The notes under the pieces: generated by a model
Seen by the model: only the letters and a program-made list of their open reading frames with translations
The model's database searches: none
Told to the model about the DNA's origin: nothing
Translations under genes and position numbers: made by a program
Shown: one piece after another, positions 1 through 64,000 of the stretch
How the letters are laid out: every line of letters begins with the position of its first letter
Numbering within the stretch: the first letter of the stretch is position 1
DNA from: Patescibacteria group bacterium
Lineage (GTDB): Bacteria > Patescibacteriota > Minisyncoccia > Minisyncoccales > JANBVM01
Assembly (NCBI GenBank): GCA_024238995.1
Contig: JANBVL010000001.1
Span: 10,059 to 74,058, forward strand
Direction of reading: 5' to 3'
DNA length: 64,000 bases

Positions 1-618
1 CTCTGTTAGGAATCTGATTAATCTGGTTAACCCATAAAAACTTGCCCTTATTCTGCCATAATCAAAATACCTATTATTAGGACTGTTTAGTGTAATTACG
101 CCAACTGCGCTTATGGTGTCTCTTAAAGCTTTGTCAGTATGATAAAGGACCCAATATCCCCCTTTTTCTTTTGGCACTAATACTATTTCATTAATTGTTA
201 TGTCTCTGCTCTCTAATATTCTCCTAATCATTCTTTCATTTTCAGGAGTGCCTTTTATTAGTTCAATATCCCGATTATTCAGTTCAAACTCTATTGTTTT
301 TAGTTTTTCTGTTAATTGTTTAGTTTTTTGAGTTAATGCTGGCAAACTTTTATTTTTTGTTCCAGTAAAGGTAAGAATTAAATCAATATCAGGCAATTCA
401 TCTTTTTCATTTTCCAAAGCCATATTTTTTTTAATTTTTCCTTCGTTTTTGAGAATCTGACCCAAGATTGCTTTGGCAAAGCCGCCTTTAATTATCATAT
501 TTTTTTCTTGGGATAAAACTTCTAAAACCTTGATAATCTTTTTAGGAAATAAACTTAAGGATTCTTTTTTGTCTATTTCAATTCTTGATATTTTTCTTTT
601 GAGGGGTAAAAGATACAT
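1..618 (-). CDS. hypothetical protein, C-terminus lies beyond window start; weak nucleotidyltransferase-like GG / DxD pattern
   Basis: Own minus-strand translation from the ATG (618-616) is stop-free for 206 codons down to position 1 (MYLLPLKRKISRIEIDKK...MIIKGGFAKAILGQ...ELPDIDLILTFTG...). It is absent from the ORF track because no stop lies in the window. Confidence 0.5.
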   Translation of the reverse strand, partial: MYLLPLKRKISRIEIDKKESLSLFPKKIIKVLEVLSQEKNMIIKGGFAKAILGQILKNEGKIKKNMALENEKDELPDIDLILTFTGTKNKSLPALTQKTKQLTEKLKTIEFELNNRDIELIKGTPENERMIRRILESRDITINEIVLVPKEKGGYWVLYHTDKALRDTISAVGVITLNSPNNRYFDYGRIRASFYGLTRLIRFLTE

Positions 619-652
619 ATTAATTTTATTGTTATATCACTTTAAAGATTAT

Positions 653-2695
653 TTACAAGTTTATTTTATAAACTTTTAAACCATTTAACAGATAAATGGT
701 TTCTCCATTTTCAGAGACTGAAAAATCTAATAAGTTATCAAATTTCTCACTTTGCAATTGCTTTATTACCTGGCCGTCTTTAGCTAAAACAATTATTCTT
801 TTTTGCAAGGGTTCTAAGATATATAAATAAGGAATATTGGGCGAGGTGTAGATTTTACTAAGGTCTTTTGTTTCAGGAAAAATATTAATTTTAAATTCCT
901 GATTAAATTCTCCTTTATAATATTTATAAATTAGGTTTTCTTTTAAAATCCAGATTGAAGAATCAATGGTCATTGATTGAGCTCTAATTGTTTTTTCTGG
1001 TTTTTTATTCAGCCATGATAGGGGATTATCCCAGTTGAGATTTTTTAAAAATCCATATTTAATTATTTGGCCCGTTGTTCTATCAAGAAAATAAAGATTA
1101 TTATAAAAAGGAACAAGACTATTAAAATTAGGCTCTTGATAGGCTGGTTCAAGTTGGGATTTTAAAACTTGATCATCTTTCAAAACAATCAATTTGTCCG
1201 GCTCTAAAAAGAACAATATTGAATCATTAAGGCGTGTTGCTAAGTTTACTCCCTTTTCAGTTTCAATAATCTTTTTTTGGTTATCTGATTTTAGAATAAA
1301 AACATTGGCTAAATAAGGACTGAAAAAATAAAGATCATTGTTCTGGCTGATTAGGTTATTGGGGACAAATTCTTTTCTATTAAACTCAAAAAGCAATTCA
1401 GGGCTTTCAATGTTTTCTAATTTATTTAATTCATAAAGCTTGCTTAAAATTTCATTCTCTAACTCAATAACTTGATTGCTGAATTCTTTTGGTAAAAAAG
1501 ACAGGTTTTTTGAAAGAGGCAGAATTTTATTCCAGCTTTCTTCTAAAAGGGAATTTGATTTTTTAAATGCTTCTGGGCTTGTGTCTTTTAAAATCAAAAA
1601 ACTTTCTGATAGTTCTAATATTCCTTGGATTTCTTTTAATTTTTGAGCATAAATATCAATTTTTCTTTTTTGTTCAAATTTAGAAAAAGCAAAGCCTAAA
1701 ATTAAAATAATTATTAAACCAGAAACTAATATTGTGTTTTTATGAAACGGTAATCCTTTTTTTTGATTTAATTTGTTTATCTTTAACAAAGCACGATTTT
1801 TTTTTGGCAGTTCTAATTTAATTTTTGGAACTTCAAATTTAATTTTGGGAATTCGAAAACTTTTTAATCTCTTTCCCCCTGTTGATTTTTTTCTGGACGC
1901 AATTGGTTTTTTAAAAGATAGTTTTGGTAATTTTTCAAAAACTTTTAAAACAGGGCTGAATATTTTTTTGAAAGAAAAAGCTTTCAAATCATCTTGAGAA
2001 ATTGTTTGTTTTTCTCTCAAAGATTTTTCTCTAATAAAATGGATTGTTAAAAAAATACCGCTTGATTCATTTAGAGATTGTTTTTTTTCATTTAAAATTC
2101 CTTTTAATTGGTCATTGTTAAAGGAACTTAGCTTTGTGATTTTCTTTAATATTTTTTCTTGTTCGAAAAACTTAAAAAGCTCATTTGTCAAAATACAAAG
2201 AAGATCATTTTCAGCTAATTTTCCTGAAACAATGTTGGCAAATATTTTTAAAGGATAGGGCTCTAAGCCTTCAAGCTGGACTTTTTCTTCAATGTCTGTT
2301 ATTTGACCGTCTCTTATTAAAAGAGGCTTTATATCTCCTACTTTGGAAAAGTTTAATTTAGAATCTTTTATTGAGAGAATAAAGAAATCTAAATTTCCCA
2401 GCCAGCTAATATCTCCTGATTTTGATATTTTATCCAAGAACTTGTTAGCTTCTTTTAAACTATTTTTTAACGCTCTTTCAGCGCTTCCAGTTCTTGAACT
2501 GTAATGTTTCTCTTTTATAACTTCTGCCAATTTTTTTAATAGTCTTTTATTCTGAGGCAAAGCATTTTTTAAAGAACCCACTATATACAGATTTCCCAGT
2601 TTTTTCTCATAGCCTTTTTCCGGCTCATAACAAAAACTATCTAAGATTAAATCCTCTTTTAATTTGGGATTAAAATGAAACTCAAAAACTTTCAT
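653..2695 (-). CDS. large hypothetical membrane protein (cytoplasmic N-terminal region, one TM, large C-terminal outside region)
   Basis: 680-aa ORF with a basic linker (KKSTGGKRLK), the hydrophobic segment ILVSGLIIILILGFAF and a beta-rich C-terminal half. Any PP2C/SpoIIE-like resemblance of the N-terminus is weak recall only. Confidence 0.6.
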   Translation of the reverse strand: MKVFEFHFNPKLKEDLILDSFCYEPEKGYEKKLGNLYIVGSLKNALPQNKRLLKKLAEVIKEKHYSSRTGSAERALKNSLKEANKFLDKISKSGDISWLGNLDFFILSIKDSKLNFSKVGDIKPLLIRDGQITDIEEKVQLEGLEPYPLKIFANIVSGKLAENDLLCILTNELFKFFEQEKILKKITKLSSFNNDQLKGILNEKKQSLNESSGIFLTIHFIREKSLREKQTISQDDLKAFSFKKIFSPVLKVFEKLPKLSFKKPIASRKKSTGGKRLKSFRIPKIKFEVPKIKLELPKKNRALLKINKLNQKKGLPFHKNTILVSGLIIILILGFAFSKFEQKRKIDIYAQKLKEIQGILELSESFLILKDTSPEAFKKSNSLLEESWNKILPLSKNLSFLPKEFSNQVIELENEILSKLYELNKLENIESPELLFEFNRKEFVPNNLISQNNDLYFFSPYLANVFILKSDNQKKIIETEKGVNLATRLNDSILFFLEPDKLIVLKDDQVLKSQLEPAYQEPNFNSLVPFYNNLYFLDRTTGQIIKYGFLKNLNWDNPLSWLNKKPEKTIRAQSMTIDSSIWILKENLIYKYYKGEFNQEFKINIFPETKDLSKIYTSPNIPYLYILEPLQKRIIVLAKDGQVIKQLQSEKFDNLLDFSVSENGETIYLLNGLKVYKINL

Positions 2696-2756
2696 ATTAG
2701 ACCTATTTTAACAAACTTTACCTGCTTAATGAAATTGATTACTATTGAAAATACTT

Positions 2757-2828
2757 GGGCTCGTGGCTCAGTGGCAGAGCGTACGGTTCACATCCGTAAG
2801 GTCATAGGTTCAATTCCTATCGAGCCCA
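2757..2828 (+). tRNA. tRNA-Val (anticodon CAC)
   Basis: 72-nt cloverleaf: acceptor GGGCTCG/CGAGCCC, anticodon stem TACGG/CCGTA with loop TTCACAT, T-arm GGTTCAATTCC. CCA is not encoded. Confidence 0.9.
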
Positions 2829-2855
2829 CAATTTTATTTACAAAGCATTTTAGAT

Positions 2856-3206
2856 ATGACATTATTAATAAAGATGAGAAAAAAGGCTTTTTTCGATCAA
2901 GAATTATATTCCAGAGTCTCTATTAATGACTTAATTGTTTTTGCAATGCATTCAATTAAAAATAAACAAAAAGAATGCAATTTTGAAGATCTAGTTAATG
3001 AATGCTTTAATTTTTTTCCAAAAACCTTTGCTTTTTTTAAATATCCTGATTGGCCTGACAGCAGAAAATTAGACAGACCCCTAAGAAATTTGAGGAAAAA
3101 AGGATTAATAAAAGGAGGTCCGCAGGTTCATTTTTCTTTAACCCAGAAAGGAATAAAAAAGTCCCTAGAAATTGTTAAGGCTTTTCGCCAAATAAAATTA
3201 TTGTAA
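2856..3206 (+). CDS. hypothetical small basic protein (possible winged-helix)
   Basis: 116-aa ORF. No recognisable catalytic motif. Confidence 0.45.
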   Translation: MTLLIKMRKKAFFDQELYSRVSINDLIVFAMHSIKNKQKECNFEDLVNECFNFFPKTFAFFKYPDWPDSRKLDRPLRNLRKKGLIKGGPQVHFSLTQKGIKKSLEIVKAFRQIKLL

Positions 3207-3221
3207 TTAAAAATAATTACT

Positions 3222-3344
3222 ATGTTAGAGCTTATAGTTAGCACAGTTGATTCAATAGCTTTTTACGCTTTAATAATATTGCTTACTTTTGCATTTATTG
3301 GTGCAGTTTTTTATGTGATTATGAAAAACTTACGAGGTTTTTAG
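3222..3344 (+). CDS. possible 40-aa single-TM peptide
   Basis: Own translation: MLELIVSTVDSIAFYALIILLTFAFIGAVFYVIMKNLRGF*. It fills the gap between two genes. Too short for the ORF track. Confidence 0.3.
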   Translation: MLELIVSTVDSIAFYALIILLTFAFIGAVFYVIMKNLRGF

Positions 3345-3345
3345 C

Positions 3346-3621
3346 ATGGAAAAAGTTAGGGCTCATATCATTGTTTCAGGCAGAGTGCAGGGGGTGGGTT
3401 ATAGAAACAACACTTTTCAACAAGCTCAAAAGATTGGATTAAGCGGTTGGGTTAAGAATTTAGAAGATGGAAGAGTTGAAGCTGTTTTTGAGGGAGAGAA
3501 ACAAGAGGTTGAAAAAATAATTAACTGGGCAAAAAAAGGTCCTTTATTGGCCAATATATCAGATTTTAAGATTGACTGGCAGGAGCATAAAGGAGAATTT
3601 AGTAATTTTGAAATTAAATAA
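3346..3621 (+). CDS. acyP: acylphosphatase
   Basis: 91 aa with the family motif VSGRVQGVGYRNNT and ...GWVKNLEDGRVEAVFEG. Confidence 0.85.
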   Translation: MEKVRAHIIVSGRVQGVGYRNNTFQQAQKIGLSGWVKNLEDGRVEAVFEGEKQEVEKIINWAKKGPLLANISDFKIDWQEHKGEFSNFEIK

Positions 3622-3632
3622 AAAACAAGGTA

Positions 3633-3854
3633 ATGTTGCTTAAGGTTAAGGTTTTTCCTGGTTCAAAAAAACAAGAAATAATTGAAAAATCAAAGAATAA
3701 TTTAGAGATTAGGGTAAAGGAAAAGCCAATTCAGGGAAAAGTAAATAAAAGATTAATTTTTCTTTTGTCCTTATATTTTAAAACAGAGCAGTCAAAAATA
3801 AGACTGATTAAAGGTTTTAGACAGAAGAATAAGATTTTTGAAATATTGGAATAA
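3633..3854 (+). CDS. DUF167/YggU-family protein
   Basis: 73 aa: LKVKVFPGSKKQEI...IRVKEKPIQGKVNKRLI...IRLIKGFRQKNKIF is the typical YggU pattern. Confidence 0.65.
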   Translation: MLLKVKVFPGSKKQEIIEKSKNNLEIRVKEKPIQGKVNKRLIFLLSLYFKTEQSKIRLIKGFRQKNKIFEILE

Positions 3855-4849
3855 TGAATCTTTCTTGCATTGAAAAAGTTTTAAAAAATGAACCTAAGTT
3901 CCGTTTAAAACAAGTAAAAAGGCTTGTTTTTTTTGATTTGATTGATAATTGGAGCAAAGCAACAACACTATCTCTTGATTTAAGAGAAAAATTAAATGAA
4001 AAGTGCTCTTTAGAAATTAATTCAAAGATGTTTTTTTCAAAAGATAAAAAAACCATTAAAGCACTTGTTGAATTAAAAGACGGATTAAAGATTGAGTCAG
4101 TACTTATGAAGCATAAAGATCAAAGAAATACGGTTTGTGTGTCTTCTCAGGTTGGCTGTGCTTTGGGTTGTTTATTTTGTGCCACAGGGAAAATGGGATT
4201 TAAGAGAAATTTAGAGGCTGATGAAATTATTGAACAAGTAGTGCTTTTCGCCCGTTATTTAAAAAAGAAAAAACAAAAAATTACAAACATTGTTTTTATG
4301 GGAATGGGAGAGCCCTTTTTAAATTATGATAATGTCATTGAATCAATCAAGGTTTTAAATGATAAACAAGGTTTTAATTTAGGGGCTAGGAGTTTTTCAA
4401 TTTCAACTGCTGGGATTATTGATGGAATAAATAATCTGGTTAAAGAAAAACTTCAAATTAATCTTGCCATATCTTTACATGCTCCTGACGATAAACTACG
4501 TTTAAAGATTATGCCAATGAGCAAAAAATATCCACTTTTTAAAATTTTAAAATCAGTTGATAATTATATATTGAAAACCAAACGTAAAGTAATGTTTGAA
4601 TATTTAATGATTGATAACGTTAATGATAAAGATGAGCATGCCGAAAGGCTAGCAAAGCTAATGAAAAAACCATTATATTTTGTAAATTTAATATCATATA
4701 ATCCAACAGGAGATTTTAAGCCGTCTTCAAAACAAAGAATTAAAAAATTCAGAGAAATTCTAGAGAAAAAGGGGGTGCATGTAAGTCAAAGATATAGTTT
4801 TGGACAAGACATTAAAGCTGCTTGCGGTCAGTTAGCAGTAAAGATGTAA
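3854..4849 (+). CDS. rlmN: 23S rRNA/tRNA (adenine-C2)-methyltransferase, radical SAM
   Basis: Radical-SAM cluster motif GCALGCLFCATG, MGMGEPFLNYD and the C-terminal catalytic Cys (ACGQL). 331 aa. Confidence 0.9.
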   Translation: MNLSCIEKVLKNEPKFRLKQVKRLVFFDLIDNWSKATTLSLDLREKLNEKCSLEINSKMFFSKDKKTIKALVELKDGLKIESVLMKHKDQRNTVCVSSQVGCALGCLFCATGKMGFKRNLEADEIIEQVVLFARYLKKKKQKITNIVFMGMGEPFLNYDNVIESIKVLNDKQGFNLGARSFSISTAGIIDGINNLVKEKLQINLAISLHAPDDKLRLKIMPMSKKYPLFKILKSVDNYILKTKRKVMFEYLMIDNVNDKDEHAERLAKLMKKPLYFVNLISYNPTGDFKPSSKQRIKKFREILEKKGVHVSQRYSFGQDIKAACGQLAVKM

Positions 4850-4860
4850 TCTTTATTAAA

Positions 4861-4892
4861 AAAAATCGCCGAAGATAATTTGGCGGTTTTTG
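4861..4892 (+). terminator. rho-independent terminator after rlmN
   Basis: aaaatcgcc-gaagataattt-ggcggttttt hairpin plus T-run. Confidence 0.6.
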
Positions 4893-4991
4893 GTTGACAA
4901 ACGTTGATATATATGGCAATAATAAATAGTTCAATAGAAGGAACAAACAAGAGTTCTTTTTAAGAACAAAGAAATAAGGGATGAAATCAAA

Positions 4992-5327
4992 ATGTCAGCA
5001 ATGCAAGAATTATGGAATGAACTTCTTAGACGAAATTCAGACAATGACTATCTATGTCATGTTATTGGATGCGCAGAATCTCTAAAAAAAGAAGCCTGGC
5101 AGAAACTTCTTGGGCAAGATCCAAGCAATGACAACCTTCATTTTATTATTGATAACGCAATATCTCTAAGAAAAGAAGTAGGAAAGAAATTTCTTGAACA
5201 AAACCCAGGCAATCACGATCTGCGTGATATTATTCAATACGTAGAACCTCTAATAGAGGAGACAGAAAAACTATTAAAAAGATCAATAAACGAAATCTTA
5301 AAAGGTAAGAGTAATGGAAAAGGATAA
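4992..5327 (+). CDS. hypothetical protein with three ~28-aa internal repeats
   Basis: Repeats NSDNDYLCHVIGCAESLKKEAWQKLLGQ / DPSNDNLHFIIDNAISLRKEVGKKFLEQ / NPGNHDLRDIIQYVEPLIEETEKLL. Confidence 0.5.
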   Translation: MSAMQELWNELLRRNSDNDYLCHVIGCAESLKKEAWQKLLGQDPSNDNLHFIIDNAISLRKEVGKKFLEQNPGNHDLRDIIQYVEPLIEETEKLLKRSINEILKGKSNGKG

Positions 5328-5399
5328 GTTTTCTTAACCACATTACTCTTTTTTTATTTAAACTTTGACTGAAAGAAGTTCTTCGGTTTTACTCAGTAT

Positions 5400-5430
5400 A
5401 ATCGCCTTATTAGCGGTTTTTTGATAAGAT
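5400..5430 (+). promoter_or_regulatory. terminator hairpin fused to extended -10 promoter (TGaTAAGAT)
   Basis: aatcgc-cttatta-gcggtt followed by TTTTTTGATAAGAT. The next ATG (5438) lies 7 nt after the -10 hexamer. Confidence 0.5.
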
Positions 5431-5437
5431 TAAATAC

Positions 5438-6211
5438 ATGGTCCCTAATTATTTTAAATCAAAACATGGTTATGAGATAAGTGGTATTTGGTATCCACGG
5501 GTAACTTCAATTTGTAATATTATTGCCAAACCTGCCCTTGAAAGATGGATTGCCAATCAACCCAGCTTTGCTGTTATGGAAAAAAAGAAAGAAAAGGCAG
5601 CTCAGTGGGGTACACTGGTTCACAACACAATAGAAGAAATACTTTTAGAAAAGAATCCAAAAATTGAAAATATGATACAACCTTCAATACAAGCTTTTTC
5701 TGATTGGTTAGATAATAATAAAGTCAAAGTTAAAGAAATAGAAAAAAGAGTTGTCAGCAATAAAAATACTTATGCTGGAACTTTTGATATTTTAGCAGAA
5801 GTTAATAATGAATTAGGAATTTTAGATTTAAAAACCAGTAGAGAAATTTGGGATAATCATTTTATTCAAAATTCAGCATATTTTAATGCATACAATGAAA
5901 AAAACAGAAAAAAAGCCAAAACTCACTGGATTTTAAGAATTGACCAGTATCAAAAATGCAAGGTTTGTGGTGGAAAAAGAAGAAATAAATTGGGTGAGAT
6001 TAATATTAAAGGCGCGAAAAGGCTCTGCAGACATGTCTGGGATAGTCCTAAAGGCGAGTGCGAACTTCAAAAAGTCAAAAGTCATAGATCTTTTATTGAT
6101 ACTTTTTTAGCTGCAAAGAAATTATGGGAATTTTCAAATAGGAAGTTACTTTCTCGGATAAGTAATTATCCAAATAAAACAAAAACACATTTAACACTTT
6201 TTAATGTTTAA
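5438..6211 (+). CDS. PD-(D/E)XK-family nuclease (phage exonuclease/Cas4-like core) with Cys-rich insertion
   Basis: Core motifs GTLVHNTIEE, GTFDILAEV...LGILDLKTS and QNSAYFNAY. Insertion CKVCGG...CRH...C. Confidence 0.6.
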   Translation: MVPNYFKSKHGYEISGIWYPRVTSICNIIAKPALERWIANQPSFAVMEKKKEKAAQWGTLVHNTIEEILLEKNPKIENMIQPSIQAFSDWLDNNKVKVKEIEKRVVSNKNTYAGTFDILAEVNNELGILDLKTSREIWDNHFIQNSAYFNAYNEKNRKKAKTHWILRIDQYQKCKVCGGKRRNKLGEINIKGAKRLCRHVWDSPKGECELQKVKSHRSFIDTFLAAKKLWEFSNRKLLSRISNYPNKTKTHLTLFNV

Positions 6212-6811
6212 ATGCAGGAAATAATTACAAAACAACTTGCTGATGAATTAATGAGAATAAAAGGAGAGGTGAGAGGAATTGCGCCCAAAGCTCATGTCCA
6301 GTTTGTAGTTGAAGAGAAAGGAGAAAGTATTTTTGAAAAAGTAGAGGATAAAATGGCAGAACTTGGTCATCCTGTAAACTATAAAAGCCTAAGACCAATG
6401 AATTTTTATCCAATAGGAATAGAGGCTATAACTTTATTAGTTATTAAGCAATTGTTTAATTATGATGATGAGAAGTTTAAAGAAATTGGTAAATATCAAT
6501 CAAAGATTTCATTAATAATAAAGTTATTTACGAAATATTTTGTTTCTATAAAGATAATAGCTCAAAAAGCGCCAGAAATGTGGAGGAAGTACTATACAGT
6601 CGGAGATTTAAAAGTAACAGAGTTAAATGAAAAAGAAAAATATACTGTTGTAGAAGTTAAAGATTTTAAAATGCATGAACATCACTGCAGGATGCTTGAA
6701 GGCTATTTTGCCAGTGTTATAAAAATGGTAGTAAAAGAAAATACAATCTGCAAAGAAACAAAATGTATTTTTAAAGGCGATGATTATCATGAGTTTTTGA
6801 TAAAATGGTAA
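6212..6811 (+). CDS. hypothetical protein, V4R/DUF2378-like ligand-binding fold (weak)
   Basis: 199 aa. The C-terminal pattern HHCRMLEGYFASVIKMVV...ICKETKCIFKGDDYHEFLIKW resembles V4R-type C..G...C.F ends. The start abuts the upstream stop (TAAATG). Confidence 0.4.
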   Translation: MQEIITKQLADELMRIKGEVRGIAPKAHVQFVVEEKGESIFEKVEDKMAELGHPVNYKSLRPMNFYPIGIEAITLLVIKQLFNYDDEKFKEIGKYQSKISLIIKLFTKYFVSIKIIAQKAPEMWRKYYTVGDLKVTELNEKEKYTVVEVKDFKMHEHHCRMLEGYFASVIKMVVKENTICKETKCIFKGDDYHEFLIKW

Positions 6812-6817
6812 ATTAAA

Positions 6818-6845
6818 ACAGCCATGCATTGCACGGCTGTTTTTG
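6818..6845 (+). terminator. rho-independent terminator
   Basis: acagcc-atgcattgcac-ggctgt followed by ttttt. Confidence 0.6.
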
Positions 6846-7086
6846 GTTAATCCTTTCTTCTTTTTTGAACCCGCAATCTAAAGGTGATTTTTAAAAAGTA
6901 CTGATTAAGATTAAACTACGGGCTCGAAAAAGAAGAAACTATTTTAATTATAATTTCATTATAACATATTACTATGATTTGTCAATAGTTATGCCAAGTG
7001 TTTTTAACTATTTTTTAAGAAATGATATAATAAACAGGCCGCATTAAACGCTCTAAAAAGCAATAAAACTTACGAAATATATTAAT

Positions 7087-7317
7087 ATGATGAACGAATT
7101 AACATTGTCACTTTTAGACAATCCATGGTTTCTGTTTTTATTTCTTGCATGGACCATGCCTTGGAAAGCAGTAGCCATGTGGAGAGCATCAAAAAACAAT
7201 CACAGGAGATGGTTTGTTGTTTTGCTTGTATTAAACACTTTGGCAATTGTAGAGATTATATACATTTTCTTTTTTAGCAAGCCAAAGAAAATTGAATTAA
7301 AAGAGCATGAAGGTTAA
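7087..7317 (+). CDS. small two-TM membrane protein
   Basis: 76 aa: PWFLFLFLAWTMPWKAVAMWRASKNNHRRWFVVLLVLNTLAIVEIIYIFFF. Confidence 0.5.
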   Translation: MMNELTLSLLDNPWFLFLFLAWTMPWKAVAMWRASKNNHRRWFVVLLVLNTLAIVEIIYIFFFSKPKKIELKEHEG

Positions 7318-7846
7318 GCAATTGGCAGTAGGCGAGCTAGCAGGTAATTGCTATTTACTGGCTTCAGAAAATGAATTAATTGTTATTGATCCTGGAGATG
7401 AAGCAGAAAGGATTTTAAAAGAGATTGAACAGTTAAAAGCAATTCCAAAGTACATTATAATTACACATTGTCATCCTGATCATGTTCTGGCTATGCCAGA
7501 AATTAAAAAACAAACAGGAGCCAAGGTTTTAATCCACGAACAAGAAAAGCAGTTTGGGAATTGTGAAGCTGATGGGTTTTTGAAAGAAAAAGATGAAATA
7601 AAGATTGGGAATACTGTTTTAAAAGTTATTCATACGCCAGGACATACTCCTGGAAGCATATGTTTATTGGGAGATAACTTTATTTTTACTGGTGACACGC
7701 TTTTCGAAAATGGTTATGGTAGAACTGATTTGCCTGGTGGTTCATATGAAGAAATGGAAAATTCTCTTAACAGATTATCACAATTATTAAAATCAAAAAT
7801 GGTGGTTTACCCTGGTCATGGTAGACCTTTTGATGTTAAAAAATAA
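7307..7846 (+). CDS. MBL-fold metallo-hydrolase
   Basis: THCHPDH metal motif, HTPGHTPGS and a GD...TD tail. 179 aa. Confidence 0.85.
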   Translation: MKVKQLAVGELAGNCYLLASENELIVIDPGDEAERILKEIEQLKAIPKYIIITHCHPDHVLAMPEIKKQTGAKVLIHEQEKQFGNCEADGFLKEKDEIKIGNTVLKVIHTPGHTPGSICLLGDNFIFTGDTLFENGYGRTDLPGGSYEEMENSLNRLSQLLKSKMVVYPGHGRPFDVKK

Positions 7847-7854
7847 CATAATTT

Positions 7855-9054
7855 ATGGTTAAAAAACTTAAAACTTCATTAAGGGCATTTAATACGCCAC
7901 TATCTCCAATAAGAAAATTTGTGCCACTTTTACAGCTTGCCAAGAAAAAAGGATTAAATGTTTTTGAACTTCACATTGGTCAGCCTGATTTAAAAACGCC
8001 TTCTCAGATTTTAAGCAAAATAAGGAATTTTAATGAGAAAATAATAAGATACACTCCTTCTAATGGGATTCCTGAAGTTCAGTCTGCCTGGAAAAAGTAC
8101 TTTAAAGGTTTTGGTATTAATTTTAATGAATCTGAAATTGTTGTTACGATCGGAGGAAGTGAAGCAATATTTTTTGCTCTTTCTGCGATTTGTGACCCAG
8201 AAGAAGAAGTTATTGTTTTTGAGCCGTTTTATACAAATTACAATGGCATTGGATCAATAGTTAACGTGAAGTTAGTTCCTGTTAGAACCTTTGTAAAAAC
8301 TGGCTTTCATTTACCTGATAAAAAATCTATTGAAAAAAAGATTAGTAAAAAGACAAAGGCAATTTTAATTTGCAATCCATCTAATCCTACTGGCACTGTT
8401 TACAGTAAAAAAGAACTTCAAATGATTGTTGATATTGCCAATAAGCATAATCTTTTCATCTTAGCTGATGAAGTTTATCGTGAGTTTGTTTACGATGGAC
8501 AAAAGCATTTTTCAATAATGGACTTTAAAGCAGCTCATAACAAAGCAGTGATTCTTGACAGTATTTCAAAGAGATTTAGCGCTTGTGGTGCCAGGATAGG
8601 ATGTCTGGCTTCAAAAAATAAAGACATTATTGCTGGAGTGACAAAGTTTGCCCAGGCAAGGTTGTCTTTACCAATGGTTGAGCAAATTGCAGCAGTTCCA
8701 CTTTTATTGAATTCAAAAGCATATACTAGGAAAATTGTTAAAGAGTATAAAAAAAGAAGAGATGCTGTTTATGAGGGCTTGCAGGAAATCCCAGGGATCC
8801 AGTGTTTAAAACCAAAAGGAGCATTTTATATAACAGTCAAACTTCCTGTTAAAAGTGCTGAAGATTTTACTCGTTGGCTGTTAACTAAGTTTTCATATAA
8901 TAACCAAACAGTAATGCTTGCTCCTGCTGCTGGGTTTTATGCAAGCAAAGGATTAGGAAAAGATGAAGTAAGAATTGCTTTTGTCTTGTCAGCGCCAAAA
9001 ATGAAACAAGCAATGAAAGTTTTAAGAATTGCTTTAGAAAAGTACAAAAGTTAA
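7855..9054 (+). CDS. pyridoxal-phosphate-dependent aminotransferase (class I, aspartate-aminotransferase-like)
   Basis: CNPSNPTG, ILADEVYREF and SISKRFSACGARIG (PLP lysine context). 399 aa. Confidence 0.85.
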   Translation: MVKKLKTSLRAFNTPLSPIRKFVPLLQLAKKKGLNVFELHIGQPDLKTPSQILSKIRNFNEKIIRYTPSNGIPEVQSAWKKYFKGFGINFNESEIVVTIGGSEAIFFALSAICDPEEEVIVFEPFYTNYNGIGSIVNVKLVPVRTFVKTGFHLPDKKSIEKKISKKTKAILICNPSNPTGTVYSKKELQMIVDIANKHNLFILADEVYREFVYDGQKHFSIMDFKAAHNKAVILDSISKRFSACGARIGCLASKNKDIIAGVTKFAQARLSLPMVEQIAAVPLLLNSKAYTRKIVKEYKKRRDAVYEGLQEIPGIQCLKPKGAFYITVKLPVKSAEDFTRWLLTKFSYNNQTVMLAPAAGFYASKGLGKDEVRIAFVLSAPKMKQAMKVLRIALEKYKS

Positions 9055-9314
9055 TGAGCGAATTTAAAAAAAGAATCTATAATATTGTTAGTAAAATCCC
9101 AAAAGGCAGCGTTATGAGCTATAAAGAAGTGGCAGAAGCTGGCGGTTATCCAAAAGCATGGCGGGCAGTTGGTAGTGTTTTAAACAAAAATACAAGTTCT
9201 AAAGTGCCGTGTCACAGGGTGATTAAATCAAATGGTAAAATTGGTGGATTTGCTGGTGGAACAGAGAAGAAAATCGCTCTACTTAAAAAAGAAGGAGCAA
9301 TAAAAATAAAATGA
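9054..9314 (+). CDS. MGMT-family protein (methylated-DNA-protein-cysteine methyltransferase DNA-binding/active-site domain only)
   Basis: 86 aa with the active-site motif VPCHRVIKSNGKIGGFAGG. Ends at TGA (9312-9314). Confidence 0.8.
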   Translation: MSEFKKRIYNIVSKIPKGSVMSYKEVAEAGGYPKAWRAVGSVLNKNTSSKVPCHRVIKSNGKIGGFAGGTEKKIALLKKEGAIKIK

Positions 9315-9910
9315 ATAATTATATAAATAAAGCCATTGTTGGATTCTTTATTGGACTGATTATTTTCTTGATGATCATTGTTCTAGTTGGAAACGAAAGT
9401 TTGTTTTTATTCATTAACCAAACTTTAGGCAATCAATATCTAGATTTTGTTGTTTTATACATTTTTATTCCTTTATTCATTTCAATGGGAGTAATCCCTG
9501 GAATGCTTTTTGTTTTTAAAAAAGATGTATCAGGGTTTTTTACTTTGCTGTCAGGAGGACTTTGTTATCTTGCTGGTAATTTAGTTAAGTTGATTTTTAA
9601 AATGCCAAGACCATATACAGTGCTTCCTGATGTTAGAATTATTGGTCCTTGGCATATGAGCCAGTATTCTTTTCCTTCTACTACCACGATGCTTGCTTTT
9701 GGCCTGGCATTTGCTTTTTTTCTTGAAAAAAGGAATAAACTCAGCTATGTTTTTTTAGGCTTGGCAGGTTTGGTTGGATTTACAGTAATATATACTGGAT
9801 TTCATTTTCCTTATGATGTTCTTTTTGGAATATTACTTTCTTTGCTGTTTGTTTATTTATTAAAGAAAATTAAAGACAAATTATTCAATGAAAAAAGATT
9901 ACATAGTTAA
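9311..9910 (+). CDS. PAP2-family membrane phosphatase
   Basis: PAP2 motifs KMPRPY, SFPSTTT and HFPYDV. Multiple TM segments. Confidence 0.75.
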   Translation: MNNYINKAIVGFFIGLIIFLMIIVLVGNESLFLFINQTLGNQYLDFVVLYIFIPLFISMGVIPGMLFVFKKDVSGFFTLLSGGLCYLAGNLVKLIFKMPRPYTVLPDVRIIGPWHMSQYSFPSTTTMLAFGLAFAFFLEKRNKLSYVFLGLAGLVGFTVIYTGFHFPYDVLFGILLSLLFVYLLKKIKDKLFNEKRLHS

Positions 9911-10709
9911 TTCAAGGGGGGAGAGAGAACTTTTTTCTTTTGACAAAGTTTATCGTTCTTCAAAAAGAGCAGGCGCTTCAGATTCTTTGGCAAAAAAAAT
10001 AGCTTCTAAGGTTGAAAAAAACATATATCCAGACATCAAAACTTCTAAAATATATAGCCAAGTTAAAAGGCTTTTAAAACAATCTCCAGCTTTGTCTATG
10101 AAGTTTTCTTTAAAACAGGCAATGAGGAAACTGGGACCTAGTGGTTTTGATTTTGAGAAGTACATCGCGGGAATATTTGAGAAAAATGGCTACAAGACTA
10201 AAATAAATCAAATCATACCTGGCAAATGTATTGCTGGTTATGAGATAGATTTTTTAGCTGAAAAAGATAAGTTTTTTCATATTGGTGAGTGCAAGTATCA
10301 TACATTTGCTGGAGCACGGGTTGATTTAAAAATAGCTTTGTATAATTACGCAAGGTATTTAGATATTTTCAACAATTCTAAATTCAAAAACTCTAAAACA
10401 ATAATAGTAACAAACACTAAATTTACCAGCGAGGCAATCAGTTATTGTGAGTGTTATGGTGTTGGTCTTTTGGGCTGGAGATATCCAAGGGACAAGGGGC
10501 TTGAGCATTTAATTGAAAAACACAAGCTTTATCCTGTTACAATTCTTCCTTCGTTTAAAGCTCATTACAAGAATATTTTTGCTGAGAATAGAATGATGAT
10601 GGCTTTAGATTTGTTAAAATTTTCTCCAAGCCAGATTGTTAAAAAACTAGGGCTTTCCTCAAATGAGATTAAAAGACTGGTTCAGGAGGCAAGTGTTCTG
10701 TTAGAATAG
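9888..10709 (+). CDS. ATP-cone domain fused to restriction-endonuclease-like (Mrr-type) fold
   Basis: N-terminus RGERELFSFDKVYRSSKRAG...IYSQVKRLL is ATP-cone-like. Middle GYEIDFLAEKDKFFHIGECKYH is a PD-(D/E)XK-like D...E.K core. Confidence 0.6.
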   Translation: MKKDYIVNSRGERELFSFDKVYRSSKRAGASDSLAKKIASKVEKNIYPDIKTSKIYSQVKRLLKQSPALSMKFSLKQAMRKLGPSGFDFEKYIAGIFEKNGYKTKINQIIPGKCIAGYEIDFLAEKDKFFHIGECKYHTFAGARVDLKIALYNYARYLDIFNNSKFKNSKTIIVTNTKFTSEAISYCECYGVGLLGWRYPRDKGLEHLIEKHKLYPVTILPSFKAHYKNIFAENRMMMALDLLKFSPSQIVKKLGLSSNEIKRLVQEASVLLE

Positions 10710-10713
10710 TTTT

Positions 10714-11691
10714 ATGAAGCTTGTTTTTAAAATTGAAAAGCTGTATTGGACAAAACACGTTAAAGGTAAAATGCGTTTTTACGGATTATCTGAAAGTAGG
10801 TTAAAAAGAGTGCTGCGAAAACCAGACAGAAAAGAGCTTGGCATTACGCCAAGAACTGTAGCAGTAATGCAGAAGGCTGGGACCAAAAAACGGCCAACAG
10901 AAATTTGGTTAATGTATCAAAAGCATAAAAGCATAACAAAGATAATTACTGCCTGGCGTTATCCTGGCATTAGTCCTAAAAGACAGCCTCCGCCAATACC
11001 AGAGAATATCTTATGGGAATTAAAACACGATAATTTTAAAGTAGAGATTCCTGAAGAATACGTTAAAGGAAAAGTAAAGTTTTTAAATTGTGAGATTGAT
11101 TTGTCAAAACGTGTGTTTATTCCAAGAATTGAAACAGAGTTCTGGGTTAAAAAGGCAATCAAAGAAATTAAAAAAACAAGGAATTTAGAAGTTCTAGACA
11201 TGTTCGCTGGTTCTGGATGTATAGGAATATCAATTTTGAAGAATATTAAAAAGAGTAAAGTTGATTTTTCTGATATTGACAATCGGGCAGTAGAACAAAT
11301 TAAGATTAATTTGAAATTGAATAAAATTCCAAAAAAAAGATACGAAATATATCAGTCAGATTTATTTGAGAACTTAAAAAACAAAACATACCACTATATT
11401 TTTGCCAACCCTCCTTATGGAGCTGAGAACAGAATAAGTGAAGTAGGGCAGTCAGTTTTAAAATATGAGCCTCATAAAGCTGTTTTTTCAGGCAAACATG
11501 GTTTGATTCATATTAAAAAGTTTTTAAAACTTGCTAAAAAGTTTTTGAAAGAAAAAGGAATTATTTATCTTGAATTTGATCCAGAACAGAAAAGCGATAT
11601 TGAAAAGATTTTAAAAAAAGAAAAGTATTCTAGCTTTAAATTCACGAGAGATCAGTTTAAAAAATACCGTTTTGCAAGAGTTATCAAATAA
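10714..11691 (+). CDS. prmC: release-factor glutamine N5-methyltransferase (PrmC/HemK) with atypical N-terminal domain
   Basis: FIPRIETEFWV, LDMFAGSGCIG (SAM-binding) and FANPPYG (NPPY). The first ~105 aa look DUF4258-like (WTKHVKGKMRFYGLSESRLKRVLRKPD). Confidence 0.75.
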   Translation: MKLVFKIEKLYWTKHVKGKMRFYGLSESRLKRVLRKPDRKELGITPRTVAVMQKAGTKKRPTEIWLMYQKHKSITKIITAWRYPGISPKRQPPPIPENILWELKHDNFKVEIPEEYVKGKVKFLNCEIDLSKRVFIPRIETEFWVKKAIKEIKKTRNLEVLDMFAGSGCIGISILKNIKKSKVDFSDIDNRAVEQIKINLKLNKIPKKRYEIYQSDLFENLKNKTYHYIFANPPYGAENRISEVGQSVLKYEPHKAVFSGKHGLIHIKKFLKLAKKFLKEKGIIYLEFDPEQKSDIEKILKKEKYSSFKFTRDQFKKYRFARVIK

Positions 11692-11729
11692 CAGTAAAAT
11701 ATATTAATAGTTAAAAAATCAATAGCAGT

Positions 11730-12062
11730 ATGGATATTAGTAAAATTATAGGGTGGCTGGTTTTTTCAGCTGGCATGTTAATAATAGTATTCACAGTTTA
11801 TACAACTTACAATATTTTCACAGGGAAAGACCTGCCTCCTCAGATTATTAAGCTGGATATTGGCCAGCCTAAAACATCAACTGAAACTGATTTTGGCACT
11901 GATCAAATTGGTCAGATAATATCAGAACAGTTATCAGGACTTTTACCCTTAGATAGCTTGCCCTATATATTGAATCTAGTTGCCTGGACAATAGGAGCAG
12001 GTATTTTTATTCTAGGTGGTTTTAAGATTTCTGAATTAGGAATTAAATTGATTAACAAATGA
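11730..12062 (+). CDS. hypothetical membrane protein
   Basis: 110 aa with two hydrophobic helices. Ends at TGA, which overlaps the next ATG. Confidence 0.5.
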   Translation: MDISKIIGWLVFSAGMLIIVFTVYTTYNIFTGKDLPPQIIKLDIGQPKTSTETDFGTDQIGQIISEQLSGLLPLDSLPYILNLVAWTIGAGIFILGGFKISELGIKLINK

Positions 12063-12454
12063 TCGCTATTATAAGGCAAAATATTGTTTGGGAATATATC
12101 AGGTGGCACTATTTTCATGCTTCAAAAACTATTTTAAAGAATTGGACCAATTACCTTAAGTTTGGATTGGATTATTTTTCTGTTGGCTTGCTTTTGAAAA
12201 CACTTTTTTCTCCTTGGAGAAATTACAGATGGTTTTATCCAAAAGGCTTTGATTTTGGAAAATACTTTGAAGTTGCTTTTTCAAACTTAATTTCCAGGGT
12301 TCTTGGTTTTATTCCAAGAGTGATTTTAATAATTATCGGTGTTTTATTTGAAGTATTAGTTGTTTTTTTTGGTGTTTTGTTTTTTATAACCTGGTTAATA
12401 TTACCTGTAATTTTAATCTTTGGGATTTATCATGGGATCAGACTTTCAATTTAA
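12059..12454 (+). CDS. hypothetical membrane protein
   Basis: 131 aa with a strongly hydrophobic C-terminal half (ILIIIGVLFEVLVVFFGVLFFITWLILPVILIFGIY). Confidence 0.5.
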   Translation: MIAIIRQNIVWEYIRWHYFHASKTILKNWTNYLKFGLDYFSVGLLLKTLFSPWRNYRWFYPKGFDFGKYFEVAFSNLISRVLGFIPRVILIIIGVLFEVLVVFFGVLFFITWLILPVILIFGIYHGIRLSI

Positions 12455-14972
12455 TTTAAAAAAGACAGAGATATATAGGGCAGTGGTTTTAGAGAGAAAC
12501 ATGTTTTTTAAATTTAGGAATATTTTTAGAAAACTGTTTTTAGTTTTGTTTTTTATTTTCCTGGGCTTGCTTATTTACCTCTCTTTTACCAGCAGAAGGC
12601 TTCTTGGTTTTTCAATTTTGTTTTTTGTTTTATATATTAGTGCTGTTATAAAAAGTCATTTCTTAGATTTTTTTAAAAAACCAAAACAACTTGTTCCTAT
12701 TGAACAAGCTTTATCAAACCTTAAAGAATATAATTTAGCAGAGTTTTTAGGATTTGAAACAGCTAAGGCAGTTTCAAGTGCAATTAAGCTTTGCCGTTCT
12801 AAGGGGCTTTCTAAAACAACTTCATCAGCCTTACTTTATTTTTTAATAAAAAATAATCCTAAGTTGAATTTTGTTTTTTCTCGGGCACTTTTAAATATTA
12901 AGGATATTGAAAAAAAGCTGCTTGATACAGTTGAAAAAAGCGAGAAAGGTGAATTTAAGCCAGCTTATTGCGAACTTTTTAAACATTCAATGTTAGAAGC
13001 TTTAGAAAATGCTAAGAATAAAAATCATTCTAGGATTAGGCTTTTTGATATATTAGCTCCTTTGTCAAAACATAATTCAGTTTTTAAACAAGTCTTAATT
13101 GATACTAATTTAAAATCAGAAGATATTTCTAACTTATCTAATTGGTTAGAAAGAGTGGAAAATGAACTAGCTGAAAGGAAAAAGTTTTTTGAATGGAAAA
13201 ACTTAATAAGGTCTGGTTCTTTAGGCAAAGAATGGTCAACTGGTTATACTGTTAATTTAGATAGATTCTCTGCTGATTTATCAGAAAGGGCTAAGGCAGG
13301 AGTTTTTTCTCAGATAATTGGCCATGAGAAGGAAATTAAAGCAGTAGAAAGAACTTTAGCTAAAGAAAAGGAAAATAATGTTTTGCTTGTTGGAGAACAA
13401 GGAAGCGGAAGAAGAATTATAATTGAAGACTTGGCTAAAAAGAGTTTTCTCGGAGAAAGCATAAAAGAACTGAATTATAAAAGAATAATAGAGCTTGATT
13501 TATCATTACTGCTTACTCAAGTCACTAATTCCCAGCAAGCCGGAGAGGTTTTAAACTTAATATTTGATGAAGCTGTTTCAGCTGGCAATGTGATTTTAGT
13601 TATTAATGATTTCCACAACTTTGTTGGTGGAGTTCAAAGACCTGGAGCCTTAGATATTACAAGCATAATAAGTCCTTATTTAAATCTGCCTCAGTTTAGA
13701 ATAATAGCTGTCACTAGTTTTAAGGGGCTTCATAAATATATTGAACAAAATCCTTCAATCTTGACCTTTTTCGGAAAAGTTGAGGTAAGGGAAATCTCTC
13801 AGGAACAGTCTTTAACAGTTCTGGAGAATTTAGTTTTTCAAAAAGAAGTAAAATACAAACAATTTATTTCCTATCCAGCCCTAAGAGATATTATTAAGTT
13901 TAGTGAAAAATATTTAGCAGAATCTCCATTCCCAGAAAAAGCGATTGACCTATTAGATGATGTTGTTTCTTATGTGTCCCAGATAAAAGAAAAGATAGTT
14001 TTACCAAAACACGTTGCAGCAATTGTGTCTGAGAAGACTGAAATTCCAGTAGGAGAAATTGAAACAAAAGAAAGGGAAAAACTGCTTAATTTGGAAGCTT
14101 TGATACATAAACGAATAATTAACCAGGAAACAGCTGTTAAAGAGGTTGCAGAAGCTCTCAGGCGCGCTAGGACTGATATTTCTATACGCAAAGGGCCAAT
14201 GGGTGCATTTTTGTTTTTAGGGCCAACGGGAGTAGGTAAAACCGAAACAGCTAAATCTTTAACTAAAATTTATTTTGGCAAAGAGCAGAAAATGATTCGA
14301 TTAGACATGTCAGAATTCCAGGAAATTTCAGACATAGAGCGCTTGATTGGTTCTATTGATAAAGAAGGTTTGCTGACTACTAAAGTAATAGAAGATCCAT
14401 TTTCTTTAGTTTTACTGGATGAAATAGAAAAAGCTCATCCAAATATTTTGAATTTGTTTTTACAGGTTATAGATGAAGGGCATCTTACTGACGGACTGGG
14501 AAGAAAGGTTAGTTTTAAAAACACAATTATCATTGCTACTTCTAATGCTGGATATTTAGTAATTCTTGACGCCTTAAGAGAGAACAAAAAAATGGAAGAA
14601 ATCAGAGAAGACCTTATAAATTATCTGTTTAAAGAAAAGATATTCAGGCCAGAATTCATTAATCGTTTTGATGCCGTTGTTTTGTTTAAAGTATTAACCA
14701 AAGAAAATCTTTTAGCTATTTCAGGACTATTACTTAATAAGCTTAAAAAGAATTTAGCTAAAAAAGACATTGAATTTATTATTACTGATAGTTTAAAGAA
14801 AAAAATTGTGGAGCTAAGCTATGATCCTAAGTTTGGAGCTAGGCAGATGAATAGGGTGATTCAAGACAAGATTGGTAATGTTTTTGCCAAAGCCTTGCTT
14901 AGCAATGAAATCAAAAGAGGGGATAGAGCAGAATTAGAAGCTGAAGATTTTAAATTAAAAGTTAATCCTTAA
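12432..14972 (+). CDS. Clp/Hsp100-family AAA+ ATPase (ClpB/ClpC-like) with N-terminal TM segments and degenerate first nucleotide-binding domain
   Basis: NBD2 is intact: GPTGVGKTETAK, LVLLDEIEKAHP, PEFINRFD. NBD1 is degenerate: GEQGSGRRII and VILVINDFHNF. The N-terminus has two hydrophobic helices. Start is uncertain (TTG 12420, ATG 12432 or ATG 12501). Confidence 0.8.
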   Translation: MGSDFQFNLKKTEIYRAVVLERNMFFKFRNIFRKLFLVLFFIFLGLLIYLSFTSRRLLGFSILFFVLYISAVIKSHFLDFFKKPKQLVPIEQALSNLKEYNLAEFLGFETAKAVSSAIKLCRSKGLSKTTSSALLYFLIKNNPKLNFVFSRALLNIKDIEKKLLDTVEKSEKGEFKPAYCELFKHSMLEALENAKNKNHSRIRLFDILAPLSKHNSVFKQVLIDTNLKSEDISNLSNWLERVENELAERKKFFEWKNLIRSGSLGKEWSTGYTVNLDRFSADLSERAKAGVFSQIIGHEKEIKAVERTLAKEKENNVLLVGEQGSGRRIIIEDLAKKSFLGESIKELNYKRIIELDLSLLLTQVTNSQQAGEVLNLIFDEAVSAGNVILVINDFHNFVGGVQRPGALDITSIISPYLNLPQFRIIAVTSFKGLHKYIEQNPSILTFFGKVEVREISQEQSLTVLENLVFQKEVKYKQFISYPALRDIIKFSEKYLAESPFPEKAIDLLDDVVSYVSQIKEKIVLPKHVAAIVSEKTEIPVGEIETKEREKLLNLEALIHKRIINQETAVKEVAEALRRARTDISIRKGPMGAFLFLGPTGVGKTETAKSLTKIYFGKEQKMIRLDMSEFQEISDIERLIGSIDKEGLLTTKVIEDPFSLVLLDEIEKAHPNILNLFLQVIDEGHLTDGLGRKVSFKNTIIIATSNAGYLVILDALRENKKMEEIREDLINYLFKEKIFRPEFINRFDAVVLFKVLTKENLLAISGLLLNKLKKNLAKKDIEFIITDSLKKKIVELSYDPKFGARQMNRVIQDKIGNVFAKALLSNEIKRGDRAELEAEDFKLKVNP

Positions 14973-14986
14973 CATTGCCATAATTT

Positions 14987-16375
14987 ATGAAGTATGACGT
15001 TGTAATTATTGGAGCAGGTCCAGGGGGCCTGTTTGCTGCTTATAAACTTGCAGGAAAAGCAAGGGTTGCTATTTTTGAAATGGGAAAACCGATTGAAAAA
15101 AGAACATGTCCTAGCGATTTAACCAATACTCATTGTCCCAAATGTTCACCCTGTAATATAACTTCTGGTATTGGAGGGGCAGGCGGTTTGTCTGACGGAA
15201 AGCTGAATTTTGTAAACCCTAAGTATTCTTCAAGCTACACGGTTGGGGGAGATTTTAGTCTTTTTGACAAAGATTATCTAACAGGAAAAATGGAAGAAGT
15301 AGAAAATATTTTTTTAAGACATGGACCTCCTAATGAGATTTATGGCGAAGACAAAGTAAAAATTAACAAGTTGCTTGAAAAAGCCAATCGGGTTGGAATA
15401 GAGTTTGTGCCAGTAAAACAAAGGCACTTGGGAAGTGATAGGCTGCCTAAAATTATAAAAAGCATTGAGAATTATTTAAGAGAGAAAAATGTTGAGATAT
15501 TTAGTCAAGAAACAGTTTTAGACATTAATCCAAGAGAGAAAAAAATAAGAACAGCAAAAGGAAAAGAGTATCATTACAAGACCTTAATTATTGCCGTAGG
15601 AAGAGAAGGGTCAGAATTTCTTGAAAAATGGACCAAGAAATATGATTTTGAAGTCAATAACAAGGTAAAGTTTATTGATGTTGGGGTTAGGGTTGAAGTG
15701 CCAGCCTCAATAATGAAAGAAATAACTTCAGTAGTCTATGGCCCAAAGCTTAGAATTGTTACCAAAAAATACGATGACTGTTTAAGAACGTTTTGTGTCT
15801 GCCCTCATGGCTGGGTGATAAGAGAAAGTTATGGGGACTTTTGTTTAGTTAATGGACATAGTAGAAACAAAGAAAAATCAAATAATACAAATTTTGCCTT
15901 ATTGGGAAACTATAGATTTACCGAACCTTTTAAAAACCCAAATGAATGGGGAAGAGATTTGGCAAGATTAACAACAAAACTTGGTGGAAATAATCCGATT
16001 GTTCAAAGGTTAAAAGATTTAAGGATGGGCAGAAGAAGCACTGAAAATAGAATTAAGAATAATAAATTAGTTCAGCCCACCTTAAAGACAGCCATTCCTG
16101 GTGATATAAGTTTGGCTTATCCTGGAAGAGTAATAGAGAATATTTTAGATGCCCTGGAGCAGCTAAATAAATTTTTACCAGGCGTGAATGAAGATTCAAC
16201 CTTGATTTATGCTCCAGAAATAAAGTTTTATTCTTTGAAACTAAAAATTGATAAAAACATGAGAACAAGCACTCCTTTTGTTTATGCAATTGGAGATGGA
16301 GCTGGAGTAAGCAGGGGAATAGTGGGAGCCGCAGTTACTGGATTAATTGCAGGAGAGAATATAATGAAAATTTAG
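14987..16375 (+). CDS. FAD-dependent oxidoreductase (COG2509-like)
   Basis: N-terminal VVIIGAGPGGLFAA dinucleotide fold and C-terminal AIGDGAGVSRGIVGAAVTG. 462 aa. Confidence 0.75.
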   Translation: MKYDVVIIGAGPGGLFAAYKLAGKARVAIFEMGKPIEKRTCPSDLTNTHCPKCSPCNITSGIGGAGGLSDGKLNFVNPKYSSSYTVGGDFSLFDKDYLTGKMEEVENIFLRHGPPNEIYGEDKVKINKLLEKANRVGIEFVPVKQRHLGSDRLPKIIKSIENYLREKNVEIFSQETVLDINPREKKIRTAKGKEYHYKTLIIAVGREGSEFLEKWTKKYDFEVNNKVKFIDVGVRVEVPASIMKEITSVVYGPKLRIVTKKYDDCLRTFCVCPHGWVIRESYGDFCLVNGHSRNKEKSNNTNFALLGNYRFTEPFKNPNEWGRDLARLTTKLGGNNPIVQRLKDLRMGRRSTENRIKNNKLVQPTLKTAIPGDISLAYPGRVIENILDALEQLNKFLPGVNEDSTLIYAPEIKFYSLKLKIDKNMRTSTPFVYAIGDGAGVSRGIVGAAVTGLIAGENIMKI

Positions 16376-16432
16376 TTGTTGTTTTACTTAATATTTAAAA
16401 CAGAGGGTTGCTATCTTGGGCTTAATTTTCTC

Positions 16433-16468
16433 ATAAAAAAATACCGATATGGAAAAAACCATATCGGG
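16433..16468 (-). terminator. rho-independent terminator of the 16483-16764 minus-strand gene
   Basis: Perfect 9-bp hairpin ccgatatgg-aaaaaa-ccatatcgg. The plus-strand A-run at 16434-16440 gives a U-tract on the minus strand. Confidence 0.65.
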
Positions 16469-16482
16469 GTGGGTGAGAGAGT

Positions 16483-16764
16483 CTAAACTCTTTCGCCTTT
16501 GAAGTTGATGAAGAATTCCTCTCCATCTTTTTTTACGCGAGCTACTCCTTTTTTATTAAAGGTACTCGCGTAATCAAATGCTTGTGGGTATGCCTTGGTT
16601 CCGTTAAGGTAGATATGGAATTGTTTATATTTACACTCTACGAGAGCCAAAACCTCTCCGCTTGGAACCTTAACGAATTCTCCTATGAATCCGTAGTTTC
16701 CGTTTTTTTTCATGATTGCTTCTCTGATTTTGTTGTGATTCAGTCTTTCTTCCATCTTTTTCAC
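16483..16764 (-). CDS. hypothetical protein
   Basis: 93-aa ORF followed by a terminator. No motif recognised with confidence. Confidence 0.5.
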   Translation of the reverse strand: MKKMEERLNHNKIREAIMKKNGNYGFIGEFVKVPSGEVLALVECKYKQFHIYLNGTKAYPQAFDYASTFNKKGVARVKKDGEEFFINFKGERV

Positions 16765-16947
16765 TTTCTGTAAACTGGTATTAGTTTACTTAGTAAACTA
16801 TAACTACAATATATCAAAATGTCAAGTTTTTTATAAAATCTAACTTTTCAACTTGCCATTTGACATCTTTTCAGGACAGGACTATTGTTATTTTAGTGAG
16901 CTAATTTATTAGCTCTTTTAAATATAAAACAAAAGGAGAATACAGAT

Positions 16948-17937
16948 TTGAAAAAAACAATACGAATTGAAAGATTTAAGAATAATCCTTTGTTGGTACC
17001 AGACCAGATTCATTGGAAAAATAAGAGTATGTTTAACTGCGGGGTTATTATTGATGATGACGGCCTATACAAAATGCTCTTTCGTGCTGCTCATACTGAA
17101 GATCAATCAATGTCTAATTGCGGATTAGCTTTAAGTATTGATGGAATAGAGTGGTATGTACTGGACAAGCCAGTACTAAAATGTGGATTTAACGACCATT
17201 GTACAAAGGGAATTGAAGATCCACGAATCGTAAAATGGATCGATGGTTGTTACTACGTTTTCGCAACAGTTTGCTCAGAAAAAGGTGGAAGAGTGGGTAT
17301 CTGGAAAACAAAAAACTTCCTTGAATTTAAATGGATTGGTATTCCATTTAACCAAGAGGATAAAGATGCTTCTATTTTTCCTGAACCAATTAAAGGTTTT
17401 GTATATCTAGTCCACAGAAAAACTCCGCACATATGGATATCTCGGACAAGAGAATTGTCATTAAAAAATGGCTGGCAGAATAGCCAAATTCTGATAAGAA
17501 AAGAAGATTGGTATCCTGACCCTAATACTGGCAATATTCCCGACAAAATTGGGATTGCTGGGCCACCAATAAAAACTCCCAAAGGTTGGCTCTTGATTAC
17601 CCATATTGTTCATCGTTGGGACAAGGAAACAACAAGATATTCTTATCTTCTTCACAGGTCGTATTCTCTTGGGTTTGCAGTGCTTGATTTAGAAAATCCT
17701 ACAAAGATTCTCTATATTCATCCAGAACCCATACTGTGGCCAGAAGAAAGATATGAAATTGTTGGTGCTATTCCTAATGTTGTTTTTAGCTGCGCTGCCG
17801 TTGATCCTGGTGAAGACTCCCTTTATATTTATTGGGGAGGAGCTGATACCGTAATCTGCGGTGGTAGGCTTATGAAAAAGGATCTTGTGATGTCAATCAA
17901 TGGACAAGAAACACCATTATTTCCAGAACACTATTGA
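16948..17937 (+). CDS. glycoside hydrolase family 130-like (beta-mannoside phosphorylase/glycosidase fold)
   Basis: FNCGVI..., GIEDPRIV, ...DASIFPE... and YWGGADT are GH130-type motifs. TTG start is preceded by the SD AAAGGAG 8 nt upstream. Confidence 0.7.
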   Translation: MKKTIRIERFKNNPLLVPDQIHWKNKSMFNCGVIIDDDGLYKMLFRAAHTEDQSMSNCGLALSIDGIEWYVLDKPVLKCGFNDHCTKGIEDPRIVKWIDGCYYVFATVCSEKGGRVGIWKTKNFLEFKWIGIPFNQEDKDASIFPEPIKGFVYLVHRKTPHIWISRTRELSLKNGWQNSQILIRKEDWYPDPNTGNIPDKIGIAGPPIKTPKGWLLITHIVHRWDKETTRYSYLLHRSYSLGFAVLDLENPTKILYIHPEPILWPEERYEIVGAIPNVVFSCAAVDPGEDSLYIYWGGADTVICGGRLMKKDLVMSINGQETPLFPEHY

Positions 17938-17959
17938 ACATATTCCTATATATAAATGT

Positions 17960-18008
17960 AGCACGTAGAATGTCATTAATTGATAGTTTATTACTACGTG
18001 CTTTTTTC
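17960..18008 (+). terminator. rho-independent terminator after the GH130 gene
   Basis: agcacgtag ... ctacgtgct (9 bp) followed by tttttt. Confidence 0.6.
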
Positions 18009-18209
18009 TTTCTAATTTTACATAAAAGCCCTAAAATATTAATTTTAATATCATACCTGTGGATTTCCTGTGGAAAATTCACTGTTTTTATATTCATTTT
18101 AACATAAATTGATTTTCGCTTGACCTGTATATATTTTTAAAGATAAAATACAATCAGGTGGGAAATTGTGGATAAGTATGTTAATAAACACCCATCTCTG
18201 TGGATAACT

Positions 18210-18641
18210 ATGTTTATTGGTGAATACTTGTACACAATTGATCACAAGAAGAGATTAGCTATTCCTTCTAAATTTAGAAAAAGCTTGGGTAAAAAAGCAA
18301 TTGTTACTAAAGGAATAGATACCTGTTTAGTTGTTTATCCAATTGCAGAGTGGGGTAAAGTAGCTAAAAAACTAGAAAGCTTGCCAAGCAGCAAAACAGA
18401 TGCCAGGGGATTTATAAGAATAATGTTGGCTGGAGCAGTTGATGTTAATCTTGATAAGCTTGGAAGGGTATTGATCCCTGATTATTTGAAAAAATACGCA
18501 GGTCTTAAAAAAGATGTAATTATATTGGGTTTGTCTAATAGGGTTGAGGTCTGGGACAAAACAAAATGGAATACATACAAACAGAAGACTGAAAAAGACA
18601 TTGGGGACATGGCATCAAGATTAGAAGAACTAGGAGTGTAG
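18210..18641 (+). CDS. mraZ: transcriptional regulator MraZ
   Basis: MFIGEYLYTIDHKKRLAIPSKFRK and a second SpoVT/AbrB-like repeat DKLGRVLIPDYLK. The canonical MFIGE start is preferred over the upstream GTG at 18168. Confidence 0.85.
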   Translation: MFIGEYLYTIDHKKRLAIPSKFRKSLGKKAIVTKGIDTCLVVYPIAEWGKVAKKLESLPSSKTDARGFIRIMLAGAVDVNLDKLGRVLIPDYLKKYAGLKKDVIILGLSNRVEVWDKTKWNTYKQKTEKDIGDMASRLEELGV

Positions 18642-19508
18642 ATGCACAAAAGCGTTCTTAAAAAACAAGTTTTAAAATACTTAGATTCTAAGTCAAATGA
18701 AAACTTTATAGATTGCACATTTGGTCTAGGCGGACACAGCATAGATATTTTAAAAGAAAACAAGCCAAAAGGAAAAGTGCTGGCAATAGAATTAGACAAA
18801 GAATTGCATAGGAAGGCAGTTTCTAAAAACATTGATAGATTAGTTTTAATAAATGATTCTTATAGCAATTTAAAAAAAATTGTTAAGGAAAATAATTTTG
18901 AATCAGTTTCTGGAATTTTGTTAGACTTAGGATTCTCAAGTTGGCATTTGGAAAAATCAGGCAGGGGATTCAGCTTTAAAAAAAATGAGCCACTTGATAT
19001 GAGATACAATATTGATTTAACAAAACTAACAGCTGAAGAAATTGTAAGCCAATGGTCAGAAAAAGATATTGAAAAGATTTTAAAAAAATATTCCCAAGAA
19101 AAGTTTGGTAAAAGAATTGCCAAAAACATTATAGAACAGAGAAAAACAAAACTCATTAAAACAACATTTGATTTAGTTGAAATCATTAAAAAAGCCGTAC
19201 CTTTATGGTACCAACATAAAAGAATTCATTTTGCAACCAGAACTTTTCAGGCATTAAGAATAACTGTTAATGACGAGCTGAATAATATAAGACAAGCTTT
19301 ACCCGATGCATTAGAAGTTTTAGAAAAAGGAGGAAGATTAGTTGTAATATCGTTCCATTCTTTAGAAGACAGAATTGTGAAAAACTTTTTTAAAAATCAA
19401 AAATCATTAAATATTTTAACAAAAAAACCAATAAAGCCGAGCAAAGAAGAGATAATTAATAACCCGCGCTCAAGAAGTGCCAAACTTCGAGCAGCAGTAA
19501 AAATTTAA
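18642..19508 (+). CDS. rsmH: 16S rRNA (cytosine1402-N4)-methyltransferase
   Basis: DCTFGLGGHS, LLDLGFSS, FHSLEDRIVK and NPRSRSAKLR. Confidence 0.9.
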   Translation: MHKSVLKKQVLKYLDSKSNENFIDCTFGLGGHSIDILKENKPKGKVLAIELDKELHRKAVSKNIDRLVLINDSYSNLKKIVKENNFESVSGILLDLGFSSWHLEKSGRGFSFKKNEPLDMRYNIDLTKLTAEEIVSQWSEKDIEKILKKYSQEKFGKRIAKNIIEQRKTKLIKTTFDLVEIIKKAVPLWYQHKRIHFATRTFQALRITVNDELNNIRQALPDALEVLEKGGRLVVISFHSLEDRIVKNFFKNQKSLNILTKKPIKPSKEEIINNPRSRSAKLRAAVKI

Positions 19509-19514
19509 AAATAT

Positions 19515-19829
19515 ATGACTAAAATACTTGCGTTAAAAACAGGTTTGAAAAATTACCACATTATTTTAATTGCTTTAATTTTCGCTTTAGTTTCAATATA
19601 CATTGTCCAGGTAGGAGGTTTGGCCAAAGACAGATACCTGCTCGGTTCTTTTCAAAAACAACTTAATTCTCTTTCAAACAACAATAAATTTTTGGACATA
19701 GATTTTTCAAAAATGAATTCTTTGTCTCACATTGATCAAATCCTGGCAAAGAACAGTGGTTTTGTAAAAACAAATAATGTAAAATATATAAAGATAGTAG
19801 AGGGTTCTATTGCAAGCAGGCTTCGTTAA
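19515..19829 (+). CDS. FtsL-like cell-division membrane protein
   Basis: 104 aa with a single N-terminal TM, located between rsmH and ftsI. Confidence 0.5.
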   Translation: MTKILALKTGLKNYHIILIALIFALVSIYIVQVGGLAKDRYLLGSFQKQLNSLSNNNKFLDIDFSKMNSLSHIDQILAKNSGFVKTNNVKYIKIVEGSIASRLR

Positions 19830-19848
19830 TTTAACCTTTTAACATTAA

Positions 19849-21480
19849 ATGAAGAACTGGAGGATTAATTTCATCTTTATATTATTTTTATTTGTTTCAG
19901 GCGCTGTTACTGGTCGCTTGGTATCTCTTCAGATTTTAGAGGGTGATTTAAATAAAGCCTTGTCTCAAGGGCTTTTTGCTTCTTTCGAAAATTTTCAGGC
20001 TGATAGAGGAGAGATTTTTTTAAAAAACAAAGAAGCTTTAGCTATTAACATTGACCTGCCTTTTATTTTTGTAAACCCTAAAAAAATTCAAGACATTGAA
20101 AAAACAGCTCAAGTTTTCAGTGAAATACTTGGCTTGGAAAAAGACTTTATACTTGAAAAATTAACAATAAACAGCTCTTATTCTTTAATTAAAAAAAAAT
20201 TAACTAAAGAAGAGGCTCAAAAAATAACTGATTTAGATTTAGAGGGTGTTTTTCTTAGCGAGCAAAAAGAAAGATATTACCCTCAAATAGGATTAGCCTC
20301 GCAAGTGATTGGTTTTTTGAGCGCTGAAGGAACAGGCCAGTACGGATTAGAACAGTTTTATGATGAAGCTTTGCAAGGGAAAATAGGGCTTGACCAAGAT
20401 AAAAAAGGAGATGATTTGGTTTTAACAATTGATTATAATATTCAGTATGAGGCAGAAAGATTGCTTGAAAAAGTAAAAAAAGATTTAGATGCTGAAAAAG
20501 GCCAGATAATTGTTATAGAACCTTATTCTGGTAGAATTTTAGCAATGGCTGATGTTGATAATTTTGACCCTAATTATTATCAGCAGTATGCAGGAGATCT
20601 GGCTGTTTTTAAAAATAGATCTACTCAGGCATTATTTGAACCAGGTTCTGTTTTCAAACCAATAACAATGGCAGCAGCTTTAGAAGAAGAAAAAGTAACG
20701 CCAAAAACTACTTATACTGATACGGGTTCAATAACAATTGGCAGTGATACTATTTACAACTATAACAAGAGAATTTATGAACATGAACCTACTATGACTG
20801 AGGTGCTTGAAAAATCAATTAATACTGGAGCTATTTTTGTTCAAAGAGAGCTTGGCCCTAATTTATTTTTAAAATATGTTGATAAATTCGGGTTTTTTGA
20901 ACCAACTAAAATAGATATACAGGAAGTTTATTCACAAAATAATGAACTTAGAACAGCCAGGGACATAAATCTAGCTACAGCTTCATTTGGTCAGGGAATA
21001 GAAATGACGCCAATTCAACTGGTAAGAGCATATTGTGCTATTGCCAATGGCGGTAAATTAATAAATCCTTATTTAGTAGAAAGTTCCATATCTTCTGATA
21101 AGGAAATTAAGAATCATGCTGAGACTGAACAAGAACAAATTATTTCTTCTAAGACAGCATCTCAGGTTACTGCAATGTTAGTAAGCGTGGTTGAAAATGG
21201 TTTTGCCCAATCAGCTAAAATTCCAGGATATTTTGTTGCTGGCAAAACAGGCACTGCCCAGGTTGCTTATTCTGCTTTAGGTGTTAAAAAATCAGGTTAT
21301 TCTGACAAAACAATCCAGACTTTTATTGGTTTTGCTCCTGCTTTTAATCCTAAATTTCTAGTTATGGTTAAGCTTGATAATCCAAAAACAAGAACAGCAG
21401 AATATTCTACTATTCCAGTGTTTAAAGATTTAGCAGACTATATTATTAATTATTATCAAATTCCACCAGATTATGAATAA
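19849..21480 (+). CDS. ftsI: penicillin-binding protein 2 / FtsI-type transpeptidase
   Basis: SVFKP (SxxK), SINTG (SxN), KTGTAQ (KTG) and an N-terminal TM. Confidence 0.85.
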   Translation: MKNWRINFIFILFLFVSGAVTGRLVSLQILEGDLNKALSQGLFASFENFQADRGEIFLKNKEALAINIDLPFIFVNPKKIQDIEKTAQVFSEILGLEKDFILEKLTINSSYSLIKKKLTKEEAQKITDLDLEGVFLSEQKERYYPQIGLASQVIGFLSAEGTGQYGLEQFYDEALQGKIGLDQDKKGDDLVLTIDYNIQYEAERLLEKVKKDLDAEKGQIIVIEPYSGRILAMADVDNFDPNYYQQYAGDLAVFKNRSTQALFEPGSVFKPITMAAALEEEKVTPKTTYTDTGSITIGSDTIYNYNKRIYEHEPTMTEVLEKSINTGAIFVQRELGPNLFLKYVDKFGFFEPTKIDIQEVYSQNNELRTARDINLATASFGQGIEMTPIQLVRAYCAIANGGKLINPYLVESSISSDKEIKNHAETEQEQIISSKTASQVTAMLVSVVENGFAQSAKIPGYFVAGKTGTAQVAYSALGVKKSGYSDKTIQTFIGFAPAFNPKFLVMVKLDNPKTRTAEYSTIPVFKDLADYIINYYQIPPDYE

Positions 21481-22516
21481 TATTATTTCAAAAATTAAAT
21501 TCATTTTTAAAAAGCAAAAGATTGTTTTAGTTGTGGGTAGAACGAATCAAAGTGTTTTTAATACGATTATAAAGATTTTAAATCCGTATTTTAAAATTGG
21601 GAAAGAAGTTTTAGTCTTTAAAACAGAAGATAAAGAAATATTTGATTATGAGTTTTTTTTAAAAAATTCAGAACAAGCAATATTGGTTATTACTAACGTA
21701 GGTGATATTCCTTGTGATAGTGATTTTTTTGCTGGTGAAAGAGAACCTATTGAAAATACTAGGAAATTAGTTGAAAACCTGCCTGAAAATACTAATTTGG
21801 TTTTAAATTTTGATGATGAAACATCACGAGAAATAGGGGATTTAAAGAAATTCAATACTTTAAGGTTTGGCTTGCAGAAAGAGGCAGATTTTAGAGCAAG
21901 TGATATTAAATTAAATGGTGGAACTAATTTTAAAATAAATTATAAAGGCAAAATTGTTCCTGTTTGGTTAAAGAATGCATTTGGTAAAGAACAGATTTAT
22001 TCTGCTTTGGCTGCTGGATGTGTGGCAAGCGTTTTTGATTTGAATTTAGTAAAAATTTCAGAAGCTTTTAAAAACTATCTGCCCTTAGATGGAAGGATGA
22101 AATTAATTAAAGGAATCAAAAATAGTTGGGTTTTAGATGACAGTGCATCATCCAGTGTTTTTTCAATGATTGAAGCAATTGAAGTTTTAGGCAAACTTCA
22201 AGGATATAACCGCAAAATCGCGGTTTTAGGGGATGTTCTTAATATTGGGAAATACACAATTGAAGCTCATGAAGCAATAGGGGAAAGAGTGGCTAAAAAT
22301 GCGGATTTATTATTTGTATTTGGCCAGCGCGCTAAGTTTATTGCAAAAGGCGCATTTGAAAAAGGAATGAAAAGTGAACAAGTTTTTGAGTTTGATGCTG
22401 TTGACCAAGGCAAATTAAAACTCCAAGACATAATTGAAGAAAATGACATTATTTTAGTTGATGGTTCAAGCGAAATGCAGATGAACAAGATTGTTAAAGA
22501 AATAACAGGACAATAG
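21473..22516 (+). CDS. Mur-ligase-family protein (MurF-like central + C-terminal domains) with degenerate P-loop
   Basis: DGRMKLI, VLDDSASSS and KIAVLGDVLNIG...H match the MurF C-terminal domain. The expected GxxGKT site reads VVGRTNQSV. Confidence 0.6.
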   Translation: MNNIISKIKFIFKKQKIVLVVGRTNQSVFNTIIKILNPYFKIGKEVLVFKTEDKEIFDYEFFLKNSEQAILVITNVGDIPCDSDFFAGEREPIENTRKLVENLPENTNLVLNFDDETSREIGDLKKFNTLRFGLQKEADFRASDIKLNGGTNFKINYKGKIVPVWLKNAFGKEQIYSALAAGCVASVFDLNLVKISEAFKNYLPLDGRMKLIKGIKNSWVLDDSASSSVFSMIEAIEVLGKLQGYNRKIAVLGDVLNIGKYTIEAHEAIGERVAKNADLLFVFGQRAKFIAKGAFEKGMKSEQVFEFDAVDQGKLKLQDIIEENDIILVDGSSEMQMNKIVKEITGQ

Positions 22517-22555
22517 GTTTGAAATTTTAAAATGTTGTGTTAGATTGGGTTAAAT

Positions 22556-22627
22556 GGCCCCATCGTCTAGCGGCCAGGACGCCTGGTTCTCAACCAAGTA
22601 ACAGGGGTTCGATTCCCCTTGGGGCCA
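22556..22627 (+). tRNA. tRNA-Glu (anticodon CUC)
   Basis: Acceptor GGCCCCA/TGGGGCC, Glu-type D-arm GTCTAGCGGCCAGGAC, anticodon loop TTCTCAA, T-arm AGGGGTTCGATTCCCCT. One C-A mismatch in the anticodon stem. Confidence 0.85.
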
Positions 22628-22687
22628 CAAGTATCTGCTTAAATCTACGTTTATCTATATTAAATAACAACACAATAGTGTGAACAT

Positions 22688-23013
22688 ATGAAAATAGGAA
22701 TTGTATTGCAATCAAACAAACCAGAGCATGTTTGAAACACTTTCCGTTTCGGTATCACTGCCCTTAAGGCAAACCATCAGGTAAAGGTTTTTTTGATGAA
22801 TGAAGGAACAGAAATTGACAGTGTTCCTGACACAGACAAATTTGATATTTCTCATAGGATTGCTGAATATCAAAATCTGAAAGGAGAAATCTGTGCATGT
22901 GGAACCTGTTTAAAAGTTCGTAAAAAAAAGGAACTAAAGTCTGTCCAATATCTACAATGTCAGACTTACTCAAGATGGTTGAAGAAAGTGAAAAGATATT
23001 GGTGTTTGGTTAA
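22688..23013 (+). pseudogene. DsrE/DsrF-like sulfur-relay family gene, disrupted (in-frame TGA + frameshift in an A8 run)
   Basis: Own translation: MKIGIVLQSNKPEHV*NTFRFGITALKANHQVKVFLMNEGTE...GEICACGTCLKVRKKK. The reading frame must then shift at A-run 22922-22929 to continue GTKVCPISTMSDLLKMVEESEKILVFG*. Confidence 0.65.
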
Positions 23014-23090
23014 TTAATATTTGATGTTTTAAAAAGCTTAAGAAGTTTAATCCGCTTTTTTTTGTTTTCACTTTAAGCTAAAATGGTTTA

Positions 23091-25739
23091 ATGGCTAATT
23101 TTTTCTGGCACAATTTAAAAATAAAAGAGATAGAAAAGATTTTAAGAACCAACATTGTCAAAGGCTTGGATGAAAAAGATGTGAAGCTTCGCCAGTTAGA
23201 ATTCGGAAAAAACAAACTCCCAGAAGAAAAACCCTTATCCAGACTTGCTATCTTTTTAGAACAATTTAAAAGCCCTCTGGCATATATTCTGGTAATCGCA
23301 GGGTTTGTTGTTTTATTATTAAAGGAATTCACTGACGCAGTGGTGATTTTCGGCGCTGTTTTTTTAAACATAATTATTGGTTATTTTCAAGAACATAAAG
23401 CTTCTCAGGCTTTAGCAAAATTAAAAAAGATGGTAGAACACCATGCGGAAGTTTTACGAGAGGGAAATTTAAAAATTTTAAACTTAGAAGAATTAGTTCC
23501 AGGAGATGTCGTTGTTTTAAATCCAGGAGACATAGTTCCAGCTGATGGAAGAATAATAGAATCTAACGCTTTAAAAATTAATGAAATGGCTTTAACTGGT
23601 GAGTGGCTTTCAGCAGAAAAAAAACAAGAAGTGATGCCCAAAGAAACTCCTTTAGCTGACAGGGACAACATGGTTTATATGGGAACAATTGTTGAAGATG
23701 GAAAAGCGAAAGTATTGATTGTTGAAACAGGGGCCCAAACTGAAATAGGGAAAATAGCTGAAATGATTAGAGAGACAAAAGAAGAGAAAACGCCTTATCA
23801 GAAAAAATTAGCAAGTTTTTCAAAGGTTGTTGGTGTAGTAATTGCATTAATTTGTGTTTTTATTTTTATTGAAGGAATTATAAAAGGATTTGATTTTATT
23901 GAAATGTTTATTACTGCTGTGGCAGTTGCTGTAGCAGCTATTCCCGAAGGTCTGCCAGCAGCAATGACTGTTGTTTTGGCACTGGGCATGCAAAAGATTT
24001 TGAAAAAAGGAGGATTAGTCAGGAAGCTGTCTTCGGCTGAAACATTAGGAAGTACTTCAATTATATGTACTGATAAAACAGCAACCTTAACTGAAGGGAA
24101 AATGGTAGTTTCTGATGTGTTAACAGTAAATCAAATTCTGCAGAAGGATCAAAGTAAAAAAACAGAATTTTTCCCTTTAAAGATTGCCTCTTTCACTTCC
24201 GAGGCATTTATTGAAAATTCTAAGAGTCCAAAAGAAGAATGGATTTTCAGGGGAAGACCTACTGACAAAGCTCTTCTTAAAGCTGGCATTGAAAAAGGAA
24301 TTAAAGCTTATGGATTAAATTTTCGCAAAAGCAAAATAGCTGAAATCCCTTTTAATCCAATTAATAAGTTTGTTGGAGCAGTAATTCAGAAAAAAGACGG
24401 AAGATTTCTGTACGTCTCTGGTGCGCCAGAGAGAGTTTTAGACCGTTCTCAATACATTGAATTAAAAGGCAAGAAATTAAAGTTAACTGAGAAAAGATTA
24501 GAAACTATTAATGAACAGCTTGAAAAATTAACTGGCGCAGGCCTGAGAATAGTAGCATCAAGTTACAGAAAAATTAAGAACATTGATTCAATGACTGAAA
24601 ATCTAGAAAAAGAAGTTCACAGCCTCATTTTCACTGGTTTTGTCACCATAAAAGATCCTTTAAGAAAGGATGTAAAAGAAGCAATCAGGGTTTGCAAACA
24701 AGCAGGAATAAAAACAATTATTATCACTGGTGACCATAAGCTAACAGCAAAAGCAGTAGCCCGTGAATTGGGCTTCCCAACAAAAGAAGAAAATATTTTA
24801 GAAGGAAAAGAGCTGGATAAATTAACAGATGAGAAATTCAAAGAAGTTTTAAAAAAAATCAGAATCTATGCCCGGGTTGAACCAAAACACAAAACAAGGA
24901 TTGTTGAGGCTTGGCAAGAGCAAGGAGAGGTTGTGGCAATGACAGGGGATGGTATTAATGACGCCCCAGCTTTAAAAAAAGCAGACATTGGAATAGCGAT
25001 TGGTTCTGGCACTGAGGTGGCGAAAGAAACTTCAGATATGGTTCTTTTAAATAACAGTTTTTCAGTAATTGTAAAAGCAGTTGAAGAAGGAAGGTTAATT
25101 TTAGACAATATTAGAAAGGTAATTACTTATCTTTTAAGCGACAGCTTTACAGAAGTGATTTTAATTGGATTCAGTATTTTTCTGAATTTTCCTTTACCTA
25201 TCACAGCTGTTCAGATTTTATGGGTTAATTTAATTGAAGACGGCTTGCCAGGTATTTCTTTAGCTTTTGAGCCGAAAGAAAAACATTTAATGAAGCGAAA
25301 ATCTCATGGCCACAATGCCCCTCTTTTAACCAAAGAAATGAAAGTTTTAATTTTCATTATTGGATTGATTACTGATATTTTACTTTTAGGTCTTTTCTTG
25401 TGGCTGATAAAATATTCTGGCTATGAAATTCCCCACATTAGGTCAATAATCTTTGCTGGATTAACTATTGACTCGTTATTTTATGTTTTTTCCTGTAAAA
25501 GCTTACGAAGAAATCTTTGGCACATTAATCCCTTTTCCAATAAGTTCTTAGTCTTTGCCTGGATTTTTGGTATTGCAATGTTATTACTTGCTCTTTACCT
25601 TCCCTTTTTACAAATTCTTTTAAAGACAGTTCCTTTAAACCTTTTTGACTGGCAGATAATTTTAGGACTGGGAGCGCTTAATGTAACTTTAATTGAAGCT
25701 ACCAAGTGGTATTTTATAACAAAAAAACAATATGACTAA
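23091..25739 (+). CDS. P-type cation-transporting ATPase, Ca2+ (type IIA/IIB-like)
   Basis: TGEW/TGES-type actuator region, phosphorylation site ICTDKTATLTEG, KDPLR, TGDHKLTA, MTGDGINDAPALKKADIGIA. About 10 TM segments. Confidence 0.9.
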   Translation: MANFFWHNLKIKEIEKILRTNIVKGLDEKDVKLRQLEFGKNKLPEEKPLSRLAIFLEQFKSPLAYILVIAGFVVLLLKEFTDAVVIFGAVFLNIIIGYFQEHKASQALAKLKKMVEHHAEVLREGNLKILNLEELVPGDVVVLNPGDIVPADGRIIESNALKINEMALTGEWLSAEKKQEVMPKETPLADRDNMVYMGTIVEDGKAKVLIVETGAQTEIGKIAEMIRETKEEKTPYQKKLASFSKVVGVVIALICVFIFIEGIIKGFDFIEMFITAVAVAVAAIPEGLPAAMTVVLALGMQKILKKGGLVRKLSSAETLGSTSIICTDKTATLTEGKMVVSDVLTVNQILQKDQSKKTEFFPLKIASFTSEAFIENSKSPKEEWIFRGRPTDKALLKAGIEKGIKAYGLNFRKSKIAEIPFNPINKFVGAVIQKKDGRFLYVSGAPERVLDRSQYIELKGKKLKLTEKRLETINEQLEKLTGAGLRIVASSYRKIKNIDSMTENLEKEVHSLIFTGFVTIKDPLRKDVKEAIRVCKQAGIKTIIITGDHKLTAKAVARELGFPTKEENILEGKELDKLTDEKFKEVLKKIRIYARVEPKHKTRIVEAWQEQGEVVAMTGDGINDAPALKKADIGIAIGSGTEVAKETSDMVLLNNSFSVIVKAVEEGRLILDNIRKVITYLLSDSFTEVILIGFSIFLNFPLPITAVQILWVNLIEDGLPGISLAFEPKEKHLMKRKSHGHNAPLLTKEMKVLIFIIGLITDILLLGLFLWLIKYSGYEIPHIRSIIFAGLTIDSLFYVFSCKSLRRNLWHINPFSNKFLVFAWIFGIAMLLLALYLPFLQILLKTVPLNLFDWQIILGLGALNVTLIEATKWYFITKKQYD

Positions 25740-26883
25740 TTCATTTAAAAAGATTATTTATCCAGTAGCTACATTATCGGGCACTATTATAGGGGTTGGC
25801 TTGTTCTCTTTGCCCTATATAGCCTCAAAAACAGGCTATTTATTGATACTTGGTTATTTTTTAGTTTTAGGAGCCATTGTAATGACAATTCATTTAATCT
25901 TTGGAGAATTGGCATTAGCCACGCCTGATTTTAAGCGTTTGCCTGGGTTTGCAAAATTGCATCTAGGTGAATGGGCAAAAAAAATAACCATGTTCTCTAC
26001 GGTTTTTGGAATATCTGGATCAATCTTGGCTTATCTTATTGTGGGCGGAGAGTTTTTAAACAGCTTACTTTCTCCAGTTTTTGGAGGCAGTGCTTCTTTT
26101 TACAGCTATCTTTATTTTTTCTTAGGAGCAGCTTTAATTCTCTTTGGCATTAAAGCAATAGCTAAAATAGAGTTTTGGTCATTAATTTTATTCTTTTTGA
26201 TTCTATTTGCAATTTTTTTGAAAGCTAATGATTTCATAAACGTGGCTAATTTTACAGTTTTTCCCTTGAATTTTAAAACAGATTTTAAATTATCAGCATT
26301 ATTTTTGCCCTATGGTCCCATTCTTTTTTCTTTGTGGGGGGCTGCTTTGATTCCTGAAGCCGAAGAAATGCTGAGGAAGAATAAAAAACTGCTTAAGAAG
26401 GTAATTATTATTGCTACTATAATTCCAATAATAATTTATCTTTTTTTTATCTATCTGATTTGGGGCATTACAGGCCCTCTGACAACAGAATCAGCATTAA
26501 TAGGATTAAAAAATTATTTGGGCGATGGAGTAGTCAGCCTGGCTTTGTTTTTAGGAATTTTAACAACTTTCACTTCTTTTATTGCCATAGGACTGACTCT
26601 TAAAAAAATCCTCTGGTATGATTTTAGAATGGATAAGAATTTAGCTTGGTTTCTAACTTGTTTTATTCCCCTGGGACTTTTCATTTTAGGATTTAAAAGC
26701 TTTATTCACGTTATAGGTTTGGTTGGAGCAATAGTTCTTGGCATTGATGGAACTTTGATTTTATTAATGTATAGGAGTCTTTTATTGAAAAAAAAGGAAG
26801 TAAAAAAATCTTTGTTAGTTTTTCCTTTAGTTTTCGTTTTTGTTTTTGGTATAATATATGAATTAATATACTTTTTAAGATAA
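25732..26883 (+). CDS. amino-acid permease-like membrane transporter (aromatic/hydroxy amino-acid permease type)
   Basis: 383 aa with about 11 TM helices. N-terminal GTIIGVGLFSLPY motif. Confidence 0.6.
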   Translation: MTNSFKKIIYPVATLSGTIIGVGLFSLPYIASKTGYLLILGYFLVLGAIVMTIHLIFGELALATPDFKRLPGFAKLHLGEWAKKITMFSTVFGISGSILAYLIVGGEFLNSLLSPVFGGSASFYSYLYFFLGAALILFGIKAIAKIEFWSLILFFLILFAIFLKANDFINVANFTVFPLNFKTDFKLSALFLPYGPILFSLWGAALIPEAEEMLRKNKKLLKKVIIIATIIPIIIYLFFIYLIWGITGPLTTESALIGLKNYLGDGVVSLALFLGILTTFTSFIAIGLTLKKILWYDFRMDKNLAWFLTCFIPLGLFILGFKSFIHVIGLVGAIVLGIDGTLILLMYRSLLLKKKEVKKSLLVFPLVFVFVFGIIYELIYFLR

Positions 26884-27836
26884 TGACCTGGATATATATT
26901 TCTATTTTTATTGTTTCTTCTTTTATTTTAGTGCGCTCTGGAATGTGGGTAGTTAAAGCGCTTATCAGAATTGCCCAGTTTCTAAAATTAAGAGAATTTA
27001 TAGTAGCCTCCTTTTTAATGGCTTTTGCAACTTCTTTGCCTGAGATTTTTATTGGCATTACGTCAGCTATTGCTAAAAAGCCTGAACTCCCTTTTGGGGT
27101 TATCATCGGCTCTAATATCGTTGCCCTTACTGTTATGGTGGCGCTTGGAGCGCTATTTGGCAAAGATTTGCATGTCAAAGGAAGGGTTTTGCAAAAATCT
27201 GCTTTATACGTTGCGCTTTACAGTCTTTTGCCTTTGTTATTGATACTTGACGGCATGTTTTCTAGAGTAGACGGACTGATTTTATTGGTAGCTTTAGTTT
27301 TTTATTTTGCTCGGCTTATAGCTGAGGAAGAAAGATTTAGAAAAGTGTTTAATAATCAATTAAAAGGATGGCATCATTTCAAAATATTTGTAAAAGACAT
27401 GTTTATTTTTTTAGCTGCAACTGCCATGCTTTTGTTAAGCGCTGAAGGAATTGTTTTTTCTGCTTCACAATTAGCTGAGACTTTTAACTTATCATTAATG
27501 GTTATTGGAGCGTCTTTGGTGGCTTTAGGGACCTCTCTTCCTGAAATAGCTTTTGAAATAAAGGCAATTAAAATGGGACACAAAACAATGATTCTCGGCG
27601 GTATAATGGGATCAGTTGTTATTAATGCTACTTTAGTTTTAGGCCTTGTAGGATTGATTTCACCATTTGCAATTATTGATTTTTCCCCTTATTTGATAGG
27701 AATTATTTTTACCTTAATTGCCAGTTTATCCTTTATTAGTTTTGTAAGAAGTGAACGGAAAGTGACTGAGCTAGAAGCTTTGTTTTTACTTGGAATCTAT
27801 GTTCTTTTTGTGATTTCTGAGCTTTATTTTAGGTAA
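26883..27836 (+). CDS. Ca2+/cation antiporter (CaCA, YrbG-like Na+/Ca2+ exchanger)
   Basis: Two alpha-repeat motifs, ATSLPEIF and GTSLPEIAF. 10 TM. Confidence 0.8.
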   Translation: MTWIYISIFIVSSFILVRSGMWVVKALIRIAQFLKLREFIVASFLMAFATSLPEIFIGITSAIAKKPELPFGVIIGSNIVALTVMVALGALFGKDLHVKGRVLQKSALYVALYSLLPLLLILDGMFSRVDGLILLVALVFYFARLIAEEERFRKVFNNQLKGWHHFKIFVKDMFIFLAATAMLLLSAEGIVFSASQLAETFNLSLMVIGASLVALGTSLPEIAFEIKAIKMGHKTMILGGIMGSVVINATLVLGLVGLISPFAIIDFSPYLIGIIFTLIASLSFISFVRSERKVTELEALFLLGIYVLFVISELYFR

Positions 27837-27846
27837 AACAAAGACC

Positions 27847-27875
27847 TTGACAAAATTTTAAAGATTTGCTATAGT
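27847..27875 (+). promoter_or_regulatory. near-consensus sigma-70 promoter TTGACA-17-TATAGT
   Basis: TTGACA at 27847-27852, 17-nt spacer, TATAGT at 27870-27875. Confidence 0.55.
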
Positions 27876-27880
27876 GTAAA

Positions 27881-28022
27881 TACTAGACAGATGGACATGT
27901 AACTAGTCAAGTCAAAAAAGACAAGCGACTAGTAAAAACGTTGGGCAAAAGAAAACCCACAGGGACTATCTTTTCGACAGATAAGATCAATAGATTTATC
28001 AGAAAAGATAGTCCCACTTTTT
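27881..28022 (+). ncRNA. candidate ~140-nt small RNA (class unknown)
   Basis: Lies between the promoter above and a terminator: 14-bp stem gggactatcttttc/gaaaagatagtccc at 27962-28015, then acttttt. An internal hairpin ctagtc...gactag sits at 27903-27932. No ORF longer than 3 codons. Confidence 0.3.
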
Positions 28023-28098
28023 ATAATTGTTGTATTTACTACAACTATTTTTTTTATTAAAATAGTTGACTCAGCTTTATCGGTGGGGTAAAGTATAT

Positions 28099-29103
28099 AT
28101 GATGACTGATCTCTTTTTTATTTTAATTGGACTTTTAGCTTTCATTGGCTGGTCAGGAGCTATTTTCCTTTATATTAAGACAAGCAAAGTTGATCAGGGA
28201 CAGAATAATGAGATAAGGGATATTGAGAGACGCTTGACTGACCTGTTGACTAATCAAATGAAAGAAGTGAAAAACAGCCAGATTAAGTCTTCAGAGAGCT
28301 TTCATGGCCAGATAAAGTCCTTTACAGAGCAAACCACTCATCTTCGCGAAGATTTAAAACAAATCTATAAAAAAGTAGAAAGTGTTTCTTCTTTTCAGGA
28401 AATCTTTAAATCTCCAAAATTAAGAGGTCAGTGGGGAGAAGCATCATTAAATTACATTTTAACCCAGCACTATCCTGCTGAATTATGGAAAAGCCAGCAC
28501 ACATTTTCGTCAGGAGAACAAGTTGATGCAATTTTAAAACTTCCTGATAATAAATTGTTGCCAATTGATTCAAAGTTTTCTTCAGATAATTTTGAAAGAA
28601 TGATTTATTCTAATACAGATGATGAGAGAAAAAGTTTTGAGCAAAGTTTTTTAAGAGATTTAAAATTAAGGGTTGATGAGATAAGTTCAAAATATATAAT
28701 TCCATCTGAAGGCACAGTTGATTTTGCTCTGATGTATATTCCAGCCGAAGCAATCTATTATGAGATAATGTTTAATTTAAGAGAACGAGGAGTTGCTGAT
28801 TATGCTTGGAAAAAGAAAGTAGTTTTAACTTCACCAAACACAATCTATTTAACGCTTCGTGCATTTGAACAATGGTTTAAAGATACTCAGATTTCAAAGA
28901 AAACTCAAGGTATTTTAAAAAGATTAAACAGAATTAATCAAGATGCTTCAAAGCTTATGAATGATTTCAGAAAGCTTGGGAGTCATTTAAAAAACGCAAC
29001 TTCTTCATATGATAATTCTGAAAAGCGTCTAAATTTATTTTCAGACAGGGTTGAAAGATTATTAGAAGTTAAGCAAGATAAACCTAAACAATTAAAAGAC
29101 TAA
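28099..29103 (+). CDS. rmuC: DNA recombination protein RmuC
   Basis: N-terminal TM plus coiled coil, then RGQWGE, LPIDSKF, MYIPAEAIY and VLTSPNT. ATG 28099 is preferred over TTG 28066. Confidence 0.8.
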   Translation: MMTDLFFILIGLLAFIGWSGAIFLYIKTSKVDQGQNNEIRDIERRLTDLLTNQMKEVKNSQIKSSESFHGQIKSFTEQTTHLREDLKQIYKKVESVSSFQEIFKSPKLRGQWGEASLNYILTQHYPAELWKSQHTFSSGEQVDAILKLPDNKLLPIDSKFSSDNFERMIYSNTDDERKSFEQSFLRDLKLRVDEISSKYIIPSEGTVDFALMYIPAEAIYYEIMFNLRERGVADYAWKKKVVLTSPNTIYLTLRAFEQWFKDTQISKKTQGILKRLNRINQDASKLMNDFRKLGSHLKNATSSYDNSEKRLNLFSDRVERLLEVKQDKPKQLKD

Positions 29104-29104
29104 T

Positions 29105-29413
29105 ATGTTAGCAGTAATTAAAACTGGTGGAAAACAATATTTAGTTTCACCAGGAGATAAAATAAAAATTGAAAAACTTGATAAAAAAGAGGGGAGTGAG
29201 GTAACTTTCAAAGAAGTTTTATTATTGGAAAAATCAAAAAAACTAGAGATAGGCGATCCTTTGGTTAAAAGCGCCAAAGTTGTTGGAAAAATATTAAAGC
29301 AAGGAAAAGGGAAAAAGATTGTTGTTTTTAGAAAAGGAAAAACATATAAAAAGAAAAAAGGCCACAGGCAGCGTTATACTGAAGTTGAAATAACTAAGAT
29401 AGAAACAAAATAA
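29105..29413 (+). CDS. rplU: 50S ribosomal protein L21
   Basis: MLAVIKTGGKQYLVSPGDKIKIEKL... and ...KGHRQRYTEVEI. Confidence 0.9.
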   Translation: MLAVIKTGGKQYLVSPGDKIKIEKLDKKEGSEVTFKEVLLLEKSKKLEIGDPLVKSAKVVGKILKQGKGKKIVVFRKGKTYKKKKGHRQRYTEVEITKIETK

Positions 29414-29462
29414 TAAAAGTAATCCACATTGACACCCTTTTTTATTTTTGATATTTTTAAAT

Positions 29463-29603
29463 ATGTTGAAAAAATTAGTCAATAAAATAAATAGTGTTTT
29501 AAATCCTTTGATACAGAAGACTCTGTTAAATGTTTTTACTATTATCCTGACAATGTTGGGAGGTTTTAGAACAAACAGAAGATATCAACTTGTAAGAATA
29601 TAA
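29463..29603 (+). CDS. possible 46-aa peptide
   Basis: Own translation: MLKKLVNKINSVLNPLIQKTLLNVFTIILTMLGGFRTNRRYQLVRI*. It is followed by the terminator at 29631-29660. It is not L27. Confidence 0.2.
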   Translation: MLKKLVNKINSVLNPLIQKTLLNVFTIILTMLGGFRTNRRYQLVRI

Positions 29604-29630
29604 AAGAATAAATTACTTCTGAAACTGAAC

Positions 29631-29660
29631 CTCCCAGCTAAAAACTGGGAGATTTTTTTT
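29631..29660 (+). terminator. rho-independent terminator
   Basis: ctcccag-ctaaaaa-ctgggag followed by atttttttt. Confidence 0.7.
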
Positions 29661-29779
29661 AGCACAGAACCTTTAAAAATTAAAAGGAAAAGAAAAACCT
29701 TTGAGTGGGCGAATTAATTATTAGCCATTAATCTGTTGGGGTTAGTAATTAGTTCGCCCATTCAAAGAATGGGTAAGAG

Positions 29780-30049
29780 ATGAAAAAATTGAAAAAAAAC
29801 AAAAACAAAATTATAGCAACTAGAACTAGATATATTGGAAAAGATGGTAAAATCGAAGCTACCTTTTTTTTAAAAAAAGAGGAAGCAGATACGCTTGTGT
29901 TAAATTCTGAACAAGCAACACCACAGAGAGAAATAAAGCATGTCGAACTAATAAGCCGCGATGAACTGGTGAATCTAATGTCAATGAAGATCGACAAAGA
30001 AATAGTTGACGATGAAGAATATGAAATAATCACTTTTCCTCATTTCTAA
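29780..30049 (+). CDS. hypothetical protein
   Basis: 89-aa ORF bracketed by terminators. Lys-rich N-terminus and acidic C-terminus. Confidence 0.45.
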   Translation: MKKLKKNKNKIIATRTRYIGKDGKIEATFFLKKEEADTLVLNSEQATPQREIKHVELISRDELVNLMSMKIDKEIVDDEEYEIITFPHF

Positions 30050-30051
30050 AG

Positions 30052-30097
30052 AGCCTTGATTAATCTTTTTTAAGAAATAACATCAAGGCTTTTTTTA
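30052..30097. terminator. terminator hairpin between convergent genes
   Basis: agccttgat ... atcaaggct (9 bp) followed by ttttttt. It abuts the recR stop. Confidence 0.6.
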
Positions 30098-30697
30098 TTT
30101 TCTATCTTCCAAAGCACTTTTGAGGGTTGCCCCATCAGCGTATTCTAATTCTCCTCCCACGGGCAATCCTCGTGCTAAACGAGTGATTTTTTTATTTAAG
30201 GGATTGAGCTCTCTTTCTAAAAACAAAGCAGTTGCTTCTCCTTCAGTGTTTGAATTAGTGGCAATGATAATTTCTTTAATTTCAGAATTATCTTTTATCA
30301 TCTTTTTGAGCTGTTCTATTTTTAGCTTTTTATCCCTTTGCTTTTTCAAAAGTGAAACTGTTCCTCCTAAAACAAAGTATCTTCCTTTATATTTTTTAAT
30401 TTTTTCTAAAGCTTTTAAATCAGTTTCTTTTTCAACAATACAAAGCAAATTTTTACTGCGTGAAGGATTTGAGCATATCTCACAAAGCTGGCTGTTTTTT
30501 GATTCAAAAGAATTAAAACATAATGAACAAGTTTTAATGTTTCTTTTTAAGTTTGAAATCGACAAAATTAATTCATCAACTTCTTTTTTGTCAGTTTTTA
30601 AGAGATAAAAAACAAAACGGGCAGCTGTTTTGGGCCCGACTGTCGGGAAATTAGAAAGCAAATCAATCAGTTTTTGAATTGTTGGCGAATAATTCAT
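30095..30697 (-). CDS. recR: recombination protein RecR
   Basis: HhH N-terminus (FPTVGPKTAARF), zinc finger CSLC...CEIC and a Toprim region (LCIVEKETDL...EGEATA). Confidence 0.9.
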   Translation of the reverse strand: MNYSPTIQKLIDLLSNFPTVGPKTAARFVFYLLKTDKKEVDELILSISNLKRNIKTCSLCFNSFESKNSQLCEICSNPSRSKNLLCIVEKETDLKALEKIKKYKGRYFVLGGTVSLLKKQRDKKLKIEQLKKMIKDNSEIKEIIIATNSNTEGEATALFLERELNPLNKKITRLARGLPVGGELEYADGATLKSALEDRK

Positions 30698-30703
30698 AGT
30701 TTA

Positions 30704-32056
30704 TTATTCTTCGTGGATTTTTTCCAAGGTTCTAAAGCTTACCCTTGCTTCATCAAAGTACAGCTCAACTCTTCCAATAGGGCCATTACGGTGCTTGGCA
30801 ATAATTAAATCAGCAATGTTTTTGCGTGATGTTTCAGGCCTGTATCTATCTTCTTTATAAATAAACATAACAACATCAGCATCTTGTTCAATTGTTCCGC
30901 TTTGGCGCAAATCAGATAATCTTGGAATCTGAGGAGAACGTTGTTCAACTGCTCGTGACAATTGTGATACAACTAAAACAGGAATGTTCATTTCCCGAGC
31001 TAAAGATTTTAAAGCTCGGGAGTTTTCTGATACTTGCTGTACAGGGTTGGCGTATGCATCCATTGGCTCCATAAGCTGTAAATAATCAATTATAATCAAT
31101 CCTAATCCTTTTTTAGCTTGAAGTCTTCTAGACATTGCTTTCATTTGCAGAACATTAGAACATAGTGAATCATGAATATAGATTGGAGCATCTGATAAAA
31201 CCGCTAAAGCTTGCTGGATTCTTGTAAAGTCATTATCTTCTCCTTCGCTTGATAGTCTTCCTGTTCTTAATCTCCAGAGATCAACTCCAGAAATACTTGA
31301 AATCAATCTGTCAATTACTTGGTCTTTTGACATTTCTAAAGAAAATATGCCAACAGGAATTTTTTGTTGAATTGCAATATTATAAGCAAAGTTTAAAGCT
31401 AGAGCGCTTTTTCCTAAACTTGGCCTGGCAGCTAAAATTAACAAGTCAGATTTTTGAAAACCAGCTAAAAGATTGTCTAAATCAGCAAGCCCGCTGGCAA
31501 GCCCCCTTAACCCTCCTTTGTGTTTTGATAGCTGGTCAATTCTTTCAAACGCTTCTTCTAAATCGTCTTTTACTAATACAAAATCCTGGGACAAACTTTT
31601 TTGGGCAATGCTGAAAATCTCTCTTTCAGCCTTGTCCAAAAGAGTGTCTGTATCTTCTTTTTCGTCATAACCCAAGCGGGCTATTTCTTGTGATGCATCA
31701 ATTAAATCTCTTAAAACCTTTTTTCTTGAAACTATTTTGGCATAATTAAGAACATGAGCGGGTGTTGGAACCGTATTTATAAGTTCAGTTAAGTAAACGT
31801 TTCCTCCAATGTCATCTAAAAGCTTTTTGTCTTTTAACCTGTTTGATATTGATAAAAAATCAATTGCCTCATCTTTTTCAAAAAGGTCTAAACATACTTT
31901 ATAAACTTCTTGGTGAGATTTTTTGTAAAAATCCTCTGGTTTTAGAAAATCAGCAACTTTAATAATTGTTGATTTATCAATCATTAAACATCCTAAAACC
32001 GATTGCTCTGCTTCAATAGATTGAGGAGGTAATTTACTTGGTAATTCATTTGCCAT
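30704..32056 (-). CDS. dnaB: replicative DNA helicase DnaB
   Basis: PPQSIEAEQSVLG, Walker A ARPSLGKSALALN, IIIDYLQLM and SQLSRAVEQR. ATG at 32056 (MANELPSK) is preferred over the upstream TTG at 32095. Confidence 0.9.
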   Translation of the reverse strand: MANELPSKLPPQSIEAEQSVLGCLMIDKSTIIKVADFLKPEDFYKKSHQEVYKVCLDLFEKDEAIDFLSISNRLKDKKLLDDIGGNVYLTELINTVPTPAHVLNYAKIVSRKKVLRDLIDASQEIARLGYDEKEDTDTLLDKAEREIFSIAQKSLSQDFVLVKDDLEEAFERIDQLSKHKGGLRGLASGLADLDNLLAGFQKSDLLILAARPSLGKSALALNFAYNIAIQQKIPVGIFSLEMSKDQVIDRLISSISGVDLWRLRTGRLSSEGEDNDFTRIQQALAVLSDAPIYIHDSLCSNVLQMKAMSRRLQAKKGLGLIIIDYLQLMEPMDAYANPVQQVSENSRALKSLAREMNIPVLVVSQLSRAVEQRSPQIPRLSDLRQSGTIEQDADVVMFIYKEDRYRPETSRKNIADLIIAKHRNGPIGRVELYFDEARVSFRTLEKIHEE

Positions 32057-32138
32057 GCTCAATTCATTTTTAACATGATAGCTATTAATTGGCAAGAATT
32101 TGATTTTTTTGATAAAATTTTCTATTAACTTGTTTAAT

Positions 32139-33362
32139 ATGAAAATAGGATTAATTAGCTTTCATACATTTTCCCAGCCCGGAGGGGTAAAAAGACATAT
32201 TTTGGGACTTTCCAAAGAGCTTAAAAGCAAAGGCCACAGTACAAAAATTATTGTTCCAAGAAGAAAAAGGTCAGAGAACTATGGGAAAGACGTAATTTTA
32301 TTGGGAACTTCTATTCCAATGGATTTTAGCGGCACTCAGGCTGATTTTGATATTAATTTTAATCCTATTTCAATTGAAAGAGTTTTAAAAAGAGAAAAGT
32401 TTGATGTTCTACATTTTCATAATTTTGGTTTTCCTTCAGTTCTTCAGATTTTAATCAGTCCTGCTGCTTCAGGCACTTTAAACGTCTTAACTTTTCATGC
32501 CAACATGGAAGGAAGCACATTTTTAAAACATTTTCCTAGTTTTTTGTATCTTTTAAATAAAATCTGTCAGTGGAAAATAGATGGGGTAATAGGAGTAGCT
32601 CCTTTAATTCTAAATTATTTTAAATTCTATAAAGGACCTAAGATTGTTATTCCTAATGGCATTGATTTAAATGAGTTTAATCCTAATGTTTCAAAAATTG
32701 AAAAATATTCTGATGATAAAATTAATCTTTTGTTTGTTGGAAGAATCGAAGAAAGAAAAGGATTAATATATCTTTTAAAAGCTTTTAAAATTTTAAATAA
32801 GAATTTTTCTAATTTAAGACTGATTATTGTTGGGGATGGACCTTTAGAGAACGAGTGTAAAGATTATGTTAAAAAACATAATCTAAAAGAAGTTATTTTT
32901 GAAGGAAGAATTACAAAAGGAATAGCAAGATATTACAAAACAGCTGATATTTACATCAGCCCAGCACTTTTCAGAGAAAGTTTTGGTTTGGTTTTGTTAG
33001 AAGCAATGGCATGTGGAACTCCCGTTGTTGCTTTTGGAAATCAGGGATACAGAGAATTATTGAAAAATAAATCATCAGGCAGGTTTTTAACCAAGCCAAG
33101 AGATTATGTTAATTTGGCCAAGAAAATAGAGTTGTTAATTAGGTATCCTGATTTAAGAAGGAAAATATCAGAAAGAGGAATTAAAGAAGTAGAGCAATAT
33201 TCATGGCAGAGCGTAACAAATGAAGTTTTAGAATTTTATAAAGTTTGTGAAAAGTATAGGGCTGAGAAAAAAGATAATGGTTTTTCACTTGAGAAAAGCT
33301 TTAAAAACATTCTTACCAAAGACATCTTAAAATGGGTAGAAAAAGTAATTGAAGAAGATTAA
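32139..33362 (+). CDS. glycosyltransferase family 4 (GT-B)
   Basis: MKIGLISFHTFSQPGGV... and the EX7E region RESFGLVLLEAMACGTPVVA. ATG 32139 is preferred over TTG 32100. Confidence 0.8.
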   Translation: MKIGLISFHTFSQPGGVKRHILGLSKELKSKGHSTKIIVPRRKRSENYGKDVILLGTSIPMDFSGTQADFDINFNPISIERVLKREKFDVLHFHNFGFPSVLQILISPAASGTLNVLTFHANMEGSTFLKHFPSFLYLLNKICQWKIDGVIGVAPLILNYFKFYKGPKIVIPNGIDLNEFNPNVSKIEKYSDDKINLLFVGRIEERKGLIYLLKAFKILNKNFSNLRLIIVGDGPLENECKDYVKKHNLKEVIFEGRITKGIARYYKTADIYISPALFRESFGLVLLEAMACGTPVVAFGNQGYRELLKNKSSGRFLTKPRDYVNLAKKIELLIRYPDLRRKISERGIKEVEQYSWQSVTNEVLEFYKVCEKYRAEKKDNGFSLEKSFKNILTKDILKWVEKVIEED

Positions 33363-34762
33363 AGTTTTTTTACTTTAGTTCCTTTGTTAGTATCCTCAAT
33401 CTTATAACCTAACTTTTCTATTCGTTTTCTGATTTCATCAGCTTCTTGCCATTTATTTTCACTTCTTAATTGTTCTCTTTCTTTAGCTAAATCTTTAATT
33501 TTTTTAGGAACTTGTATTTCTTTTACCTTGTCTAACCCTAAACCAAAGATTTTATCAAAATCCAACAAAAGCTTGTATTTTTCTTTTGAAGAAATATTTT
33601 TATCTTTTACGAGATCCCAAGTTAAAGCTAGGGCTTTGGGCATGTTTAAATCATCGTTAATGTTTTTTAAAAACTCTTCTTTGTAATCAGTTTCAATCTT
33701 TGCAGTTGGTTTTGTATTCTCTGATTTAATTATTCTTATCTTTTCATAAAGATTGTCTAGTGCATTTTGAGCTGATTTTAAGTCTTCAAGTGAAAAGGTA
33801 AGCTTTGAACGATAGTGGGCGTTTAAAGTTAAATACCTGTAGGCTAGGGGATTAAAGTCTTTTTTAATTAAATCATCTAAAATAATAATGTTTCCTTCTG
33901 ACTTACCCATTCTTCCTTGTTTTAAGATTAAAAACTCACCATGCATCCATATCTTTACTGCTGGTTTGTTTAAAGCACCAATATTTTGAGCACGTTCATT
34001 GCTGTGGTGAACTGGAATGTGATCTATTCCACCACAATGAATATCAAATTCTTTTCCTAAATGCTTTATACTCATTGCAGAACATTCAATATGCCATCCA
34101 GGAAATCCTTTGCCCCAAGGAGAATCCCAATTCATAATATGGTTTTTGTGTTCTCCAATAAGCTTTAACCATAGGGCAAAATCAGTTGGATTTTTTTTAT
34201 CTGTTTTTTTATCAACACTTATACCTTCCTGCATTCCTTTTAAATCTAGTTTTGCCAGCTCTGTGTATTCTTTTAATTTTAAAGTGTCAAAATATACAGC
34301 TGAATTAGTTTCATAAGCATAGCCATTTTTAACAAGCTTTTTTATCATATCAATTTGTTCTTTGATATAGTCTGTTACTTTGCACCATATATCGGGCTCT
34401 GAAATGTTTAAGTTTTTTAAATCTTTTTTAAAAGTTTTTGTGTAAAAATCAGCTATTTCAAACATTGATTTTTTGTTCAGTTCTTTGCCTTCTCTTTTCA
34501 AAGCTTTTAACATTTTATCTTCTCCTGTGTCAGCATCAGAGGTTAAATGTCCAACATCAGTAATATTCATTACATGCTTTACTTTAAATTTATTGTATTT
34601 TAAAACTCTTTTTAAAATGTCTTCAAAAATATATGTTCTTAGGTTGCCAATATGAGCAAACAAATACACTGTTGGACCACATGTATAAAGCCCAACTCTT
34701 CCTTGTTTCAAAGGTTTAAAGACTTCTTTTTTGCGAGAGAGTGTATTGTATATTTTGAGCAT
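33359..34762 (-). CDS. cysS: cysteine--tRNA ligase
   Basis: HIGN (HIGH variant), CGGIDHIPVHH and RMGKSEGN (KMSKS variant). 467 aa. Confidence 0.9.
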   Translation of the reverse strand: MLKIYNTLSRKKEVFKPLKQGRVGLYTCGPTVYLFAHIGNLRTYIFEDILKRVLKYNKFKVKHVMNITDVGHLTSDADTGEDKMLKALKREGKELNKKSMFEIADFYTKTFKKDLKNLNISEPDIWCKVTDYIKEQIDMIKKLVKNGYAYETNSAVYFDTLKLKEYTELAKLDLKGMQEGISVDKKTDKKNPTDFALWLKLIGEHKNHIMNWDSPWGKGFPGWHIECSAMSIKHLGKEFDIHCGGIDHIPVHHSNERAQNIGALNKPAVKIWMHGEFLILKQGRMGKSEGNIIILDDLIKKDFNPLAYRYLTLNAHYRSKLTFSLEDLKSAQNALDNLYEKIRIIKSENTKPTAKIETDYKEEFLKNINDDLNMPKALALTWDLVKDKNISSKEKYKLLLDFDKIFGLGLDKVKEIQVPKKIKDLAKEREQLRSENKWQEADEIRKRIEKLGYKIEDTNKGTKVKKL

Positions 34763-34863
34763 AGTTTAACTTATTTTATCAGATTAATTAAAATTAGAAT
34801 AGGTTTATGCTTAGATATTTTTTCTTATTTACTATTAATTATTATTCTTTCGGGGATTTCTCG

Positions 34864-35823
34864 CTATAAGAAATCGTTTTTAAGCATCCACTCATCATTA
34901 AAAATGGTGCTTAGGTAATTCCTTCCAGTATCTGGAAAGAGCACAACGATTACATCATTTTTATCTAAATTCTTTGCTATTTTAAGAGCTGCAAAGGCAG
35001 CGGCACCCGATGATCCTCCTACCAGCAAGCCTTCCTCTTTTGCCAGTCTCCTGGTTGTTAAAAATGCATTTTTATCGTTTACCGTTATAATCTCATCTAC
35101 TATTTCAAGGTTAATTGTGTCAGGAATAAAATCTTCGCCAATGCCTTCTGTTTTATATGTATGGATTTTACCCTTTGTTTTGTAAAATTCGTGATGAAAT
35201 ATAGAGCCTTCTGGATCGGCACCAATTATTTTGATATTTGGATTTTTGTTTTTTAAGTATTTACCTGCACCACTTATCGTGCCACCAGTTCCCATACCCG
35301 CAACAAAATGCGTTATCATTCCGTTTGTATCTCTCCAAATTTCAGGACCAGTGGTCTCATAATGAGTTTTTGGATTATTCTGATTATAATACTGATTTGG
35401 GCAGAATGCATTTTTAGTTTCTTTTGTAATTTTTTCAGCAACTTTGTAGTAGCTTCTAGGATCTTCTGGCAAGACGGCTGTTGGAGTTCTTATAACTTTT
35501 GCTCCATAAGCCCGTAGTAATGATTCTTTTTCCTTGCTCATTTTATCTGGCATTGTAAAAATCATTTTATATCCTTTTAAGACGGCCACTAAGGCCAGTC
35601 CAATGCCAGTGTTTCCAGAAGTGGGCTCAACGATCGTTCCTCCGGGCTTAAGCAATCCTTTTCTTTCTGCATCCTCAATCATTGTTATTCCTATTCTATC
35701 TTTAACGCTCCCTCCGGGGTTAAAAAATTCCAACTTAACCCAAATAGCAGCGTTAATGTCCTGGTTAATTTTGTTTAGCCTTACCATTGGAGTATTACCG
35801 ATGGTATTTAAAATGTTTTTCAT
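34864..35823 (-). CDS. cysK: cysteine synthase / cystathionine-beta-synthase-family PLP enzyme
   Basis: NPGGSVKDR (PLP lysine), TSGNTGIGLA and GTGGTISG. 319 aa with no CBS pair. Confidence 0.85.
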   Translation of the reverse strand: MKNILNTIGNTPMVRLNKINQDINAAIWVKLEFFNPGGSVKDRIGITMIEDAERKGLLKPGGTIVEPTSGNTGIGLALVAVLKGYKMIFTMPDKMSKEKESLLRAYGAKVIRTPTAVLPEDPRSYYKVAEKITKETKNAFCPNQYYNQNNPKTHYETTGPEIWRDTNGMITHFVAGMGTGGTISGAGKYLKNKNPNIKIIGADPEGSIFHHEFYKTKGKIHTYKTEGIGEDFIPDTINLEIVDEIITVNDKNAFLTTRRLAKEEGLLVGGSSGAAAFAALKIAKNLDKNDVIVVLFPDTGRNYLSTIFNDEWMLKNDFL

Positions 35824-35850
35824 AAGATTAATGGTTTTAATTTACTTAAA

Positions 35851-35936
35851 ATTAAAAAACCTCCTTTGGGGAAGAAACAGACTGATTCAATATTTAAAAC
35901 TTGAGGAATCGTTTATTTCTTCCCTAAAAGAGGTTT
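35851..35936 (-). terminator. long intrinsic terminator inside the cysK 5' leader (attenuator)
   Basis: Minus-strand arms AAACCUCUUUUAGGGAAGAAA (35936-35916) and UUUCUUCCCCAAAGGAGGUUU (35877-35857). 21 positions with one A-C mismatch and one G-U pair. 38-nt loop, then a U-run. Confidence 0.6.
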
Positions 35937-35971
35937 GTACAGCAATTGTTGGCATAACTAATGATTTCCAT
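35924..35971 (-). CDS. candidate 15-aa leader peptide with tandem Cys codons
   Basis: Own translation of the minus strand: ATG GAA ATC ATT AGT TAT GCC AAC AAT TGC TGT ACA AAC CTC TTT TAG = MEIISYANNCCTNLF*. AAAGG lies 5 nt upstream of the ATG. The stop codon sits inside the 5' arm of the terminator. Confidence 0.4.
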   Translation of the reverse strand: MEIISYANNCCTNLF

Positions 35972-35982
35972 ACCTGCCTTTA

Positions 35983-36011
35983 AAATTATCAGGGGTGAAA
36001 GTCATTGTCAA
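35983..36011 (-). promoter_or_regulatory. promoter of the cysK leader: TTGACA-17-TAATTT with TG extension
   Basis: Minus strand: TTGACA (36011-36006), 17-nt spacer, TGATAATTT (-10 at 35988-35983). Confidence 0.45.
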
Positions 36012-36051
36012 ATTTCTTTAAATTACCAATGATTTATGTTAAGATATGTTT

Positions 36052-36666
36052 ATGAAAAAAGCAGACATTATCCTTGCTATCATATCTGGAGAAGGGGTTG
36101 CCTGGATAGCTTATGGCTTGATTACAGGAGCAGGAGTGAATAGCATTTTAGGATTGGAAGTTGCTGATTTATTGTGGTTTTTATTTATTATTTTCCCTAT
36201 TCTGGCATTATTAGGGCTTTGGATTAGTTATTTGATAGGGAAGAAGTACTTATTTGTTCCTCAAGTTGCAAAATTTCTTTTAATCGGAGTGTTAGCAGTT
36301 TTAATTGATTTGGGAATTTTAAATCTTTTCATGTCTTTTTTTGGTGTAGCTGCAGGCTGGGGTTTTGTTTTATTTAAAGCAATATCTTTTATTGTTGCTA
36401 CATTTTCCAAGTTCTGGGGCAATAAGTTCTGGGCTTTTGAAAAAGCTGAAACAGAAAAAATGGGGAAAGAATTATTGCAATTTTATATTGTCACTCTTGT
36501 CGGAATGACAGTAAATGTAGGAGTTGCCTCATTTATTGTTAATATTGTTGGAATTCAGTTTGGATTACCTGCTTCAGTATGGGCTAATATCGGAGCGATT
36601 GTAGCTGCCGTTGCTGGTGCTGCCTGGAACTTCTTAGGTTATAAATTCGTAGTGTTTAAAAGGTAA
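36052..36666 (+). CDS. GtrA-family membrane protein
   Basis: Four TM segments. C-terminal WNFLGYKFVVFK is typical of GtrA. TGTTAAGAT at 36037-36045 places the expected TSS at about ATG 36052 (alternative ATG 36046). Confidence 0.7.
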   Translation: MKKADIILAIISGEGVAWIAYGLITGAGVNSILGLEVADLLWFLFIIFPILALLGLWISYLIGKKYLFVPQVAKFLLIGVLAVLIDLGILNLFMSFFGVAAGWGFVLFKAISFIVATFSKFWGNKFWAFEKAETEKMGKELLQFYIVTLVGMTVNVGVASFIVNIVGIQFGLPASVWANIGAIVAAVAGAAWNFLGYKFVVFKR

Positions 36667-36668
36667 TT

Positions 36669-37793
36669 ATGTCACTTGTTTTATATAGAAAATACAGACC
36701 ACAGAGTTTTTCTGAAATCATTGGGCAGGAACACGTTGTTCAGACTTTAAATAATGCAATTTCCAATGAAACAATTTCTCATGCTTATTTATTTTCAGGA
36801 CCAAAGGGAACAGGAAAAACAACAATAGCCAGGTTATTAGCAAAAGCTGTTAATTGTGAGAACAGAAAACAGGGAGAATTTGAACCTTGTAATAAATGTT
36901 CCTCTTGTAATGAAATTGTAAAAGGAAGGGCAATGGATTTAATTGAGATTGATGCAGCATCGCATAGAGGAATTGATGATATAAGAGAATTAAAAGATGG
37001 CATTCATTTTGCTCCAGCAAAATCAAAGTATAAGGTATTTATTTTAGATGAAGCTCATCAGCTTTCAAAAGATGCTTCTAACGCTCTTTTAAAAACATTG
37101 GAAGAGCCTCCTGCTCATGCAATCTTTGTTTTAGCAACAACAGAGATCCATAAAATGATTTCAACAATTATTTCAAGATGTCAAAGATTTGATTTTAGGA
37201 AATCAACTTTAGATGAAATAATGAAAAGACTATCTATCCTTTGTAAAAAAGAAGGCATTAAAATTGAAAAGCCAGCAATGGAACTTATTGCTTTGAATTC
37301 ATCAGGCGCATTAAGAGATGCAGAAAATTTATTGAATCAGGTTGCAATACTTTATTATGGTTCAAAGTCAGAAATTAAAAAACAAGACATCAAAGATTTA
37401 CTTGGTTTAGTAGAGATTGAAATGGTTAGTAAATTCACTGAGTTTATAACCAACAAACAAGCTCATAATGCAATAAGTTATTTAAATGAAATCACTGATA
37501 AAGGTTTGGATTTAGAAGAGTTTTCAAAAGCATTGATTAACTATTTAAGAAAAGGTTTGATTTTGAAAATAATGGGGGAGGGGAATCCTGATAGTGCTTC
37601 AGAGTTTTTATCAGGATTAACAAAAGAAGAAATTTTAAAGCTTAAAAACCAAGTTTCTTCATTTGGACAAGCAAACTTAAGAAAGATTCTAAACACCTTT
37701 CTTGAAGCGCAAAATAAAATAAGATATGCTGCGATACCACAATTGCCATTGGAGTTAGCGATTGTAGAGATAGTAGAGTTTTTAAACGTTTAA
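36669..37793 (+). CDS. dnaX: DNA polymerase III subunit gamma/tau
   Basis: SHAYLFSGPKGTGKTT, Zn module C..C..C, ILDEAHQLS and SRCQRF. Confidence 0.9.
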   Translation: MSLVLYRKYRPQSFSEIIGQEHVVQTLNNAISNETISHAYLFSGPKGTGKTTIARLLAKAVNCENRKQGEFEPCNKCSSCNEIVKGRAMDLIEIDAASHRGIDDIRELKDGIHFAPAKSKYKVFILDEAHQLSKDASNALLKTLEEPPAHAIFVLATTEIHKMISTIISRCQRFDFRKSTLDEIMKRLSILCKKEGIKIEKPAMELIALNSSGALRDAENLLNQVAILYYGSKSEIKKQDIKDLLGLVEIEMVSKFTEFITNKQAHNAISYLNEITDKGLDLEEFSKALINYLRKGLILKIMGEGNPDSASEFLSGLTKEEILKLKNQVSSFGQANLRKILNTFLEAQNKIRYAAIPQLPLELAIVEIVEFLNV

Positions 37794-37798
37794 TATAT

Positions 37799-37869
37799 TG
37801 CGGGGTCGTCCAATGGTAAGACAACGGCCTTTGAAGCCGTATATCCAGGTTCGAATCCTGGCCCCGCAA
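37799..37869 (+). tRNA. tRNA-Gln (anticodon UUG)
   Basis: Acceptor TGCGGGG/CCCCGCA (U1-A72 as in bacterial tRNA-Gln), anticodon stem ACGGC/GCCGT with loop CTTTGAA, T-arm CCAGGTTCGAATCCTGG. Confidence 0.85.
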
Positions 37870-37911
37870 CATTTTATGTTTTGTATATATTTAGATGAAA
37901 TTATATAGAAT

Positions 37912-37933
37912 CCGAACTTTTGTTCGGGTTTTT
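37912..37933 (+). terminator. rho-independent terminator after tRNA-Gln
   Basis: ccgaac-tttt-gttcgg followed by gttttt. Confidence 0.6.
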
Positions 37934-38048
37934 AATTTTGTTAAAAATCGTAAAAAATCATTTGATAAAAATATAGAAAAAAGATAGATTAAAATAATAT
38001 GAAATTAAAAACTTTAAAGAAAAAATTAAGAAGAGAATTTAGAAAATT

Positions 38049-39629
38049 ATGAAAATTAGAAAAGTAAGGCTCAAAAATTTTAAGAGATTTGACGATCTTA
38101 CGATCGATTTGGGTGATAATCCGAAGAAAATTGTTGCTTTAGTTGGGCCTAATGGTTGTGGAAAAAGTAGCATCTTTGATGCATTTGAGGAGAAGCTAAA
38201 AAATTACAAAGGCGCTCATAGGAATCCTCCTCCGAATTTTTTTTCTAAGCTGTATTATTCAATTCTCCCTGATAAAAAGTCAGAGGCATACAATAGAAAT
38301 GAGGCAGTGCAGATAGAAAATAATGAAGGGAGAGAATTCGACAAAAAGAGTTTTTATGTTCGTTCGCCATATAGGTTTACACCCAGCTTGAATGTAACAA
38401 GTATCACGTCTCAGCCAGATGCTCTTGAGGATGTATCACGTCCAGGAAGTAGTATAGACATAGATGGTAGACTCAAAGAAAACTACGAAAGACTCCTTGG
38501 ACAGGCGTGGAATGAGTATCAATATGGGAGTAAATCAGGCCCGAAGATGCGAGCGAAACTTTTAGGGCACATTAACGACATAATTTCCAAAATACTAGAT
38601 ATTAGAATTTCAAACCTTGGAGATGTGATTGGTGGGAAAGGACAGTTATATTTCGAGAAAGAATCGTCGAAAGACTTTCCTTTTGAAAATCTTTCATCTG
38701 GAGAAAAAGAGGTAGTCGATATAATTATTGATTTAGTGGTCAAAACTCCAACATACAACGACACGGTTTTTTGTATAGATGAACCAGAGCTCCACTTAAA
38801 TACTGCGATTCAGCGAAAGCTTCTTATTGAAGTAGAAAAGTTAATACCAGATACCTGTCAGCTTTGGGTAGCAACACATAGCGTGGGCTTTCTCAGAGCT
38901 CTACAGGAAGAGTTGAGAGAGAAATCGCAAGTGTTAGATTTTTCAAGGCATGATTACTTTAATAAAATACAGAAAATCGAACCCATCAGAATGACTAGAG
39001 GCGACTGGCGGAGAATTTTTCAAACAGCGTTGGAAGATATAACTGGCTTAGTCTCACCAAGAGTGATTATTTACTGTGAGGGCAAACCACAACCTAACGA
39101 TTCAGGCGAAGAGCAAGGACTGGATGCACTTGTTTATAATCAAATATTTGAAGAAAAACTTCATGATGTTTTGTTTATTTCTAGTGGGGGCACTGACGTA
39201 AGCAGTAATCTTTCATTGGCATTAGCTATTTTGAGTAAGGCATTCAATGGTGTAAATATAATGCAACTAAGAGACAGAGATGGATTATCTGATACAAAAA
39301 GGAAGGATTTTTTAGATAAAGATTCCCACAGGAGAATACTGCTTAGACGTGAAATAGAAAATTACTTATTTGATAAGGAGGTTCTGAAACTATTTTGCCT
39401 AGCAAGGAATGTAACCTTTAATGAGCATAAATATGATAGTGTTGTAGATGGTGTTGAATTGCAAGATTTAAAACCCATCCAACAAAAAATCAAAGAAGTC
39501 TGTTCTTTCAAGGGTAATATAGAAGAATTTAAGCTCAAGTTAACGGGGTTTGTCCTTCCAAAAACAAATATCTATAAAGAATTAAAGGAGTGTATTTTCT
39601 TACCAAAAGAAAAGAAGCAAATAAGTTAA
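38049..39629 (+). CDS. ABC/SMC-type ATPase fused to C-terminal DUF4435/Toprim-like domain (fused AriA-AriB / AbiL / OLD-like architecture)
   Basis: MKIRKVRLKNFKRFDDL..., Walker A GPNGCGKSS, signature LSSGEKE, Walker B FCIDEPELHLN and H-loop WVATHS. The C-terminal part carries VIIYCEGKPQ, LRDRDGL and RREIENYLF. Confidence 0.65.
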   Translation: MKIRKVRLKNFKRFDDLTIDLGDNPKKIVALVGPNGCGKSSIFDAFEEKLKNYKGAHRNPPPNFFSKLYYSILPDKKSEAYNRNEAVQIENNEGREFDKKSFYVRSPYRFTPSLNVTSITSQPDALEDVSRPGSSIDIDGRLKENYERLLGQAWNEYQYGSKSGPKMRAKLLGHINDIISKILDIRISNLGDVIGGKGQLYFEKESSKDFPFENLSSGEKEVVDIIIDLVVKTPTYNDTVFCIDEPELHLNTAIQRKLLIEVEKLIPDTCQLWVATHSVGFLRALQEELREKSQVLDFSRHDYFNKIQKIEPIRMTRGDWRRIFQTALEDITGLVSPRVIIYCEGKPQPNDSGEEQGLDALVYNQIFEEKLHDVLFISSGGTDVSSNLSLALAILSKAFNGVNIMQLRDRDGLSDTKRKDFLDKDSHRRILLRREIENYLFDKEVLKLFCLARNVTFNEHKYDSVVDGVELQDLKPIQQKIKEVCSFKGNIEEFKLKLTGFVLPKTNIYKELKECIFLPKEKKQIS

Positions 39630-39645
39630 AAGAGTTTTTAAAAAA

Positions 39646-40422
39646 ATGAAAAAAATCAGTGCATTAGCACAACTTTTTGCTAAATATAAAATCTATCCCA
39701 AAAGTTGTTACAATGATTGTTCGCCTGTAAGGGTTTTTCAAAGAATGTTTCCTAAGAATCATTACAGTAAAGACTTAGAAATATTTCTTTCGTATCAAGA
39801 CTATAAACCTACTCAAAGAGGTGCGGATTTACCTTGGTGGGGTAAAAGTTTCTTTTTGAGAAGTCCTGGCTTCAGAACACTAATAATTGGCCAAGATTCC
39901 ATATATAAGGATGCGGGTAGCATAGTTTTAGCTGCAGAGTTTTTTCCCAACGTCAGTCAGGAAAAATATCAGGAATTTATTGATAGAATGAAAGTAAATA
40001 GATATTTTGGGTTTAATAAATGGAAAAGAGTAAAGGATCAACTTATCGATTGGGGAATAGATTTTGATTTTTTATATATGACTGATGCATCAAAGGTTTA
40101 TAAAGAAGGATCTTGGAAGGATTGGGATTTTGATAGGAAAAAAAGTAGGGAAGTACTGAGAAATGAAATAGAACTCTGTAACCCAGACTTAATTATTCTT
40201 TTGGGAACTTCTCCGTTATACCTTTTAGATAACACTATAAATTACGCATCAACTGTTGAAGCCAGAAAGCCTATTTTAGTTCTAAAAAGAAGTTGTGTGG
40301 TTGCTCCCTTTTTTCTTGGAAATGGTTGCACTCAACCAAATTTTAGAAAGAGATTAGACATAGCAACAAATTTAATTAGATATGAGCTTGAAGAAGATTT
40401 AATTAAATTAGTTAAATTATGA
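39646..40422 (+). CDS. uracil-DNA-glycosylase-superfamily-like protein (function unknown)
   Basis: TLIIGQDSIYKD (compare the UNG GQDPYH motif), LYMTDASKVYK and CNPDLIILLGTSP. 258 aa. Assignment is by motif resemblance only. Confidence 0.4.
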   Translation: MKKISALAQLFAKYKIYPKSCYNDCSPVRVFQRMFPKNHYSKDLEIFLSYQDYKPTQRGADLPWWGKSFFLRSPGFRTLIIGQDSIYKDAGSIVLAAEFFPNVSQEKYQEFIDRMKVNRYFGFNKWKRVKDQLIDWGIDFDFLYMTDASKVYKEGSWKDWDFDRKKSREVLRNEIELCNPDLIILLGTSPLYLLDNTINYASTVEARKPILVLKRSCVVAPFFLGNGCTQPNFRKRLDIATNLIRYELEEDLIKLVKL

Positions 40423-41438
40423 ATATAGATAAAAACATTCACAAAGAAACTCAAGAAATAGATAAAAAATTAAGGGGTTATCTAAATATAAAAGATCTGT
40501 GCATGTACCCAGATCATTCTTCGTGTTCCGGACCAATAATTAGATGTCACTCTATTCAAAATAGTAGATCTTTAGATTCTATATCTAAAAATGGACATGT
40601 TCTTAGTTTTGTTCTATTAAGTCTTTTTGAGCTAGAAAAGAACAAAGGAGTCATTGAACTTAAAAAAGTTAGTAAAAATAAAGTTACTACATTTTTTGGT
40701 TTTTGCCAAAAGCATGATTCTGAGTTATTCAAGCCAATAGAATTATTTGACTATAAAGGAGAAGAAATCCAAAATTTTTTATTTGCTTATCGAGCCCTCT
40801 CAAAAGAGGTATATGTTAGAATTAATATGTTAAAAGCTATGCAAGAATTTTCCGGCCACCCATTTATGGAAAAAAATATATATGATTTATTTATGTTAGG
40901 ATTTCGTGCGGGCACTAGAGATTTAGTAGGACATAAAGCACTTTTTGATAATAGCTTAATGGAAAAAAATTATGGAGATGTTATGTCTTATAGGATAAGT
41001 ACTAATTTAAAGCCAAATATTCTAGTATCTTCAATTTTTTATCCAGAATATACTGTTAATGGCCTATCTATTCAAAATTTAGCAGATATATCTAGATTCA
41101 AAGAAGGAATACAAATTACTATTTTTCCGAATAGAGGAACGACAGAGATATTATTTACTTGGCACAAAAATAAAAGTCAGGCACCGGAAATATTAATCGG
41201 TTCGATTGATAAACTTAACGAGGAGGAAAAGCTTGAAACTATTACACAAATGATTTTTTCTCATTGCGAAAACATAGTGGTTTCCCCTGAATGGTGGGAA
41301 AATATTTCCAGCGATAGAAAGAAGAAATTAATAGAAACCTTTAACGAATCGATGGATATTAGAACCGAAAGAAAGCCTGATTATTTAACGCCACACGGGT
41401 TTAACATATTTAGCAAACCAGCACGAGGCTGGAATTAG
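40419..41438 (+). CDS. uncharacterised protein with N-terminal Cys/His motifs
   Basis: 339 aa with LCMYPDHSSCSGPIIRCHSIQN and FFGFCQKHDSELFKPIE. The start overlaps the upstream stop (ATGA). No family recognised. Confidence 0.6.
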   Translation: MNIDKNIHKETQEIDKKLRGYLNIKDLCMYPDHSSCSGPIIRCHSIQNSRSLDSISKNGHVLSFVLLSLFELEKNKGVIELKKVSKNKVTTFFGFCQKHDSELFKPIELFDYKGEEIQNFLFAYRALSKEVYVRINMLKAMQEFSGHPFMEKNIYDLFMLGFRAGTRDLVGHKALFDNSLMEKNYGDVMSYRISTNLKPNILVSSIFYPEYTVNGLSIQNLADISRFKEGIQITIFPNRGTTEILFTWHKNKSQAPEILIGSIDKLNEEEKLETITQMIFSHCENIVVSPEWWENISSDRKKKLIETFNESMDIRTERKPDYLTPHGFNIFSKPARGWN

Positions 41439-41513
41439 TTTTTTGATGAGACGCTAACGGGTTCTTAATTTGAGAAAGATGAAAATCAATGCTCTTTAAA
41501 GAAAGTTTTTAAT

Positions 41514-42452
41514 TTATGAAATAAAGGTTTTTAGTTTTTCCAAACTATCTTGATCATGAATAGAAACGGGCAATATTTGTTTTTTCAGTTTTTTCAAAAC
41601 TTTAAGGATTAACTTAACTTCTTTCTCTGATTTTAAATCTGTTTTGGTAAGAAGAATAATCTCTGGTATCTTTAATAATTTTGGATTATAACTCTTTAGC
41701 TCGTTCCTAATTTGTTGATAGCCTTTTTCAGGCTCTTTAAGTTCGCAAGAAAGACAATGGAATAAGAGTGAAACTTTTTCAATATGTTTTAAAAACTTGA
41801 TCCCTAAACCTTTTCCTTTAGAAGCCCCCTCTATAAGTCCTGGAATATCAGCAATAATTTTACTCTTTAATTCTCCTAAGTTAGGTTCAAGAGTAGTAAA
41901 AGGGTAATCACCGATTTTTGGATTAGCGTTTGTTATCTCTTTAAGCAAACTGCTTTTACCAGCATTAGGGAGGCCGATAAGGCCATAATCAGCAATAAGC
42001 TTAAGATTGATATGTAAATGCCTTTCCTGGCCTTTAAAGCCTTTTTGAGCATGCATTGGCGTAACATTCTTAGAAGAACGATATTCCCAATTGCCCTTGC
42101 CTCCTTGTCCTCCCTGACATAAGAGAAAAAGATAGTTTTTATCAACTAATTCAAGAACCTCTTTAGAGCCCTTATCAGTAATAATAGCTCCAATAGGAAC
42201 TTTAACTATTAAATCTTCACCAGACTTACCAGCTTTTTTATTTGACATCCCATGTTCACCGTTTTCTGCTTTAATTTTGGCACCTTTTGAAAGATTAGAA
42301 AGATCGTAAATGTTTGAAGTAGAGGCAATAAAAATACTGCCACCCTTTCCTCCATTTCCTCCATCTGGACCTTTTCTTACTTTATAAAAAGAAACCTTTC
42401 CATTTCCTCCAGCTCCAGCCTTAAGCTTAATGTTTATTTCTGTAATTAACAT
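41514..42452 (-). CDS. obg: GTPase Obg/CgtA
   Basis: Gly-rich Obg fold (KAGAGGNGKVSF...GPDGGNGGKGGSIF), G1 GLPNAGKSSL and DIPGLIEGA. Confidence 0.9.
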   Translation of the reverse strand: MLITEINIKLKAGAGGNGKVSFYKVRKGPDGGNGGKGGSIFIASTSNIYDLSNLSKGAKIKAENGEHGMSNKKAGKSGEDLIVKVPIGAIITDKGSKEVLELVDKNYLFLLCQGGQGGKGNWEYRSSKNVTPMHAQKGFKGQERHLHINLKLIADYGLIGLPNAGKSSLLKEITNANPKIGDYPFTTLEPNLGELKSKIIADIPGLIEGASKGKGLGIKFLKHIEKVSLLFHCLSCELKEPEKGYQQIRNELKSYNPKLLKIPEIILLTKTDLKSEKEVKLILKVLKKLKKQILPVSIHDQDSLEKLKTFIS

Positions 42453-42558
42453 AGGTTTTCTTCATTATATCAGGCAACTTAAGATCTGTGAAAGTGCTTT
42501 AGCTATTACGTTTTGAAGGTTCTACCTCCATAATAAGTGATAGAAAAGGCCTGGGTCT

Positions 42559-42590
42559 AAATCGCTAATCAGGCGGTTTTTTGATAGAAT
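42559..42590 (+). promoter_or_regulatory. hairpin + extended -10 (TGaTAGAAT) composite
   Basis: aaatcgc-taatcag-gcggttttttGATAGAAT. The engB ATG lies 11 nt downstream. Confidence 0.45.
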
Positions 42591-42601
42591 TAAATAGGAT
42601 T

Positions 42602-43192
42602 ATGAAAATATTAAAATCAGAATTTGTTAAAGGTGTTATCGGGGGTGATTATGATATGAAAGATAATTTACCGCACATCGCTTTTTTCGGTCGCTCCAAT
42701 GCGGGGAAATCAAGCGTAATTAACTCTTTAGTTGGTAAAAAAAACCTTGTAAAAACAAGTAAGACGCCAGGAAAAACACGTGAAGCGAACTTTTTCTGTA
42801 TTAATGACTCTTTCTATTTTGTGGATTTTCCTGGATATGGATATGCGAAGCGTTCAATATCAGAGCGTAATAAAATAATCAAAAGGATTTTTTGGTATGT
42901 GGAATCTTCCAATGCCAGGCCTAAAGCAGTTTTCTTAATTATTGATGCTAATGTTGGCTTGACTGTTCTTGATAAAGATATGATAAAAATTCTTGAGGAA
43001 AATAAACACCAAATCATTATTGTTGCAAACAAAATTGATAAATTATCTAAAAGCGTTGCGGAAAAACAGCTTTTGTTAATCCAAAAAGAAGCGCGAGATA
43101 TATCAGTTCTGGGATATTCAGCTAAAACAAACCAAGGAAAAGACGAATTAACTAAAAAAATTGCAAGCTTTGTAATGAATAAGCCTGATTGA
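42602..43192 (+). CDS. engB: ribosome-biogenesis GTPase YihA/EngB
   Basis: FFGRSNAGKSSVINSL, DFPGYGYA and NKIDK. ATG 42602 is preferred over TTG 42581. Confidence 0.85.
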   Translation: MKILKSEFVKGVIGGDYDMKDNLPHIAFFGRSNAGKSSVINSLVGKKNLVKTSKTPGKTREANFFCINDSFYFVDFPGYGYAKRSISERNKIIKRIFWYVESSNARPKAVFLIIDANVGLTVLDKDMIKILEENKHQIIIVANKIDKLSKSVAEKQLLLIQKEARDISVLGYSAKTNQGKDELTKKIASFVMNKPD

Positions 43193-43269
43193 AATGGATC
43201 GGCGAAGGAGTTCAAAAAAAAGAGTATTGATTTTTGAAATTGATTTAGATAATATAGAAAATCAATCAT

Positions 43270-43725
43270 ATGACAAAATATCTAACCCCAGAAGGGTTGA
43301 AAAAAATAAAAGAAGAATTGGATTATTTGAAAAATGTGAAGAGAAAAGAAATCGCAGAAAGGATAAGGCATGCTGCTTCTTTTGGCGATCTCAGCGAAAA
43401 TGCTGCTTATGATGAAGCAAAAGATTCTCAAGGCTTTTTAGAAAGAGAAATCTACAGATTAAAGACAATCTTATCTAAAGCTCAAGTGATAAAAAAGAAA
43501 GAGAACGGAAAAGTTCAGATTGGCTCTATAGTTCACTTAAAATCAGAAAATAATAAAAAACAAAAATTCCAAATTGTAGAATCAGAAGAGTCTGATATTA
43601 TAAAAGGAAAAATATCTCAAGAATCACCCATAGGAAGTGCTCTCTTAGGTAAATCCAAAGGGAAAAAGATAAAAATCAAAACACCGGAAGGAAAGATAGA
43701 ATATGAAATTTTTGAGGTTGAATAA
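43270..43725 (+). CDS. greA: transcription elongation factor GreA
   Basis: LTPEGLKKIKEELDYLK...GDLSENAAYDEAK and a C-terminal FKBP-like SPIGSALLGK. Confidence 0.9.
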   Translation: MTKYLTPEGLKKIKEELDYLKNVKRKEIAERIRHAASFGDLSENAAYDEAKDSQGFLEREIYRLKTILSKAQVIKKKENGKVQIGSIVHLKSENNKKQKFQIVESEESDIIKGKISQESPIGSALLGKSKGKKIKIKTPEGKIEYEIFEVE

Positions 43726-43776
43726 TTGTGAATCTAAAAATTAAGCTTAAATTTTCATTCAAAAGATATCTAAAAA

Positions 43777-43807
43777 AATCGCTTTGATAGCGGTTTTTTG
43801 GTAGGAT
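43777..43807 (+). promoter_or_regulatory. terminator hairpin fused to extended -10 (TGgTAGGAT)
   Basis: aaaatcgc-tttgata-gcggttttttGGTAGGAT. ATG 43816 lies 8 nt after the -10. Confidence 0.5.
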
Positions 43808-43815
43808 AAGAGAAT

Positions 43816-44226
43816 ATGGAAGATAAAGAAATTTTAAAAGTTATTGAGCCGAGTCCAAAACCTATTCGTTTGTTCTTTTTTGGAATGGGCATAATCGCCA
43901 CTATTGCATACAGAATAATTATTGTACTAAATTTATATAGTCCTTCATGGGTAAAAATCGCTTGGTATATTGGCACTATTGGTTTTATCTTTTATTTTGG
44001 TCATCGTTTTAATATTGCTAGAAAGAGATCAAGCTTAGTCAGGGATTATAAATTAGTTGAAGCTGTAGATAAAGCTGATTGTATTGAATCTCAAAAAAAA
44101 TTAGCTCTTCATTACTTAGTTAAAACTAGCTTAACTTCAAAATCACAATGGAATTCAGGATTGATTTTTATCCTTTCTTTTTTAGCTTTATTGATAGGTA
44201 TTTTCATAGACATTTATAGTATTTAG
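43816..44226 (+). CDS. hypothetical membrane protein
   Basis: 136 aa with three or four TM helices. Confidence 0.5.
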   Translation: MEDKEILKVIEPSPKPIRLFFFGMGIIATIAYRIIIVLNLYSPSWVKIAWYIGTIGFIFYFGHRFNIARKRSSLVRDYKLVEAVDKADCIESQKKLALHYLVKTSLTSKSQWNSGLIFILSFLALLIGIFIDIYSI

Positions 44227-44244
44227 GGGTAAATTGATAGTGAA

Positions 44245-47172
44245 ATGGACCTATCATTACTCAACAATTTAAATCAACAGCAGAAACAAGCGGTTACTCA
44301 TGACAAAGGACCGCTTTTAATTGTAGCAGGAGCTGGTACAGGTAAAACCACAGTTATTACAAAAAGAATCGCTTATTTAATTGAGCAGGAAAAAGCTAAA
44401 CCAGAAGAAATTTTAGCAGTTACTTTTACTGATAAAGCGGCTGGTGAAATGGAAGAAAGAGTAGACAGACTATTGCCTTATGGATATATAGATTTATGGA
44501 TATCAACTTTCCATTCTTTTTGTGAAAGGGTTTTAAGAGACCATGCCTTAGACATTGGTTTGCCAACTGATTTTAAATTAATAGACCCTACAACAGCTTG
44601 GACGCTGATTAGTCAAAACTTAGAAAAGTTTAGCCTTAATTATTATCGTCCTTTGGGAAATCAAACCAAGTTTATTCATGCTTTAATAAATCATTTTTCC
44701 CGCTGTAAGGACCAGGGTGTTTACCCTCAAGATTATTTAAAGTATGTAGATAGTTTAAAAACTAATCTTACTGATTTGAAAGAGTCTCAGGAAACAGAAA
44801 GATTAAAAGAAGTGGCTGGAGCTTATCACGTTTATCAGAGATTGCTTTTAGAGAACAGTTCTTTGGATTTCGGCGACTTAATTAATTATTGCTTAAAGCT
44901 GTTTCAAGACAGACCGATTGTTTTAGATAAATTCAGAAAAAAGTTTAAATATATTTTAGTTGATGAGTTCCAAGATACCAACTGGGCGCAGTATGAATTG
45001 GTTAAATTATTATCCTTACCCGATAATAATCTTACAGTTTGTGCTGATGATGACCAGGCGATTTACAGGTGGAGAGGCGCTTCTTTCAACAACATTATTC
45101 AATTTAAAAAAAGCTTTCCAAAAACCAAAGAAGTCTTTTTGATTGAAAATTACCGTTCAGTTCAAAGCATATTAGACTTATCTTATAAATTTATTAAGAC
45201 CAATGACCCAAATCGTTTGGAATATGTCAGTAAAATAAACAAGAAATTAAAAGCTACTAAAACAGGTGAAGGAATTATAGAGCATTTGCACTTTAAAGAT
45301 TTATATGAAGAAGCAGGAGGCGTGATTAATAAAATAGCTGAAATATCTAAGGATAATAAAGAAACTTCCTTTAGTGATTTTGCAATTTTAGTTAGAGCGA
45401 ATAACTATGCCAACACTTTTACCAGAGCCCTAGAAAGAGCTAACTTTCCTTATCAATTTTTAGCTTCCAGAGGATTGTATTCTAAGCCAATTATTTTAGA
45501 CATAATTTCTTATTTTAAACTTTTAGACAATTATCATGAGAACTCTGCTTTATACAGGATTCTCAATTTCCCTTTTTTCAATATTTCAGTTCAAGATATT
45601 GCAAAGATTAATCAATATGCCAGACGTAAAACAAAATCTTTATACGAAGCTTTAAATGAACTTCAACTCATATTCGGCATTTCTCCTTCAGCTGGGCAGG
45701 CAATGAATTTAGTTTTAAGCCTGATTCAAAAACATACTGAAACAGCAAAGAACAAGAATGTTTCAGAAGTTTTAATTTCATTTTTAAAAGATTCGGGTTA
45801 TTTAAAGTATTTATCAAATAAGGAAAGCAGACAAGAATTAGATTTAGTTAATCAATTCTATCAAAAGATAAAAAACTTTGAAGAAGCTAATATAGACGCT
45901 TCTCTTAAAAACTTTATGGAAAGTTTAAATATGGAGCTTGAGTCGGGTGAAGAAGGCAAACTCAACTTTGATCCAGAGCAAGGTCCAGATATGGTTCGCG
46001 TCATGACTATTCATTCGGCCAAGGGCTTGGAATTTAAATATGTCTTTTTAGTTAATCTAGTTGATAGAAGATTTCCTACTTCAGAGCGGAAAGAGCCGAT
46101 TGAAATGCCAGAAAATTTGGTTAAAGAAATTATTCCAGAAGGTGATATTCATTTAGAAGAAGAAAGACGGCTTTGTTATGTAGCAATGACCAGAGCTAAA
46201 GAAAAGCTGTTTTTAACTTCTGCTGATAATTATGGCGGAATTAGAAAGAAAAAACCCTCCAGATTTTTAATGGAAATGGAGTTTGTTAAAAAAGGCGACG
46301 AATTGGCTGTAAAAGCTGTGAACACAGTTGCTGCGAGAAAACAGAAGAAAAAAATAATTGCTCCTTTAAATTTACCTTCTCATCTTTCATTTTCACAGTT
46401 TGCAGCTTTTGGAAAATGCCCTTTACAATATAAATTTGCTCATGTGTTAAAGATTCCAATACAGGGTAGGGCAGTGTTTTCTTTTGGTAAAACAATGCAT
46501 AATACTTTATATGATTTTGTAAAACTAATAGACAGAAGGAAAAATACTGTTCAATCTAATTTATTTGCATCAGATAAACAGGCAAAACAAGAAACAGAAA
46601 AAAAGGGGTTAAATCTGCCTGATTTAGTTGAGTTATATAAAAAGAACTGGATTGATGATTGGTATGAATCAAAAAACCAGAAACAAGAGTATTACAAATT
46701 GGGTCAAAAAATAGTTAAAGCTTTTTATGAAAAATTTATTCAAGAACAACCTAAGGTTTTCAAAATTAATGGAGATCCAGCTTTAGAAGTACCGTTTAAA
46801 TTTAAAATAGCTGGCAATACTTTAAAAGGCAAAATAGACAGAATAGATGAAATTAAAGAAGGAATTGAAATAATAGATTATAAAACAGGGCGATACAAAG
46901 AAAAATTATCTTCAGAAGATAAACAACAGCTTTTAATTTATCAGATGGCGGCTGAACAGTCTTTAGGATTGAAACCCGTTAAGCTTAGTTATTATTATTT
47001 AGAAGAAGGTAAAAAAACTTCATTTTTAGGAAGCGACCAGGAAAAAGAAAAACAAAAACAGGAGATAGTGGCTATGGCTGAAAAAATAAAGAATAGTAGT
47101 TTTAATGCAATTCCAGGCTGGCAGTGTAAATACTGTGATTTCAGAGATATTTGTAATTATGCTCAGAAGTAA
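44245..47172 (+). CDS. UvrD/PcrA-type SF1 helicase fused to C-terminal PD-(D/E)XK (Cas4/AddB-like, Cys-cluster) nuclease
   Basis: AGAGTGKTT, VDEFQDTN, YRS, TIHSAKGLEF and VAMTRAK. The C-terminus carries C...(CPLQYKF), IDRID..IIDYKTG, LLIYQMAA and CKYCDFRDIC. Confidence 0.85.
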   Translation: MDLSLLNNLNQQQKQAVTHDKGPLLIVAGAGTGKTTVITKRIAYLIEQEKAKPEEILAVTFTDKAAGEMEERVDRLLPYGYIDLWISTFHSFCERVLRDHALDIGLPTDFKLIDPTTAWTLISQNLEKFSLNYYRPLGNQTKFIHALINHFSRCKDQGVYPQDYLKYVDSLKTNLTDLKESQETERLKEVAGAYHVYQRLLLENSSLDFGDLINYCLKLFQDRPIVLDKFRKKFKYILVDEFQDTNWAQYELVKLLSLPDNNLTVCADDDQAIYRWRGASFNNIIQFKKSFPKTKEVFLIENYRSVQSILDLSYKFIKTNDPNRLEYVSKINKKLKATKTGEGIIEHLHFKDLYEEAGGVINKIAEISKDNKETSFSDFAILVRANNYANTFTRALERANFPYQFLASRGLYSKPIILDIISYFKLLDNYHENSALYRILNFPFFNISVQDIAKINQYARRKTKSLYEALNELQLIFGISPSAGQAMNLVLSLIQKHTETAKNKNVSEVLISFLKDSGYLKYLSNKESRQELDLVNQFYQKIKNFEEANIDASLKNFMESLNMELESGEEGKLNFDPEQGPDMVRVMTIHSAKGLEFKYVFLVNLVDRRFPTSERKEPIEMPENLVKEIIPEGDIHLEEERRLCYVAMTRAKEKLFLTSADNYGGIRKKKPSRFLMEMEFVKKGDELAVKAVNTVAARKQKKKIIAPLNLPSHLSFSQFAAFGKCPLQYKFAHVLKIPIQGRAVFSFGKTMHNTLYDFVKLIDRRKNTVQSNLFASDKQAKQETEKKGLNLPDLVELYKKNWIDDWYESKNQKQEYYKLGQKIVKAFYEKFIQEQPKVFKINGDPALEVPFKFKIAGNTLKGKIDRIDEIKEGIEIIDYKTGRYKEKLSSEDKQQLLIYQMAAEQSLGLKPVKLSYYYLEEGKKTSFLGSDQEKEKQKQEIVAMAEKIKNSSFNAIPGWQCKYCDFRDICNYAQK

Positions 47173-47178
47173 AAAATT

Positions 47179-47211
47179 AAAATCGCTCTTTAAGCGATTT
47201 TTTGGTAGAAT
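47179..47211 (+). promoter_or_regulatory. terminator hairpin fused to extended -10 (TGgTAGAAT)
   Basis: aaaatcgct-cttta-agcgattttttGGTAGAAT. Confidence 0.5.
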
Positions 47212-47253
47212 GGAGAAAGTCGAGATGGTTAAAAAAATAATTACTCAATCAAA

Positions 47254-48087
47254 ATGGAACATATAAATATAAATCCACCAAATACGAGCAGGATTCCAAG
47301 AATGCCAGAGATAAATCTGGATAAAATTATGTCAAAGATAATTATTGTACTAGTTGCGCTTATAGTTATTTTTGGTACTTTTGGCACCATAGGGGCTGGC
47401 GAGCGAGGAATACTTTTACAGTTTGGAGCAGTCCAGGATAAAATTTTTAATGAAGGGCTTTATGTTAAAATTCCTATGATCCAAAAAGTAGTGAAAATAG
47501 ATGTGAAAATCAAAAAAGACGAAGTTCCTGTTAGTGCAGCTTCCAAAGATTTACAGACAGTAACTTCTAGAATCGCTTTGAATTATCATCTAGCCCCAGA
47601 ATCAGTAAATAGAATTTGGCAGGAAGTAGGAAAGGATTACAATACCAAAATTATAGCTCCTACTATTCAAGAGGTGGTAAAAGCTATCACAGCAAAATTT
47701 ACCGCTGAAGAACTTATTACTAAAAGAGAAGAAGTAAAAGAACAAATAAAAAGCAGTCTTTTTGAAAGATTATCAGAACGATTTATTGTTGTTGATGAAT
47801 TTAATATTATTGACTTTGAGTTTTCAAGTGCCTTTAATGATGCCATTGAAGCCAAAGTTACTGCTGAACAATTAAAACTTAAAGCTGACAGAGATTTAGA
47901 AAGAATAAAAATTGAAGCTGATCAGAAGATAGCAGAAGCTCAAGGAAAAGCAGAGGCTATTAGAATTGAGGCCCGAGCATTAATGCAAAATCCTAAAGTG
48001 GTAGAGCTGCGCTGGATAGAAAAGTGGGATGGAAAAGTTCCAACTTATTGGGGAGGGGCGAGCCCGTTTATTGGAATAAATCAATAA
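47254..48087 (+). CDS. SPFH/band-7 (prohibitin-like) membrane protein
   Basis: N-terminal TM, PHB domain (GERGILLQFGAV..., ...IAPTIQEVVKAITAKFTAEELITKREEV) and coiled-coil tail. 277 aa. Confidence 0.85.
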   Translation: MEHININPPNTSRIPRMPEINLDKIMSKIIIVLVALIVIFGTFGTIGAGERGILLQFGAVQDKIFNEGLYVKIPMIQKVVKIDVKIKKDEVPVSAASKDLQTVTSRIALNYHLAPESVNRIWQEVGKDYNTKIIAPTIQEVVKAITAKFTAEELITKREEVKEQIKSSLFERLSERFIVVDEFNIIDFEFSSAFNDAIEAKVTAEQLKLKADRDLERIKIEADQKIAEAQGKAEAIRIEARALMQNPKVVELRWIEKWDGKVPTYWGGASPFIGINQ

Positions 48088-48099
48088 TCATGAAAAACT

Positions 48100-48129
48100 A
48101 AAACCCCGTAAAAATTTTACGGGGTTTTA
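48100..48129. terminator. bidirectional terminator between convergent genes
   Basis: Palindrome aaaaccccgtaaaa/ttttacggggtttt. Confidence 0.75.
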
Positions 48130-48142
48130 AATTCATTCTAGT

Positions 48143-48334
48143 TTATCGTCTGAAGTCCCTTCTTGGGGGCCTTCTTTTTGCATGACAGTCTCTGCAGTAA
48201 ATTGGTCTGTCTTCTGATGGTTCAAAAGGAAGTTCTTTTATTTCCTTTGCACAATCAGCACATTTCCAATCTCCCTGAAACATTTGTCTGTCACCAAAAT
48301 CTCTTTTTGGACGATCTTTAAAATCATTAAACAT
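48143..48334 (-). CDS. CxxC-x17-CxxC zinc-ribbon small protein
   Basis: MFNDFKDRPKRDFGDRQMFQGDWKCADCAKEIKELPFEPSEDRPIYCRDCHAKRRPPRRDFRR. Confidence 0.6.
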   Translation of the reverse strand: MFNDFKDRPKRDFGDRQMFQGDWKCADCAKEIKELPFEPSEDRPIYCRDCHAKRRPPRRDFRR

Positions 48335-48547
48335 GTATATTAAGATCACGATTTAAGCTTCAATTGAAACTTATCCGAAACGTTTAAAATTTATAATGAA
48401 ACGACCTTTCGATTGTTAAGTCGCTCTATCTAAATCCTAAATATTTCGACTTATAATCTAATAACAAGATAATAAGATATTGCTTTAAAAATGTCAATAG
48501 CTTACAGGTTGATTTTTTGGTAGAATGACATATATTTTGAAGTGCTT

Positions 48548-49765
48548 ATGAACGCTGAAAACAAACACAAACCACTTGCTGATAGAGTGAGGCCAGAGTC
48601 TTTGGCTGGTTTTTTTGGCCAGGAAGAAATTATTGGCAAAGGCAAGCTGTTAAGGCAGGCTATTAATTCTGATAAATTACCTTCAATGATTTTTTGGGGT
48701 CCGCCAGGAAGTGGCAAAACCACTTTAGCATTCATTATTGCCAAACAAACCAAATCAGAATTTAAACAAATAAGCGCAGTTTCAAGCGGATTAAAAGATC
48801 TACGTGAAATTATAAAACAGGCAGATTATAATCAAAGTTTGGGTAAAAAAACAATACTTTTTATAGATGAGATTCATCGTTGGAATAAAATACAACAGGA
48901 TGCACTTCTTCCTTGTGTTGAAAAAGGAATAATTACGCTCATTGGAGCAACAACAGAAAATCCTAGTTTTGAAGTTAGGGGAGCACTGTTATCACGCTGC
49001 AGGGTTTTTGTCTTAAAACAATTAACTAAAGACGAAATCTTAAAAATTATTAACAAAGCTTTGAAAGACAAAGAAAAAGGCCTTGGCCAGCTGGGTCTGA
49101 AAATGAATAAAAAGATAGCTAATGCCATAGCACAGATGAGCAATGGTGATGCCAGAACAGCCCTTAATGTAATTGAATACGTAGCATCTGTGTCAGGTAA
49201 AAAGCAAATTACTTTAGACATTGTAAAAGAGGCTTTTCAAAAATCACATTTGTTTTATGACAAGGATGGTGAAGAGCACTACAATATAATCTCAGCTTTG
49301 CACAAATCAATGAGGGGTTCTGATGTTAATGCTTCTTTGTATTGGCTAGTAAGAATGTTAGAAGCAGGAGAAGATCCTTTATATATTGCCAGAAGAATTG
49401 TTCGTTTCGCATCAGAAGATATTGGATTGGCTAATTCACGTGCATTAGAGCAGGCAGTAGCTGCTTACAGAGCATGCCATTTTATTGGTATGCCTGAATG
49501 CAATGTTAATTTAGCTCAGGCAGTAGTCTATATGGCAAAATGCAAGAAATCTAATGCTTTGTATAAAGCATATAATAATGCTGCAGAAGATGTTAAAAAA
49601 TATGGTAATTTACCAGTGCCTTTGCATATCCGCAATGCTCCAACTCAATTAATGAAAGATTTAGAATATGGGAAAGACTATAAATATAGTCCTGACCACA
49701 ACTATAAAGAAGAGCAGGACTATTTGCCTGAAAAGTTAAAAAGAAGAAGATATTTAGACATTTAA
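48548..49765 (+). CDS. rarA: replication-associated recombination protein A (MgsA/RarA AAA+ ATPase)
   Basis: PLADRVRPESL, WGPPGSGKTTLA, LFIDEIHRWNK, GATTENP and the C-terminal MgsA domain (HYNIISALHKSMRGSD). Confidence 0.9.
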   Translation: MNAENKHKPLADRVRPESLAGFFGQEEIIGKGKLLRQAINSDKLPSMIFWGPPGSGKTTLAFIIAKQTKSEFKQISAVSSGLKDLREIIKQADYNQSLGKKTILFIDEIHRWNKIQQDALLPCVEKGIITLIGATTENPSFEVRGALLSRCRVFVLKQLTKDEILKIINKALKDKEKGLGQLGLKMNKKIANAIAQMSNGDARTALNVIEYVASVSGKKQITLDIVKEAFQKSHLFYDKDGEEHYNIISALHKSMRGSDVNASLYWLVRMLEAGEDPLYIARRIVRFASEDIGLANSRALEQAVAAYRACHFIGMPECNVNLAQAVVYMAKCKKSNALYKAYNNAAEDVKKYGNLPVPLHIRNAPTQLMKDLEYGKDYKYSPDHNYKEEQDYLPEKLKRRRYLDI

Positions 49766-49844
49766 TTAGTGAAGTTAACTTCACTAGACATAAGGATTTA
49801 ATTATATATATTATAAAAATGAATTAAGTAATTGATTGAATAAT

Positions 49845-50534
49845 ATGCACCACATACAAAAGCTCATTCTTAGAAATTTACTTTTTAAAGAAGGGGCGCG
49901 TTTTTCAGAATTAAATACCAAAAATGTTTCTAATGATCATTTTACTTTTCATGTTAAAAAACTAATGGGAAAAAGATTTGTTGAAAAGAATCAGAATGGT
50001 TTTTACGATTTAACTGCTTCTGGCAAAGAATATGCTAATCGATTAAATACAGACATTGAGAATATTGAAATAGAAAAACAGGCAAAAACAGGTGTACTGG
50101 TGGTTTGTGTAGATGATTCTGGAGATAAAAGAAAGTATTTATTTCAACAAAGATTAAAACATCCTTATTATGGATTCCATGGATTTGTAACAGGAAAGAT
50201 TCAATGGGGAGAAACTATTTATGAAGCAGGTGCTCGAGAATTAGAAGAAGAAACAGGATTGTCAGCTAAGTTAGAGCTAGCTGGAATAGAGCATAAAATA
50301 GATTATTCTCAAAATGGAGATCTTTTAGAAGACAAATATTTCTATATCATGAAAACAAACAACTTAACAGGGGGATTAGTAGAGAATTTTGAAGGAGGCA
50401 GAAATGTATGGATGAGGAAAGAACAATTAAAAAAAATCTCTGAAGTGTTTCAAGATGTGCCAAAAATAATAGAAGTTATTGATGGAAAAGAGTTTGTTTT
50501 TTTTGAAAAAAAATACAAAGTAGCAAGATATTAA
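49845..50534 (+). CDS. NUDIX hydrolase with N-terminal winged-helix domain
   Basis: NUDIX box GKIQWGETIYEAGARELEEETGL. ATG 49845 is preferred over TTG 49836. Confidence 0.8.
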   Translation: MHHIQKLILRNLLFKEGARFSELNTKNVSNDHFTFHVKKLMGKRFVEKNQNGFYDLTASGKEYANRLNTDIENIEIEKQAKTGVLVVCVDDSGDKRKYLFQQRLKHPYYGFHGFVTGKIQWGETIYEAGARELEEETGLSAKLELAGIEHKIDYSQNGDLLEDKYFYIMKTNNLTGGLVENFEGGRNVWMRKEQLKKISEVFQDVPKIIEVIDGKEFVFFEKKYKVARY

Positions 50535-50552
50535 AACTTATGAAGAATTAAA

Positions 50553-50583
50553 AATCGTCTGCAAGGCGATTTTTTAGTAGGAT
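50553..50583 (+). promoter_or_regulatory. terminator hairpin fused to -10 (TAgTAGGAT)
   Basis: aaatcgtc-tgcaa-ggcgattttttAGTAGGAT. Confidence 0.45.
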
Positions 50584-50658
50584 AAATAAATAATTTGCAC
50601 AAAATTTTAAAAATTTATATCATAGAACTATTATCAATAATCCATTGTTTTTAGCTTT

Positions 50659-51735
50659 ATGAAACTATTAGAATATCAAGGAAAAGAAATCTTCAAGCAA
50701 TATGGAATTGCAGTTCCCAAAGCAAAGCTCATTGACAAACACACACCAGAACTTTGTTTCAAAACCCCTTTTATTTTAAAGTCCCAGGTTCCAGCAGGGG
50801 ATAGAAAAAAGAAAGGGGGAATTTTATTTGTAAAAAGTGAAAAAGAATTTCTTTCAAAAAAAGATCAATTGTTTAAAAAATCAATTAATGGATTTCTTCC
50901 AAAAGAACTGCTGGCAGAAGAAATAATTCCTTACAAAAAAGAACTTTATGTGAGCTTTAGTTATGATACTCAAACAAGAAAACCTGTTCTTTCTATTTCT
51001 AAAACAGGAGGCACTGGTATTAAAAAAGCAAACATATTTCCAATTGAGCTTTCTTTTGGTTTGTCAGATTTTTATTTAAGAGACATTATTTTTCAATCTA
51101 AGATTGGCTCTAGTTCAGAATTAAAAAAAATAATTAAATCTCTTTGGCAAATCTTTGAAAAAGAAAAAGCTTTATTAGTAGAGATTAATCCTTTGTTTCA
51201 GCTTAAAGATAATAGCTTCATAGCAGGAGATGCAAAAGTAATATTAGATGATCATGTAGTTAATCCTAAAAAAAGACCTTTTTTAGAATTGCCAGGTGAT
51301 ATTGCTATTATAGCTTCTGGAGGAGGAGCATCTATGATTAATCTTGATGCTTTATTAAAGTGCGGTGGAAATCCTGCTAATTATGTTGAATATTCTGGAA
51401 ATCCTCCTGCTTCACTAGTAGAAGAATTAACGATCAAAATCTTATCAAAACCGCGGCTGAAAGGATGCTGGACAGTGGGAGGAACAGCTAATTTCACTGA
51501 TATTTATGAAACTATGCTTGGCTTTGTTCAAGGTTTAAAAAAAATAAAACCAAAACCAGCTTATCCTATCGTTGTAAGAAGAGATGGTCCAAGAAGAGAA
51601 GAAGCTTTTGAAATGTTAAAGGATGTTGCTAAGAAAGATGGATATGATTTTCATTTATTTGGCCCTGAAATACCAATGTCAGAAACAGCTAAAATATTAG
51701 TTAATTTAATTAAAAAAAATGAGCATTCTAGTTGA
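50659..51735 (+). CDS. succinyl-CoA-synthetase beta-like ATP-grasp subunit (SucC / citryl-CoA synthetase CcsA-like)
   Basis: MKLLEYQGKEIFKQYGI, LLVEINPL, AGDAKVILDD and GDIAIIASGGGASM...GGNPANYVEYSG. Confidence 0.75.
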   Translation: MKLLEYQGKEIFKQYGIAVPKAKLIDKHTPELCFKTPFILKSQVPAGDRKKKGGILFVKSEKEFLSKKDQLFKKSINGFLPKELLAEEIIPYKKELYVSFSYDTQTRKPVLSISKTGGTGIKKANIFPIELSFGLSDFYLRDIIFQSKIGSSSELKKIIKSLWQIFEKEKALLVEINPLFQLKDNSFIAGDAKVILDDHVVNPKKRPFLELPGDIAIIASGGGASMINLDALLKCGGNPANYVEYSGNPPASLVEELTIKILSKPRLKGCWTVGGTANFTDIYETMLGFVQGLKKIKPKPAYPIVVRRDGPRREEAFEMLKDVAKKDGYDFHLFGPEIPMSETAKILVNLIKKNEHSS

Positions 51736-52618
51736 TAAAAATACAAAAGTATTAGTTCAAGGAATTACAGGAAAAGAAGGCTCTCGAGCAACTAAAGAAA
51801 TGCTTTCTTACGGCACTAAAGTATTAGCTGGAGTAACGCCTGGCAAGGGCGGTATGGAGGCAGAAGGAGTTAAGGTTTTTGACACAGTCAGAGAAGCACT
51901 AGCAAAGCATCCTGACATAAATACTGCTTTGATTGTAGTGCCAGCACCATTTGTTTTAGATGCTGCGTTAGAAGCTATCTTCAACAAGATTCCTTTGATT
52001 AACATATTAACAGAAAAGGTTCCTGTTTTTTCAGTTGCCAAGATGATACAGTCAGTTAAAGAACACGATGTAAGAATTGTTGGACCAAGCTCTATCGGCA
52101 TTATTTCTCCTAAAAAAGGCAAGGTAGGAAGTATTGGCAGTTCTGGTATAGCTGACAGAGTTTTTAGTCCTGGTCCTGTTGGGATCATTTCAAAAAGCGG
52201 CGGTATGACAGCTGAAATTTCCCGTATTCTGACTGATGCTGGATTAGGGCAGAGCACTGTTGTAGGAATTGGAGGGGATTTGTTTGTAGGATCTGATTTT
52301 TTAGATATTGCTTTAGAATTTGAAAAAGATAAACAAACAAAAGCATTGGTTATTTTTGGAGAGGTTGGGGGAGTGTATGAAGAAAAATTAGCTAACGCTA
52401 TGGAACAAGGTATCATTACCAAACCAATAATAGCTTTAATTGCTGGTCAGTTTTCAAAAAACCTGCCTCAAGATACTGTTTTGGGCCATGCTGGAGCTAT
52501 TGTAAGTGAAGGCAAGGGTTCTGCAGATTCAAAAATTAAACATCTTAAAAAAGCAGGAGGCTTAGTTGCCCGTACTCCAGAAGAAATACCAGTATTAATT
52601 AAAAAAATATTAAAATAA
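51719..52618 (+). CDS. succinyl-CoA-synthetase alpha-like subunit (SucD / CcsB-like)
   Basis: MSILVDKNTKVLVQGITGKEG, GVTPGKGG, SKSGGMT and the phospho-His loop LGHAGAIVSEGKGSA. Confidence 0.8.
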   Translation: MSILVDKNTKVLVQGITGKEGSRATKEMLSYGTKVLAGVTPGKGGMEAEGVKVFDTVREALAKHPDINTALIVVPAPFVLDAALEAIFNKIPLINILTEKVPVFSVAKMIQSVKEHDVRIVGPSSIGIISPKKGKVGSIGSSGIADRVFSPGPVGIISKSGGMTAEISRILTDAGLGQSTVVGIGGDLFVGSDFLDIALEFEKDKQTKALVIFGEVGGVYEEKLANAMEQGIITKPIIALIAGQFSKNLPQDTVLGHAGAIVSEGKGSADSKIKHLKKAGGLVARTPEEIPVLIKKILK

Positions 52619-52619
52619 T

Positions 52620-53327
52620 ATGAAGTTTAGAACTAAAATCAGTCAAACAAAAGATGGCAAACACTTAATCAGAGGCCATGAGTTAGTTGAACTTATTAAG
52701 AATCATTCCTTTTCTGAAATGATATTTCTATTAGTAAGAGGAGATTTGCCAAAAGAGAATGAAAAACAATTATTAGAAAGTATTTTAGTGGCTGCAGTTG
52801 AAAATGGAATTTCACCTCCTTCAATCTTTATACCAAGAATCGTGGCTTCAACTGGCAACTCCTTTAATACGGCTTTAGCTTCTGGTGTTTTGGCTATAGG
52901 AGAAAAACATGGAGGAGCTGTTGAAAAAGCAGCTCAAGTATTTGGTTCTGGTAAATCAGCAGAAGATATTGTTAGAGATTTTCAAGAGAGAAAAAAGTTT
53001 ATTCCAGGATTTGGACATAAGGTTTTTAAACGAGAAGATCCAAGAGCCAGAGCAATCTTTGAAAAGGCAAAAGCACTAGAACTTTCCTCTCCTTATTTTG
53101 AGTTAGCTTATAATATTGAGAGAAAAATAGAGGAGAATAAAGGTAAAAAAATTCCTTTAAATATTGATGGAGCTATGGCAGCTGGAATGCTGCAGCTTGG
53201 TTTTAATTGGAAATCTGGAAAAGCATTTTTTATTATTTCCCGGCTTGTTGGTATGACAGCCCATGTCTTAGAAGAATTTGAGCAAGGAAACAGATATTAC
53301 CGTTTAGAAAAGGAAGATATTGAATAA
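52620..53327 (+). CDS. citrate-synthase-fold small protein, citryl-CoA-lyase-like (Ccl / ACLY C-terminal module)
   Basis: 235 aa with GEKHGGA, IPGFGHKVFKREDPRA and NIDGAMAA. Starts 2 nt after the sucD-like stop. Confidence 0.65.
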   Translation: MKFRTKISQTKDGKHLIRGHELVELIKNHSFSEMIFLLVRGDLPKENEKQLLESILVAAVENGISPPSIFIPRIVASTGNSFNTALASGVLAIGEKHGGAVEKAAQVFGSGKSAEDIVRDFQERKKFIPGFGHKVFKREDPRARAIFEKAKALELSSPYFELAYNIERKIEENKGKKIPLNIDGAMAAGMLQLGFNWKSGKAFFIISRLVGMTAHVLEEFEQGNRYYRLEKEDIE

Positions 53328-53377
53328 ATATTATTTCTTTTAAAGAAGCAAAATGCTACCATAAAAATGAGGATATT

Positions 53378-54193
53378 ATGAACTTTAAGAATATTATTAT
53401 CTTAATTGTTATTATCGTAGCTGGATTTTTTATTTATGAGCAGATGTTTAATTCACCTGAAGTTGTTTTTGATCCTTTAAATGCAAGTTATACTATTGAA
53501 GGCACTTCATACACATTAATAGATGGAAAATCAGAACAAGAGATTACGCCTGGTTCAGCAACAAAGATTAAAACAACTGCATGGGGTAAGCCTGCCATTG
53601 GTGATTTAAATAATGATGGTTTTGATGATGCTGCTTTTCTTTTGGTTCATGAACCAGGAGGCAGTGGCACATTTTTTTATGTTGCAGCTGCTTTGAAAGA
53701 TTCTCAAACAGAACAGGCAATTGGTGCAAATGCAGTTCTTTTAGGAGACAGAGTTGCACCACAAAACATTTCTGTTTATGAAGGAAAGGTTGAGCTTAAC
53801 TATGCTGATAGATATCCATGGGAACCATTTTCTGCACAACCATCAGTTGGAAAAACAAAAGTTTTAATAGTTGAAAATAATGAACTTAAAGAAATTTCTA
53901 GACCTATTTTATCACAAGAAACTGCCCACAATTTAATTATCCAAACCTGGGGAGATTGTACTGAAGATATTTGTGAAGAATTAAAGATTAGTGTATTAGA
54001 TGGAAAAGATGGTGTTTGGTTTGTACAAGCTATTTATGAAGGTCTAAGAGATGATTCTGTCAGGGTTAGAAAGAAAATTGCTCAGGCTCATTATGCGGAT
54101 GAGAGTTGGGAATTAGGAGCAGTTATTGTTGATGAGTATAAGTGCCAGCCGAATCGTGGTCACCAAGACTTTTCTGACGAGCTTTGTTTTTAA
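53378..54193 (+). CDS. hypothetical exported/anchored protein with FG-GAP/VCBS-like Ca-binding motif
   Basis: N-terminal TM (IIILIVIIVAGFFIY) and GDLNNDGFDDAAF. Confidence 0.55.
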   Translation: MNFKNIIILIVIIVAGFFIYEQMFNSPEVVFDPLNASYTIEGTSYTLIDGKSEQEITPGSATKIKTTAWGKPAIGDLNNDGFDDAAFLLVHEPGGSGTFFYVAAALKDSQTEQAIGANAVLLGDRVAPQNISVYEGKVELNYADRYPWEPFSAQPSVGKTKVLIVENNELKEISRPILSQETAHNLIIQTWGDCTEDICEELKISVLDGKDGVWFVQAIYEGLRDDSVRVRKKIAQAHYADESWELGAVIVDEYKCQPNRGHQDFSDELCF

Positions 54194-54211
54194 ATAAATT
54201 TATTAAAATCA

Positions 54212-54241
54212 AAAGAGGCATTTTTCAAGAGCCTCTTTTTG
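54212..54241 (+). terminator. rho-independent terminator
   Basis: aaagaggc-atttttcaaga-gcctcttt followed by tt. Confidence 0.65.
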
Positions 54242-54258
54242 ACTTGTATAATCTGTTC

Positions 54259-54286
54259 TTGACAATAATATTGGGTGAAATATAAT
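54259..54286 (+). promoter_or_regulatory. consensus sigma-70 promoter TTGACA-16-TATAAT
   Basis: TTGACA at 54259-54264 and TATAAT at 54281-54286. Confidence 0.55.
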
Positions 54287-54502
54287 CCTGTTGAGTAAAG
54301 GTTTTGCGAGTTAGTCGCGCAGAATTTTTTATAAACCAGACCTTGTTAATAAGTTGCAAAAAATCTTTAAAATGGTTTTCTGCAAATCTCATTAATGGGT
54401 CTTAAAACAATGGTTTTAAAGTTTAGATTTCTTCAAGACGAAGAAGAAGAAAACGAAGAAAGTAAAGAAGAGTAGTTAAATCTTCTTTGAATTTTAAAAC
54501 AA

Positions 54503-54527
54503 AAATCGCCATTGAGGCGATTTTTGG
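54503..54527 (+). terminator. rho-independent terminator closing the 54.3-kb orphan transcription unit
   Basis: aaaatcgcc-attga-ggcgattttt. Confidence 0.65.
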
Positions 54528-54597
54528 ATTAAGGACAATTTTTTGACATAATGAAAGGGGTTGATAAAATGAAGCATATTATTTAAAAATTCAAAAT

Positions 54598-55320
54598 ATG
54601 AAAATACTTAAAAATGCGGGTAGCTTTATAATTTTAACTCCAGAAAAAGAATTAAAAGAGCAATTATTAAGAATTGAAGAAGGGGGCAGGACTTGTTATC
54701 AGTCCAAGAAAGATGAAATTAATGAAGAAACAGCAAAAAAGTTTATTCAAATGATTCTTAAAAGAGGCCATGAAAGTGTGATCGAACATAGTAATATGAC
54801 AGTTCAATTTAATAATGTTTCCCGTGGATTTACTCATGAATTAGTTAGGCATCGTTTGTGTGCGTTTTCTCAAGAATCAACTCGTTATGTTGATTATTCT
54901 AAAAAAGGCGAGGGTGTGGATTTGAAAAAATTTCAAGTAAAATTTGTAGTTCCACCTCATAAAAATGAAAATGAAAAAGTTAAACTAGAGGATGGAAAAG
55001 AAATGTCTATGACTGATATGTTTAATGAGTGTGAGAATTTTTATAGATCTCTGCGAAAAGCTGGTTGGTCTCCCCAAGATGCTCGCCAAATTCTTCCAAT
55101 TGGGACTAAATCCCAGATAATTGTTTCTGCGAATTTCAGGCAATGGCGCCATATATTTTCCTTAAGAACTGACAGGGCAGCGCATTGGGAAATTCGGAAA
55201 ATTATGTGTGATTTATTAAAACATATTCAAAAAATTGTTCCAGTGATTTTTGATGATTTTGTTTACAAAGGTGTAGACCAAGACAATGTATCATATTTTA
55301 AAAAAACTGCTTTAAGATAA
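54598..55320 (+). CDS. thyX: FAD-dependent thymidylate synthase
   Basis: ThyX motif RHRLCAFSQESTRY plus the downstream R..R pairs. 240 aa. Confidence 0.9.
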   Translation: MKILKNAGSFIILTPEKELKEQLLRIEEGGRTCYQSKKDEINEETAKKFIQMILKRGHESVIEHSNMTVQFNNVSRGFTHELVRHRLCAFSQESTRYVDYSKKGEGVDLKKFQVKFVVPPHKNENEKVKLEDGKEMSMTDMFNECENFYRSLRKAGWSPQDARQILPIGTKSQIIVSANFRQWRHIFSLRTDRAAHWEIRKIMCDLLKHIQKIVPVIFDDFVYKGVDQDNVSYFKKTALR

Positions 55321-55340
55321 ATAATATTCAACCTAAAAAT

Positions 55341-56672
55341 GTGGAGTATTTAAAAAAAACAGATTTTCAAGTACAAGAACTTATTAAAAAAGAAATAAAA
55401 AGGCAGGAAACCACTTTAATGATGATTCCTTCAGAAAATCATAGTTCTTATGCAGTTAGAGAAGTGGTTGGTTCAATGCTTCAAGATAAATATTGTGAGG
55501 GTTATCCAAATAAACGTTATTATCAGGGCCAGGAAAACTTTGATAAGTTAGAAATATTGTGCCAAGAACGGGCTAAAAAAGCTTTTAAAGTTCCGTTTGT
55601 TAATGTCCAGGCTTTATCTGGCAGTCCTGCAAACTGCGCAGTATACATGGCTGTTTTAAATCCTAATGATAAAATCATGGCTTTAAGAATGGATCAAGGC
55701 GGCCATATTAGCCATGGATTAAATATTAACTTTTCAGGAAGGTTTTTTGAAAATGTTTTTTACAAGACAAACAAAGAGGGACTTATCGATTATGACGAAA
55801 TGGAAGGATTAGCTTTAAAAGAAAAACCAAACCTTATTATCGCAGGAATAACGTCTTATCCTTTAGCTTTAGATTTTGCTCGTTTCTCAGAGATCGCTGA
55901 AAAATGCAATGCCTACTTAATGGCTGATATTGCCCATGTTGCTGGACTCGTTTTAGCTGGAGCTTATCCTGATCCAGTGCCTTATTGCCATATCGTTAAT
56001 ACAACAACTCATAAAACTTTAAGGGGTCCAAGAGGCGCCTTGATCATGGTAACTGAAAAAGGTTTAGAAAAAGATTCTGAATTGCCTCAAAAAATAAACA
56101 GGGCTATTTTCCCAGGATTGCAGGGCGGTCCCCATGAGAACAATATTGCTGGCATTGCAGTTGCTTTAAAAGAAGCTCAAAAACCAGAATTTATTGAATA
56201 TGGCAAGCAGATTGTTGAAAATGCCAAAACATTGGCCCAATCCTTAAAGGAACAAAGAATAAAGCTTTGTTCCGGAGGAACTAATACCCACCTTATAATG
56301 ATTGATTTAAGAAATCTTGAAATATTGGGCAATACAGCTGCTGAAGCTTTAGAAACAGCTGGTATTGTTACTAATAGAAACATGATTCCCAATGATCCAA
56401 ATCCGCCATTCTATCCTTCAGGTTTAAGACTAGGAACTCCTGGAATAACTAGCAGGGGAATGAAAGAGGAAGAAATGAAGCAGATTAGTTCTTTTATAAA
56501 TGCTGTTTTAAAAGATATTTCAAGCTTAAAAAAACAAGCAGGTATTTCTTTTGAACAAGAAAAAGACCTTCAAACAAGGCAAAACATTATATTAAAAAGC
56601 AGCAGGATTAGAGAAACTAAGCAAGAGGTTGAAAGATTATGTGCAAAATTTCCTATTAAAAGAGAATATTAG
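55341..56672 (+). CDS. glyA: serine hydroxymethyltransferase
   Basis: MMIPSENH, YCEGYPNKRYYQG, TTTHKTLRGPRG (PLP lysine) and GLRLGTPGITSRG. GTG start. Confidence 0.9.
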   Translation: MEYLKKTDFQVQELIKKEIKRQETTLMMIPSENHSSYAVREVVGSMLQDKYCEGYPNKRYYQGQENFDKLEILCQERAKKAFKVPFVNVQALSGSPANCAVYMAVLNPNDKIMALRMDQGGHISHGLNINFSGRFFENVFYKTNKEGLIDYDEMEGLALKEKPNLIIAGITSYPLALDFARFSEIAEKCNAYLMADIAHVAGLVLAGAYPDPVPYCHIVNTTTHKTLRGPRGALIMVTEKGLEKDSELPQKINRAIFPGLQGGPHENNIAGIAVALKEAQKPEFIEYGKQIVENAKTLAQSLKEQRIKLCSGGTNTHLIMIDLRNLEILGNTAAEALETAGIVTNRNMIPNDPNPPFYPSGLRLGTPGITSRGMKEEEMKQISSFINAVLKDISSLKKQAGISFEQEKDLQTRQNIILKSSRIRETKQEVERLCAKFPIKREY

Positions 56673-56694
56673 GTCTGATTTACGAGTGTTCTAC

Positions 56695-56724
56695 TTGACA
56701 ATAGCTTTAAACTCACGATAGAAT
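56695..56724 (+). promoter_or_regulatory. promoter TTGACA-18-TAGAAT
   Basis: TTGACA at 56695-56700 and TAGAAT at 56719-56724. Confidence 0.45.
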
Positions 56725-56826
56725 CTAGATATATAGTACTAGGTTAAATGGGGTTAGTCTTCCATTGCCGTTTAGGAAGGAAATGATTTATTTTCCTTTT
56801 AAGTTAAAAATAAGTGAATTAATAGT

Positions 56827-57009
56827 ATGAACAAGATTTTACTAATGCAAGAAGAAGAAACTAAAACTCCTGAACAAGAAACAGGAACTGAAGGAACAGA
56901 AGAGAAAACCCCAGAGACAGGAACAGAAGAAGGAGAAACTAAGGAAGCTGAAGGAGGAGAAACTAAGGAAGCTGAAGGAGGAGAATCCTCTGAAGGCGGA
57001 ACGCAGTAA
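56827..57009 (+). CDS. small acidic low-complexity (E/T/G-rich) protein
   Basis: 60 aa. Contains a perfect 24-nt tandem duplication GGAGAAACTAAGGAAGCTGAAGGA (56932-56955 and 56956-56979). Followed by the terminator at 57028-57050. Confidence 0.4.
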   Translation: MNKILLMQEEETKTPEQETGTEGTEEKTPETGTEEGETKEAEGGETKEAEGGESSEGGTQ

Positions 57010-57027
57010 ATTAAAAGACTTAGAAAA

Positions 57028-57050
57028 AGCACCCAAAAGGGTGCTTTTTT
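57028..57050 (+). terminator. rho-independent terminator
   Basis: agcaccc-aaaa-gggtgct followed by ttttt. Confidence 0.7.
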
Positions 57051-57189
57051 ACTAAATCTAAATATCCATATAGTCATAATTTAGTTTTTAGCAACATAAG
57101 CTCTAATTCTAATCAGCAAAACCACTGCATAGAATGTAGTGGTTTTCATTTATTATTTTTAAAAATATTAATCTTGTTTGATTTTTACT

Positions 57190-58653
57190 TTAAAGCGTTG
57201 TAAATGATGATTCTGTTGAGGTTGCTTCATTATCAGATATATCACTTGAACTAATAATAAAGTAATGGGTTGTGCTGGCATTAAGACCTAATAGAGAAAT
57301 AGTGTGGTCTGTAACCAAATCACTTGAATCAACAGATAAAGTATTGTTCGAAATAATTAATGGGGTAGTAGTGCTGTACCAAACCACTGAATCTGATTCT
57401 TCATCTGTTTCCCAGATTATATCTGCAGTGTTTGTAGAAACACTTGAACTGATGCTGGAAATGATTGGCGCTGTGGTATCTGGAGTTAATGTTGTGAACG
57501 AAGATTCTGTTGAAGTTGCTTTATTACCAGATGAATCAAACGAACTAACAATAAAATAATAAGTTGTGCTGGAATTTAAGTTTGATAAAGAAATGCTGTG
57601 AGTTGTTACAAGATTACTTGAATCAACAAATAAGGTATTGTTTGAGATAATTAATGGAGTAGTTGTACTATACCAAACCACTGAATCTGATTCTTCATCT
57701 GTATTCCAACTTATATCTGCTGTGTTTGTAGAAACGCTTGAGCTGATATTGGAAACAACTGGTGCTGTAATATCTAGTGTTGAAGTGGTGTTATTATCAT
57801 CATCGTTATCATCTTGATCTTCATTTTGATCTCCATTTTCACATTCATCAAGATAGTCACCATGATCAAGGTGAGCCAGTGCAGCTGGTTCCGCTACTTC
57901 TATTGTATGTGCGTTTCCAGGATTATCTGGAGGAATATGACAAATTACAACCTTTCCTTTATTTTTTGAATGATTTAACTTAAATCTTACTTTGATTTTA
58001 TCACGATGATTCTTTATTTCTAATTTTCTTCCATTCCCATTTTCAATTTCCATCTCAAAATCATCTAGATCAGATACATAATTTTCTGCAAGATCTGTTA
58101 GCTTTTCTATGATATCATCTACATATTCAGCAGCTTGTCCATTACCTTTTCGTTCAAGAAGGTCTTTGGTTTTTTCTAATCTTTTAAGGGCAGCTGGTAA
58201 AACTTTATTAGCTTTTTTTATTCTTTTAAAATTGTTTTCTGTTGATGTTGAAATAGTAATACTTTCTGAATCATTATCATTTTGAAAGGTTAAAGCTCTT
58301 TGAGCTTCCATGAGCCTTTCCTGGGCAAATTTCAAACGTAAATTATCTTTATTTTTTTCTTTTGACAAAGCAATCCGCACTCTTTCTATTGCTAAATCAA
58401 TAGGGTAGAGAAGATCTCCTGGCCCAGCATCATTTGAAGCTACTACTGTTGCAGCAGAAGCTCCTATAACAGCAACGATCATTAACAGGGCGAAAATAAA
58501 CTTTGGAGTTAGATTAACAAAAATTGATGGTTTAAAAACATTGATCTTGTTAATGCTGGTTTCAATTTTTGCCCAGAGCGTGTTTTTTTCAGCTTTAGTT
58601 AAAGGATTGGTTTTTGCTGTTTCTTTTAGTTTTTTTTCAATATTAGATGACAT
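57190..58653 (-). CDS. anti-sigma-like membrane protein (DUF5667-like) with two C-terminal FN3-like repeats
   Basis: Overlaps the sigma gene by 11 nt. One TM (FIFALLMIVAVIGASAATVVA), then GDLLYPIDLAIERVRIA, then VVICHIPPDNPGNAHTIEV..AHLDHGD, then 2 x 98-aa repeats. Confidence 0.7.
   Translation of the reverse strand: MSSNIEKKLKETAKTNPLTKAEKNTLWAKIETSINKINVFKPSIFVNLTPKFIFALLMIVAVIGASAATVVASNDAGPGDLLYPIDLAIERVRIALSKEKNKDNLRLKFAQERLMEAQRALTFQNDNDSESITISTSTENNFKRIKKANKVLPAALKRLEKTKDLLERKGNGQAAEYVDDIIEKLTDLAENYVSDLDDFEMEIENGNGRKLEIKNHRDKIKVRFKLNHSKNKGKVVICHIPPDNPGNAHTIEVAEPAALAHLDHGDYLDECENGDQNEDQDDNDDDNNTTSTLDITAPVVSNISSSVSTNTADISWNTDEESDSVVWYSTTTPLIISNNTLFVDSSNLVTTHSISLSNLNSSTTYYFIVSSFDSSGNKATSTESSFTTLTPDTTAPIISSISSSVSTNTADIIWETDEESDSVVWYSTTTPLIISNNTLSVDSSDLVTDHTISLLGLNASTTHYFIISSSDISDNEATSTESSFTTL
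57193..57774 (-). repeat. tandem 294-bp (98-codon) duplication inside the anti-sigma-like gene
   Basis: For example accactgaatctgattcttcatctg at 57383 and at 57677 (offset 294). Protein units D(I/T)TAP..SSSVSTNTADI.W.TDEESDSVVWYSTTTPLIISNNTL. Confidence 0.85.
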
Positions 58654-59191
58654 AGCTGTTTTTTTTAAAATTAATCTTTAATTTTTGTAAAGCTCTGTGA
58701 TGCCTTACTTTAGCAGCTGATTCTGTAATATTTAGGACAGCTGCAATTTCATTAAATGTCATTTGAGACCAATAACGCAATCTTATAATGTCTTGGTTCC
58801 CAGATGTAAGTGTATCTATATGTTGCAATATGTATTCATAGTCATTTTGTTCTTCTATTGGTTGAGCTAATTGTTTTTCATCTAGTTTATCTAAGGAAAT
58901 GATTTTTTGCTTATTCTTGTAATAGTGATAAAGCTTGCGTTTGATTATTGTGAATATAAAGCCATTAAATGATTGATCTGACTTGTATCTAAATCTTTTT
59001 AAAGATTTCCAAAGATCAATAAATGTTTCCTGACAAATATCTAGCGCATCATCTCTATTTGAGGTACGAGAAAAAATATAGGCAAAAAACCTGTCACTCA
59101 AGCTGTCGAATATCTTTTTAAAAGCATCTTTGTTGCCATTTTGAGCTTGTTCGACCAATATCTTTAATTCCTGGTTGCTTTCTTGATACAT
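58643..59191 (-). CDS. ECF-type sigma-70-family RNA polymerase sigma factor
   Basis: Region 2 (DALDICQETFIDLWKS) and region 4 HTH (MTFNEIAAVLNITESAAKVRHHRALQKL). Confidence 0.85.
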   Translation of the reverse strand: MYQESNQELKILVEQAQNGNKDAFKKIFDSLSDRFFAYIFSRTSNRDDALDICQETFIDLWKSLKRFRYKSDQSFNGFIFTIIKRKLYHYYKNKQKIISLDKLDEKQLAQPIEEQNDYEYILQHIDTLTSGNQDIIRLRYWSQMTFNEIAAVLNITESAAKVRHHRALQKLKINFKKNSYVI

Positions 59192-59295
59192 TGTATTGTG
59201 TATACACTAATATAATATGTAACTTTAACCAAGAAAGGTTACATAATCAAATTGGTTTTATATATTGATTCATGAAATCAGTATTTTATTCTTCC

Positions 59296-59323
59296 TTGAC
59301 ATTTTTGGAAAAATATCTATAAT
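59296..59323 (+). promoter_or_regulatory. consensus promoter TTGACA-16-TATAAT
   Basis: TTGACA at 59296-59301 and TATAAT at 59318-59323. Confidence 0.5.
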
Positions 59324-59353
59324 ATAGACAGCACATAGTGCAAGTGAAAAAAA

Positions 59354-59545
59354 ATGACTGAACCTGATATGGAAATAGCTCTTTTTCTGGCTGCTCATTT
59401 AGATAACCCTTGTGGTATTGAAATTGATGGTGAGTGGCATGATATCAGGGATTTTTACGAAAGGCTTGCTCGAAAGCTTTTAGCTTCAATGACCAATCCT
59501 GGCGCAAAAGAATTCTTAGAAAAAAAGATAAAAAAAGAGATTTAA
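59354..59545 (+). CDS. hypothetical protein
   Basis: 63-aa ORF between a consensus promoter and a terminator. Confidence 0.45.
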   Translation: MTEPDMEIALFLAAHLDNPCGIEIDGEWHDIRDFYERLARKLLASMTNPGAKEFLEKKIKKEI

Positions 59546-59560
59546 AAAAATTTCAAATAG

Positions 59561-59591
59561 AAACCGTTACAATAAAGCTAACGGTTTTTTT
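59561..59591 (+). terminator. rho-independent terminator
   Basis: aaaccgtta-caataaagc-taacggttt followed by tttt. Confidence 0.7.
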
Positions 59592-59726
59592 ATTTTGATT
59601 TTTTAACATAACGCTAGGGTAGAAAACTAGTGCTTTTCTATTATTATTTGCAATAATCTCTTGAGCTTGTTAAACTGAACAAGATTTTTAGAACATTAAA
59701 AAAATCAAAAATAAGAGGTATGAAAA

Positions 59727-60320
59727 ATGACAAAAAATGGAAAAATAGTGGTTTTTACTGGACCCATGTTCGCTAGTAAAACTAATAGGATTATAGAAGA
59801 ACTGGAAAAAGCAGAAATTGCAGGACTAAAGATTCGAGCCTTTAGACCTAGCACTGATACAAGATCTAAAGGATCTTGCCTTAATTCTCATTCAAAACGA
59901 AAAATAGAAGCGGTGATTATAAACCCTTATTTATCACTAGAATTAAGAACAAAAATAAAAACAGATTTGGAAAATGATGGAATTAAGGTTGCTGCTTTTG
60001 ATGAAGCACAATTCTTTTCAGATGAGATTATTGATTTCATTGATGAACTTGCTTGCCTTGGCATAAACATAATCGTTGGTGGGCTTGATACGGATTCCAA
60101 TAGAAAACCATTTGGACCAATGCCATCCATTCTTGCCAAAGCGGAAAAAGTCTTCAAATTAAAAGCGGTTTGTGAAGGCTGTCATGAAGAAGAAGCTTCA
60201 TTTACTTCATGGCGAGAAGCTAAAGCTGACAAGAAACAGGTAATAATTATTGGGGGGAAAAAAGAATATGCTCCCTTATGTAGGTCATGTTGGTATCATC
60301 GCAATGGAGTCAAAGAGTAA
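59727..60320 (+). CDS. tdk: thymidine kinase
   Basis: P-loop FTGPMFASKT, FDEAQFF and the Zn lasso C..C...C..C. 197 aa. Confidence 0.85.
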   Translation: MTKNGKIVVFTGPMFASKTNRIIEELEKAEIAGLKIRAFRPSTDTRSKGSCLNSHSKRKIEAVIINPYLSLELRTKIKTDLENDGIKVAAFDEAQFFSDEIIDFIDELACLGINIIVGGLDTDSNRKPFGPMPSILAKAEKVFKLKAVCEGCHEEEASFTSWREAKADKKQVIIIGGKKEYAPLCRSCWYHRNGVKE

Positions 60321-60356
60321 TCCAAAAACATTCTCAATTTTGTAATTCACAATTAC

Positions 60357-60387
60357 AGGCAGATGCTTAATCTGCCTTATTTTTTTC
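60357..60387 (+). terminator. rho-independent terminator after tdk
   Basis: aggcaga-tgcttaa-tctgcct followed by tattttttt. Confidence 0.7.
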
Positions 60388-60400
60388 TTTATACCCACTT

Positions 60401-60458
60401 AATATTGTGCGACGTTTATTGGATAGAGAAAAATACTAGAGTAGAGAACTAGCGTTTT
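60401..60458 (+). repeat. left copy of 58/59-nt two-block inverted repeat flanking the recombinase
   Basis: AATATTGTGCGACGTTTATT - 15-nt spacer - CTAGAGTAGAGAACTAGCGTTTT. Its partner in reverse complement lies at 61748-61806. Confidence 0.8.
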
Positions 60459-60459
60459 T

Positions 60460-61416
60460 TTATTCTTTTAGCTTTTTCCCACTATGGAACTTGCGGTGAA
60501 TTTCTTTTAAACGCTTACTTGTTACATGAGTATAGATTTGAGTTGAAGTAATACTTCTGTGACCTAAGAATTCTTGAATAGTTCTTAAATCAACGCCTTG
60601 GTTTAAAAGATCAGTTGCCATGGAATGTCTAAGTGTATGAGGAGTAGTAAAAACAGGAATGCCTGCTAAAATTGCATATTTTTTAACCAAGCGCTGAATA
60701 GAACGAGAGGTGAGTCGGCTATCTGCATCCTTCTTGGCCCTATAATGGATAAATAGAGCTTTTTCTTTATCTCTACGATTATCTAAATATTTTTTAATCC
60801 AATCTAAGGCTCTTTCTGAAAAATACACCGTTCTAGCAGATCCACCTTTTCCAATGACTGAAAGTTCTAAATCCTTCTTTTTTTGAATATTAGAAAATTG
60901 CTCTTTGTTTAAAGCAACAAGTTCTGCGATTCTAAGTCCAGTTGAAAATAATGATTCTAGAATGGCCCTATCCCTTAAACCAATCCTGGTATCATTGTTA
61001 GGGGATTTTAAGAACTTTTCAATTTGCTCTAAATTAAGAAATTTAATAGCTGTATCCTTTTTAGTGCCTTTAGGAAGCTTTATCTTATCTGCGGGAAGTG
61101 ATTGTATGTCTTTTGATGAAAAATAGCTTAAAAGGGCTCTGAGAGCGATAAGATAGTAGTTCTGAGTGATTTTCTTAAGGCTCTTGCCTTTGTTTGTATT
61201 AAAGCGAGATAGGAATAGGCGATACGTCCAAACATCATCAGCTGTAAATTGGTGAGGTAGTAGTTTTTCATTTTTTGTCTTTTTCAACCAAAACACAAAC
61301 TTATTTAAATATCTCTTATAATTTTCCTGTGTCTTATTAGCCAAACCTTTTTCAACTTCACAATAATCTAAAAAATCAGGAATATGGCTAATAATTGGAA
61401 TCTTTGATTTTTTCAT
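60460..61416 (-). CDS. tyrosine site-specific recombinase (XerC/XerD/integrase family)
   Basis: N-terminal core-binding domain. Catalytic region GLRIAEL, HTLRHSMATDLL, LGHRSITSTQIYTHV. Confidence 0.9.
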   Translation of the reverse strand: MKKSKIPIISHIPDFLDYCEVEKGLANKTQENYKRYLNKFVFWLKKTKNEKLLPHQFTADDVWTYRLFLSRFNTNKGKSLKKITQNYYLIALRALLSYFSSKDIQSLPADKIKLPKGTKKDTAIKFLNLEQIEKFLKSPNNDTRIGLRDRAILESLFSTGLRIAELVALNKEQFSNIQKKKDLELSVIGKGGSARTVYFSERALDWIKKYLDNRRDKEKALFIHYRAKKDADSRLTSRSIQRLVKKYAILAGIPVFTTPHTLRHSMATDLLNQGVDLRTIQEFLGHRSITSTQIYTHVTSKRLKEIHRKFHSGKKLKE

Positions 61417-61525
61417 TTTTTAAGGGGTCTTAGAGAAGTAGTCTAGTTTATATACACAATACGTCGCTTTACCATCATTGTGCGACATTGTCTACATATA
61501 TAATAACGTGGGGTAAAACCTCACG

Positions 61526-61714
61526 TCAAGTGGAAAACCCATACTTCCCCATGGGTACATTTACATTTTTTAGTTTATGTCCTTCTGGCAGATTAAAAAC
61601 AATTCTTTTTTGTAAGAATTCAGAACGAATAAGATTCGCACCAATATTTTTCAACTTTAATCTTATCTCGTCTTTATCAATATTTGTAAATTTTGCTTCG
61701 TATTCTATTTTCAT
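61526..61714 (-). pseudogene. 5' fragment of a CYTH-domain (CyaB/thiamine-triphosphatase-like) gene
   Basis: MKIEYEAKFTNIDKDEIRLKLKNIGANL...QKRIVF matches a CYTH N-terminus (ExExK motif). It stops after 62 codons, whereas full domains are around 150-180 aa. Confidence 0.5.
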
Positions 61715-61747
61715 AATATTTTATCCTACCAGAAACTTAGATAATTA

Positions 61748-61806
61748 AAAACACTAGCTCTCTACTCTAGCGTCTGTGTTCCACTCAATAAATGTCGCAC
61801 AATATT
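61748..61806 (-). repeat. right copy of the inverted repeat; also serves as 3' end/terminator region of the HEPN gene
   Basis: The reverse complement reads AATATTGTGCGACATTTATT - 16-nt spacer - CTAGAGTAGAGAGCTAGTGTTTT. That is 19/20 and 21/23 identity to the blocks at 60401-60458. Confidence 0.8.
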
Positions 61807-62413
61807 ATGGAATAATAATCCTGCTGGTTACTGTAATGATTCCAACATAATAATCAAAAAATGTGATATGTGAAGAAGAACTAATTGGTCTTAGCAATAA
61901 TCTTCCAGGTGTCATTCCTTGGATTCCATGTCCGAATTTTCCTAGAATTAAATCATTAAACTTCTCTCTTGATTTTTTAGATTTATGTGCAATTCTATTA
62001 CGAATTGTATTCATCTCGTCGCTGTCACGCGTAATTGTAATCATGGCTGTTTCATAAGGTTCGCCATCCTTAAAGTAAATTTTGGCTCTATTTCTCACTT
62101 TGCTCGCAGAGTTCCAACTAGCATAATCTCTATTTTCTCCTAATATAATTTCAATTGCTTTTTTTATATTTGGGGGTTTTACGAATCTCTTTGGAGTATA
62201 CCCAGAAGGTGACTTTGCTTCCAAAAGGTATCGTATAAATGATTCTTCTAAAAAACATTCCCACGCCATAAACACCCTTAAAAAAGCTAATTCAGCTACT
62301 ATTTCTACCTGAATGCCCGGTAAACCCGCTCTCCTAACTTTCGTTATTAAATTTCGACTACTGGCTATCTGCTTTGCCAGTTCTCTTAAAACATGTAAAA
62401 GATTGACTCGCAT
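61805..62413 (-). CDS. HEPN-domain protein (MAE_28990/MAE_18760-like), predicted RNase
   Basis: 202 aa, all-helical composition, Rx4H motif in NTIRNRIAHKS. Lies 17 nt downstream of the DUF262 gene. Confidence 0.6.
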   Translation of the reverse strand: MRVNLLHVLRELAKQIASSRNLITKVRRAGLPGIQVEIVAELAFLRVFMAWECFLEESFIRYLLEAKSPSGYTPKRFVKPPNIKKAIEIILGENRDYASWNSASKVRNRAKIYFKDGEPYETAMITITRDSDEMNTIRNRIAHKSKKSREKFNDLILGKFGHGIQGMTPGRLLLRPISSSSHITFFDYYVGIITVTSRIIIP

Positions 62414-62430
62414 AATAAACCCAAGGTATT

Positions 62431-63480
62431 TTAATTGACATTTAGTTCTTCCAGAATTTCTCTAATAATTGTCTTGTGCCTTATTCTCCTTCTAGACAGA
62501 TCAGTAGTGTGGCGAGTAGAGGCATCTATAAATTTTAAGTACTTTGATGAAGGTTCTTCGACTACAAGTTCTTTTTCGAGGATAGATAGTGCTTTTCTTA
62601 TGGCCCTGTACTTATTTGTTTTAATTTGAACCCGTGGTGTTGTTGATTTTGGAAAGCCATATGTTATATCGTAAATTGCACAAAAAAGACTATAGAATAG
62701 GGTTGTTTTTCGAAATTTTGATTTTGCCAAACTATCTCCAAATATTCTTGCGATCATGTCAATGCATTTTTTGAAGCGGACTACAACTTTTTTTTCTTGA
62801 ACGAAATCATCATCGTATTTTTCATAATACGATTTTATTTTTTTTCTATCCTGAAGGCCAGCAATCATTGCTATAACCAACTCTGAACAAAGTTCAGCCT
62901 CTTTCATTCTCATTATGCTTTGATGGGTTAGGATCTTATTTTGCCGCCAAAACTCTAAGTGATCTCTACCTAATTGAAAAACTATCTGTTTAAATTTTCC
63001 AGAAAAATCTGCATTGAGTTTTTCTTGCGCGTTTAATACTATAGTATAAGAATTTATTCGCCCGAACACCTCTAAAACATTTCTATCATTAGCACCAACT
63101 AGAAAAACTACTGGTAAGTCATACTCTAAAAATTTCTTTTTAAGCCTGTTTGAAAGTCCGGAGAATTTTAAACCTCCATAAGCTTTACTATGCACTTTTA
63201 ATAATGAGAACTCATCGTTAATATAATCTAAGATTGCCCTTATACGTTGTTGACCGTCAACCACTTCTCTTATTGTTTTTTTGGTTCTGAGATCAATCTT
63301 TTGTCTTATATGAATAGAGGGAACAGGAAATCCATTTAATATGGTATCAACGAGATAGGAGCGAGCCTTTATACTCCACACTTTTCTTCTTTGAAACTCT
63401 GGCGCTAGAATTAACTCTTTCTTATTACTCCACTCCCTAAAATCGTTAATGCCGATTGTTTTAATTTTAGGATTCTGCAT
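62431..63480 (-). CDS. DUF262 (ParB/GmrSD N-terminal-like) domain protein, no DUF1524 nuclease tail
   Basis: LAPEFQRRKVWS...LVDTILNGFPVPSI and VVDGQQRIRAI (the DGQQR signature). 349 aa. Confidence 0.7.
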   Translation of the reverse strand: MQNPKIKTIGINDFREWSNKKELILAPEFQRRKVWSIKARSYLVDTILNGFPVPSIHIRQKIDLRTKKTIREVVDGQQRIRAILDYINDEFSLLKVHSKAYGGLKFSGLSNRLKKKFLEYDLPVVFLVGANDRNVLEVFGRINSYTIVLNAQEKLNADFSGKFKQIVFQLGRDHLEFWRQNKILTHQSIMRMKEAELCSELVIAMIAGLQDRKKIKSYYEKYDDDFVQEKKVVVRFKKCIDMIARIFGDSLAKSKFRKTTLFYSLFCAIYDITYGFPKSTTPRVQIKTNKYRAIRKALSILEKELVVEEPSSKYLKFIDASTRHTTDLSRRRIRHKTIIREILEELNVN

Positions 63481-63568
63481 AATGTTTTGAATTATTGAAA
63501 AATTTGAAACCGACCTTTTTTTTGACGCACAAGATAACTTGTACGACTATTTTTCCTATCATAATTTC

Positions 63569-63602
63569 ATCCTATCAAAAAACCGCTCAAAGAGCGATTT
63601 TT
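63569..63602 (-). promoter_or_regulatory. minus-strand copy of hairpin + extended -10 (TGaTAGGAT) composite, upstream of the DUF262 gene
   Basis: The reverse complement reads AAAAATCGCTCTTTGAGCGGTTTTTTGATAGGAT. Confidence 0.45.
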
Positions 63603-63615
63603 ATGAGTTTTTCCT

Positions 63616-64000
63616 TTAAGATTTTTTACGACGTGATTTTTGAATAAAATAGATTGAAATTGATAAAATTATTCCTACTACGAAAAGACTTATCCAAGCA
63701 TTATTAGTTCCAAGGGATAAAATATTGCCAATTGCTGCTAAGAAAGTTGTTTGTTCTGTCAATGTTAAGGTTTGTTCCTCACTTGGTTCTTCTTCTTGAA
63801 TAGTAGATGTAGAAACAGTTTCTGTTATCACTTCTTCTGATGTTGTTTCAGAAACAGGTACAACTACTTCTTCAACAGTTACTTCTTCTTCAGGAATAAC
63901 TTCTTCTTCGGGAATAATTAAAGTATAAGTGCCGCCAGAAAAAATAGAAGAAATCGAAACGCCTTCTCCTATAATATCAATCCCTGAAAAATTTGCCGTA
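63616..64000 (-). CDS. C-terminal part of a surface/anchored protein (N-terminus beyond window end)
   Basis: The frame stays open from 63616 to the window edge (own check of all codons 63832-64000). Acidic E/T/V-rich linker and a C-terminal TM plus basic tail: WISLFVVGIILSISIYFIQKSRRKKS. Confidence 0.6.
   Translation of the reverse strand, partial: TANFSGIDIIGEGVSISSIFSGGTYTLIIPEEEVIPEEEVTVEEVVVPVSETTSEEVITETVSTSTIQEEEPSEEQTLTLTEQTTFLAAIGNILSLGTNNAWISLFVVGIILSISIYFIQKSRRKKS

Follow-up and report, generated by a model that had tools for sequence, protein, structure and literature searches.

A conserved cysteine-codon leader upstream of cysK as a candidate ribosome-mediated attenuator in Patescibacteria

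The Patescibacteria, or candidate phyla radiation, comprise ultra-small, uncultivated bacteria with minimal genomes, whose gene regulation is very little understood. Here, we ask whether a short leader in front of a cysteine synthase gene (cysK) could let a translating ribosome decide if that gene is transcribed. The leader was found in a Patescibacteria MAG that has no close relative; in the following, the window is the whole 64-kb stretch of this MAG that was analysed. The original prediction for this locus comprised a promoter, a short open reading frame (ORF) with two adjacent Cys codons, a hairpin and a U-run, which were interpreted together as an attenuator. The features are collected in Table 1.

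Table 1. Features of the leader and of the genes behind it (positions in the window)
Feature	Position	Strand	Basis or remark
-35 box TTGACA	36006..36011	-	Read from sequence; invariant across 5 aligned leaders
Extended -10 region TGATAATTT (TG 35991-35990 and TAATTT 35988-35983)	35983..35991	-	Spacer 17 nt
Leader ORF MEIISYANNCCTNLF*, 15 codons and UAG (35926-35924)	35924..35971	-	ATG at 35971
Tandem Cys codons UGC UGU, proposed sensing site	35939..35944	-	TGCTG core invariant in alignment A2
Segment 1, AAACCUCUUUU, 5' strand of outer stem	35926..35936	-	Folds
Segment 2, GGGAAGAAAUA and ACGAUUC, 5' strand of inner stem, proposed antiterminator strand	35906..35924	-	Folds
Segment 3 (...UGUUUCUUCCC), 3' strand of inner stem and left arm of compact terminator	35869..35888	-	Folds
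Segment 4, AAAGGAGGUUU, 3' strand of outer stem and right arm of compact terminator	35857..35867	-	Folds
U-tract UUUUUUAAUUUU, proposed termination point	35848..35859	-	T-run likewise placed in all five leaders
Small A/U-only hairpin, 9 bp, between terminator and cysK start	35835..35857	-	Fold; absent from relatives
cysK/CBS-core family PLP enzyme (cysteine synthase), proposed regulated gene	34864..35823	-	Profile match
cysS, cysteine--tRNA ligase, downstream of cysK	33359..34762	-	Profile match

The protein encoded behind the leader passes the cut-offs of both cysK and cysKM, with the CBS core as its best match, and it is 100% identical to MCP6717967.1 (Patescibacteria group bacterium). We found no terminator-like site in the interval between cysK and cysS, which suggests that cysS is probably co-transcribed with cysK; it may have its own TGATAAAAT promoter in addition. 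The products of the genes downstream of the leader are thus enzymes for cysteine synthesis and for the charging of tRNA-Cys. The neighbouring gene on the other side had been described as divergent, and this is the case: it lies on the plus strand (36046-36666) and encodes a GtrA-family membrane protein.

The predicted promoter, TTGACA with a 17 nt spacer and a TG ahead of the -10 box, is present on the minus strand at the correct coordinates. A simple promoter scan of the window did not list it because its -10 box matches the consensus at only 3/6 positions. The -10 region aligns with TATGCT/TATCCT in the related leaders described below, where the spacing is also 17 nt (18 nt in L171), and we accept this putative promoter on conservation grounds only.

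The 15-codon ORF with its adjacent UGC and UGU codons was likewise located where it had been predicted on the minus strand. These codons occupy ORF positions 10-11 and lie unpaired on the 5' side of the hairpin. The ATG sits 11-12 nt past the -10 box, as it does in several bona fide genes of this genome, and this distance makes a nearly leaderless mRNA probable. An AAAGG had been proposed as the Shine-Dalgarno (SD) sequence of the ORF. The sequence is there, but its role is doubtful because only 5/50 long ORFs of the window show an SD-like motif, which marks the genome as SD-poor. Two adjacent Cys codons are not rare by chance, as the 64-kb window contains 22 short ATG-started ORFs with 'CC'. 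The ORF of the window alone does not go beyond chance, and its significance therefore rests on the combination of features and on their conservation elsewhere.

The two arms proposed for the hairpin (35936-35916 and 35877-35857) can indeed pair, with a single A/C mismatch and a single G-U pair, and the stem extends beyond these 21 positions to about 28 pairs. The hairpin (35936-35857) has a folding energy of -33.2 kcal/mol compared to -14.4 +/- 2.7 kcal/mol for shuffled sequences (z of -7.1), and 0/200 shuffles were as stable. It is followed by UUUUUU (35859-35854), then by AAUUUU and, about 30 nt past the U-run as predicted, by the cysK ATG at 35823. We rejected a repeat or a mobile element as an explanation, since the hairpin arm is single-copy in the window and local repeats are unremarkable.

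On closer resolution, the hairpin consists of nested stems in the folding model: an outer stem of segments 1 and 4 (1:4) that touches the U-run, an inner stem of segments 2 and 3 (2:3) and an alternative compact stem of segments 3 and 4 (3:4). Segment 1 lies within the leader ORF and its last base is the U of the stop codon; the first base of segment 2 is the G of the same UAG. The 2:3 stem alone reaches -18.0 kcal/mol in the window. Within the 3:4 stem, the stretch CUUCC-CCAAA-GGAGG with its T-run (35874-35860) was picked as terminator-like by a terminator scan. This compact terminator is weak in the window (-4.4 kcal/mol) and in L082 (-2.7 kcal/mol) and canonical in L167 (-8.7 kcal/mol), L170 (-9.4 kcal/mol) and L171 (-12.1 kcal/mol). 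For the full-length leader of L167, the minimum free energy fold forms the compact terminator rather than the long hairpin, and we thus adopted the nested-segment model.

We found a homologous leader in front of a cysK/CBS-type gene on four other bacterial contigs, one of which belongs to Candidatus Nealsonbacteria. Five distinct leaders from three clades could thus be compared, namely those of the window, L082 (identical to L165 and L166), L167, L170 and L171. The CysK/CBS-type proteins behind them are 68-89% identical. All five leaders (5/5) share the invariant TTGACA, a short ORF started by ATG, an aligned Cys cluster, a long hairpin and a T-run. A comparison of orthologous leaders had been suggested as a check of the original prediction, and in this comparison the ORF, the hairpin, the U-run and the Cys cluster are all retained, with the cluster either kept or expanded.

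The leader peptides are MEIISYANNCCTNLF in the window, MSEQINQICRCACNLFFMERS in L082, MSYQISQICCCCACNPLFKERG in L167, MNKQLGPICCCILISS in L170 and MINQLSRICCCISISF in L171. At the common aligned site, the five leaders have 2, 3, 5, 3 and 3 Cys codons, and the clusters of the four relatives read CRCAC, CCCCAC, CCC and CCC. The usage of UGC and UGU differs among the leaders while Cys itself is retained. Cys accounts for 16/90 codons over the five leaders compared to 0.87% in the long ORFs of the window. The Cys codons fall at ORF positions 9-14, the distance from the last of them to segment 2 is 17-21 nt, and the stop codon abuts segment 2 or sits inside it.

At the RNA level, the hairpin has a z of -4.1 to -7.1 against shuffles in all five leaders, each time directly followed by U4-U6. 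On the alignment, the long hairpin pairs in 84% of cells compared to 49-69% when the partners are slid, and six of its pairs show double changes. The 3:4 helix pairs in 93% of cells and has two compensatory pairs, a value that does not exceed its shuffle control. These covariation statistics are weak because they come from only five distinct sequences of three clades. The anatomy of the leader, its conservation and its potential for base pairing can be read directly from the aligned sequences.

The distance from the end of the U-run to the cysK ATG is 30 nt in the window and 3-14 nt in the relatives. There is therefore no room for another promoter in this interval, and in the relatives the transcription of cysK requires read-through of the terminator. 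This agrees with the earlier claim that the terminator acts inside the leader.

The distribution of the leader does not simply follow the similarity of CysK. The closest CysK homologues (77-78% identical) lack it; they were found in genome and metagenome scans and a protein search and are mostly of archaeal type. Upstream of these, we observed a helix-turn-helix (HTH) regulator with TTAACAATTGTTA palindromes, a serK-like gene or uORFs with a poly-Cys-stop. Homologues of the leader were found only in the more distant P0017 and P0100 clades. A covariance model of the leader (R1) detected no further member when it was run over the window and 99/178 loci (L001-L085, L161-L178). Two loci are uninformative for the comparison: L168 retains only the 3' terminator arm together with an inserted element, and on the 1.1-kb contig of L169, cysS lies ahead of cysK. 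The uORF MAKIALCCCC* on a P0029 contig was set aside as a different kind of uORF.

Taken together, we consider it likely that this leader is a ribosome-mediated leader-peptide transcription attenuator that responds to the level of charged tRNA-Cys, with cysK and probably also cysS under its control. This part of the original prediction is supported by the conserved leaders and by the absence of an Rfam match. Its simple masking logic, in which the stalled ribosome covers the 5' arm and thereby prevents termination, needs refinement, and we propose a nested arrangement with the classical logic of three states instead. From the sequences we infer that the ORF is translated, that ribosomes stall at its Cys codons and that the polymerase terminates or reads through.

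According to this model, transcription would begin at the conserved TTGACA promoter, and the nearly leaderless ORF would be translated while the polymerase makes segments 1-4. If Cys-tRNA is plentiful, the ribosome would reach the stop codon, cover segment 2 and then be released. Segment 4 could then pair with segment 3 in the compact stem or with segment 1 atop 2:3 in the long hairpin; either stem would abut the U-run and end transcription before cysK. If Cys-tRNA is scarce, the ribosome would stall with UGC or UGU in the A site and cover segment 1 while leaving segment 2 free, which starts 17 nt further. The 2:3 stem would form first and hold segment 3, so that segment 4 is left partnerless and the U-run has no abutting stem; the polymerase would then enter cysK-cysS. 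Without any translation, the full long hairpin would form and terminate.

We compared these states in folds in which the ribosome footprint was masked, with footprint edges at A-site+13 and A-site+10; the values are equilibrium free energies that ignore co-transcriptional kinetics. With the A-site+13 edge, the energy gained by pairing segment 4 is smallest in 5/5 leaders when the ribosome sits on the last Cys codon. At this codon, the gain is 0 to -3.9 kcal/mol in 4/5 leaders with either footprint edge, compared to -5.5 to -14.2 kcal/mol without a ribosome and -3.1 to -8.6 kcal/mol with the ribosome at the stop codon. The remaining leader, L171, has a gain of -8.2 kcal/mol at the last Cys codon with the A-site+10 edge. 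In L170 and L171, the edge of the ribosome reaches segment 1 only at the third Cys codon, and the effect calculated for a short footprint is small. In the window and L082, where 3:4 is weak, termination after normal translation would need the ribosome to depart before the U-run is synthesized.

Segment 4, which resembles an SD sequence, suggests another way in which such a leader could act. The hairpin might mainly hide the ribosome-binding region of cysK and be opened by a ribosome stalled at the Cys codons, with termination being minor or absent. Segment 4 is purine-rich (AAAGGAGG in the window, AAAGAGG/AAAGAGA in relatives), and in L171 the hairpin ends 7 nt and the U-run 3 nt from the cysK AUG, such that initiation could be occluded. 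Furthermore, the poly-Cys sORFs of mycobacteria have been demonstrated to act translationally (bioRxiv 10.1101/834739). The geometry of the five leaders speaks against this: in the window, the cysK AUG lies outside the hairpin and 30 nt past the U-run, and the distance from GGAGG to AUG varies from 9 to 36 nt. In addition, the genome hardly uses SD sequences (5/50 ORFs), and the U-run right after the stem in every leader is the signature of an intrinsic terminator. We thus regard translational control as unlikely. A variant for the window, in which the A/U-only hairpin brings the GGAGG of segment 4 near the AUG and the SD is sequestered, was rejected, as the genome is SD-poor and this hairpin is absent from the relatives.

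Conservation of the ORF and of its Cys residues, with M-x-x-Q-[IL]-x-x-I-C common to four peptides, would also be expected if the peptide itself were the product, that is, a Cys-rich micropeptide (e.g. with a metal or redox function) that has its own terminator and whose place before cysK is incidental or provides basal read-through. However, peptide length (15-22 aa), C-terminal sequence and frame relative to the hairpin vary between clades, whereas the Cys codons keep a constant position with respect to the RNA stems. The stop codon always lies in segment 1 or 2, which is sensible only for a role at the RNA level, and a separate cysK promoter would not fit into the 3-30 nt available. An independent micro-gene is thus highly improbable.

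Equally improbable is an RNA switch that binds a ligand or a protein (a riboswitch, a T-box-like element or the site of an RNA-binding protein) with UGCUGCUGU as recognition motif and a fortuitous ORF: the hairpin, the U-run, the conserved UGYUGY and the CUAAUUU conserved after segment 2 in four leaders could in principle serve such a sensor, but the hairpin apex is A/U-rich and variable in sequence and length with no conserved pocket, a specifier loop and a T-box sequence are missing, and ATG, frame and stop are kept in 5/5 leaders, with a 3-nt indel within the L082/L167 clade. The Rfam searches point in the same direction. At the gathering score, no riboswitch or T-box (RF00230) was found in the whole window. 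At E <= 10, positions 35750-36100 gave no T-box and matched only generic long-hairpin (miRNA) models, with 9-26 bits compared to cut-offs of 41-245. A ligand-binding riboswitch had been named as the result that would speak against attenuation, and none matches the leader region.

Poly-Cys uORFs also occur ahead of cysK homologues on archaeal-looking contigs. In L161, L163 and L172 (possibly also in L085 and L179), a leaderless poly-Cys uORF is located 22 nt past a BRE/TATA-like box and is followed by oligo-T runs; a uORF of Methanoregula (...FFPCRC*) is Cys-rich as well. A tentative reading, which we hold to be possible but rather doubtful, is a theme across domains: Cys-rich leader ORFs would control this cysK/CBS clade (probably O-phosphoserine sulfhydrylases) wherever it is present, with a compact nested intrinsic terminator on near-leaderless mRNAs in Patescibacteria and a leaderless poly-Cys uORF on the archaeal-looking contigs. 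Should the archaeal cases prove genuine, ribosome-mediated amino-acid attenuation would be seen in Archaea for the first time. If the cross-domain reading is true, no cis-regulatory attenuator of the candidate phyla radiation would have been characterised before the one in Patescibacteria; our literature search found no paper that ties Patescibacteria to leader-peptide attenuators or to transcription attenuation.

A conserved transcription attenuator at cysK would imply that a translating ribosome monitors the charging of tRNA-Cys in Patescibacteria, and that transcription and translation are coupled tightly enough for attenuation. Furthermore, one of the few biosynthetic genes would be regulated together with cysS. 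The leader is a compact element of about 150 nt with a clear mutational logic, and the covariance model R1 is available to map its distribution. As the mechanism is textbook, the surprise for a specialist is moderate.

The classical leader-peptide transcription attenuators are those of the trp, his, leu, thr, ilv and pheA operons of enterobacteria. The leader described here shares with them a promoter-proximal short ORF, clustered codons for the end product and, ahead of the first structural gene, what would be an intrinsic terminator. The pairings are mutually exclusive and set by the position of the ribosome, here as a prediction, and the distance from the regulatory codons to the antiterminator strand is similar (about 15-20 nt). 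In contrast to the classical cases, the window element would sense cysteine and nests 1:4 around 2:3 instead of using 1:2 and 3:4, such that without translation a single long terminator hairpin would result, whose inner part would serve as the antiterminator. It also differs by a probably almost leaderless mRNA in an SD-poor Patescibacteria genome, and there is no sequence homology. In physiological logic, the leader resembles the Cys T-box of cysE-cysS in Firmicutes, where uncharged tRNA-Cys leads to antitermination and thus to more enzymes for Cys synthesis and charging. T-boxes, however, bind the tRNA directly and independently of translation and span about 200 nt with conserved specifier and T-box sequences, which the window leader lacks.

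Among the systems that involve Cys codons, the uORFC-8-2 motif of the alphaproteobacterial Rhodobacterales lies directly before cysS and is a predicted ribosome-mediated attenuator for Cys-tRNA (Brewer et al. 2021, PMC8632094). It has two stems, the first of which contains tandem Cys codons (uORF positions 14-15), and a terminal U-run (PMC8632094). Compared by description, the window leader likewise has two tandem Cys codons, which in uORFC-8-2 are mostly UGC and sometimes UGU. A stem and a U-run come next in both, and cysS is probably part of the regulated unit here too. In the window leader, however, the Cys codons are located 5' of a single nested hairpin and the first gene is cysK, and the Rfam search of the leader region gave no match to uORFC-8-2.

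In mycobacteria, attenuators with polycysteine leaderless sORFs precede the cysteine-metabolism operons of the 'Cys ribulon' (Canestrari et al., bioRxiv 10.1101/834739). [quoted passage not shown] As in these sORFs, the leader ORF would be first in the transcript with a leaderless or near-leaderless start and has at least two consecutive Cys codons. In mycobacteria, stalling within the Cys tract lets the ribosome break up an RNA duplex further downstream, and we propose the same for the window leader. The differences are a conserved stem and U-run, a cysK start outside the duplex, another phylum and no homology.

Lastly, Cys-rich candidate leader peptides have been described for the cys operons of Mycobacterium and Propionibacterium and for cbs of Bifidobacterium (Seliverstov et al. 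2005, PMC1262725). There as here, comparative genomics revealed runs of Cys codons in short ORFs ahead of genes for cysteine synthesis or CBS. For those cases, a terminator could not be recognised and Rho dependence was suggested. Unlike the window element, they place the Cys runs beside the stop codon, which makes them more similar to the uORFs on archaeal-looking contigs. Attenuators with Cys codons are thus already known or predicted, and the leader of the window adds to a known mechanism and not a new one. It would extend Cys-sensing leader ORFs to a third, unrelated lineage beyond mycobacteria and Rhodobacterales.

The cysK gene of the window is quite probably preceded by a ribosome-mediated attenuator of a nested, three-state form, where translation, stalling and termination are inferred from the sequence. 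The original prediction had proposed an attenuator in which a stalled ribosome masks the 5' arm of the terminator hairpin. The attenuator itself is supported by conservation in relatives, whereas the simple masking of the 5' arm had to be refined to the nested form. Reading the region 36300-35700, we found all predicted leader elements at the correct coordinates on the minus strand (Table). The claimed 21-position pairing with one A/C mismatch and one G-U is correct as well; inverted-repeat and folding analysis showed that a longer hairpin contains it as its lower two-thirds. The 88 nt from the last Cys codon to the U-run fold with -33.2 kcal/mol compared to -14.4 +/- 2.7 for shuffled sequences (z = -7.1). 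The neighbouring gene (36046-36666, plus strand, GtrA family) is divergent, and thus no upstream gene needs the terminator, as had been claimed.

Table. Features of the cysK leader, hairpin segments, promoter-like boxes and Cys-rich upstream ORFs (uORFs) at other cysK loci
Feature	Sequence or detail	Position	Strand	Basis or context
-35 box	TTGACA	36011-36006	minus	sequence read of 36300-35700
Extended -10 box	TG-A-TAATTT, 17-nt spacer from -35	35991-35983	minus	sequence read
Leader ORF	MEIISYANNCCTNLF	ATG 35971, UAG 35926-35924	minus	sequence read
Tandem Cys codons	UGC UGU	35944-35939	minus	sequence read
U-run	UUUUUU, then AAUUUU, 3' of long inverted repeat	UUUUUU 35859-35854	minus	sequence read
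cysK start	ATG	35823	minus	sequence read
Segment 1	CUCUUU-like	leader ORF end
Segment 2	GGAAAG/AGAAAGGGGC-like	starts at or just 5' of stop codon
Segment 3	GCCUCUUUC-like	3' strand of inner stem
Segment 4	AAAGAGG-like	continues into U-run
Genes with TGnTAnAAT-type boxes	examples	5438, 10714, 34762, 42452, 42602	34762 and 42452 minus	window-wide ORF survey
uORF	ends KSCCC, stop	L161:208-282		upstream of cysK homologue, same orientation
uORF	ends KVCCCCC, stop	L163:1857-1934		upstream of cysK homologue, same orientation
uORF	ends KFCCC, stop	L172:227-301		upstream of cysK homologue, same orientation

Some elements are less certain when taken alone. The elements and spacing of the predicted promoter are present, but its -10 box matches the consensus at only three of six positions, and a simple promoter scan of the window did not report it. 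The AAAGG proposed as a Shine-Dalgarno (SD) sequence is doubtful, with an SD-like motif in only 5 of 50 long ORFs. Short ATG-ORFs with two adjacent Cys codons are found 22 times in the window, so that chance occurrence is not rare. Several window genes carry an extended -10 box TGnTAnAAT that ends 8-12 nt 5' of the ATG, so that these genes should have very short 5' leaders or none, and the leader ORF has the same -10-to-ATG geometry. We infer that mRNAs of this genome (G+C of the window about 32%) normally have a short leader or lack one and that the leader ORF uses the usual initiation mode. A perfect SD-like AAAGGAGG is located in the 3' arm of the terminator, 36 nt ahead of the SD-less cysK AUG (35835-35867, minus), and a 9-bp hairpin of A/U pairs only, lying between them, could reduce the effective distance. 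Since this hairpin and the spacing are both absent from relatives, the arrangement is probably incidental.

CysK of the window shares 100% identity with MCP6717967.1, a protein of a 'Patescibacteria group bacterium' MAG. Its scores exceed the cut-offs of the NCBIfam models cysK and cysKM, with the catalytic core of cystathionine beta-synthase (CBS) as the best match. cysK is followed by a bona fide cysS. The spacer between the two genes (100 nt) contains no terminator-like site, and as TGATAAAAT precedes the cysS ATG (34762, minus) by 11 nt, cysS may be transcribed both via read-through and from its own promoter. Elsewhere in the window, Rfam family RF03531 (n00280, 'C. difficile sRNA included into helicase gene') matches at 46129-46230 (plus strand) with 69.2 bits compared to a gathering cut-off of 65.2. 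This match lies inside a 975-codon ORF (44245-47172); its probable cause is conserved coding sequence of a helicase, not an sRNA.

At 77-78% identity, the nearest homologues of CysK mostly belong to archaeal-type loci with different upstream arrangements, and no genome closely related to that of the window was available for comparison. Homologous leaders precede more distant cysK/CBS genes at loci L082 (leader identical to those of L165 and L166), L167, L170 and L171. In L165, the MnmA encoded next to cysK shares 100% identity with a protein of Candidatus Nealsonbacteria, and thus the leader-bearing relatives are also Patescibacteria. Pairwise CysK identity among the five leader-bearing loci is 68 to 89%, and the leaders align along their full length. 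This comparison, suggested as a check by the original prediction, showed that ORF, Cys cluster, hairpin and U-run are conserved in all four relatives. TTGACA and the Cys-cluster core TGCTG are invariant, the -10 region is kept as TAnnnT, spaced by 17 nt (L171: 18 nt), and the stems and the T-run are conserved. The leader peptides are MEIISYANNCCTNLF (window), MSEQINQICRCACNLFFMERS (L082), MSYQISQICCCCACNPLFKERG (L167), MNKQLGPICCCILISS (L170) and MINQLSRICCCISISF (L171), where Cys accounts for 16 of 90 codons compared to 0.87% in the long ORFs of the window. UGC and UGU swap between leaders while Cys is retained; between clades, the peptides differ in length, in C-terminus and even in their reading frame with respect to the hairpin. 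The U-run ends 30 (window), 13 (L082), 14 (L167), 10 (L170) and 3 nt (L171) before the cysK ATG, and transcription of cysK must therefore cross the leader element.

A search of the window and 99 of the 178 loci (L001-L085, L161-L178) with R1, a covariance model built from the five leaders, detected no further member. One relative (L168:600-822) retains just the 3' arm and T-run of the terminator; here, the cysK ATG is the exact insertion site of an element of about 175 nt, which has CCCAGTA...TACTGGG as terminal inverted repeats and duplicates 'ATG'. This is either a rearrangement or an assembly chimera. In L169:1-127, cysS precedes cysK with overlapping stop and start, and the CysK is 85% identical to a Nealsonbacteria protein. 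This order confirms the linkage of cysK and cysS, on a contig too short to reveal a leader.

The long hairpin is found in all five leaders (z-scores -4.1 to -7.1 against shuffles) and consists of an outer stem that pairs segments 1 and 4 (1:4) and an inner stem that pairs segments 2 and 3 (2:3). In the model-based alignment, 84% of cells pair compared to 49-69% in slid controls, and six pairs changed on both sides; with five sequences, this covariation is supportive, not conclusive. Segments 1 and 3 are similar, as are segments 2 and 4, so that segments 3 and 4 can also pair (3:4). This 3:4 pairing is a canonical compact terminator in L167, L170 and L171 (-8.7, -9.4 and -12.1 kcal/mol) and is weak in the window (-4.4) and L082 (-2.7). 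In the 3:4 helix, 93% of alignment cells pair, with two compensatory pairs, which does not exceed the shuffle control for the five sequences. The 2:3 stem alone has -12.7 to -21.0 kcal/mol.

Segment 2 lies 17-21 nt 3' of the last Cys codon and either contains or adjoins the stop codon, a geometry that matches classical attenuation. A ribosome with a codon in its A site extends about 10-13 nt downstream, and thus a ribosome stalled at a Cys codon would cover segment 1 and leave segment 2 free. The 2:3 stem could then form once segment 3 is made; segment 4 would stay unpaired, no stem would abut the U-run and the polymerase would read through. A ribosome at the stop codon would cover segment 2, so that 3:4, or the whole hairpin after release, would form and terminate transcription. 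Without translation, the whole hairpin would form, again with termination. In masked folds, a crude equilibrium calculation with the ribosome footprint masked, the pairing gain of segment 4 was smallest at the last Cys codon in all five leaders when the footprint edge was set to A-site+13. For the window, it was 0 to -3.8 kcal/mol at the last Cys codon compared to -14.2 without a ribosome and -4.4 at the stop. In L170 and L171, only the last Cys codon is well placed.

Translational control by occlusion of the ribosome-binding site, as in mycobacteria, could contribute in L171; it is unlikely in the window, given an SD-poor genome, a conserved U-run and a cysK AUG 30 nt past the hairpin. A stand-alone gene for a Cys-rich micropeptide does not explain the fixed placement of Cys codons and stop relative to the stems, nor the absence of space for a cysK promoter. 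There is no support for a riboswitch, T-box or protein-binding site: the suggested Rfam check, run at gathering score on the window and at E <= 10 on 35750-36100, gave no riboswitch or T-box match to the leader, the apical hairpin region is variable, and all five leaders preserve ATG, frame and stop, L082 and L167 differing by a 3-nt indel. The hairpin arm has no second copy in the window, which excludes a repeat or mobile element.

Other cysK loci carry Cys-rich uORFs of different appearance. In L161, L163 and L172, the Cys run abuts the stop and T6-T7 runs follow. Each of these uORFs begins 22 nt downstream of CGAAAnnTTTATAWAG, a sequence resembling an archaeal BRE/TATA box in leaderless geometry. 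The operons behind them comprise the cysK homologue and a small gene preceded by an SD sequence, which is serK-like in L163 and in L172 and a different ORF of 35 aa in L161. These uORFs could be the archaeal equivalent of leader ORFs that sense Cys. On the 91-kb metagenome contig of L085, two tandem uORFs, MNKMNHIQNTYYATQSCCCCCCCC (1915-1989) and MSISTQTGVPYFSRFVCCCCC (2075-2140), end in 8 and 5 consecutive Cys codons before the stop, 350-600 nt upstream of a cysK homologue in the same orientation. In L179, the ten-codon uORF MAKIALCCCC (2486-2518) directly follows a TTTAAATA/TATAAT-like box; 3' of it are a 96-nt tRNA with GCA (Cys) anticodon and a 24-nt intron-like insertion in the anticodon-loop region (2667-2762) and a second repeat that resembles a tRNA 3' end. 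A cysK homologue and a cystathionine-lyase fragment lie downstream of all these elements. Methanoregula loci (L007:899-1018, L010:2745-2864, L086-L088, L091, L121, L077) share a conserved uORF that is preceded by an SD sequence, is 36-46 codons long and lies some 110-130 nt ahead of the cysK homologue; its C-terminal Cys motif (FFPCRC or FFPCCR before the stop) is retained while the rest of the peptide diverges. These cases suggest that Cys-codon leader ORFs may recur with this CysK enzyme clade across domains.

In L172:391-876, L163:2022-2504 and also L002, a ParB_N-like protein of about 160 aa is encoded directly before and overlapping the cysK homologue. Its N-terminus weakly resembles SerK, an ADP-dependent L-serine kinase, and SbnI (E ~1e-12, far below cut-off), which suggests that this CysK clade may use O-phosphoserine. 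In the Altiarchaeota-like and Micrarchaeota-like loci L001, L164 and L018, a divergent gene for an HTH-type regulator is separated from cysK by a region with repeated TTAACAATTGTTA(A/T)TT palindromes, located about 100 nt upstream of cysK; the same enzyme clade would here be under a different kind of control, exerted by a protein.

Leader ORFs that sense Cys have been described before, and the mechanism is textbook. Candidate Cys leader peptides without terminators have been described in Actinobacteria (PMC1262725), polycysteine leaderless sORFs in mycobacteria were shown experimentally to act on translation (bioRxiv 10.1101/834739), and the attenuator uORFC-8-2, with tandem Cys codons and a terminator, has been predicted before cysS in Rhodobacterales (PMC8632094). 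None of these is homologous to the cysK leader or has the same architecture, where uORFC-8-2 was compared by its description. In the literature searched, we found no paper linking Patescibacteria or CPR to attenuation. The cysK leader would work like the trp, his and leu attenuators; it differs from these in sensing Cys, in its nested topology with 1:4 around 2:3, a possible variant feature, and in a probably near-leaderless mRNA. The cysK leader is a clean, conserved cis-regulatory element in a lineage with hardly any known.

Follow-up and report, generated by a model that had tools for sequence, protein, structure and literature searches.

The defence glycosylases Brig1, Brig2, Brig3 and Dag1/2 make up a very recent class, of which few families are known. 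Brig1 is an anti-phage enzyme of the uracil-DNA glycosylase (UDG) superfamily in which Glu147 replaces the base-reading Asn; it excises alpha-glucosyl-hmC (PMC11078745, Hossain et al. 2024), and its closest solved structure is the family-4 UDG 4ZBY (PMC11078745). Brig2 is a UDG-like defence enzyme directed against phages with 5-(2-aminoethyl)uridine and related thymidine modifications (Getz et al. 2025, bioRxiv 10.1101/2025.10.29.685425); it is less than 20% identical to Brig1 and is found mainly in Pseudomonadota (bioRxiv 10.1101/2025.10.29.685425). [quoted passage not shown] When the base-reading Asn of E. coli UDG is changed to Asp (N123D), the enzyme excises cytosine (PMC3989344).

The window analysed here, a stretch of 64,000 nucleotides, holds a gene that invites comparison with these enzymes. 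This gene, geneB (39646..40422, forward strand, stop codon included), encodes a UDG-superfamily protein of 258 residues, as judged from its ORF, homologues, AF2 model, Foldseek matches and dN/dS. The ORF carries the strings RTLIIGQDSIYKDAGS, FLYMTDASKVY and ELCNPDLIILLGTSP. At E <= 1e-3 there are 87 homologues, of which the nearest is 91% identical, and dN/dS against three homologues is 0.25–0.29: geneB is a genuine gene on which purifying selection acts. Some of the homologues are labelled “uracil-DNA glycosylase family protein” by NCBI, and a second UDG-like ORF was not found in the 64-kb window.

An earlier note on this DNA had proposed a UDG-superfamily fold. Indeed, the AF2 model of the protein (pLDDT 93.5, pTM 0.91) retrieved only folds of that superfamily in Foldseek, namely UdgX (4e-6), family 4 (1e-4), MUG (2e-3), TDG and SMUG1. 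All 34 PDB matches at E <= 1e-3 were UdgX or family-4 UDGs; MUG, TDG, one family-1 UNG and SMUG1 were among the matches listed below them, with family 1 first seen at rank 43. The best BFVD matches were for the most part UDGs from phages or UDG-like domains within phage DNA polymerases. The model is in line with the superfamily's three-layer alpha/beta/alpha architecture around a parallel sheet. The beta-alpha-beta order that the note had read from the sequence also appears in the model, as strand 143–147, helix 164–178 and strand 182–186. Taken alone, the protein scores 14.8 bits (E 0.031) against the Pfam UDG model (PF03167), whose gathering threshold is 24.3 bits. The same model matches 36 of 41 family members (best 1.5e-7), six homologues exceeding the gathering score (24.7–32.0 bits), and it matches 34 of 36 members of the sister clades. 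In a search of the PDB with the family profile, all 27 significant matches were UdgX or family-4 UDGs, and a second profile, A3, aligned with 1UI0 at 2.8e-7 from motif 1 to motif 2. A likeness to UDGs of this degree goes far beyond what chance would give, and it is family 4 and UdgX, rather than family 1, that stand closest to the protein.

Conservation within the family was examined from the N-terminus onward; all of the features below lie on the forward strand. By conservation counts, the best-conserved N-terminal motif is R58-G-A-D-L-P-W-W-G66 (39817..39843), in which D61 and P63 are invariant, distant sister clades included. AF2 places a short strand within it, at residues 62 and 64–65, and the motif probably corresponds to the short strand ahead of beta1 in family-4 UDGs. 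Beta1 and motif 1, T78-L-I-I-G-Q83-D84-S85 ... A90-G-S92 (39877..39921), were assigned from counts and the alignment to 1UI0; Q83 and S92 occur in 41/41 members and D84 and S85 in 40/41. The Q83-D84 doublet aligns with E41-G42 of Tth UDGa (1UI0) and with the QD of family-1 UNG. A likeness to the family-1 loop GQDPYH had been noted earlier. Only the doublet is family-1-like: QD is followed by S-x-x, not P-Y-H, and G82 is variable (S/G/A).

Beta2 carries the base-reading position, F-L-Y144-M-T146-D147-A-S-K150-V-Y152 (40072..40101; counts and alignments). T146, D147 and K150 are each present in 41/41 members, and D147 is also invariant across the sister clades. The strand aligns to YVTNAVK of UdgX, VYITNIVKC of 1UI0 and FITN82VVKC of the S. 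tokodaii (Sto) enzyme 4ZBX, and D147 here takes the position of the Asn that reads uracil (Tth N80, Sto N82, Eco N123). A conserved acidic loop, S156-W-K-D-W-D-F-D163 ... S167 (40111..40146), lies between beta2 and the next helix; it sits where UdgX has its KRRIH loop and family 4 its N89 loop, in an alignment of low posterior probability. Beta3 of the UDG core, C178-N-P-D-L-I-I-L-L-G187 (40177..40206), is aligned to IELIAPQIIVPLG of 1UI0. In beta4 and motif 2, C217-V-V-A-P221-F222-F-L224-G225-N-G227 (40294..40326; alignments and counts), L224 stands where the catalytic His (Tth H155) would be. Residue 224 is I, T, S, V or L, and His in no family member; P221 is invariant, and F222, G225 and G227 vary little or not at all. 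Counts over the Cys columns found a Cys in at least 50% of members at three columns only (21, 178 and 217), of which C178 alone is near-invariant, and did not find the four-Cys 4Fe-4S set of family 4. The residue equivalences (Q83 with E41, D84 with G42, D147 with N80 of Tth and N82 of Sto, L224 with H155) come from HMMER alignments to 1UI0 and 4ZBX and from A3. The invariant residues thus placed gather in three UDG active-site loops, after beta1, at the end of beta2 and after beta4; a location away from the pocket, or a fold other than that of UDGs, would have spoken against the earlier proposal, and neither was seen. The geometry of the pocket, with putative roles for W64/W65 and the 156–163 loop, is that suggested by alignments to solved UDGs.

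Does the protein then belong to any described family? Family-4 UDGs (1UI0, 4ZBX and the T. maritima structures 1L9G/1VK2) are its best sequence-profile relatives and strong fold relatives. They share with it the beta2 pattern Y-I-T-x-x-x-K, the beta3 pattern P-x-(I/L)-I-x-x-L-G and a Pro three residues ahead of the motif-2 catalytic position. However, the geneB family lacks the 4Fe-4S Cys residues, has QD for EG (GE[GA]PG) and Asp147 for Asn80, and has no equivalent of His155, and on these four counts we rejected family-4 membership. The protein also has about 75 extra N-terminal residues, with the RGADLPWWG motif, and its family is rare and mobile, whereas family 4 is a core repair gene. The covalently cross-linking UdgX of M. 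smegmatis was the top match (HMM search, E ~1e-3; Foldseek, 4e-6; TM ~0.5), and the two proteins have in common a long loop after beta2. In contrast to UdgX, the geneB family has no GEQPG, no KRRIH loop with His109 (its loop at that place reads S-W-K-D-x-D-F-D, with no His), no HPSS motif-2 His and no Fe-S cluster; membership was rejected on the Fe-S Cys, the KRRIH loop and the differing motifs 1 and 2. With family-1 UNG the only common element is the QD doublet. The family lacks P-Y-H after QD, HPSPLS was not found in the 258-residue protein, residue 224 is never His and residue 147 is always Asp, and the family profile found no family-1 sequence match in the PDB search. Family-1 membership was rejected for want of the His motif and of a sequence match, in keeping with the earlier statement that this is not a housekeeping ung. 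The protein is a UDG-fold member of a rare, uncharacterised family in which the base-reading Asn is always Asp. This natural replacement mirrors the engineered cytosine-DNA-glycosylase UNGs, E. coli N123D and human N204D (PMC3989344; PMC11289083; PMC11162499). Two sister clades, one of GxDPLR/HLSG type and one of FEGS type, have the same Asp.

The likeness to Brig1 lies in other features: both are single-gene UDG-superfamily proteins of about 260 residues with an acidic residue in place of the Asn, and both occur in defence islands. By eye, P-x-P-(W/Y)-x-G, about 15 residues ahead of beta1 in Brig1, resembles DLPWWG of geneB. On the other hand, motif 1 is GLNPG in Brig1 and QDS in geneB, beta2 is LNFELYPWHS as against YITDAxKVY, and Brig1 is found mainly in Actinobacteria, the geneB family in Patescibacteria and Bacillota. 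We took the Brig1 sequence from the supplement of its paper, checked its numbering and built a Brig1-family profile, A4, from 32 sequences. The geneB profiles gave no significant match in hhalign (A1 with Brig1, E 0.78; A1 with A4, E 0.38; A3 with A4, E 0.59), and Brig1 homology was rejected; on the best reading geneB would be an analogue of Brig1 and not a homologue. Brig2, compared by its description alone, likewise has a UDG-like fold and is stand-alone, near mobile genetic elements (MGEs) and defence genes.

The family is rare. Among 1.84 billion (1.84e9) representatives there were 173 matches, 57 of them strong clusters, and 185,579 species genomes yielded 32 family loci, which span several phyla and are patchily spread over Patescibacteria, Bacillota, one archaeon and Ignavibacteria. 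Because identity between phyla is 40–50%, recent transfer is indicated. Split (pseudogenised) copies occur at L024, L026, L036 and L037, one of them in a complete Nealsonbacteria genome. No family match was found in IMG/VR, GenBank phages, PLSDB or PHROGs, and a phage or plasmid origin of geneB was rejected on these zero matches. The family behaves as a stand-alone gene that moves horizontally and lies in regions rich in defence genes. A PycTM gene and xseA flank the 91%-identical homologue, and this homologue and the 83%-identical one occupy unrelated contexts. Defence and restriction-modification (R-M) neighbours of homologues include PycTM with Z1; HEPN_AbiU2, SocA and HNH_5; type II R-M; DUF4365; type I R-M; and DrmD, NERD-UvrD, mREase_IV, SoFic and PD-Lambda-2. 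Several homologue loci hold housekeeping or repair genes too (AddAB, xseAB, NUDIX, Ham1, HSP70), and the defence richness of these neighbourhoods is a qualitative judgement.

In the window, geneB lies in a variable slot that runs from dnaX/tRNA-Gln to obg, with tRNA-Gln(UUG) (37799..37870, forward strand; ARAGORN) at its left edge. The same slot in a close relative (L059) holds a Dcm-type methyltransferase (MTase), a GHKL ATPase and a weak HEPN-like protein; the stretch from tRNA-Gln to obg is thus a place where defence genes are swapped. A duplicated tRNA-Gln 3' end (att site) was looked for around the island and was absent. Upstream, after a gap of 16 nt, is geneA (38049..39629, forward strand), a 526-residue ABC/OLD-type ATPase that matches AAA_21 and AAA_15 in Pfam and retron PtuA and OLD in the PDB. 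Its best PADLOC defence model is fused AriAB (PARIS), at 2.8e-33, and PtuA also matched. The earlier label of DUF4435 for its C-terminus was not reproduced: neither Pfam nor PDB sequence search detected DUF4435 or Toprim there, only the fused AriAB model of PADLOC matched, and we rejected both assignments. Downstream, the start of geneC (40419..41438, forward strand) overlaps the geneB stop by 4 nt (ATGA). This 339-residue orphan protein had zero matches in Pfam, PADLOC, NCBIfam and PHROG, and its AF2 model (pLDDT 84.8) found no fold match in the PDB; it has 12 homologues. Since a terminator-like hairpin was seen after the tRNA only, co-transcription of geneA, geneB and geneC is likely.

What might such a protein do? 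On the sequence and fold comparisons, geneB would be a stand-alone, monofunctional DNA glycosylase for a non-uracil base, with a single-gene anti-phage role as its most likely function, a reading on which our confidence is evenly balanced. The scaffold would be family-4-like with the Fe-S cluster lost, and the enzyme would flip the base into a pocket made up of the loops that follow beta1, beta2 and beta4. There, Asp84 of the family-1-type QD doublet may position or activate the attacking water, and Asp147 may read, and possibly protonate, a base that presents an amino or N3-acceptor face. Because Asp147 replaces the Asn that reads N3-H/O4, the substrate would be cytosine-type, or another amino-bearing non-canonical base, rather than uracil; the target is probably of the cytosine type. 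That class is not fixed, since an Asp could equally read the N1-H/N2-H2 of a guanine-type base. The loss of the motif-2 His, which stabilises the uracilate leaving group, fits a non-uracil substrate; it could alternatively mean low or zero catalytic activity. Excision of a modified phage base would leave abasic sites and so lead to defence, as for Brig1 and Brig2 but with an independent origin, and geneB, though probably co-transcribed here with the AriAB-like ATPase and geneC, would act independently of both. In favour of a defence role, geneB sits at a site where defence genes are exchanged, and its homologues occur in defence- and MGE-rich contexts elsewhere. The earlier suggestion of a defence glycosylase is likewise plausible, given the precedent of Brig1 and Brig2 (PMC11078745; bioRxiv 10.1101/2025.10.29.685425) and the defence-rich neighbourhoods, judged qualitatively; geneB plausibly has an anti-phage role.

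Tentatively, the geneB family and its GxDPLR/HLSG and FEGS sister clades may together be a new UDG family for non-uracil bases: a natural cytosine-type glycosylase, independent of Brig1, that serves as a one-gene anti-phage system of CPR/Patescibacteria and Bacillota and excises a modified phage cytosine or a different hypermodified base that bears an amino group. If this is true, the Asn-to-Asp solution for cytosine-type bases arose repeatedly, in UDG-fold families unrelated in sequence, and glycosylase immunity reaches CPR/Patescibacteria, about whose phages and DNA modifications next to nothing is known. Such a compact natural enzyme may also serve deaminase-free base editing or the mapping of modified bases.

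Several other explanations were weighed against an anti-phage glycosylase. GeneB could be a horizontally acquired repair glycosylase, a UDG/BER enzyme of genome-reduced Patescibacteria and some Bacillota for uracil or another deaminated, oxidised or alkylated base. The UDG fold, the intact water-activating QD doublet, the lack of a second UDG-like ORF in the window and the NCBI names of some homologues favour such an enzyme, as do repair neighbours: UvrD/AddB, PDDEXK, NUDIX, Ham1 and DNA_alkylation repair genes at L001, xseA/xseB at L038, and AddAB at L044. However, a family with so few genomes and clusters is far too rare and patchy for housekeeping, it lacks synteny and has split copies, other residues stand in for both the Asn that reads uracil and the His that serves the leaving group, and the identity across phyla (recent transfer) and the differing slot cargo of close relatives also count against this explanation, which we consider rather unlikely. 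The protein might instead be a UDG-fold DNA-binding protein that is catalytically dead, or one that traps its target covalently, as UdgX does, through an acidic residue of the 156–163 loop. UdgX is the top match in sequence profile as well as in fold, the family lacks the motif-2 His, S156...D163 aligns with the KRRIH loop such that D163 falls opposite H109 (with low confidence), and, by the title of PDB 6L6S, the H109E mutant of UdgX still cross-links. Yet the loop alignment has a low posterior probability, and GEQPG, KRRIH, HPSS and the Fe-S Cys are all absent; the fact that the QD doublet and D147 do not vary points to a working active site, and the inactive UDG-like domains fused to phage PolA are only equally distant fold matches. 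We therefore regard a dead or trapping protein as improbable.

Two further explanations look to the neighbouring genes. GeneB could be an accessory of host methylation or modification, not directed at phages, that removes a mis-placed or foreign methylated base (e.g. N4-methylcytosine or 5-methylcytosine) together with neighbouring methyltransferases. N6_N4_Mtase genes do lie within 8 kb at L001, L004, L038 and L043, and the base-reading position holds an Asp, which suits bases of the cytosine type. But these MTases differ in architecture (ParB-fused, LexA/S24-fused or part of type II R-M), are neither adjacent nor conserved and are typical of MGEs and defence islands, and the cassette in the window has no methyltransferase; this possibility seems remoter still. 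The earlier note had suggested that geneB could give the neighbouring ATPase-nuclease its specificity; in such a three-gene system geneB, as specificity or sensor subunit, would spot modified or uracil-containing invader DNA for the ATPase-nuclease. The tight packing on both sides of geneB, the likely co-transcription and the geneA match to the fused PARIS AriAB model are what such a system would have. Nevertheless, tblastn found a relative of geneA or geneC at 0/37 geneB-homologue loci, and all-against-all clustering of the same 37 loci found no recurring neighbour family, and a conserved operon was rejected on these results: geneA and geneC are neighbours, not conserved partners. Close homologues of geneB lie in unrelated contexts, as noted, and no UDG gene was seen near geneC homologues at the loci examined. 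PARIS and PtuA-type ATPases, moreover, are known to work without a glycosylase. For lack of co-occurrence the three-gene system is already largely refuted, and we consider it very unlikely. Tight packing of an ATPase, a UDG and an orphan gene in one genome can reflect independent modules piling up at a tRNA-adjacent hot spot.

The open reading frame at 39646–40422 (+ strand), here called geneB, encodes a 258-residue protein that an earlier note had assigned to the UDG superfamily. The strings quoted in that note (RTLIIGQDSIYKDAGS, FLYMTDASKVY and ELCNPDLIILLGTSP) are all present exactly in the protein, which indeed lacks HPSPLS. Judged from its sequence, geneB is a real, expressed-type gene: its start codon is consistent with the N-termini of homologues, 87 of which were found at E ≤ 1e-3 (the nearest 91% identical), and dN/dS was 0.25–0.29 against three homologues of 64–90% identity. 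Taken alone, the protein matched the Pfam UDG model (PF03167) marginally (14.8 bits, E 0.031), and it had no match in NCBIfam, PADLOC or PHROGs. Unlike this single-protein score, the profile-level UDG signal of the family is unambiguous: PF03167 was matched by 36 of the 41 aligned members (best E 1.5e-7), with six passing the curated cut-off of 24.3 bits over a domain at approximately residues 71–235, and the family profile retrieved only UdgX and family-4 UDGs from the PDB (E ~1e-3). When 1.84 billion representative proteins were searched exhaustively by HMM, 173 matched at E ≤ 1e-3, 57 of them at E ≤ 1e-30. Two homologues, P0013 (L043:7001-8311) and P0041 (L009:741-2006), join a UDG-like domain to differing, Pfam-less C-terminal extensions of ~170–190 residues, which may be genuine fusions or may reflect stop codons that were missed.

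The AlphaFold2 model of the protein was confident (pLDDT 93.5, pTM 0.91). Foldseek comparison with the PDB returned only UDG-superfamily structures: UdgX was the top match (4e-6), next came family-4 enzymes from Thermotoga, Thermus and Sulfolobus (1e-4 to 1e-3), and MUG, TDG, one family-1 UNG and SMUG1 ranked lower. A viral structure library yielded mainly phage family-4-like UDGs and UDG-like domains fused to phage PolA. The beta-alpha-beta order previously read from the sequence recurs in the model as a predicted strand (143–147), helix (164–178) and strand (182–186). Together with the Pfam family matches and the PDB profile search, these comparisons show that the protein has the UDG-superfamily fold originally proposed for it.

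The geneB family is distinct, rare and mobile, and is marked by a QD doublet, Asp147, and the absence of both a motif-2 His and an Fe-S cluster. The weak tail of its HMM search consisted of two sister clades, which were aligned with the window protein. In this wider alignment, 34 of the 36 members matched Pfam UDG (best 1.2e-13), and its profile matched both T. thermophilus (Tth) UDGa (1UI0; 2.8e-7), with an unbroken alignment from motif 1 through motif 2, and S. tokodaii (Sto) UDG (4ZBX; 5.2e-7). Together the two sister clades form a wider, unnamed UDG clade that is almost metagenome-only. The sister proteins (P0156–P0239, ~250–310 residues) are uncharacterised; one clade bears G-x-D-L-P-x-W, G(I/Q)DPLR (G-x-D-P-L-R), YLTDxYK and, at motif 2, HLSG, and the other has a family-4-like F-E-G-S motif 1.

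Residue equivalences were read from the 1UI0 and 4ZBX alignments. The Tth UDGa pocket comprises E41, G42, E47, F54, N80 and H155; N80 contacts uracil N3/O4 through bidentate hydrogen bonds, and H155 stabilises the uracilate leaving group (PMC5387724). In the geneB protein, Q83 and D84 correspond to E41 and G42, D147 to N80 (Sto N82), L224 to H155, and P221 to the Pro three residues ahead of that His. Q83 and D147 occur in 41/41 family members and D84 in 40/41; S85, S92, T146, K150, E174 and P221 are also invariant or nearly so, and D147 is invariant in the sister clades as well. By these alignments, the loops that form the pocket are where the conserved residues fall, not regions away from them. 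Every family member lacks His at position 224, having I, T, S, V or L instead. Cys reaches 50% or more of members in just three columns, so the family lacks a four-Cys Fe-S site. The family-4 EG and family-1 QD doublets are correlated alternatives, and an EG-to-QD swap keeps activity (PMC5387724). The resemblance to family 1 that had been seen in GQD therefore holds for the doublet, but the scaffold is family-4-like.

Which base might such a pocket accept? The combination of a water-activating Asp with loss of the uracilate-stabilising His suggests a non-uracil substrate. Engineered human UNG is the subject of two base-editing papers from 2024 that reportedly mention the N204D change (PMC11289083, PMC11162499). 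In E. coli UDG, N123D, the same Asn-to-Asp change as at geneB position 147, turns the enzyme cytosine-excising (PMC3989344). The likely geneB substrate is thus a cytosine-type, or in any case amino-bearing, base; the base class is not fixed, since Asp can also read the N1-H/N2-H2 face of guanine. Unmodified cytosine is impossible as an in vivo target, and the logical substrate would therefore be a modified base that host DNA does not contain.

Brig1, the first anti-phage glycosylase described, is a UDG-superfamily enzyme in which Glu147 replaces the base-reading Asn; E147A and E147Q abolish defence (PMC11078745). Its nearest solved structure (PMC11078745) is the S. tokodaii family-4 UDG, which the profile of the wider clade also matched. 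Starting from the published Brig1 sequence, whose residue numbering was confirmed against the paper, we collected 52 homologues and then built a profile. Neither the geneB family nor the wider clade matched Brig1 significantly by hhalign (E 0.38–0.78); homology to Brig1 was therefore rejected, and the family is analogous to Brig1 and not a member. Brig3 has an AAG fold and the Dag enzymes reportedly belong to the HhH-type glycosylases, so neither is fold-related to geneB.

In the window, geneB is the middle of three tightly packed genes between tRNA-Gln (37799–37870, after dnaX) and the convergent obg. Upstream, geneA (38049–39629, +) encodes an ABC/OLD-type ATPase whose top defence model was PADLOC's fused PARIS AriAB (2.8e-33), with PtuA next; downstream, the start of geneC (40419–41438, +) overlaps the geneB stop (ATGA). 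The DUF4435 once assigned to the geneA C-terminus was not detected by Pfam, and the final ~200 residues had no PDB sequence match; by eye, Toprim-like YCEGK and RDRDG motifs are seen there. A GC-containing hairpin with a T run (gaatccgaacttttgttcgggttttt) at 37910–37935, directly past tRNA-Gln, looks like the tRNA terminator, which would imply that the three genes have their own promoter within 37936–38048.

The earlier proposal that geneB serves as specificity partner of the ATPase was not borne out. At 37 loci with geneB homologues, tblastn found no match to geneA or geneC; when 456 neighbouring ORFs were clustered all against all, families recurred in near-identical contigs and nowhere else; and no UDG neighbour of geneC homologues was found. 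The three-gene arrangement is unique to the window genome, and geneB and the ATPase are not conserved partners; the best view of the three genes is as modules independent of one another. As for geneC, it belongs to a very rare orphan family (12 homologues only) with invariant F92, C96, H99, D100, F104, R125 and E284 and near-invariant C28, C36, H44, Q47 and H60, a pattern resembling a Zn site together with an HSIQ/CxxHD signature. An N-terminal SEC-C motif is present in some homologues. The homologues adjoin either an NTase/HEPN pair or HNH, and in Bacillus they are solitary. The AF2 model of geneC was confident (pLDDT 84.8, pTM 0.87) and matched no PDB fold (best E 0.25).

The tRNA-Gln/obg interval (37871–41513) is a cargo-swap hot spot. 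In the related contig L059 (obg 90%, dnaX 84% and tRNA-Gln 96% identical), the slot (L059:7926-12197) holds a C5 cytosine DNA methyltransferase, a 727-aa GHKL (HATPase_c_3) ATPase protein and a weak HEPN/receiver-like protein; this different cargo makes the slot a swap site for defence-type genes. The slot of another relative, L047, holds a cyclophilin, two GT4 glycosyltransferases, a HAD nucleotidase and a HIT protein. Around the window island, no direct repeat derived from the tRNA was found. None of 38 metagenomic loci with related obg (45–93% identical to the window's, most at least 69%) carries geneA, geneB or geneC, and IMG/VR, GenBank phages and PLSDB contain no member of the geneB family. 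Split, frameshifted or truncated homologues (L024:10001-10743, L026:3735-4503, L036:10094-10636, L037:2074-2492 and L029:10001-10417) indicate that geneB is a dispensable accessory gene; the decayed copies include one in the complete Candidatus Nealsonbacteria chromosome CP179889.1.

Neighbourhoods of geneB homologues are heterogeneous but defence- and MGE-rich, "enriched" being a qualitative judgement with no background control. One contains PycTM, Z1, a LexA/S24-methylase fusion, HNH and GIY-YIG; another, ParB-methylase, S24, DUF5677, HNH_5, HEPN_AbiU2 and SocA; a third, type II R-M with UvrD/AddB, PDDEXK and NUDIX. DUF4365 lies near one homologue, and near one a shufflon integrase accompanies type I R-M. 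The pooled neighbours include HTH_3, IS21 IstB, phage integrases, ResIII, Fic, M78 and AEP-TOTE, as well as DrmD, NERD-UvrD, mREase_IV, SoFic and PD-Lambda-2. Housekeeping genes (HSP70, MreB, AddAB, xseAB) occur among them too.

We put at roughly an even chance the reading that geneB encodes an active monofunctional glycosylase, which would excise a non-uracil, probably cytosine-type, modified base and act as a stand-alone anti-phage gene. The main rival, that geneB is a horizontally acquired repair UDG, seems rather unlikely. As an anti-phage glycosylase, geneB would add another family to the UDG-fold (defence) glycosylases, a kind already known.

In three Patescibacteria contigs with a UDG-like gene, variable defence-type genes are preceded by a ParB_N-N6_N4 methyltransferase and, after it, a LexA/Peptidase_S24 gene (L004:1430-3730, L043:1-1935 and L038:1308-2690); the L038 version is a single LexA-S24-methyltransferase fusion. 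These elements possibly mark a second conserved anchor for hot spots.

Follow-up and report, generated by a model that had tools for sequence, protein, structure and literature searches.

A probable chromosomal Xer/dif module with inward-facing half-sites at the replication terminus of a Nealsonbacteria-like (Patescibacteria) genome

The XerS/difSL system was discovered by the combined use of GC skew and comparative genomics (PMC1914069; PMC5357621). Its dif site occupies the skew switch directly upstream of xerS, a gene often accompanied by a terminator (PMC1914069). A dif site adjoining the xer gene has been regarded as a possible hallmark of systems using a single recombinase (PMC5357621). 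Terminus sites that bind one Xer protein are also on record: according to the accounts in PMC10945525 and PMC11840125 of Karaboja 2021, XerD-specific sites (XDS) unload SMC at the Bacillus subtilis terminus and act without dif or catalysis. The integration of mobile elements (IMEX) at dif is likewise well known (PMC5357621, PMC9765430).

We analysed a 64-kb stretch (hereafter the window) of a Patescibacteria group bacterium, in which a tyrosine recombinase gene, xer, is enclosed by inverted repeats (Table 1). We consider it probable, from the comparison of this sequence with its relatives, that the locus is a chromosomal Xer/dif dimer-resolution module at the terminus of a Nealsonbacteria-like (Patescibacteria/CPR) genome, equipped with a bracket of half-sites. 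Our literature search found nothing linking the Nealsonbacteria/Paceibacteria-type lineages to Xer/dif.

Table 1. Sequence features of the xer locus (positions in the window)
Feature	Position	Strand	Remarks
D half-site (block 1, left) AATATTGTGCGACGTTTATT	60401..60420	+	dif-like right arm plus family-specific flanks; faces xer
Block 2, left hairpin	60436..60459	.	CTAG / AGTAGAGAA / CTAG plus outer pairs; abuts xer stop codon
xer, 318-aa XerC/D-like tyrosine recombinase	60460..61416	-	Pfam, NCBIfam, PDB, catalytic residues
TAGGGGA polar heptamer, xer antisense strand	60999..61005	+	faces dif-like site; seventh and last + strand copy in the window
28-bp dif-like core site	61461..61488	.	ACGTCGCTTTA / CCATCA / TTGTGCGACAT, 11+6+11
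Probable xer promoter TTGACG-18 nt-TATTAT	61500..61529	-	promoter scan 10/12
62-aa ORF, variable cargo between I module and xer promoter	61526..61714	-	
Block 2, right hairpin plus T-run, after 202-aa ORF	61748..61770	-	21/23 match to left block 2
I half-site (block 1, right) AATATTGTGCGACATTTATT	61787..61806	-	faces xer; overlaps 202-aa ORF stop codon

The recombinase exhibits a Phage_integrase domain (Pfam PF00589, E-value = 1.3e-39) and a SAM-like domain at its N-terminus, in agreement with the first-pass annotation of this DNA, which had called the gene a member of the Xer/integrase family. The full-length sequence matches the NCBIfam profiles of XerD (220.9 bits, 2.1e-65) and XerC (219.7 bits, 5.2e-65), both under the equivalog cut-offs. 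The XerS profile gives a partial match of 107 bits, and the fim-type tyrosine invertases score 54-57 bits. The best PDB match is XerD (1a0p, E-value = 2.6e-40), XerH being distant (8.1e-13). The catalytic residues characterizing the Xer family (R, HxxR, H/W and Y) are all present as R162, H260-x-x-R263, H286 and Y295, and are invariant across 25 homologues. More than 100 homologous protein clusters are found at 74-87% identity, nearly all of 318-319 aa, and the full-length identity of the recombinase to its relatives ranges from 61 to 90%. The recombinase is single-copy in the window as in every locus examined, and no second integrase was found in the 64-kb window. Its XerC/D-like character, its full-length conservation in the relatives and its location at the GC-skew switch give the recombinase the appearance of a housekeeping Xer.

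The window has a positive GC skew between 2 and 58 kb and a negative one beyond 62 kb, and the cumulative G-C curve reaches its maximum at 60801-61200. This sign change, a marker of the terminus, recurs in related genomes: among Nealsonbacteria/Paceibacteria-type loci with at least 2.5 kb of flanking sequence, 57 of 59 exhibit a positive skew to the left of xer and a negative one to the right. The heptamer TAGGGGA is distributed in the same manner, its ratio between the leading and lagging strands being 163:1 in counts limited to ~4 kb around the terminus and to a single 64-kb window, with many of the copies inside coding sequence. Its orientation reverses at a 28-bp dif-like site: 83 plus and 2 minus copies lie to the left of the site, 0 and 6 between the site and the ATG, 1 and 5 within xer, and 0 and 57 to the right of xer. 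The skew of the window, that of the related loci and the reversal of TAGGGGA all place the locus at a terminus, as expected of Xer/dif. From its polarity, TAGGGGA is a candidate KOPS-like word.

The dif-like site itself is located between the probable promoter and the start codon of xer. Its two arms are imperfect inverted copies of each other, the outer 7 bp being palindromic and the inner 4 bp different; the site thereby exhibits the anatomy of Xer/dif core sites (~28-31 bp, with two imperfect inverted arms of ~11 bp around a centre of 6-11 bp). A search within 700 nt upstream of xer found the family consensus ATGTCGCTTTACCTACATTGTGCGACAT at no less than 20 matching positions out of 28 in 66 of 78 loci, the best background match reaching at most 18. 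The family form of the site is ATGTCGCTTTA/CCTACA/TTGTGCGACAT; in these 66 loci the site lies at a median distance of 64 nt from the ATG, and is linked to xer as in single-recombinase modules. Its centre is conserved, and the two arms vary independently. A single two-armed site was counted in the 64-kb window, and likewise one per locus examined (flanks of ~4-10 kb). That the two arms share their outer 7 bp hints that one protein may recognize them. The right arm agrees with the E. coli XerD arm (TTATGTTAAAT, taken from PMC3025954) at 7 of 11 positions, a likeness that is only suggestive.

The spacer of the probable xer promoter contains a short hairpin of variable sequence, which resembles a terminator serving the upstream gene. 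The arrangement GTCAAG...hairpin...ATAATA is kept beside the dif-like site in most relatives. We also considered that the dif-like site might form an RNA hairpin in the xer leader, its GTCGC...GCGAC arms being able to pair, and rejected this as the main reading: the arms vary independently, without compensation.

The first-pass annotation had described inverted two-block repeats of 58 and 59 nt, and these lie far above chance. Block 1 (identity 19/20 between its copies) has two matches at up to three mismatches in the 64-kb window against 0.02 expected; block 2 (60436-60458 on the plus strand versus 61770-61748 on the minus strand, identity 21/23) has two against 0.00. The right repeat was correctly said to run over the stop codon (61805-61807) of the neighbouring ORF of 202 aa. 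The spacers between the blocks had been called unrelated; the left one, GGATAGAGAAAAATA, in fact agrees with the usual purine-rich hairpin leader of the family, GAGAGAAAA. A third copy of the core, ATTGTGCGACATT at 61477-61489 (+), had rightly been singled out, as it constitutes half of the dif-like site. Its 10-mer has just three occurrences in the window, a number that is weak evidence alone (at least three matches in 11 of 100 shuffles); the copy is significant because of the comparative data, not of the window count.

Of the dif-like site, block 1 carries only the right arm, and coincides with it base for base over ~13-15 bp. In the copies downstream (D) and upstream (I) of xer alike, conservation ends at taaT on the 5' side and the second arm is absent: the left dif-like arm shares 1/11 and 3/11 positions with the sequences 5' of the two half-sites in the window. 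Block 1 is thus an incomplete site with one dif arm in the terminus region, as expected of XDS-like sites. Its core, ATTGT-GCG-ACA(A/T)T, is a near-palindrome, which another dimeric DNA-binding protein could read.

The class-D consensus, taaTATTGTGCGACAttta, is found downstream of xer in nearly all relatives, in minus orientation relative to the gene, and a half-site just past the xer stop codon is nearly universal, with cargo or without. The I half-sites were detected in only about a third of the loci, and the two-sided bracket is not universal. The polarity is strict on either side: upstream of xer 24-26 half-sites are in plus and 0-1 in minus orientation, against 66-76 minus and 5-6 plus downstream. 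An unbiased scan of metagenomes with a 16-mer returned 120 matches; in 65 of them the retrieved locus includes xer and the polarity is as above, and most of the others are interrupted by a contig end. The half-sites thus track xer, in line with the earlier proposal that the boxes are tied to the recombinase. In some genomes a class-I half-site lies inside the gltX coding sequence, altering otherwise typical residues at two different positions. Coincidence was considered for these distant upstream matches, and is not what the codon comparison shows: the motif displaces the usual residues, the matches are probably real sites, and selection at the DNA level is therefore indicated. Position 4 of D is altered only where the dif arm is altered there too (7/14 versus 0/40), and the half-site arm departs less from the ideal sequence than does the dif arm.

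The sites could in principle be read by a terminus protein other than Xer, such as a Ter/RTP-like, a MatP-like or a regulatory HTH dimer, recognizing the 13-bp near-palindrome ATTGTGCGACA(T/A)T, with the overlap with the dif arm being secondary. The core does have a TGT-GCG-ACA dyad character, and the sites lie within 1-2 kb of the terminus in opposed orientations, as in a fork trap. We nevertheless judge this quite unlikely: the motif equals one arm of the two-armed site over ~13-15 bp and accompanies xer throughout the lineages examined, one and the same position is relaxed in D and in the dif arm, and besides xer no gene for a binding protein is consistently linked in the loci examined. A small RNA gene was not retained as the main reading of the half-site module either, as there is no conserved promoter and the length from site to hairpin is variable. 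Rfam gave no match at the locus (gathering threshold over the window; E-value up to 1 over 60300-61900), and neither tRNA nor tmRNA was found nearby.

Block 2 is a hairpin with a T-run; the left copy has an A-rich leader, and its T-run is present on either strand. Compensatory changes occur in all 7 stem pairs among 25 homologous modules, and the A-rich leader and T-tail are present in 25-36 modules. A stem kept by compensation, a T-run and a preceding A-run are the features of intrinsic terminators, and block 2 is a probable bidirectional terminator. The two hairpins of this particular genome are weak, folding no better than shuffled sequence, and the window copies had no match in a consensus terminator scan. 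A specifically conserved loop was considered and discarded, since the loop length varies from 5 to 11 nt across modules and the loops are merely G/A-rich. The loops often contain TAGGG(G)A. The view, already expressed in the first-pass annotation, that both boxes are under selection holds up.

The gene context of xer is stable. The gltX gene lies upstream of xer in the same orientation in 50 of 51 loci, and the three closest genomes all have sig70/DUF5667 to the same side. The exact recombinase protein occurs on three contigs on record, all from one sample, which share one arrangement. Of the gene labels first given to the neighbours, DUF262 stands (the 349-aa ORF matches DUF262/GmrSD_N in Pfam), but "truncated CYTH" for the 62-aa ORF and "HEPN" for the 202-aa ORF could not be verified, neither ORF having anything relevant in Pfam (E-value up to 10) or in a phmmer search of PDB.

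This context bears on the initial interpretation of the locus as a Hin-like invertible segment. In a switch, the recombinase would flip either the 1.4-kb segment enclosed by the flanking repeats or a promoter segment of ~300 bp extending from the right repeat to the internal site, changing the expression of xer or its neighbours. The inverted repeats share 13+6 identical bases that might serve as a crossover region, and the probable xer promoter does lie in the ~300-bp segment, whose inversion would uncouple it from xer. Being single-armed, with no conserved second arm, the flanking repeats are however poor substrates for a full tyrosine-recombinase reaction. The promoter stands beside the two-armed site in nearly all of the ~66 genomes, and no I site carries one. 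Both orientations were not seen among the contigs on record and the 51 loci; the single exception to the gltX-xer order, locus L081, does have xer inverted relative to gltX, but is entirely devoid of the motif. The fixed synteny itself disfavours frequent flipping or mobility. We regard a switch as very improbable; the analogy with Hin is in any case loose, Hin being a serine invertase.

The other initial interpretation, a minimal mobile or excisable element, fares no better and appears to us the most improbable of all. Here the left repeat and the internal site, in direct orientation, would allow xer to be excised as a ~1.1-kb circle and to move between genomes or sites, and the direct orientation of the internal and downstream sites is indeed conserved. 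Against this, the downstream site is a half-site, the gene occupies the terminus (57 of 59 loci) with conserved neighbours, and excision would remove a gene conserved in the clade. The loci examined exhibit none of the variable location, multiple copies and empty sites of mobile elements, there being one copy in the window and per locus. Among the 120 viral matches listed for a 14-mer of the motif, there is no xer homologue on the contigs; these matches are consistent with chance, and uninformative.

The genes lying between the sites are less constant than gltX and xer. In the closest genomes L003 and L004, the 62-aa ORF is replaced by an unrelated Zn-ribbon-like ORF of 79-88 aa. In several loci, two direct downstream sites enclose a LAGLIDADG endonuclease gene, a probable methyltransferase gene (presumed so from its DPPY motif) together with neighbouring ORFs, or further accessory genes. 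The DUF262 gene with the 202-aa ORF, and a TK gene, abut repeats and are absent in relatives. Such variable cargo fits a history of site-specific insertions. The half-sites might accordingly be taken for scars or active sites of Xer-dependent integration, in the manner of IMEX (for which integration at dif provides the precedent) or pdif modules: they would be hybrid sites of dif-integrated cassettes, and the terminus a cassette island. This reading is unlikely in our view. Simple integration produces direct repeats, and the upstream sites are inverted relative to the matching dif arm. Nor should decaying scars match the ideal sequence better than the dif arm does, as the half-site arm is seen to do. 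Sites embedded in the gltX coding sequence, and a half-site after the xer stop codon in nearly every locus irrespective of cargo, are also difficult to reconcile with it.

We thus return to the chromosomal Xer/dif module, for which the following scheme may be proposed. The xer gene is probably transcribed from the TTGACG-18-TATTAT promoter, its transcript crossing the dif-like site, and the enzyme, presumably acting as a single recombinase, would bind that site and recombine sister chromosomes there. Each of the 58/59-nt repeats is a copy of one conserved module, composed of a single putative Xer-binding arm (TTGTGCGACAT) with its flanks followed by the probable bidirectional terminator hairpin, with one copy on either side of xer-dif and both facing inward. 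The half-sites are predicted to bind one Xer monomer without strand exchange, and may mark or insulate the dif zone, like the XerD-only sites of B. subtilis or stops for FtsK, SMC or the fork. The hairpins would keep out converging transcription.

A more specific version of this scheme is possible, though we hold it only tentatively and think it rather doubtful as it stands. The inward single-arm sites might be landing pads of the Xer monomer, forming a polar bracket, or minimal terminus trap, that stops or unloads the fork, FtsK or SMC at xer-dif. If so, the recombinase would have the second task of defining the terminus in these tiny genomes, and the need for the site would be strong enough for it to be written in gltX where intergenic space is lacking.

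The locus provides a candidate dif site, recombinase and KOPS-like word for the uncultivated organisms of the Nealsonbacteria-Paceibacteria-type CPR clade, and the dif-like site could serve as a terminus landmark for closing and orienting CPR metagenome-assembled genomes. The polar, conserved half-sites suggest selection for single-arm Xer binding near dif in a distant phylum, which would extend the idea of the B. subtilis XDS. The locus also calls for caution in annotation: a recombinase gene between inverted repeats need not indicate a switch or a transposon.

Among known systems, the best reading of the locus is a single-module Xer/dif of the XerS/difSL type with accessory Xer half-sites, whose role is putative. 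In common with XerS/difSL, as well as XerH/difH, XerL/dif and the archaeal XerA/dif, the recombinase gene is linked to a dif-like site at the GC-skew switch. As in XerS/difSL, the gene has its site directly upstream, between or within the promoter region, and a terminator downstream, and the route of discovery was the same. In contrast to XerS, the 318-aa recombinase is XerC/D-like (~220 bits to both profiles, the match to XerS being weak and partial), and its site is 28 bp long with a 6-bp centre instead of the 31 bp and 11-bp centre of difSL, with arms palindromic in their outer 7 bp and different in the inner 4 bp. Extra inward half-sites such as those observed here were not found described for systems of this type.

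The half-sites resemble the XDS of B. subtilis, as characterized in the accounts cited above, in consisting of one dif arm and clustering at the terminus. Here there are only 1-3 sites, at ~0.05-2 kb from dif, strictly opposed and often fused to a terminator hairpin; Xer binding and an effect on SMC are putative, and the likeness concerns arrangement. With FimB/FimE-fimS and the Hin segments, the locus shares inverted repeats around a segment carrying a promoter, a recombinase gene or both, whereas its repeats are half-sites and its orientation shows no polymorphism in the 51 genomes or among the three contigs. TAGGGGA, finally, behaves like KOPS, SRS and AIMS in being nearly confined to the leading strand and in reversing at the proposed dif. 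It is a heptamer whose sequence is unlike the E. coli KOPS, GGGNAGGG, and its recognition by FtsK is putative.

The recombinase gene (hereafter xer) is enclosed by two repeats, each consisting of a block 1 and a block 2, as the first-pass annotation had described. Each block has exactly two matches in the 64 kb when up to 3 mismatches are allowed, far above expectation (0.02 for block 1, 0.00 for block 2). The 10-mer core ATTGTGCGAC exhibits the third copy that had been noticed, and no other occurrence within the window. The assignment of the enclosed gene to the Xer/integrase family holds, as does the overlap of the right repeat with the stop codon of a 202-aa ORF. For the proposed "DUF262-HEPN" pair, Pfam confirms the DUF262/GmrSD_N label (and that of the thymidine kinase, TK, gene), but Pfam and PDB sequence searches do not return "HEPN" for the 202-aa ORF; the label "CYTH fragment" of a 62-aa ORF is likewise unconfirmed by these searches.

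Features of the xer locus and other annotated segments of the window
Feature	Position	Strand	Description
Block 1, left	60401-60420	+	AATATTGTGCGACGTTTATT
Block 1, right	61806-61787	-	one mismatch vs AATATTGTGCGACGTTTATT
Block 2, left	60436-60458		CTAGAGTAGAGAACTAGCGTTTT
Block 2, right	61770-61748		two mismatches vs CTAGAGTAGAGAACTAGCGTTTT
Tyrosine recombinase ORF (xer)	60460-61416	-	318 aa; PF00589, 1.3e-39
Third core copy	61477	+	ATTGTGCGAC
Dif-like site	61461-61488		ACGTCGCTTTA / CCATCA / TTGTGCGACAT
Probable xer promoter	61529-61500	-	promoter scan score 10/12
Hairpin in promoter spacer	61507-61527		
TK terminator	60357-60377		simple terminator scan
Extra genes vs L003/L004	61805-63480	-	DUF262/GmrSD_N gene + 202-aa ORF
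Extra genes vs L003/L004	59354-60320	+	thymidine kinase + 63-aa ORF
Extra genes vs L003/L004	54598-56672	+	ThyX + SHMT
Rfam RF03531 match	46129-46230	+	69.2 bits (gathering score 65.2)
DUF5667-family protein	57190-58653	-	487 aa
Low-complexity region	56799-57077		adjoins DUF5667 gene

The recombinase exhibits 74-87% identity over its full length to more than 100 protein clusters, nearly all of 318-319 aa; the source names, given for few clusters, are Nealsonbacteria, Parcubacteria or Patescibacteria. XerD and XerC profiles align with it along its entire length and score alike (about 220 bits), those of fim-type invertases and integron integrases give only weak matches, and its best solved relative in a PDB search is E. 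coli XerD. Residues R162, H260-x-x-R263, H286 and Y295 are invariant in the homologue alignment. Along the window, GC skew stays positive between about 2 and 58 kb and is negative past 62 kb, with the cumulative G-C maximum at 60.8-61.2 kb, within the repeat-enclosed segment. We compared 80 related loci from species-representative genomes. The skew test was restricted to the 59 loci that extend 2.5 kb or more in both directions from xer; in 57 of them skew is positive to the left of the gene and negative to its right. Since a random replichore position would give the same sign on both sides, this indicates the terminus. The gltX gene lies upstream of xer in the same orientation in 50 of 51 loci, and a small secreted protein gene usually follows gltX. 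Conservation, position at the skew switch and fixed gltX-xer synteny together indicate that xer behaves as a housekeeping gene inherited vertically, with a fixed place at the terminus, and not as a mobile or flipping element.

The first-pass annotation had proposed a Hin-like invertible segment or a minimal mobile element. Inversion between the flanking repeats would reverse xer relative to outside markers, so the fixed gltX orientation counts against it, at least as a frequent event, as does the shared placing of sig70 and DUF5667 to one side in the three closest genomes. If the segment between the internal site and the right repeat were inverted, the promoter should stand beside the upstream block 1, an arrangement found in no genome compared. 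Excision through the left repeat and the internal site would remove a gene conserved across the clade. The single exception in orientation is L081 (CALHIP010000008.1), the only locus with gltX downstream of xer and on the opposite strand, i.e. with xer inverted relative to gltX. This locus has no ATTGTGCGAC-type site at one mismatch or fewer, and the skew switch is still there.

When core occurrences are aligned by class, the copy that shortly precedes xer is seen to belong to a longer stretch, tGTCGCTTTACCTACATTGTGCGACatt, with a two-armed consensus of 11+6+11 positions (ATGTCGCTTTA / CCTACA / TTGTGCGACAT). By this alignment, the "third copy" is half of a putative dif-like site. Within 700 nt upstream of xer, 66 of 78 loci contain a match of at least 20/28, at a median distance to the ATG of 64 nt; in the rest of the loci no background match exceeds 18/28. 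Both arms have the same outer 7 bp (ATGTCGC) and differ in the inner 4 bp. The right arm shares 7 of its 11 positions with the XerD arm of E. coli (sequences from PMC3025954), a likeness that is only suggestive. The centre is conserved as strongly as the arms. The arms vary independently, without compensating changes, a pattern more in keeping with a protein reading the DNA than with an RNA stem; the latter was rejected as the main explanation. Beyond the site, away from xer, a conserved TTGACr is followed by a short hairpin of variable sequence and then TATTAT. This element is the probable xer promoter, and its location on the far side places the dif-like site between promoter and ATG. Homology with the two closest genomes (L003 and L004) begins at the -35 element and continues through the site into xer, the sequence further upstream being unrelated. 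In most loci the 16-18 nt promoter spacer is the short hairpin, with pairing kept; it looks like a terminator of the upstream gene, nested in the promoter.

The word TAGGGGA came up when we checked hairpin loops for likeness to FtsK-orienting motifs. In the pooled flanks of loci L003-L082 (about 506 kb of terminus flanks), 163 copies lie on the leading strand and one on the lagging strand. The corresponding ratio is 3:1 for GGGG and ranges from roughly 2:1 to 21:1 among its A-ending one-letter variants. Copies on the "+" and "-" strands number 83 and 2 left of the two-armed site, 0 and 6 between site and ATG, 1 and 5 inside xer, and 0 and 57 right of xer. The polarity switch is thus located at the internal site, within about 100 bp, and not at the flanking repeats. 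Coding-strand bias is not the cause inside xer, since the word lies there on the antisense strand. The window holds seven copies, all on the forward strand (1019, 21834, 22227, 22278, 33845, 48976 and 60999); the last is within xer and directed at the dif-like site, and beyond that site the extended contig holds a single copy, which points back at it. In these CPR lineages TAGGGGA is a candidate for an FtsK-orienting (KOPS-like) word. The majority of copies are in coding sequence, often as xTA GGG GAx.

Block 1 corresponds to the right arm alone of the dif-like site, with lineage-specific flanks (consensus taaTATTGTGCGACAttta). Sequence 5' of taaT is not conserved and a second arm is thus lacking, which makes complete recombination at the flanking sites mechanistically unlikely. 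Almost every locus has such a half-site shortly after the xer stop codon (55 lie within 500 nt), and about a third of loci have one upstream. The upstream ones are oriented "+" in 24-26 cases vs "-" in 0-1, the downstream ones "-" in 66-76 vs "+" in 5-6: half-sites are directed inward, at xer-dif. We scanned metagenome contigs with the bare 16-mer of the half-site. Among the 120 matches listed, 65 come with an xer homologue in the retrieved locus, and in each of these the geometry is the same. Of the other 56 sites, 42 point towards a contig end less than 2.2 kb away, and the remaining 14, for which the sequence is long enough, resemble chance matches. The repeat is therefore linked to xer, rather than being a common terminator behind unrelated genes, as had also been considered. 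In several genomes the upstream half-site lies within the gltX reading frame (3' region), at two different positions (L035, L038, L069; L061, L071, L074, L077), where residues typical of most relatives are replaced (…KLEKILSK… by …LLLCD…; …ILSK by …ILCD). Such replacement at two different places points to selection at the DNA level, with a dual coding and DNA-site constraint. The half-site arm is nearer the ideal sequence than the dif arm. Position 4 of the half-site is altered only where that of the dif arm is altered (7/14 vs 0/40, in related lineages), weak support for one reader of both. The half-sites may serve as a bracket around xer-dif.

Xer-dependent integration may account for some half-sites and is a live minority explanation, as variable cargo collects beside xer. 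The cargo differs between a 62-aa ORF in the window and a Zn-ribbon-like ORF in L003 and L004, from which the window also differs by three insertions (DUF262, TK and SHMT/ThyX groups in the table). Elsewhere it comprises LAGLIDADG endonuclease genes adjoining xer in five lineages, a probable methyltransferase (from its DPPY motif) with adjacent ORFs, and a probable DnaQ-like exonuclease (identity read from sequence), sometimes between two direct half-sites. Thymidylate-metabolism and defence-like genes appear to have been inserted at the terminus in this genome. Integration leaves unexplained the inverted upstream half-sites, the near-universal half-site directly behind xer and the gltX-embedded copies. 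The LAGLIDADG homing-endonuclease gene (164-171 aa; PF00961, 3.3e-08 for the L050 copy) is free-standing and is the first ORF downstream of xer in L025, L050, L058, L061 and L077; in some lineages it lies between two direct half-sites.

Block 2 is a hairpin, with compensatory double changes in all 7 stem pairs among 25 homologous modules. A purine-rich leader (GAGAGAAAA) precedes it and a T-run follows, the layout of a predicted bidirectional intrinsic terminator. The loop is G/A-rich, of variable length and often contains TAGGG(G)A. The window copies have short stems, whose folding does not surpass that of shuffled sequence, and the sole find of a simple terminator scan was the TK terminator.

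Elsewhere in the window, the match to RF03531, a family described as a Clostridioides difficile sRNA located in a helicase gene, is probably due to conservation of the helicase coding sequence. Within the DUF5667-family protein, a stretch of about 95 aa occurs twice in almost identical form, and the adjoining low-complexity region carries, on either strand, ORFs with a high content of Glu, Thr, Gly and Lys.

The most fitting interpretation of the locus is a xer-dif module at the terminus, accompanied by terminators and by accessory sites that are single-armed, polar and conserved; fixed gltX synteny, terminus location and half-sites without a second arm leave the invertible or mobile interpretation as a whole unsupported. 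A single recombinase may act at the site, possibly with involvement of FtsK. A literature search joining Xer/dif with Patescibacteria, CPR, Parcubacteria or Nealsonbacteria found nothing relevant. Proximity of dif to xer is a possible hallmark of single-recombinase systems (PMC5357621). In XerS/difSL the site immediately precedes the gene at the skew switch, with a terminator after the gene, and its authors speculated that the site lies between promoter and ORF (PMC1914069). The module described here is similar, with its dif-like site upstream of xer at the skew switch and a predicted terminator behind the gene, but its recombinase is XerC/D-like rather than XerS- or XerH-like, and its site is 28 bp with a 6-bp centre. 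For the half-sites, a functional precedent by analogy may be the XerD-specific sites of the B. subtilis terminus, which, according to the passages citing them in PMC10945525 and PMC11840125, serve SMC unloading independently of dif and of catalysis.
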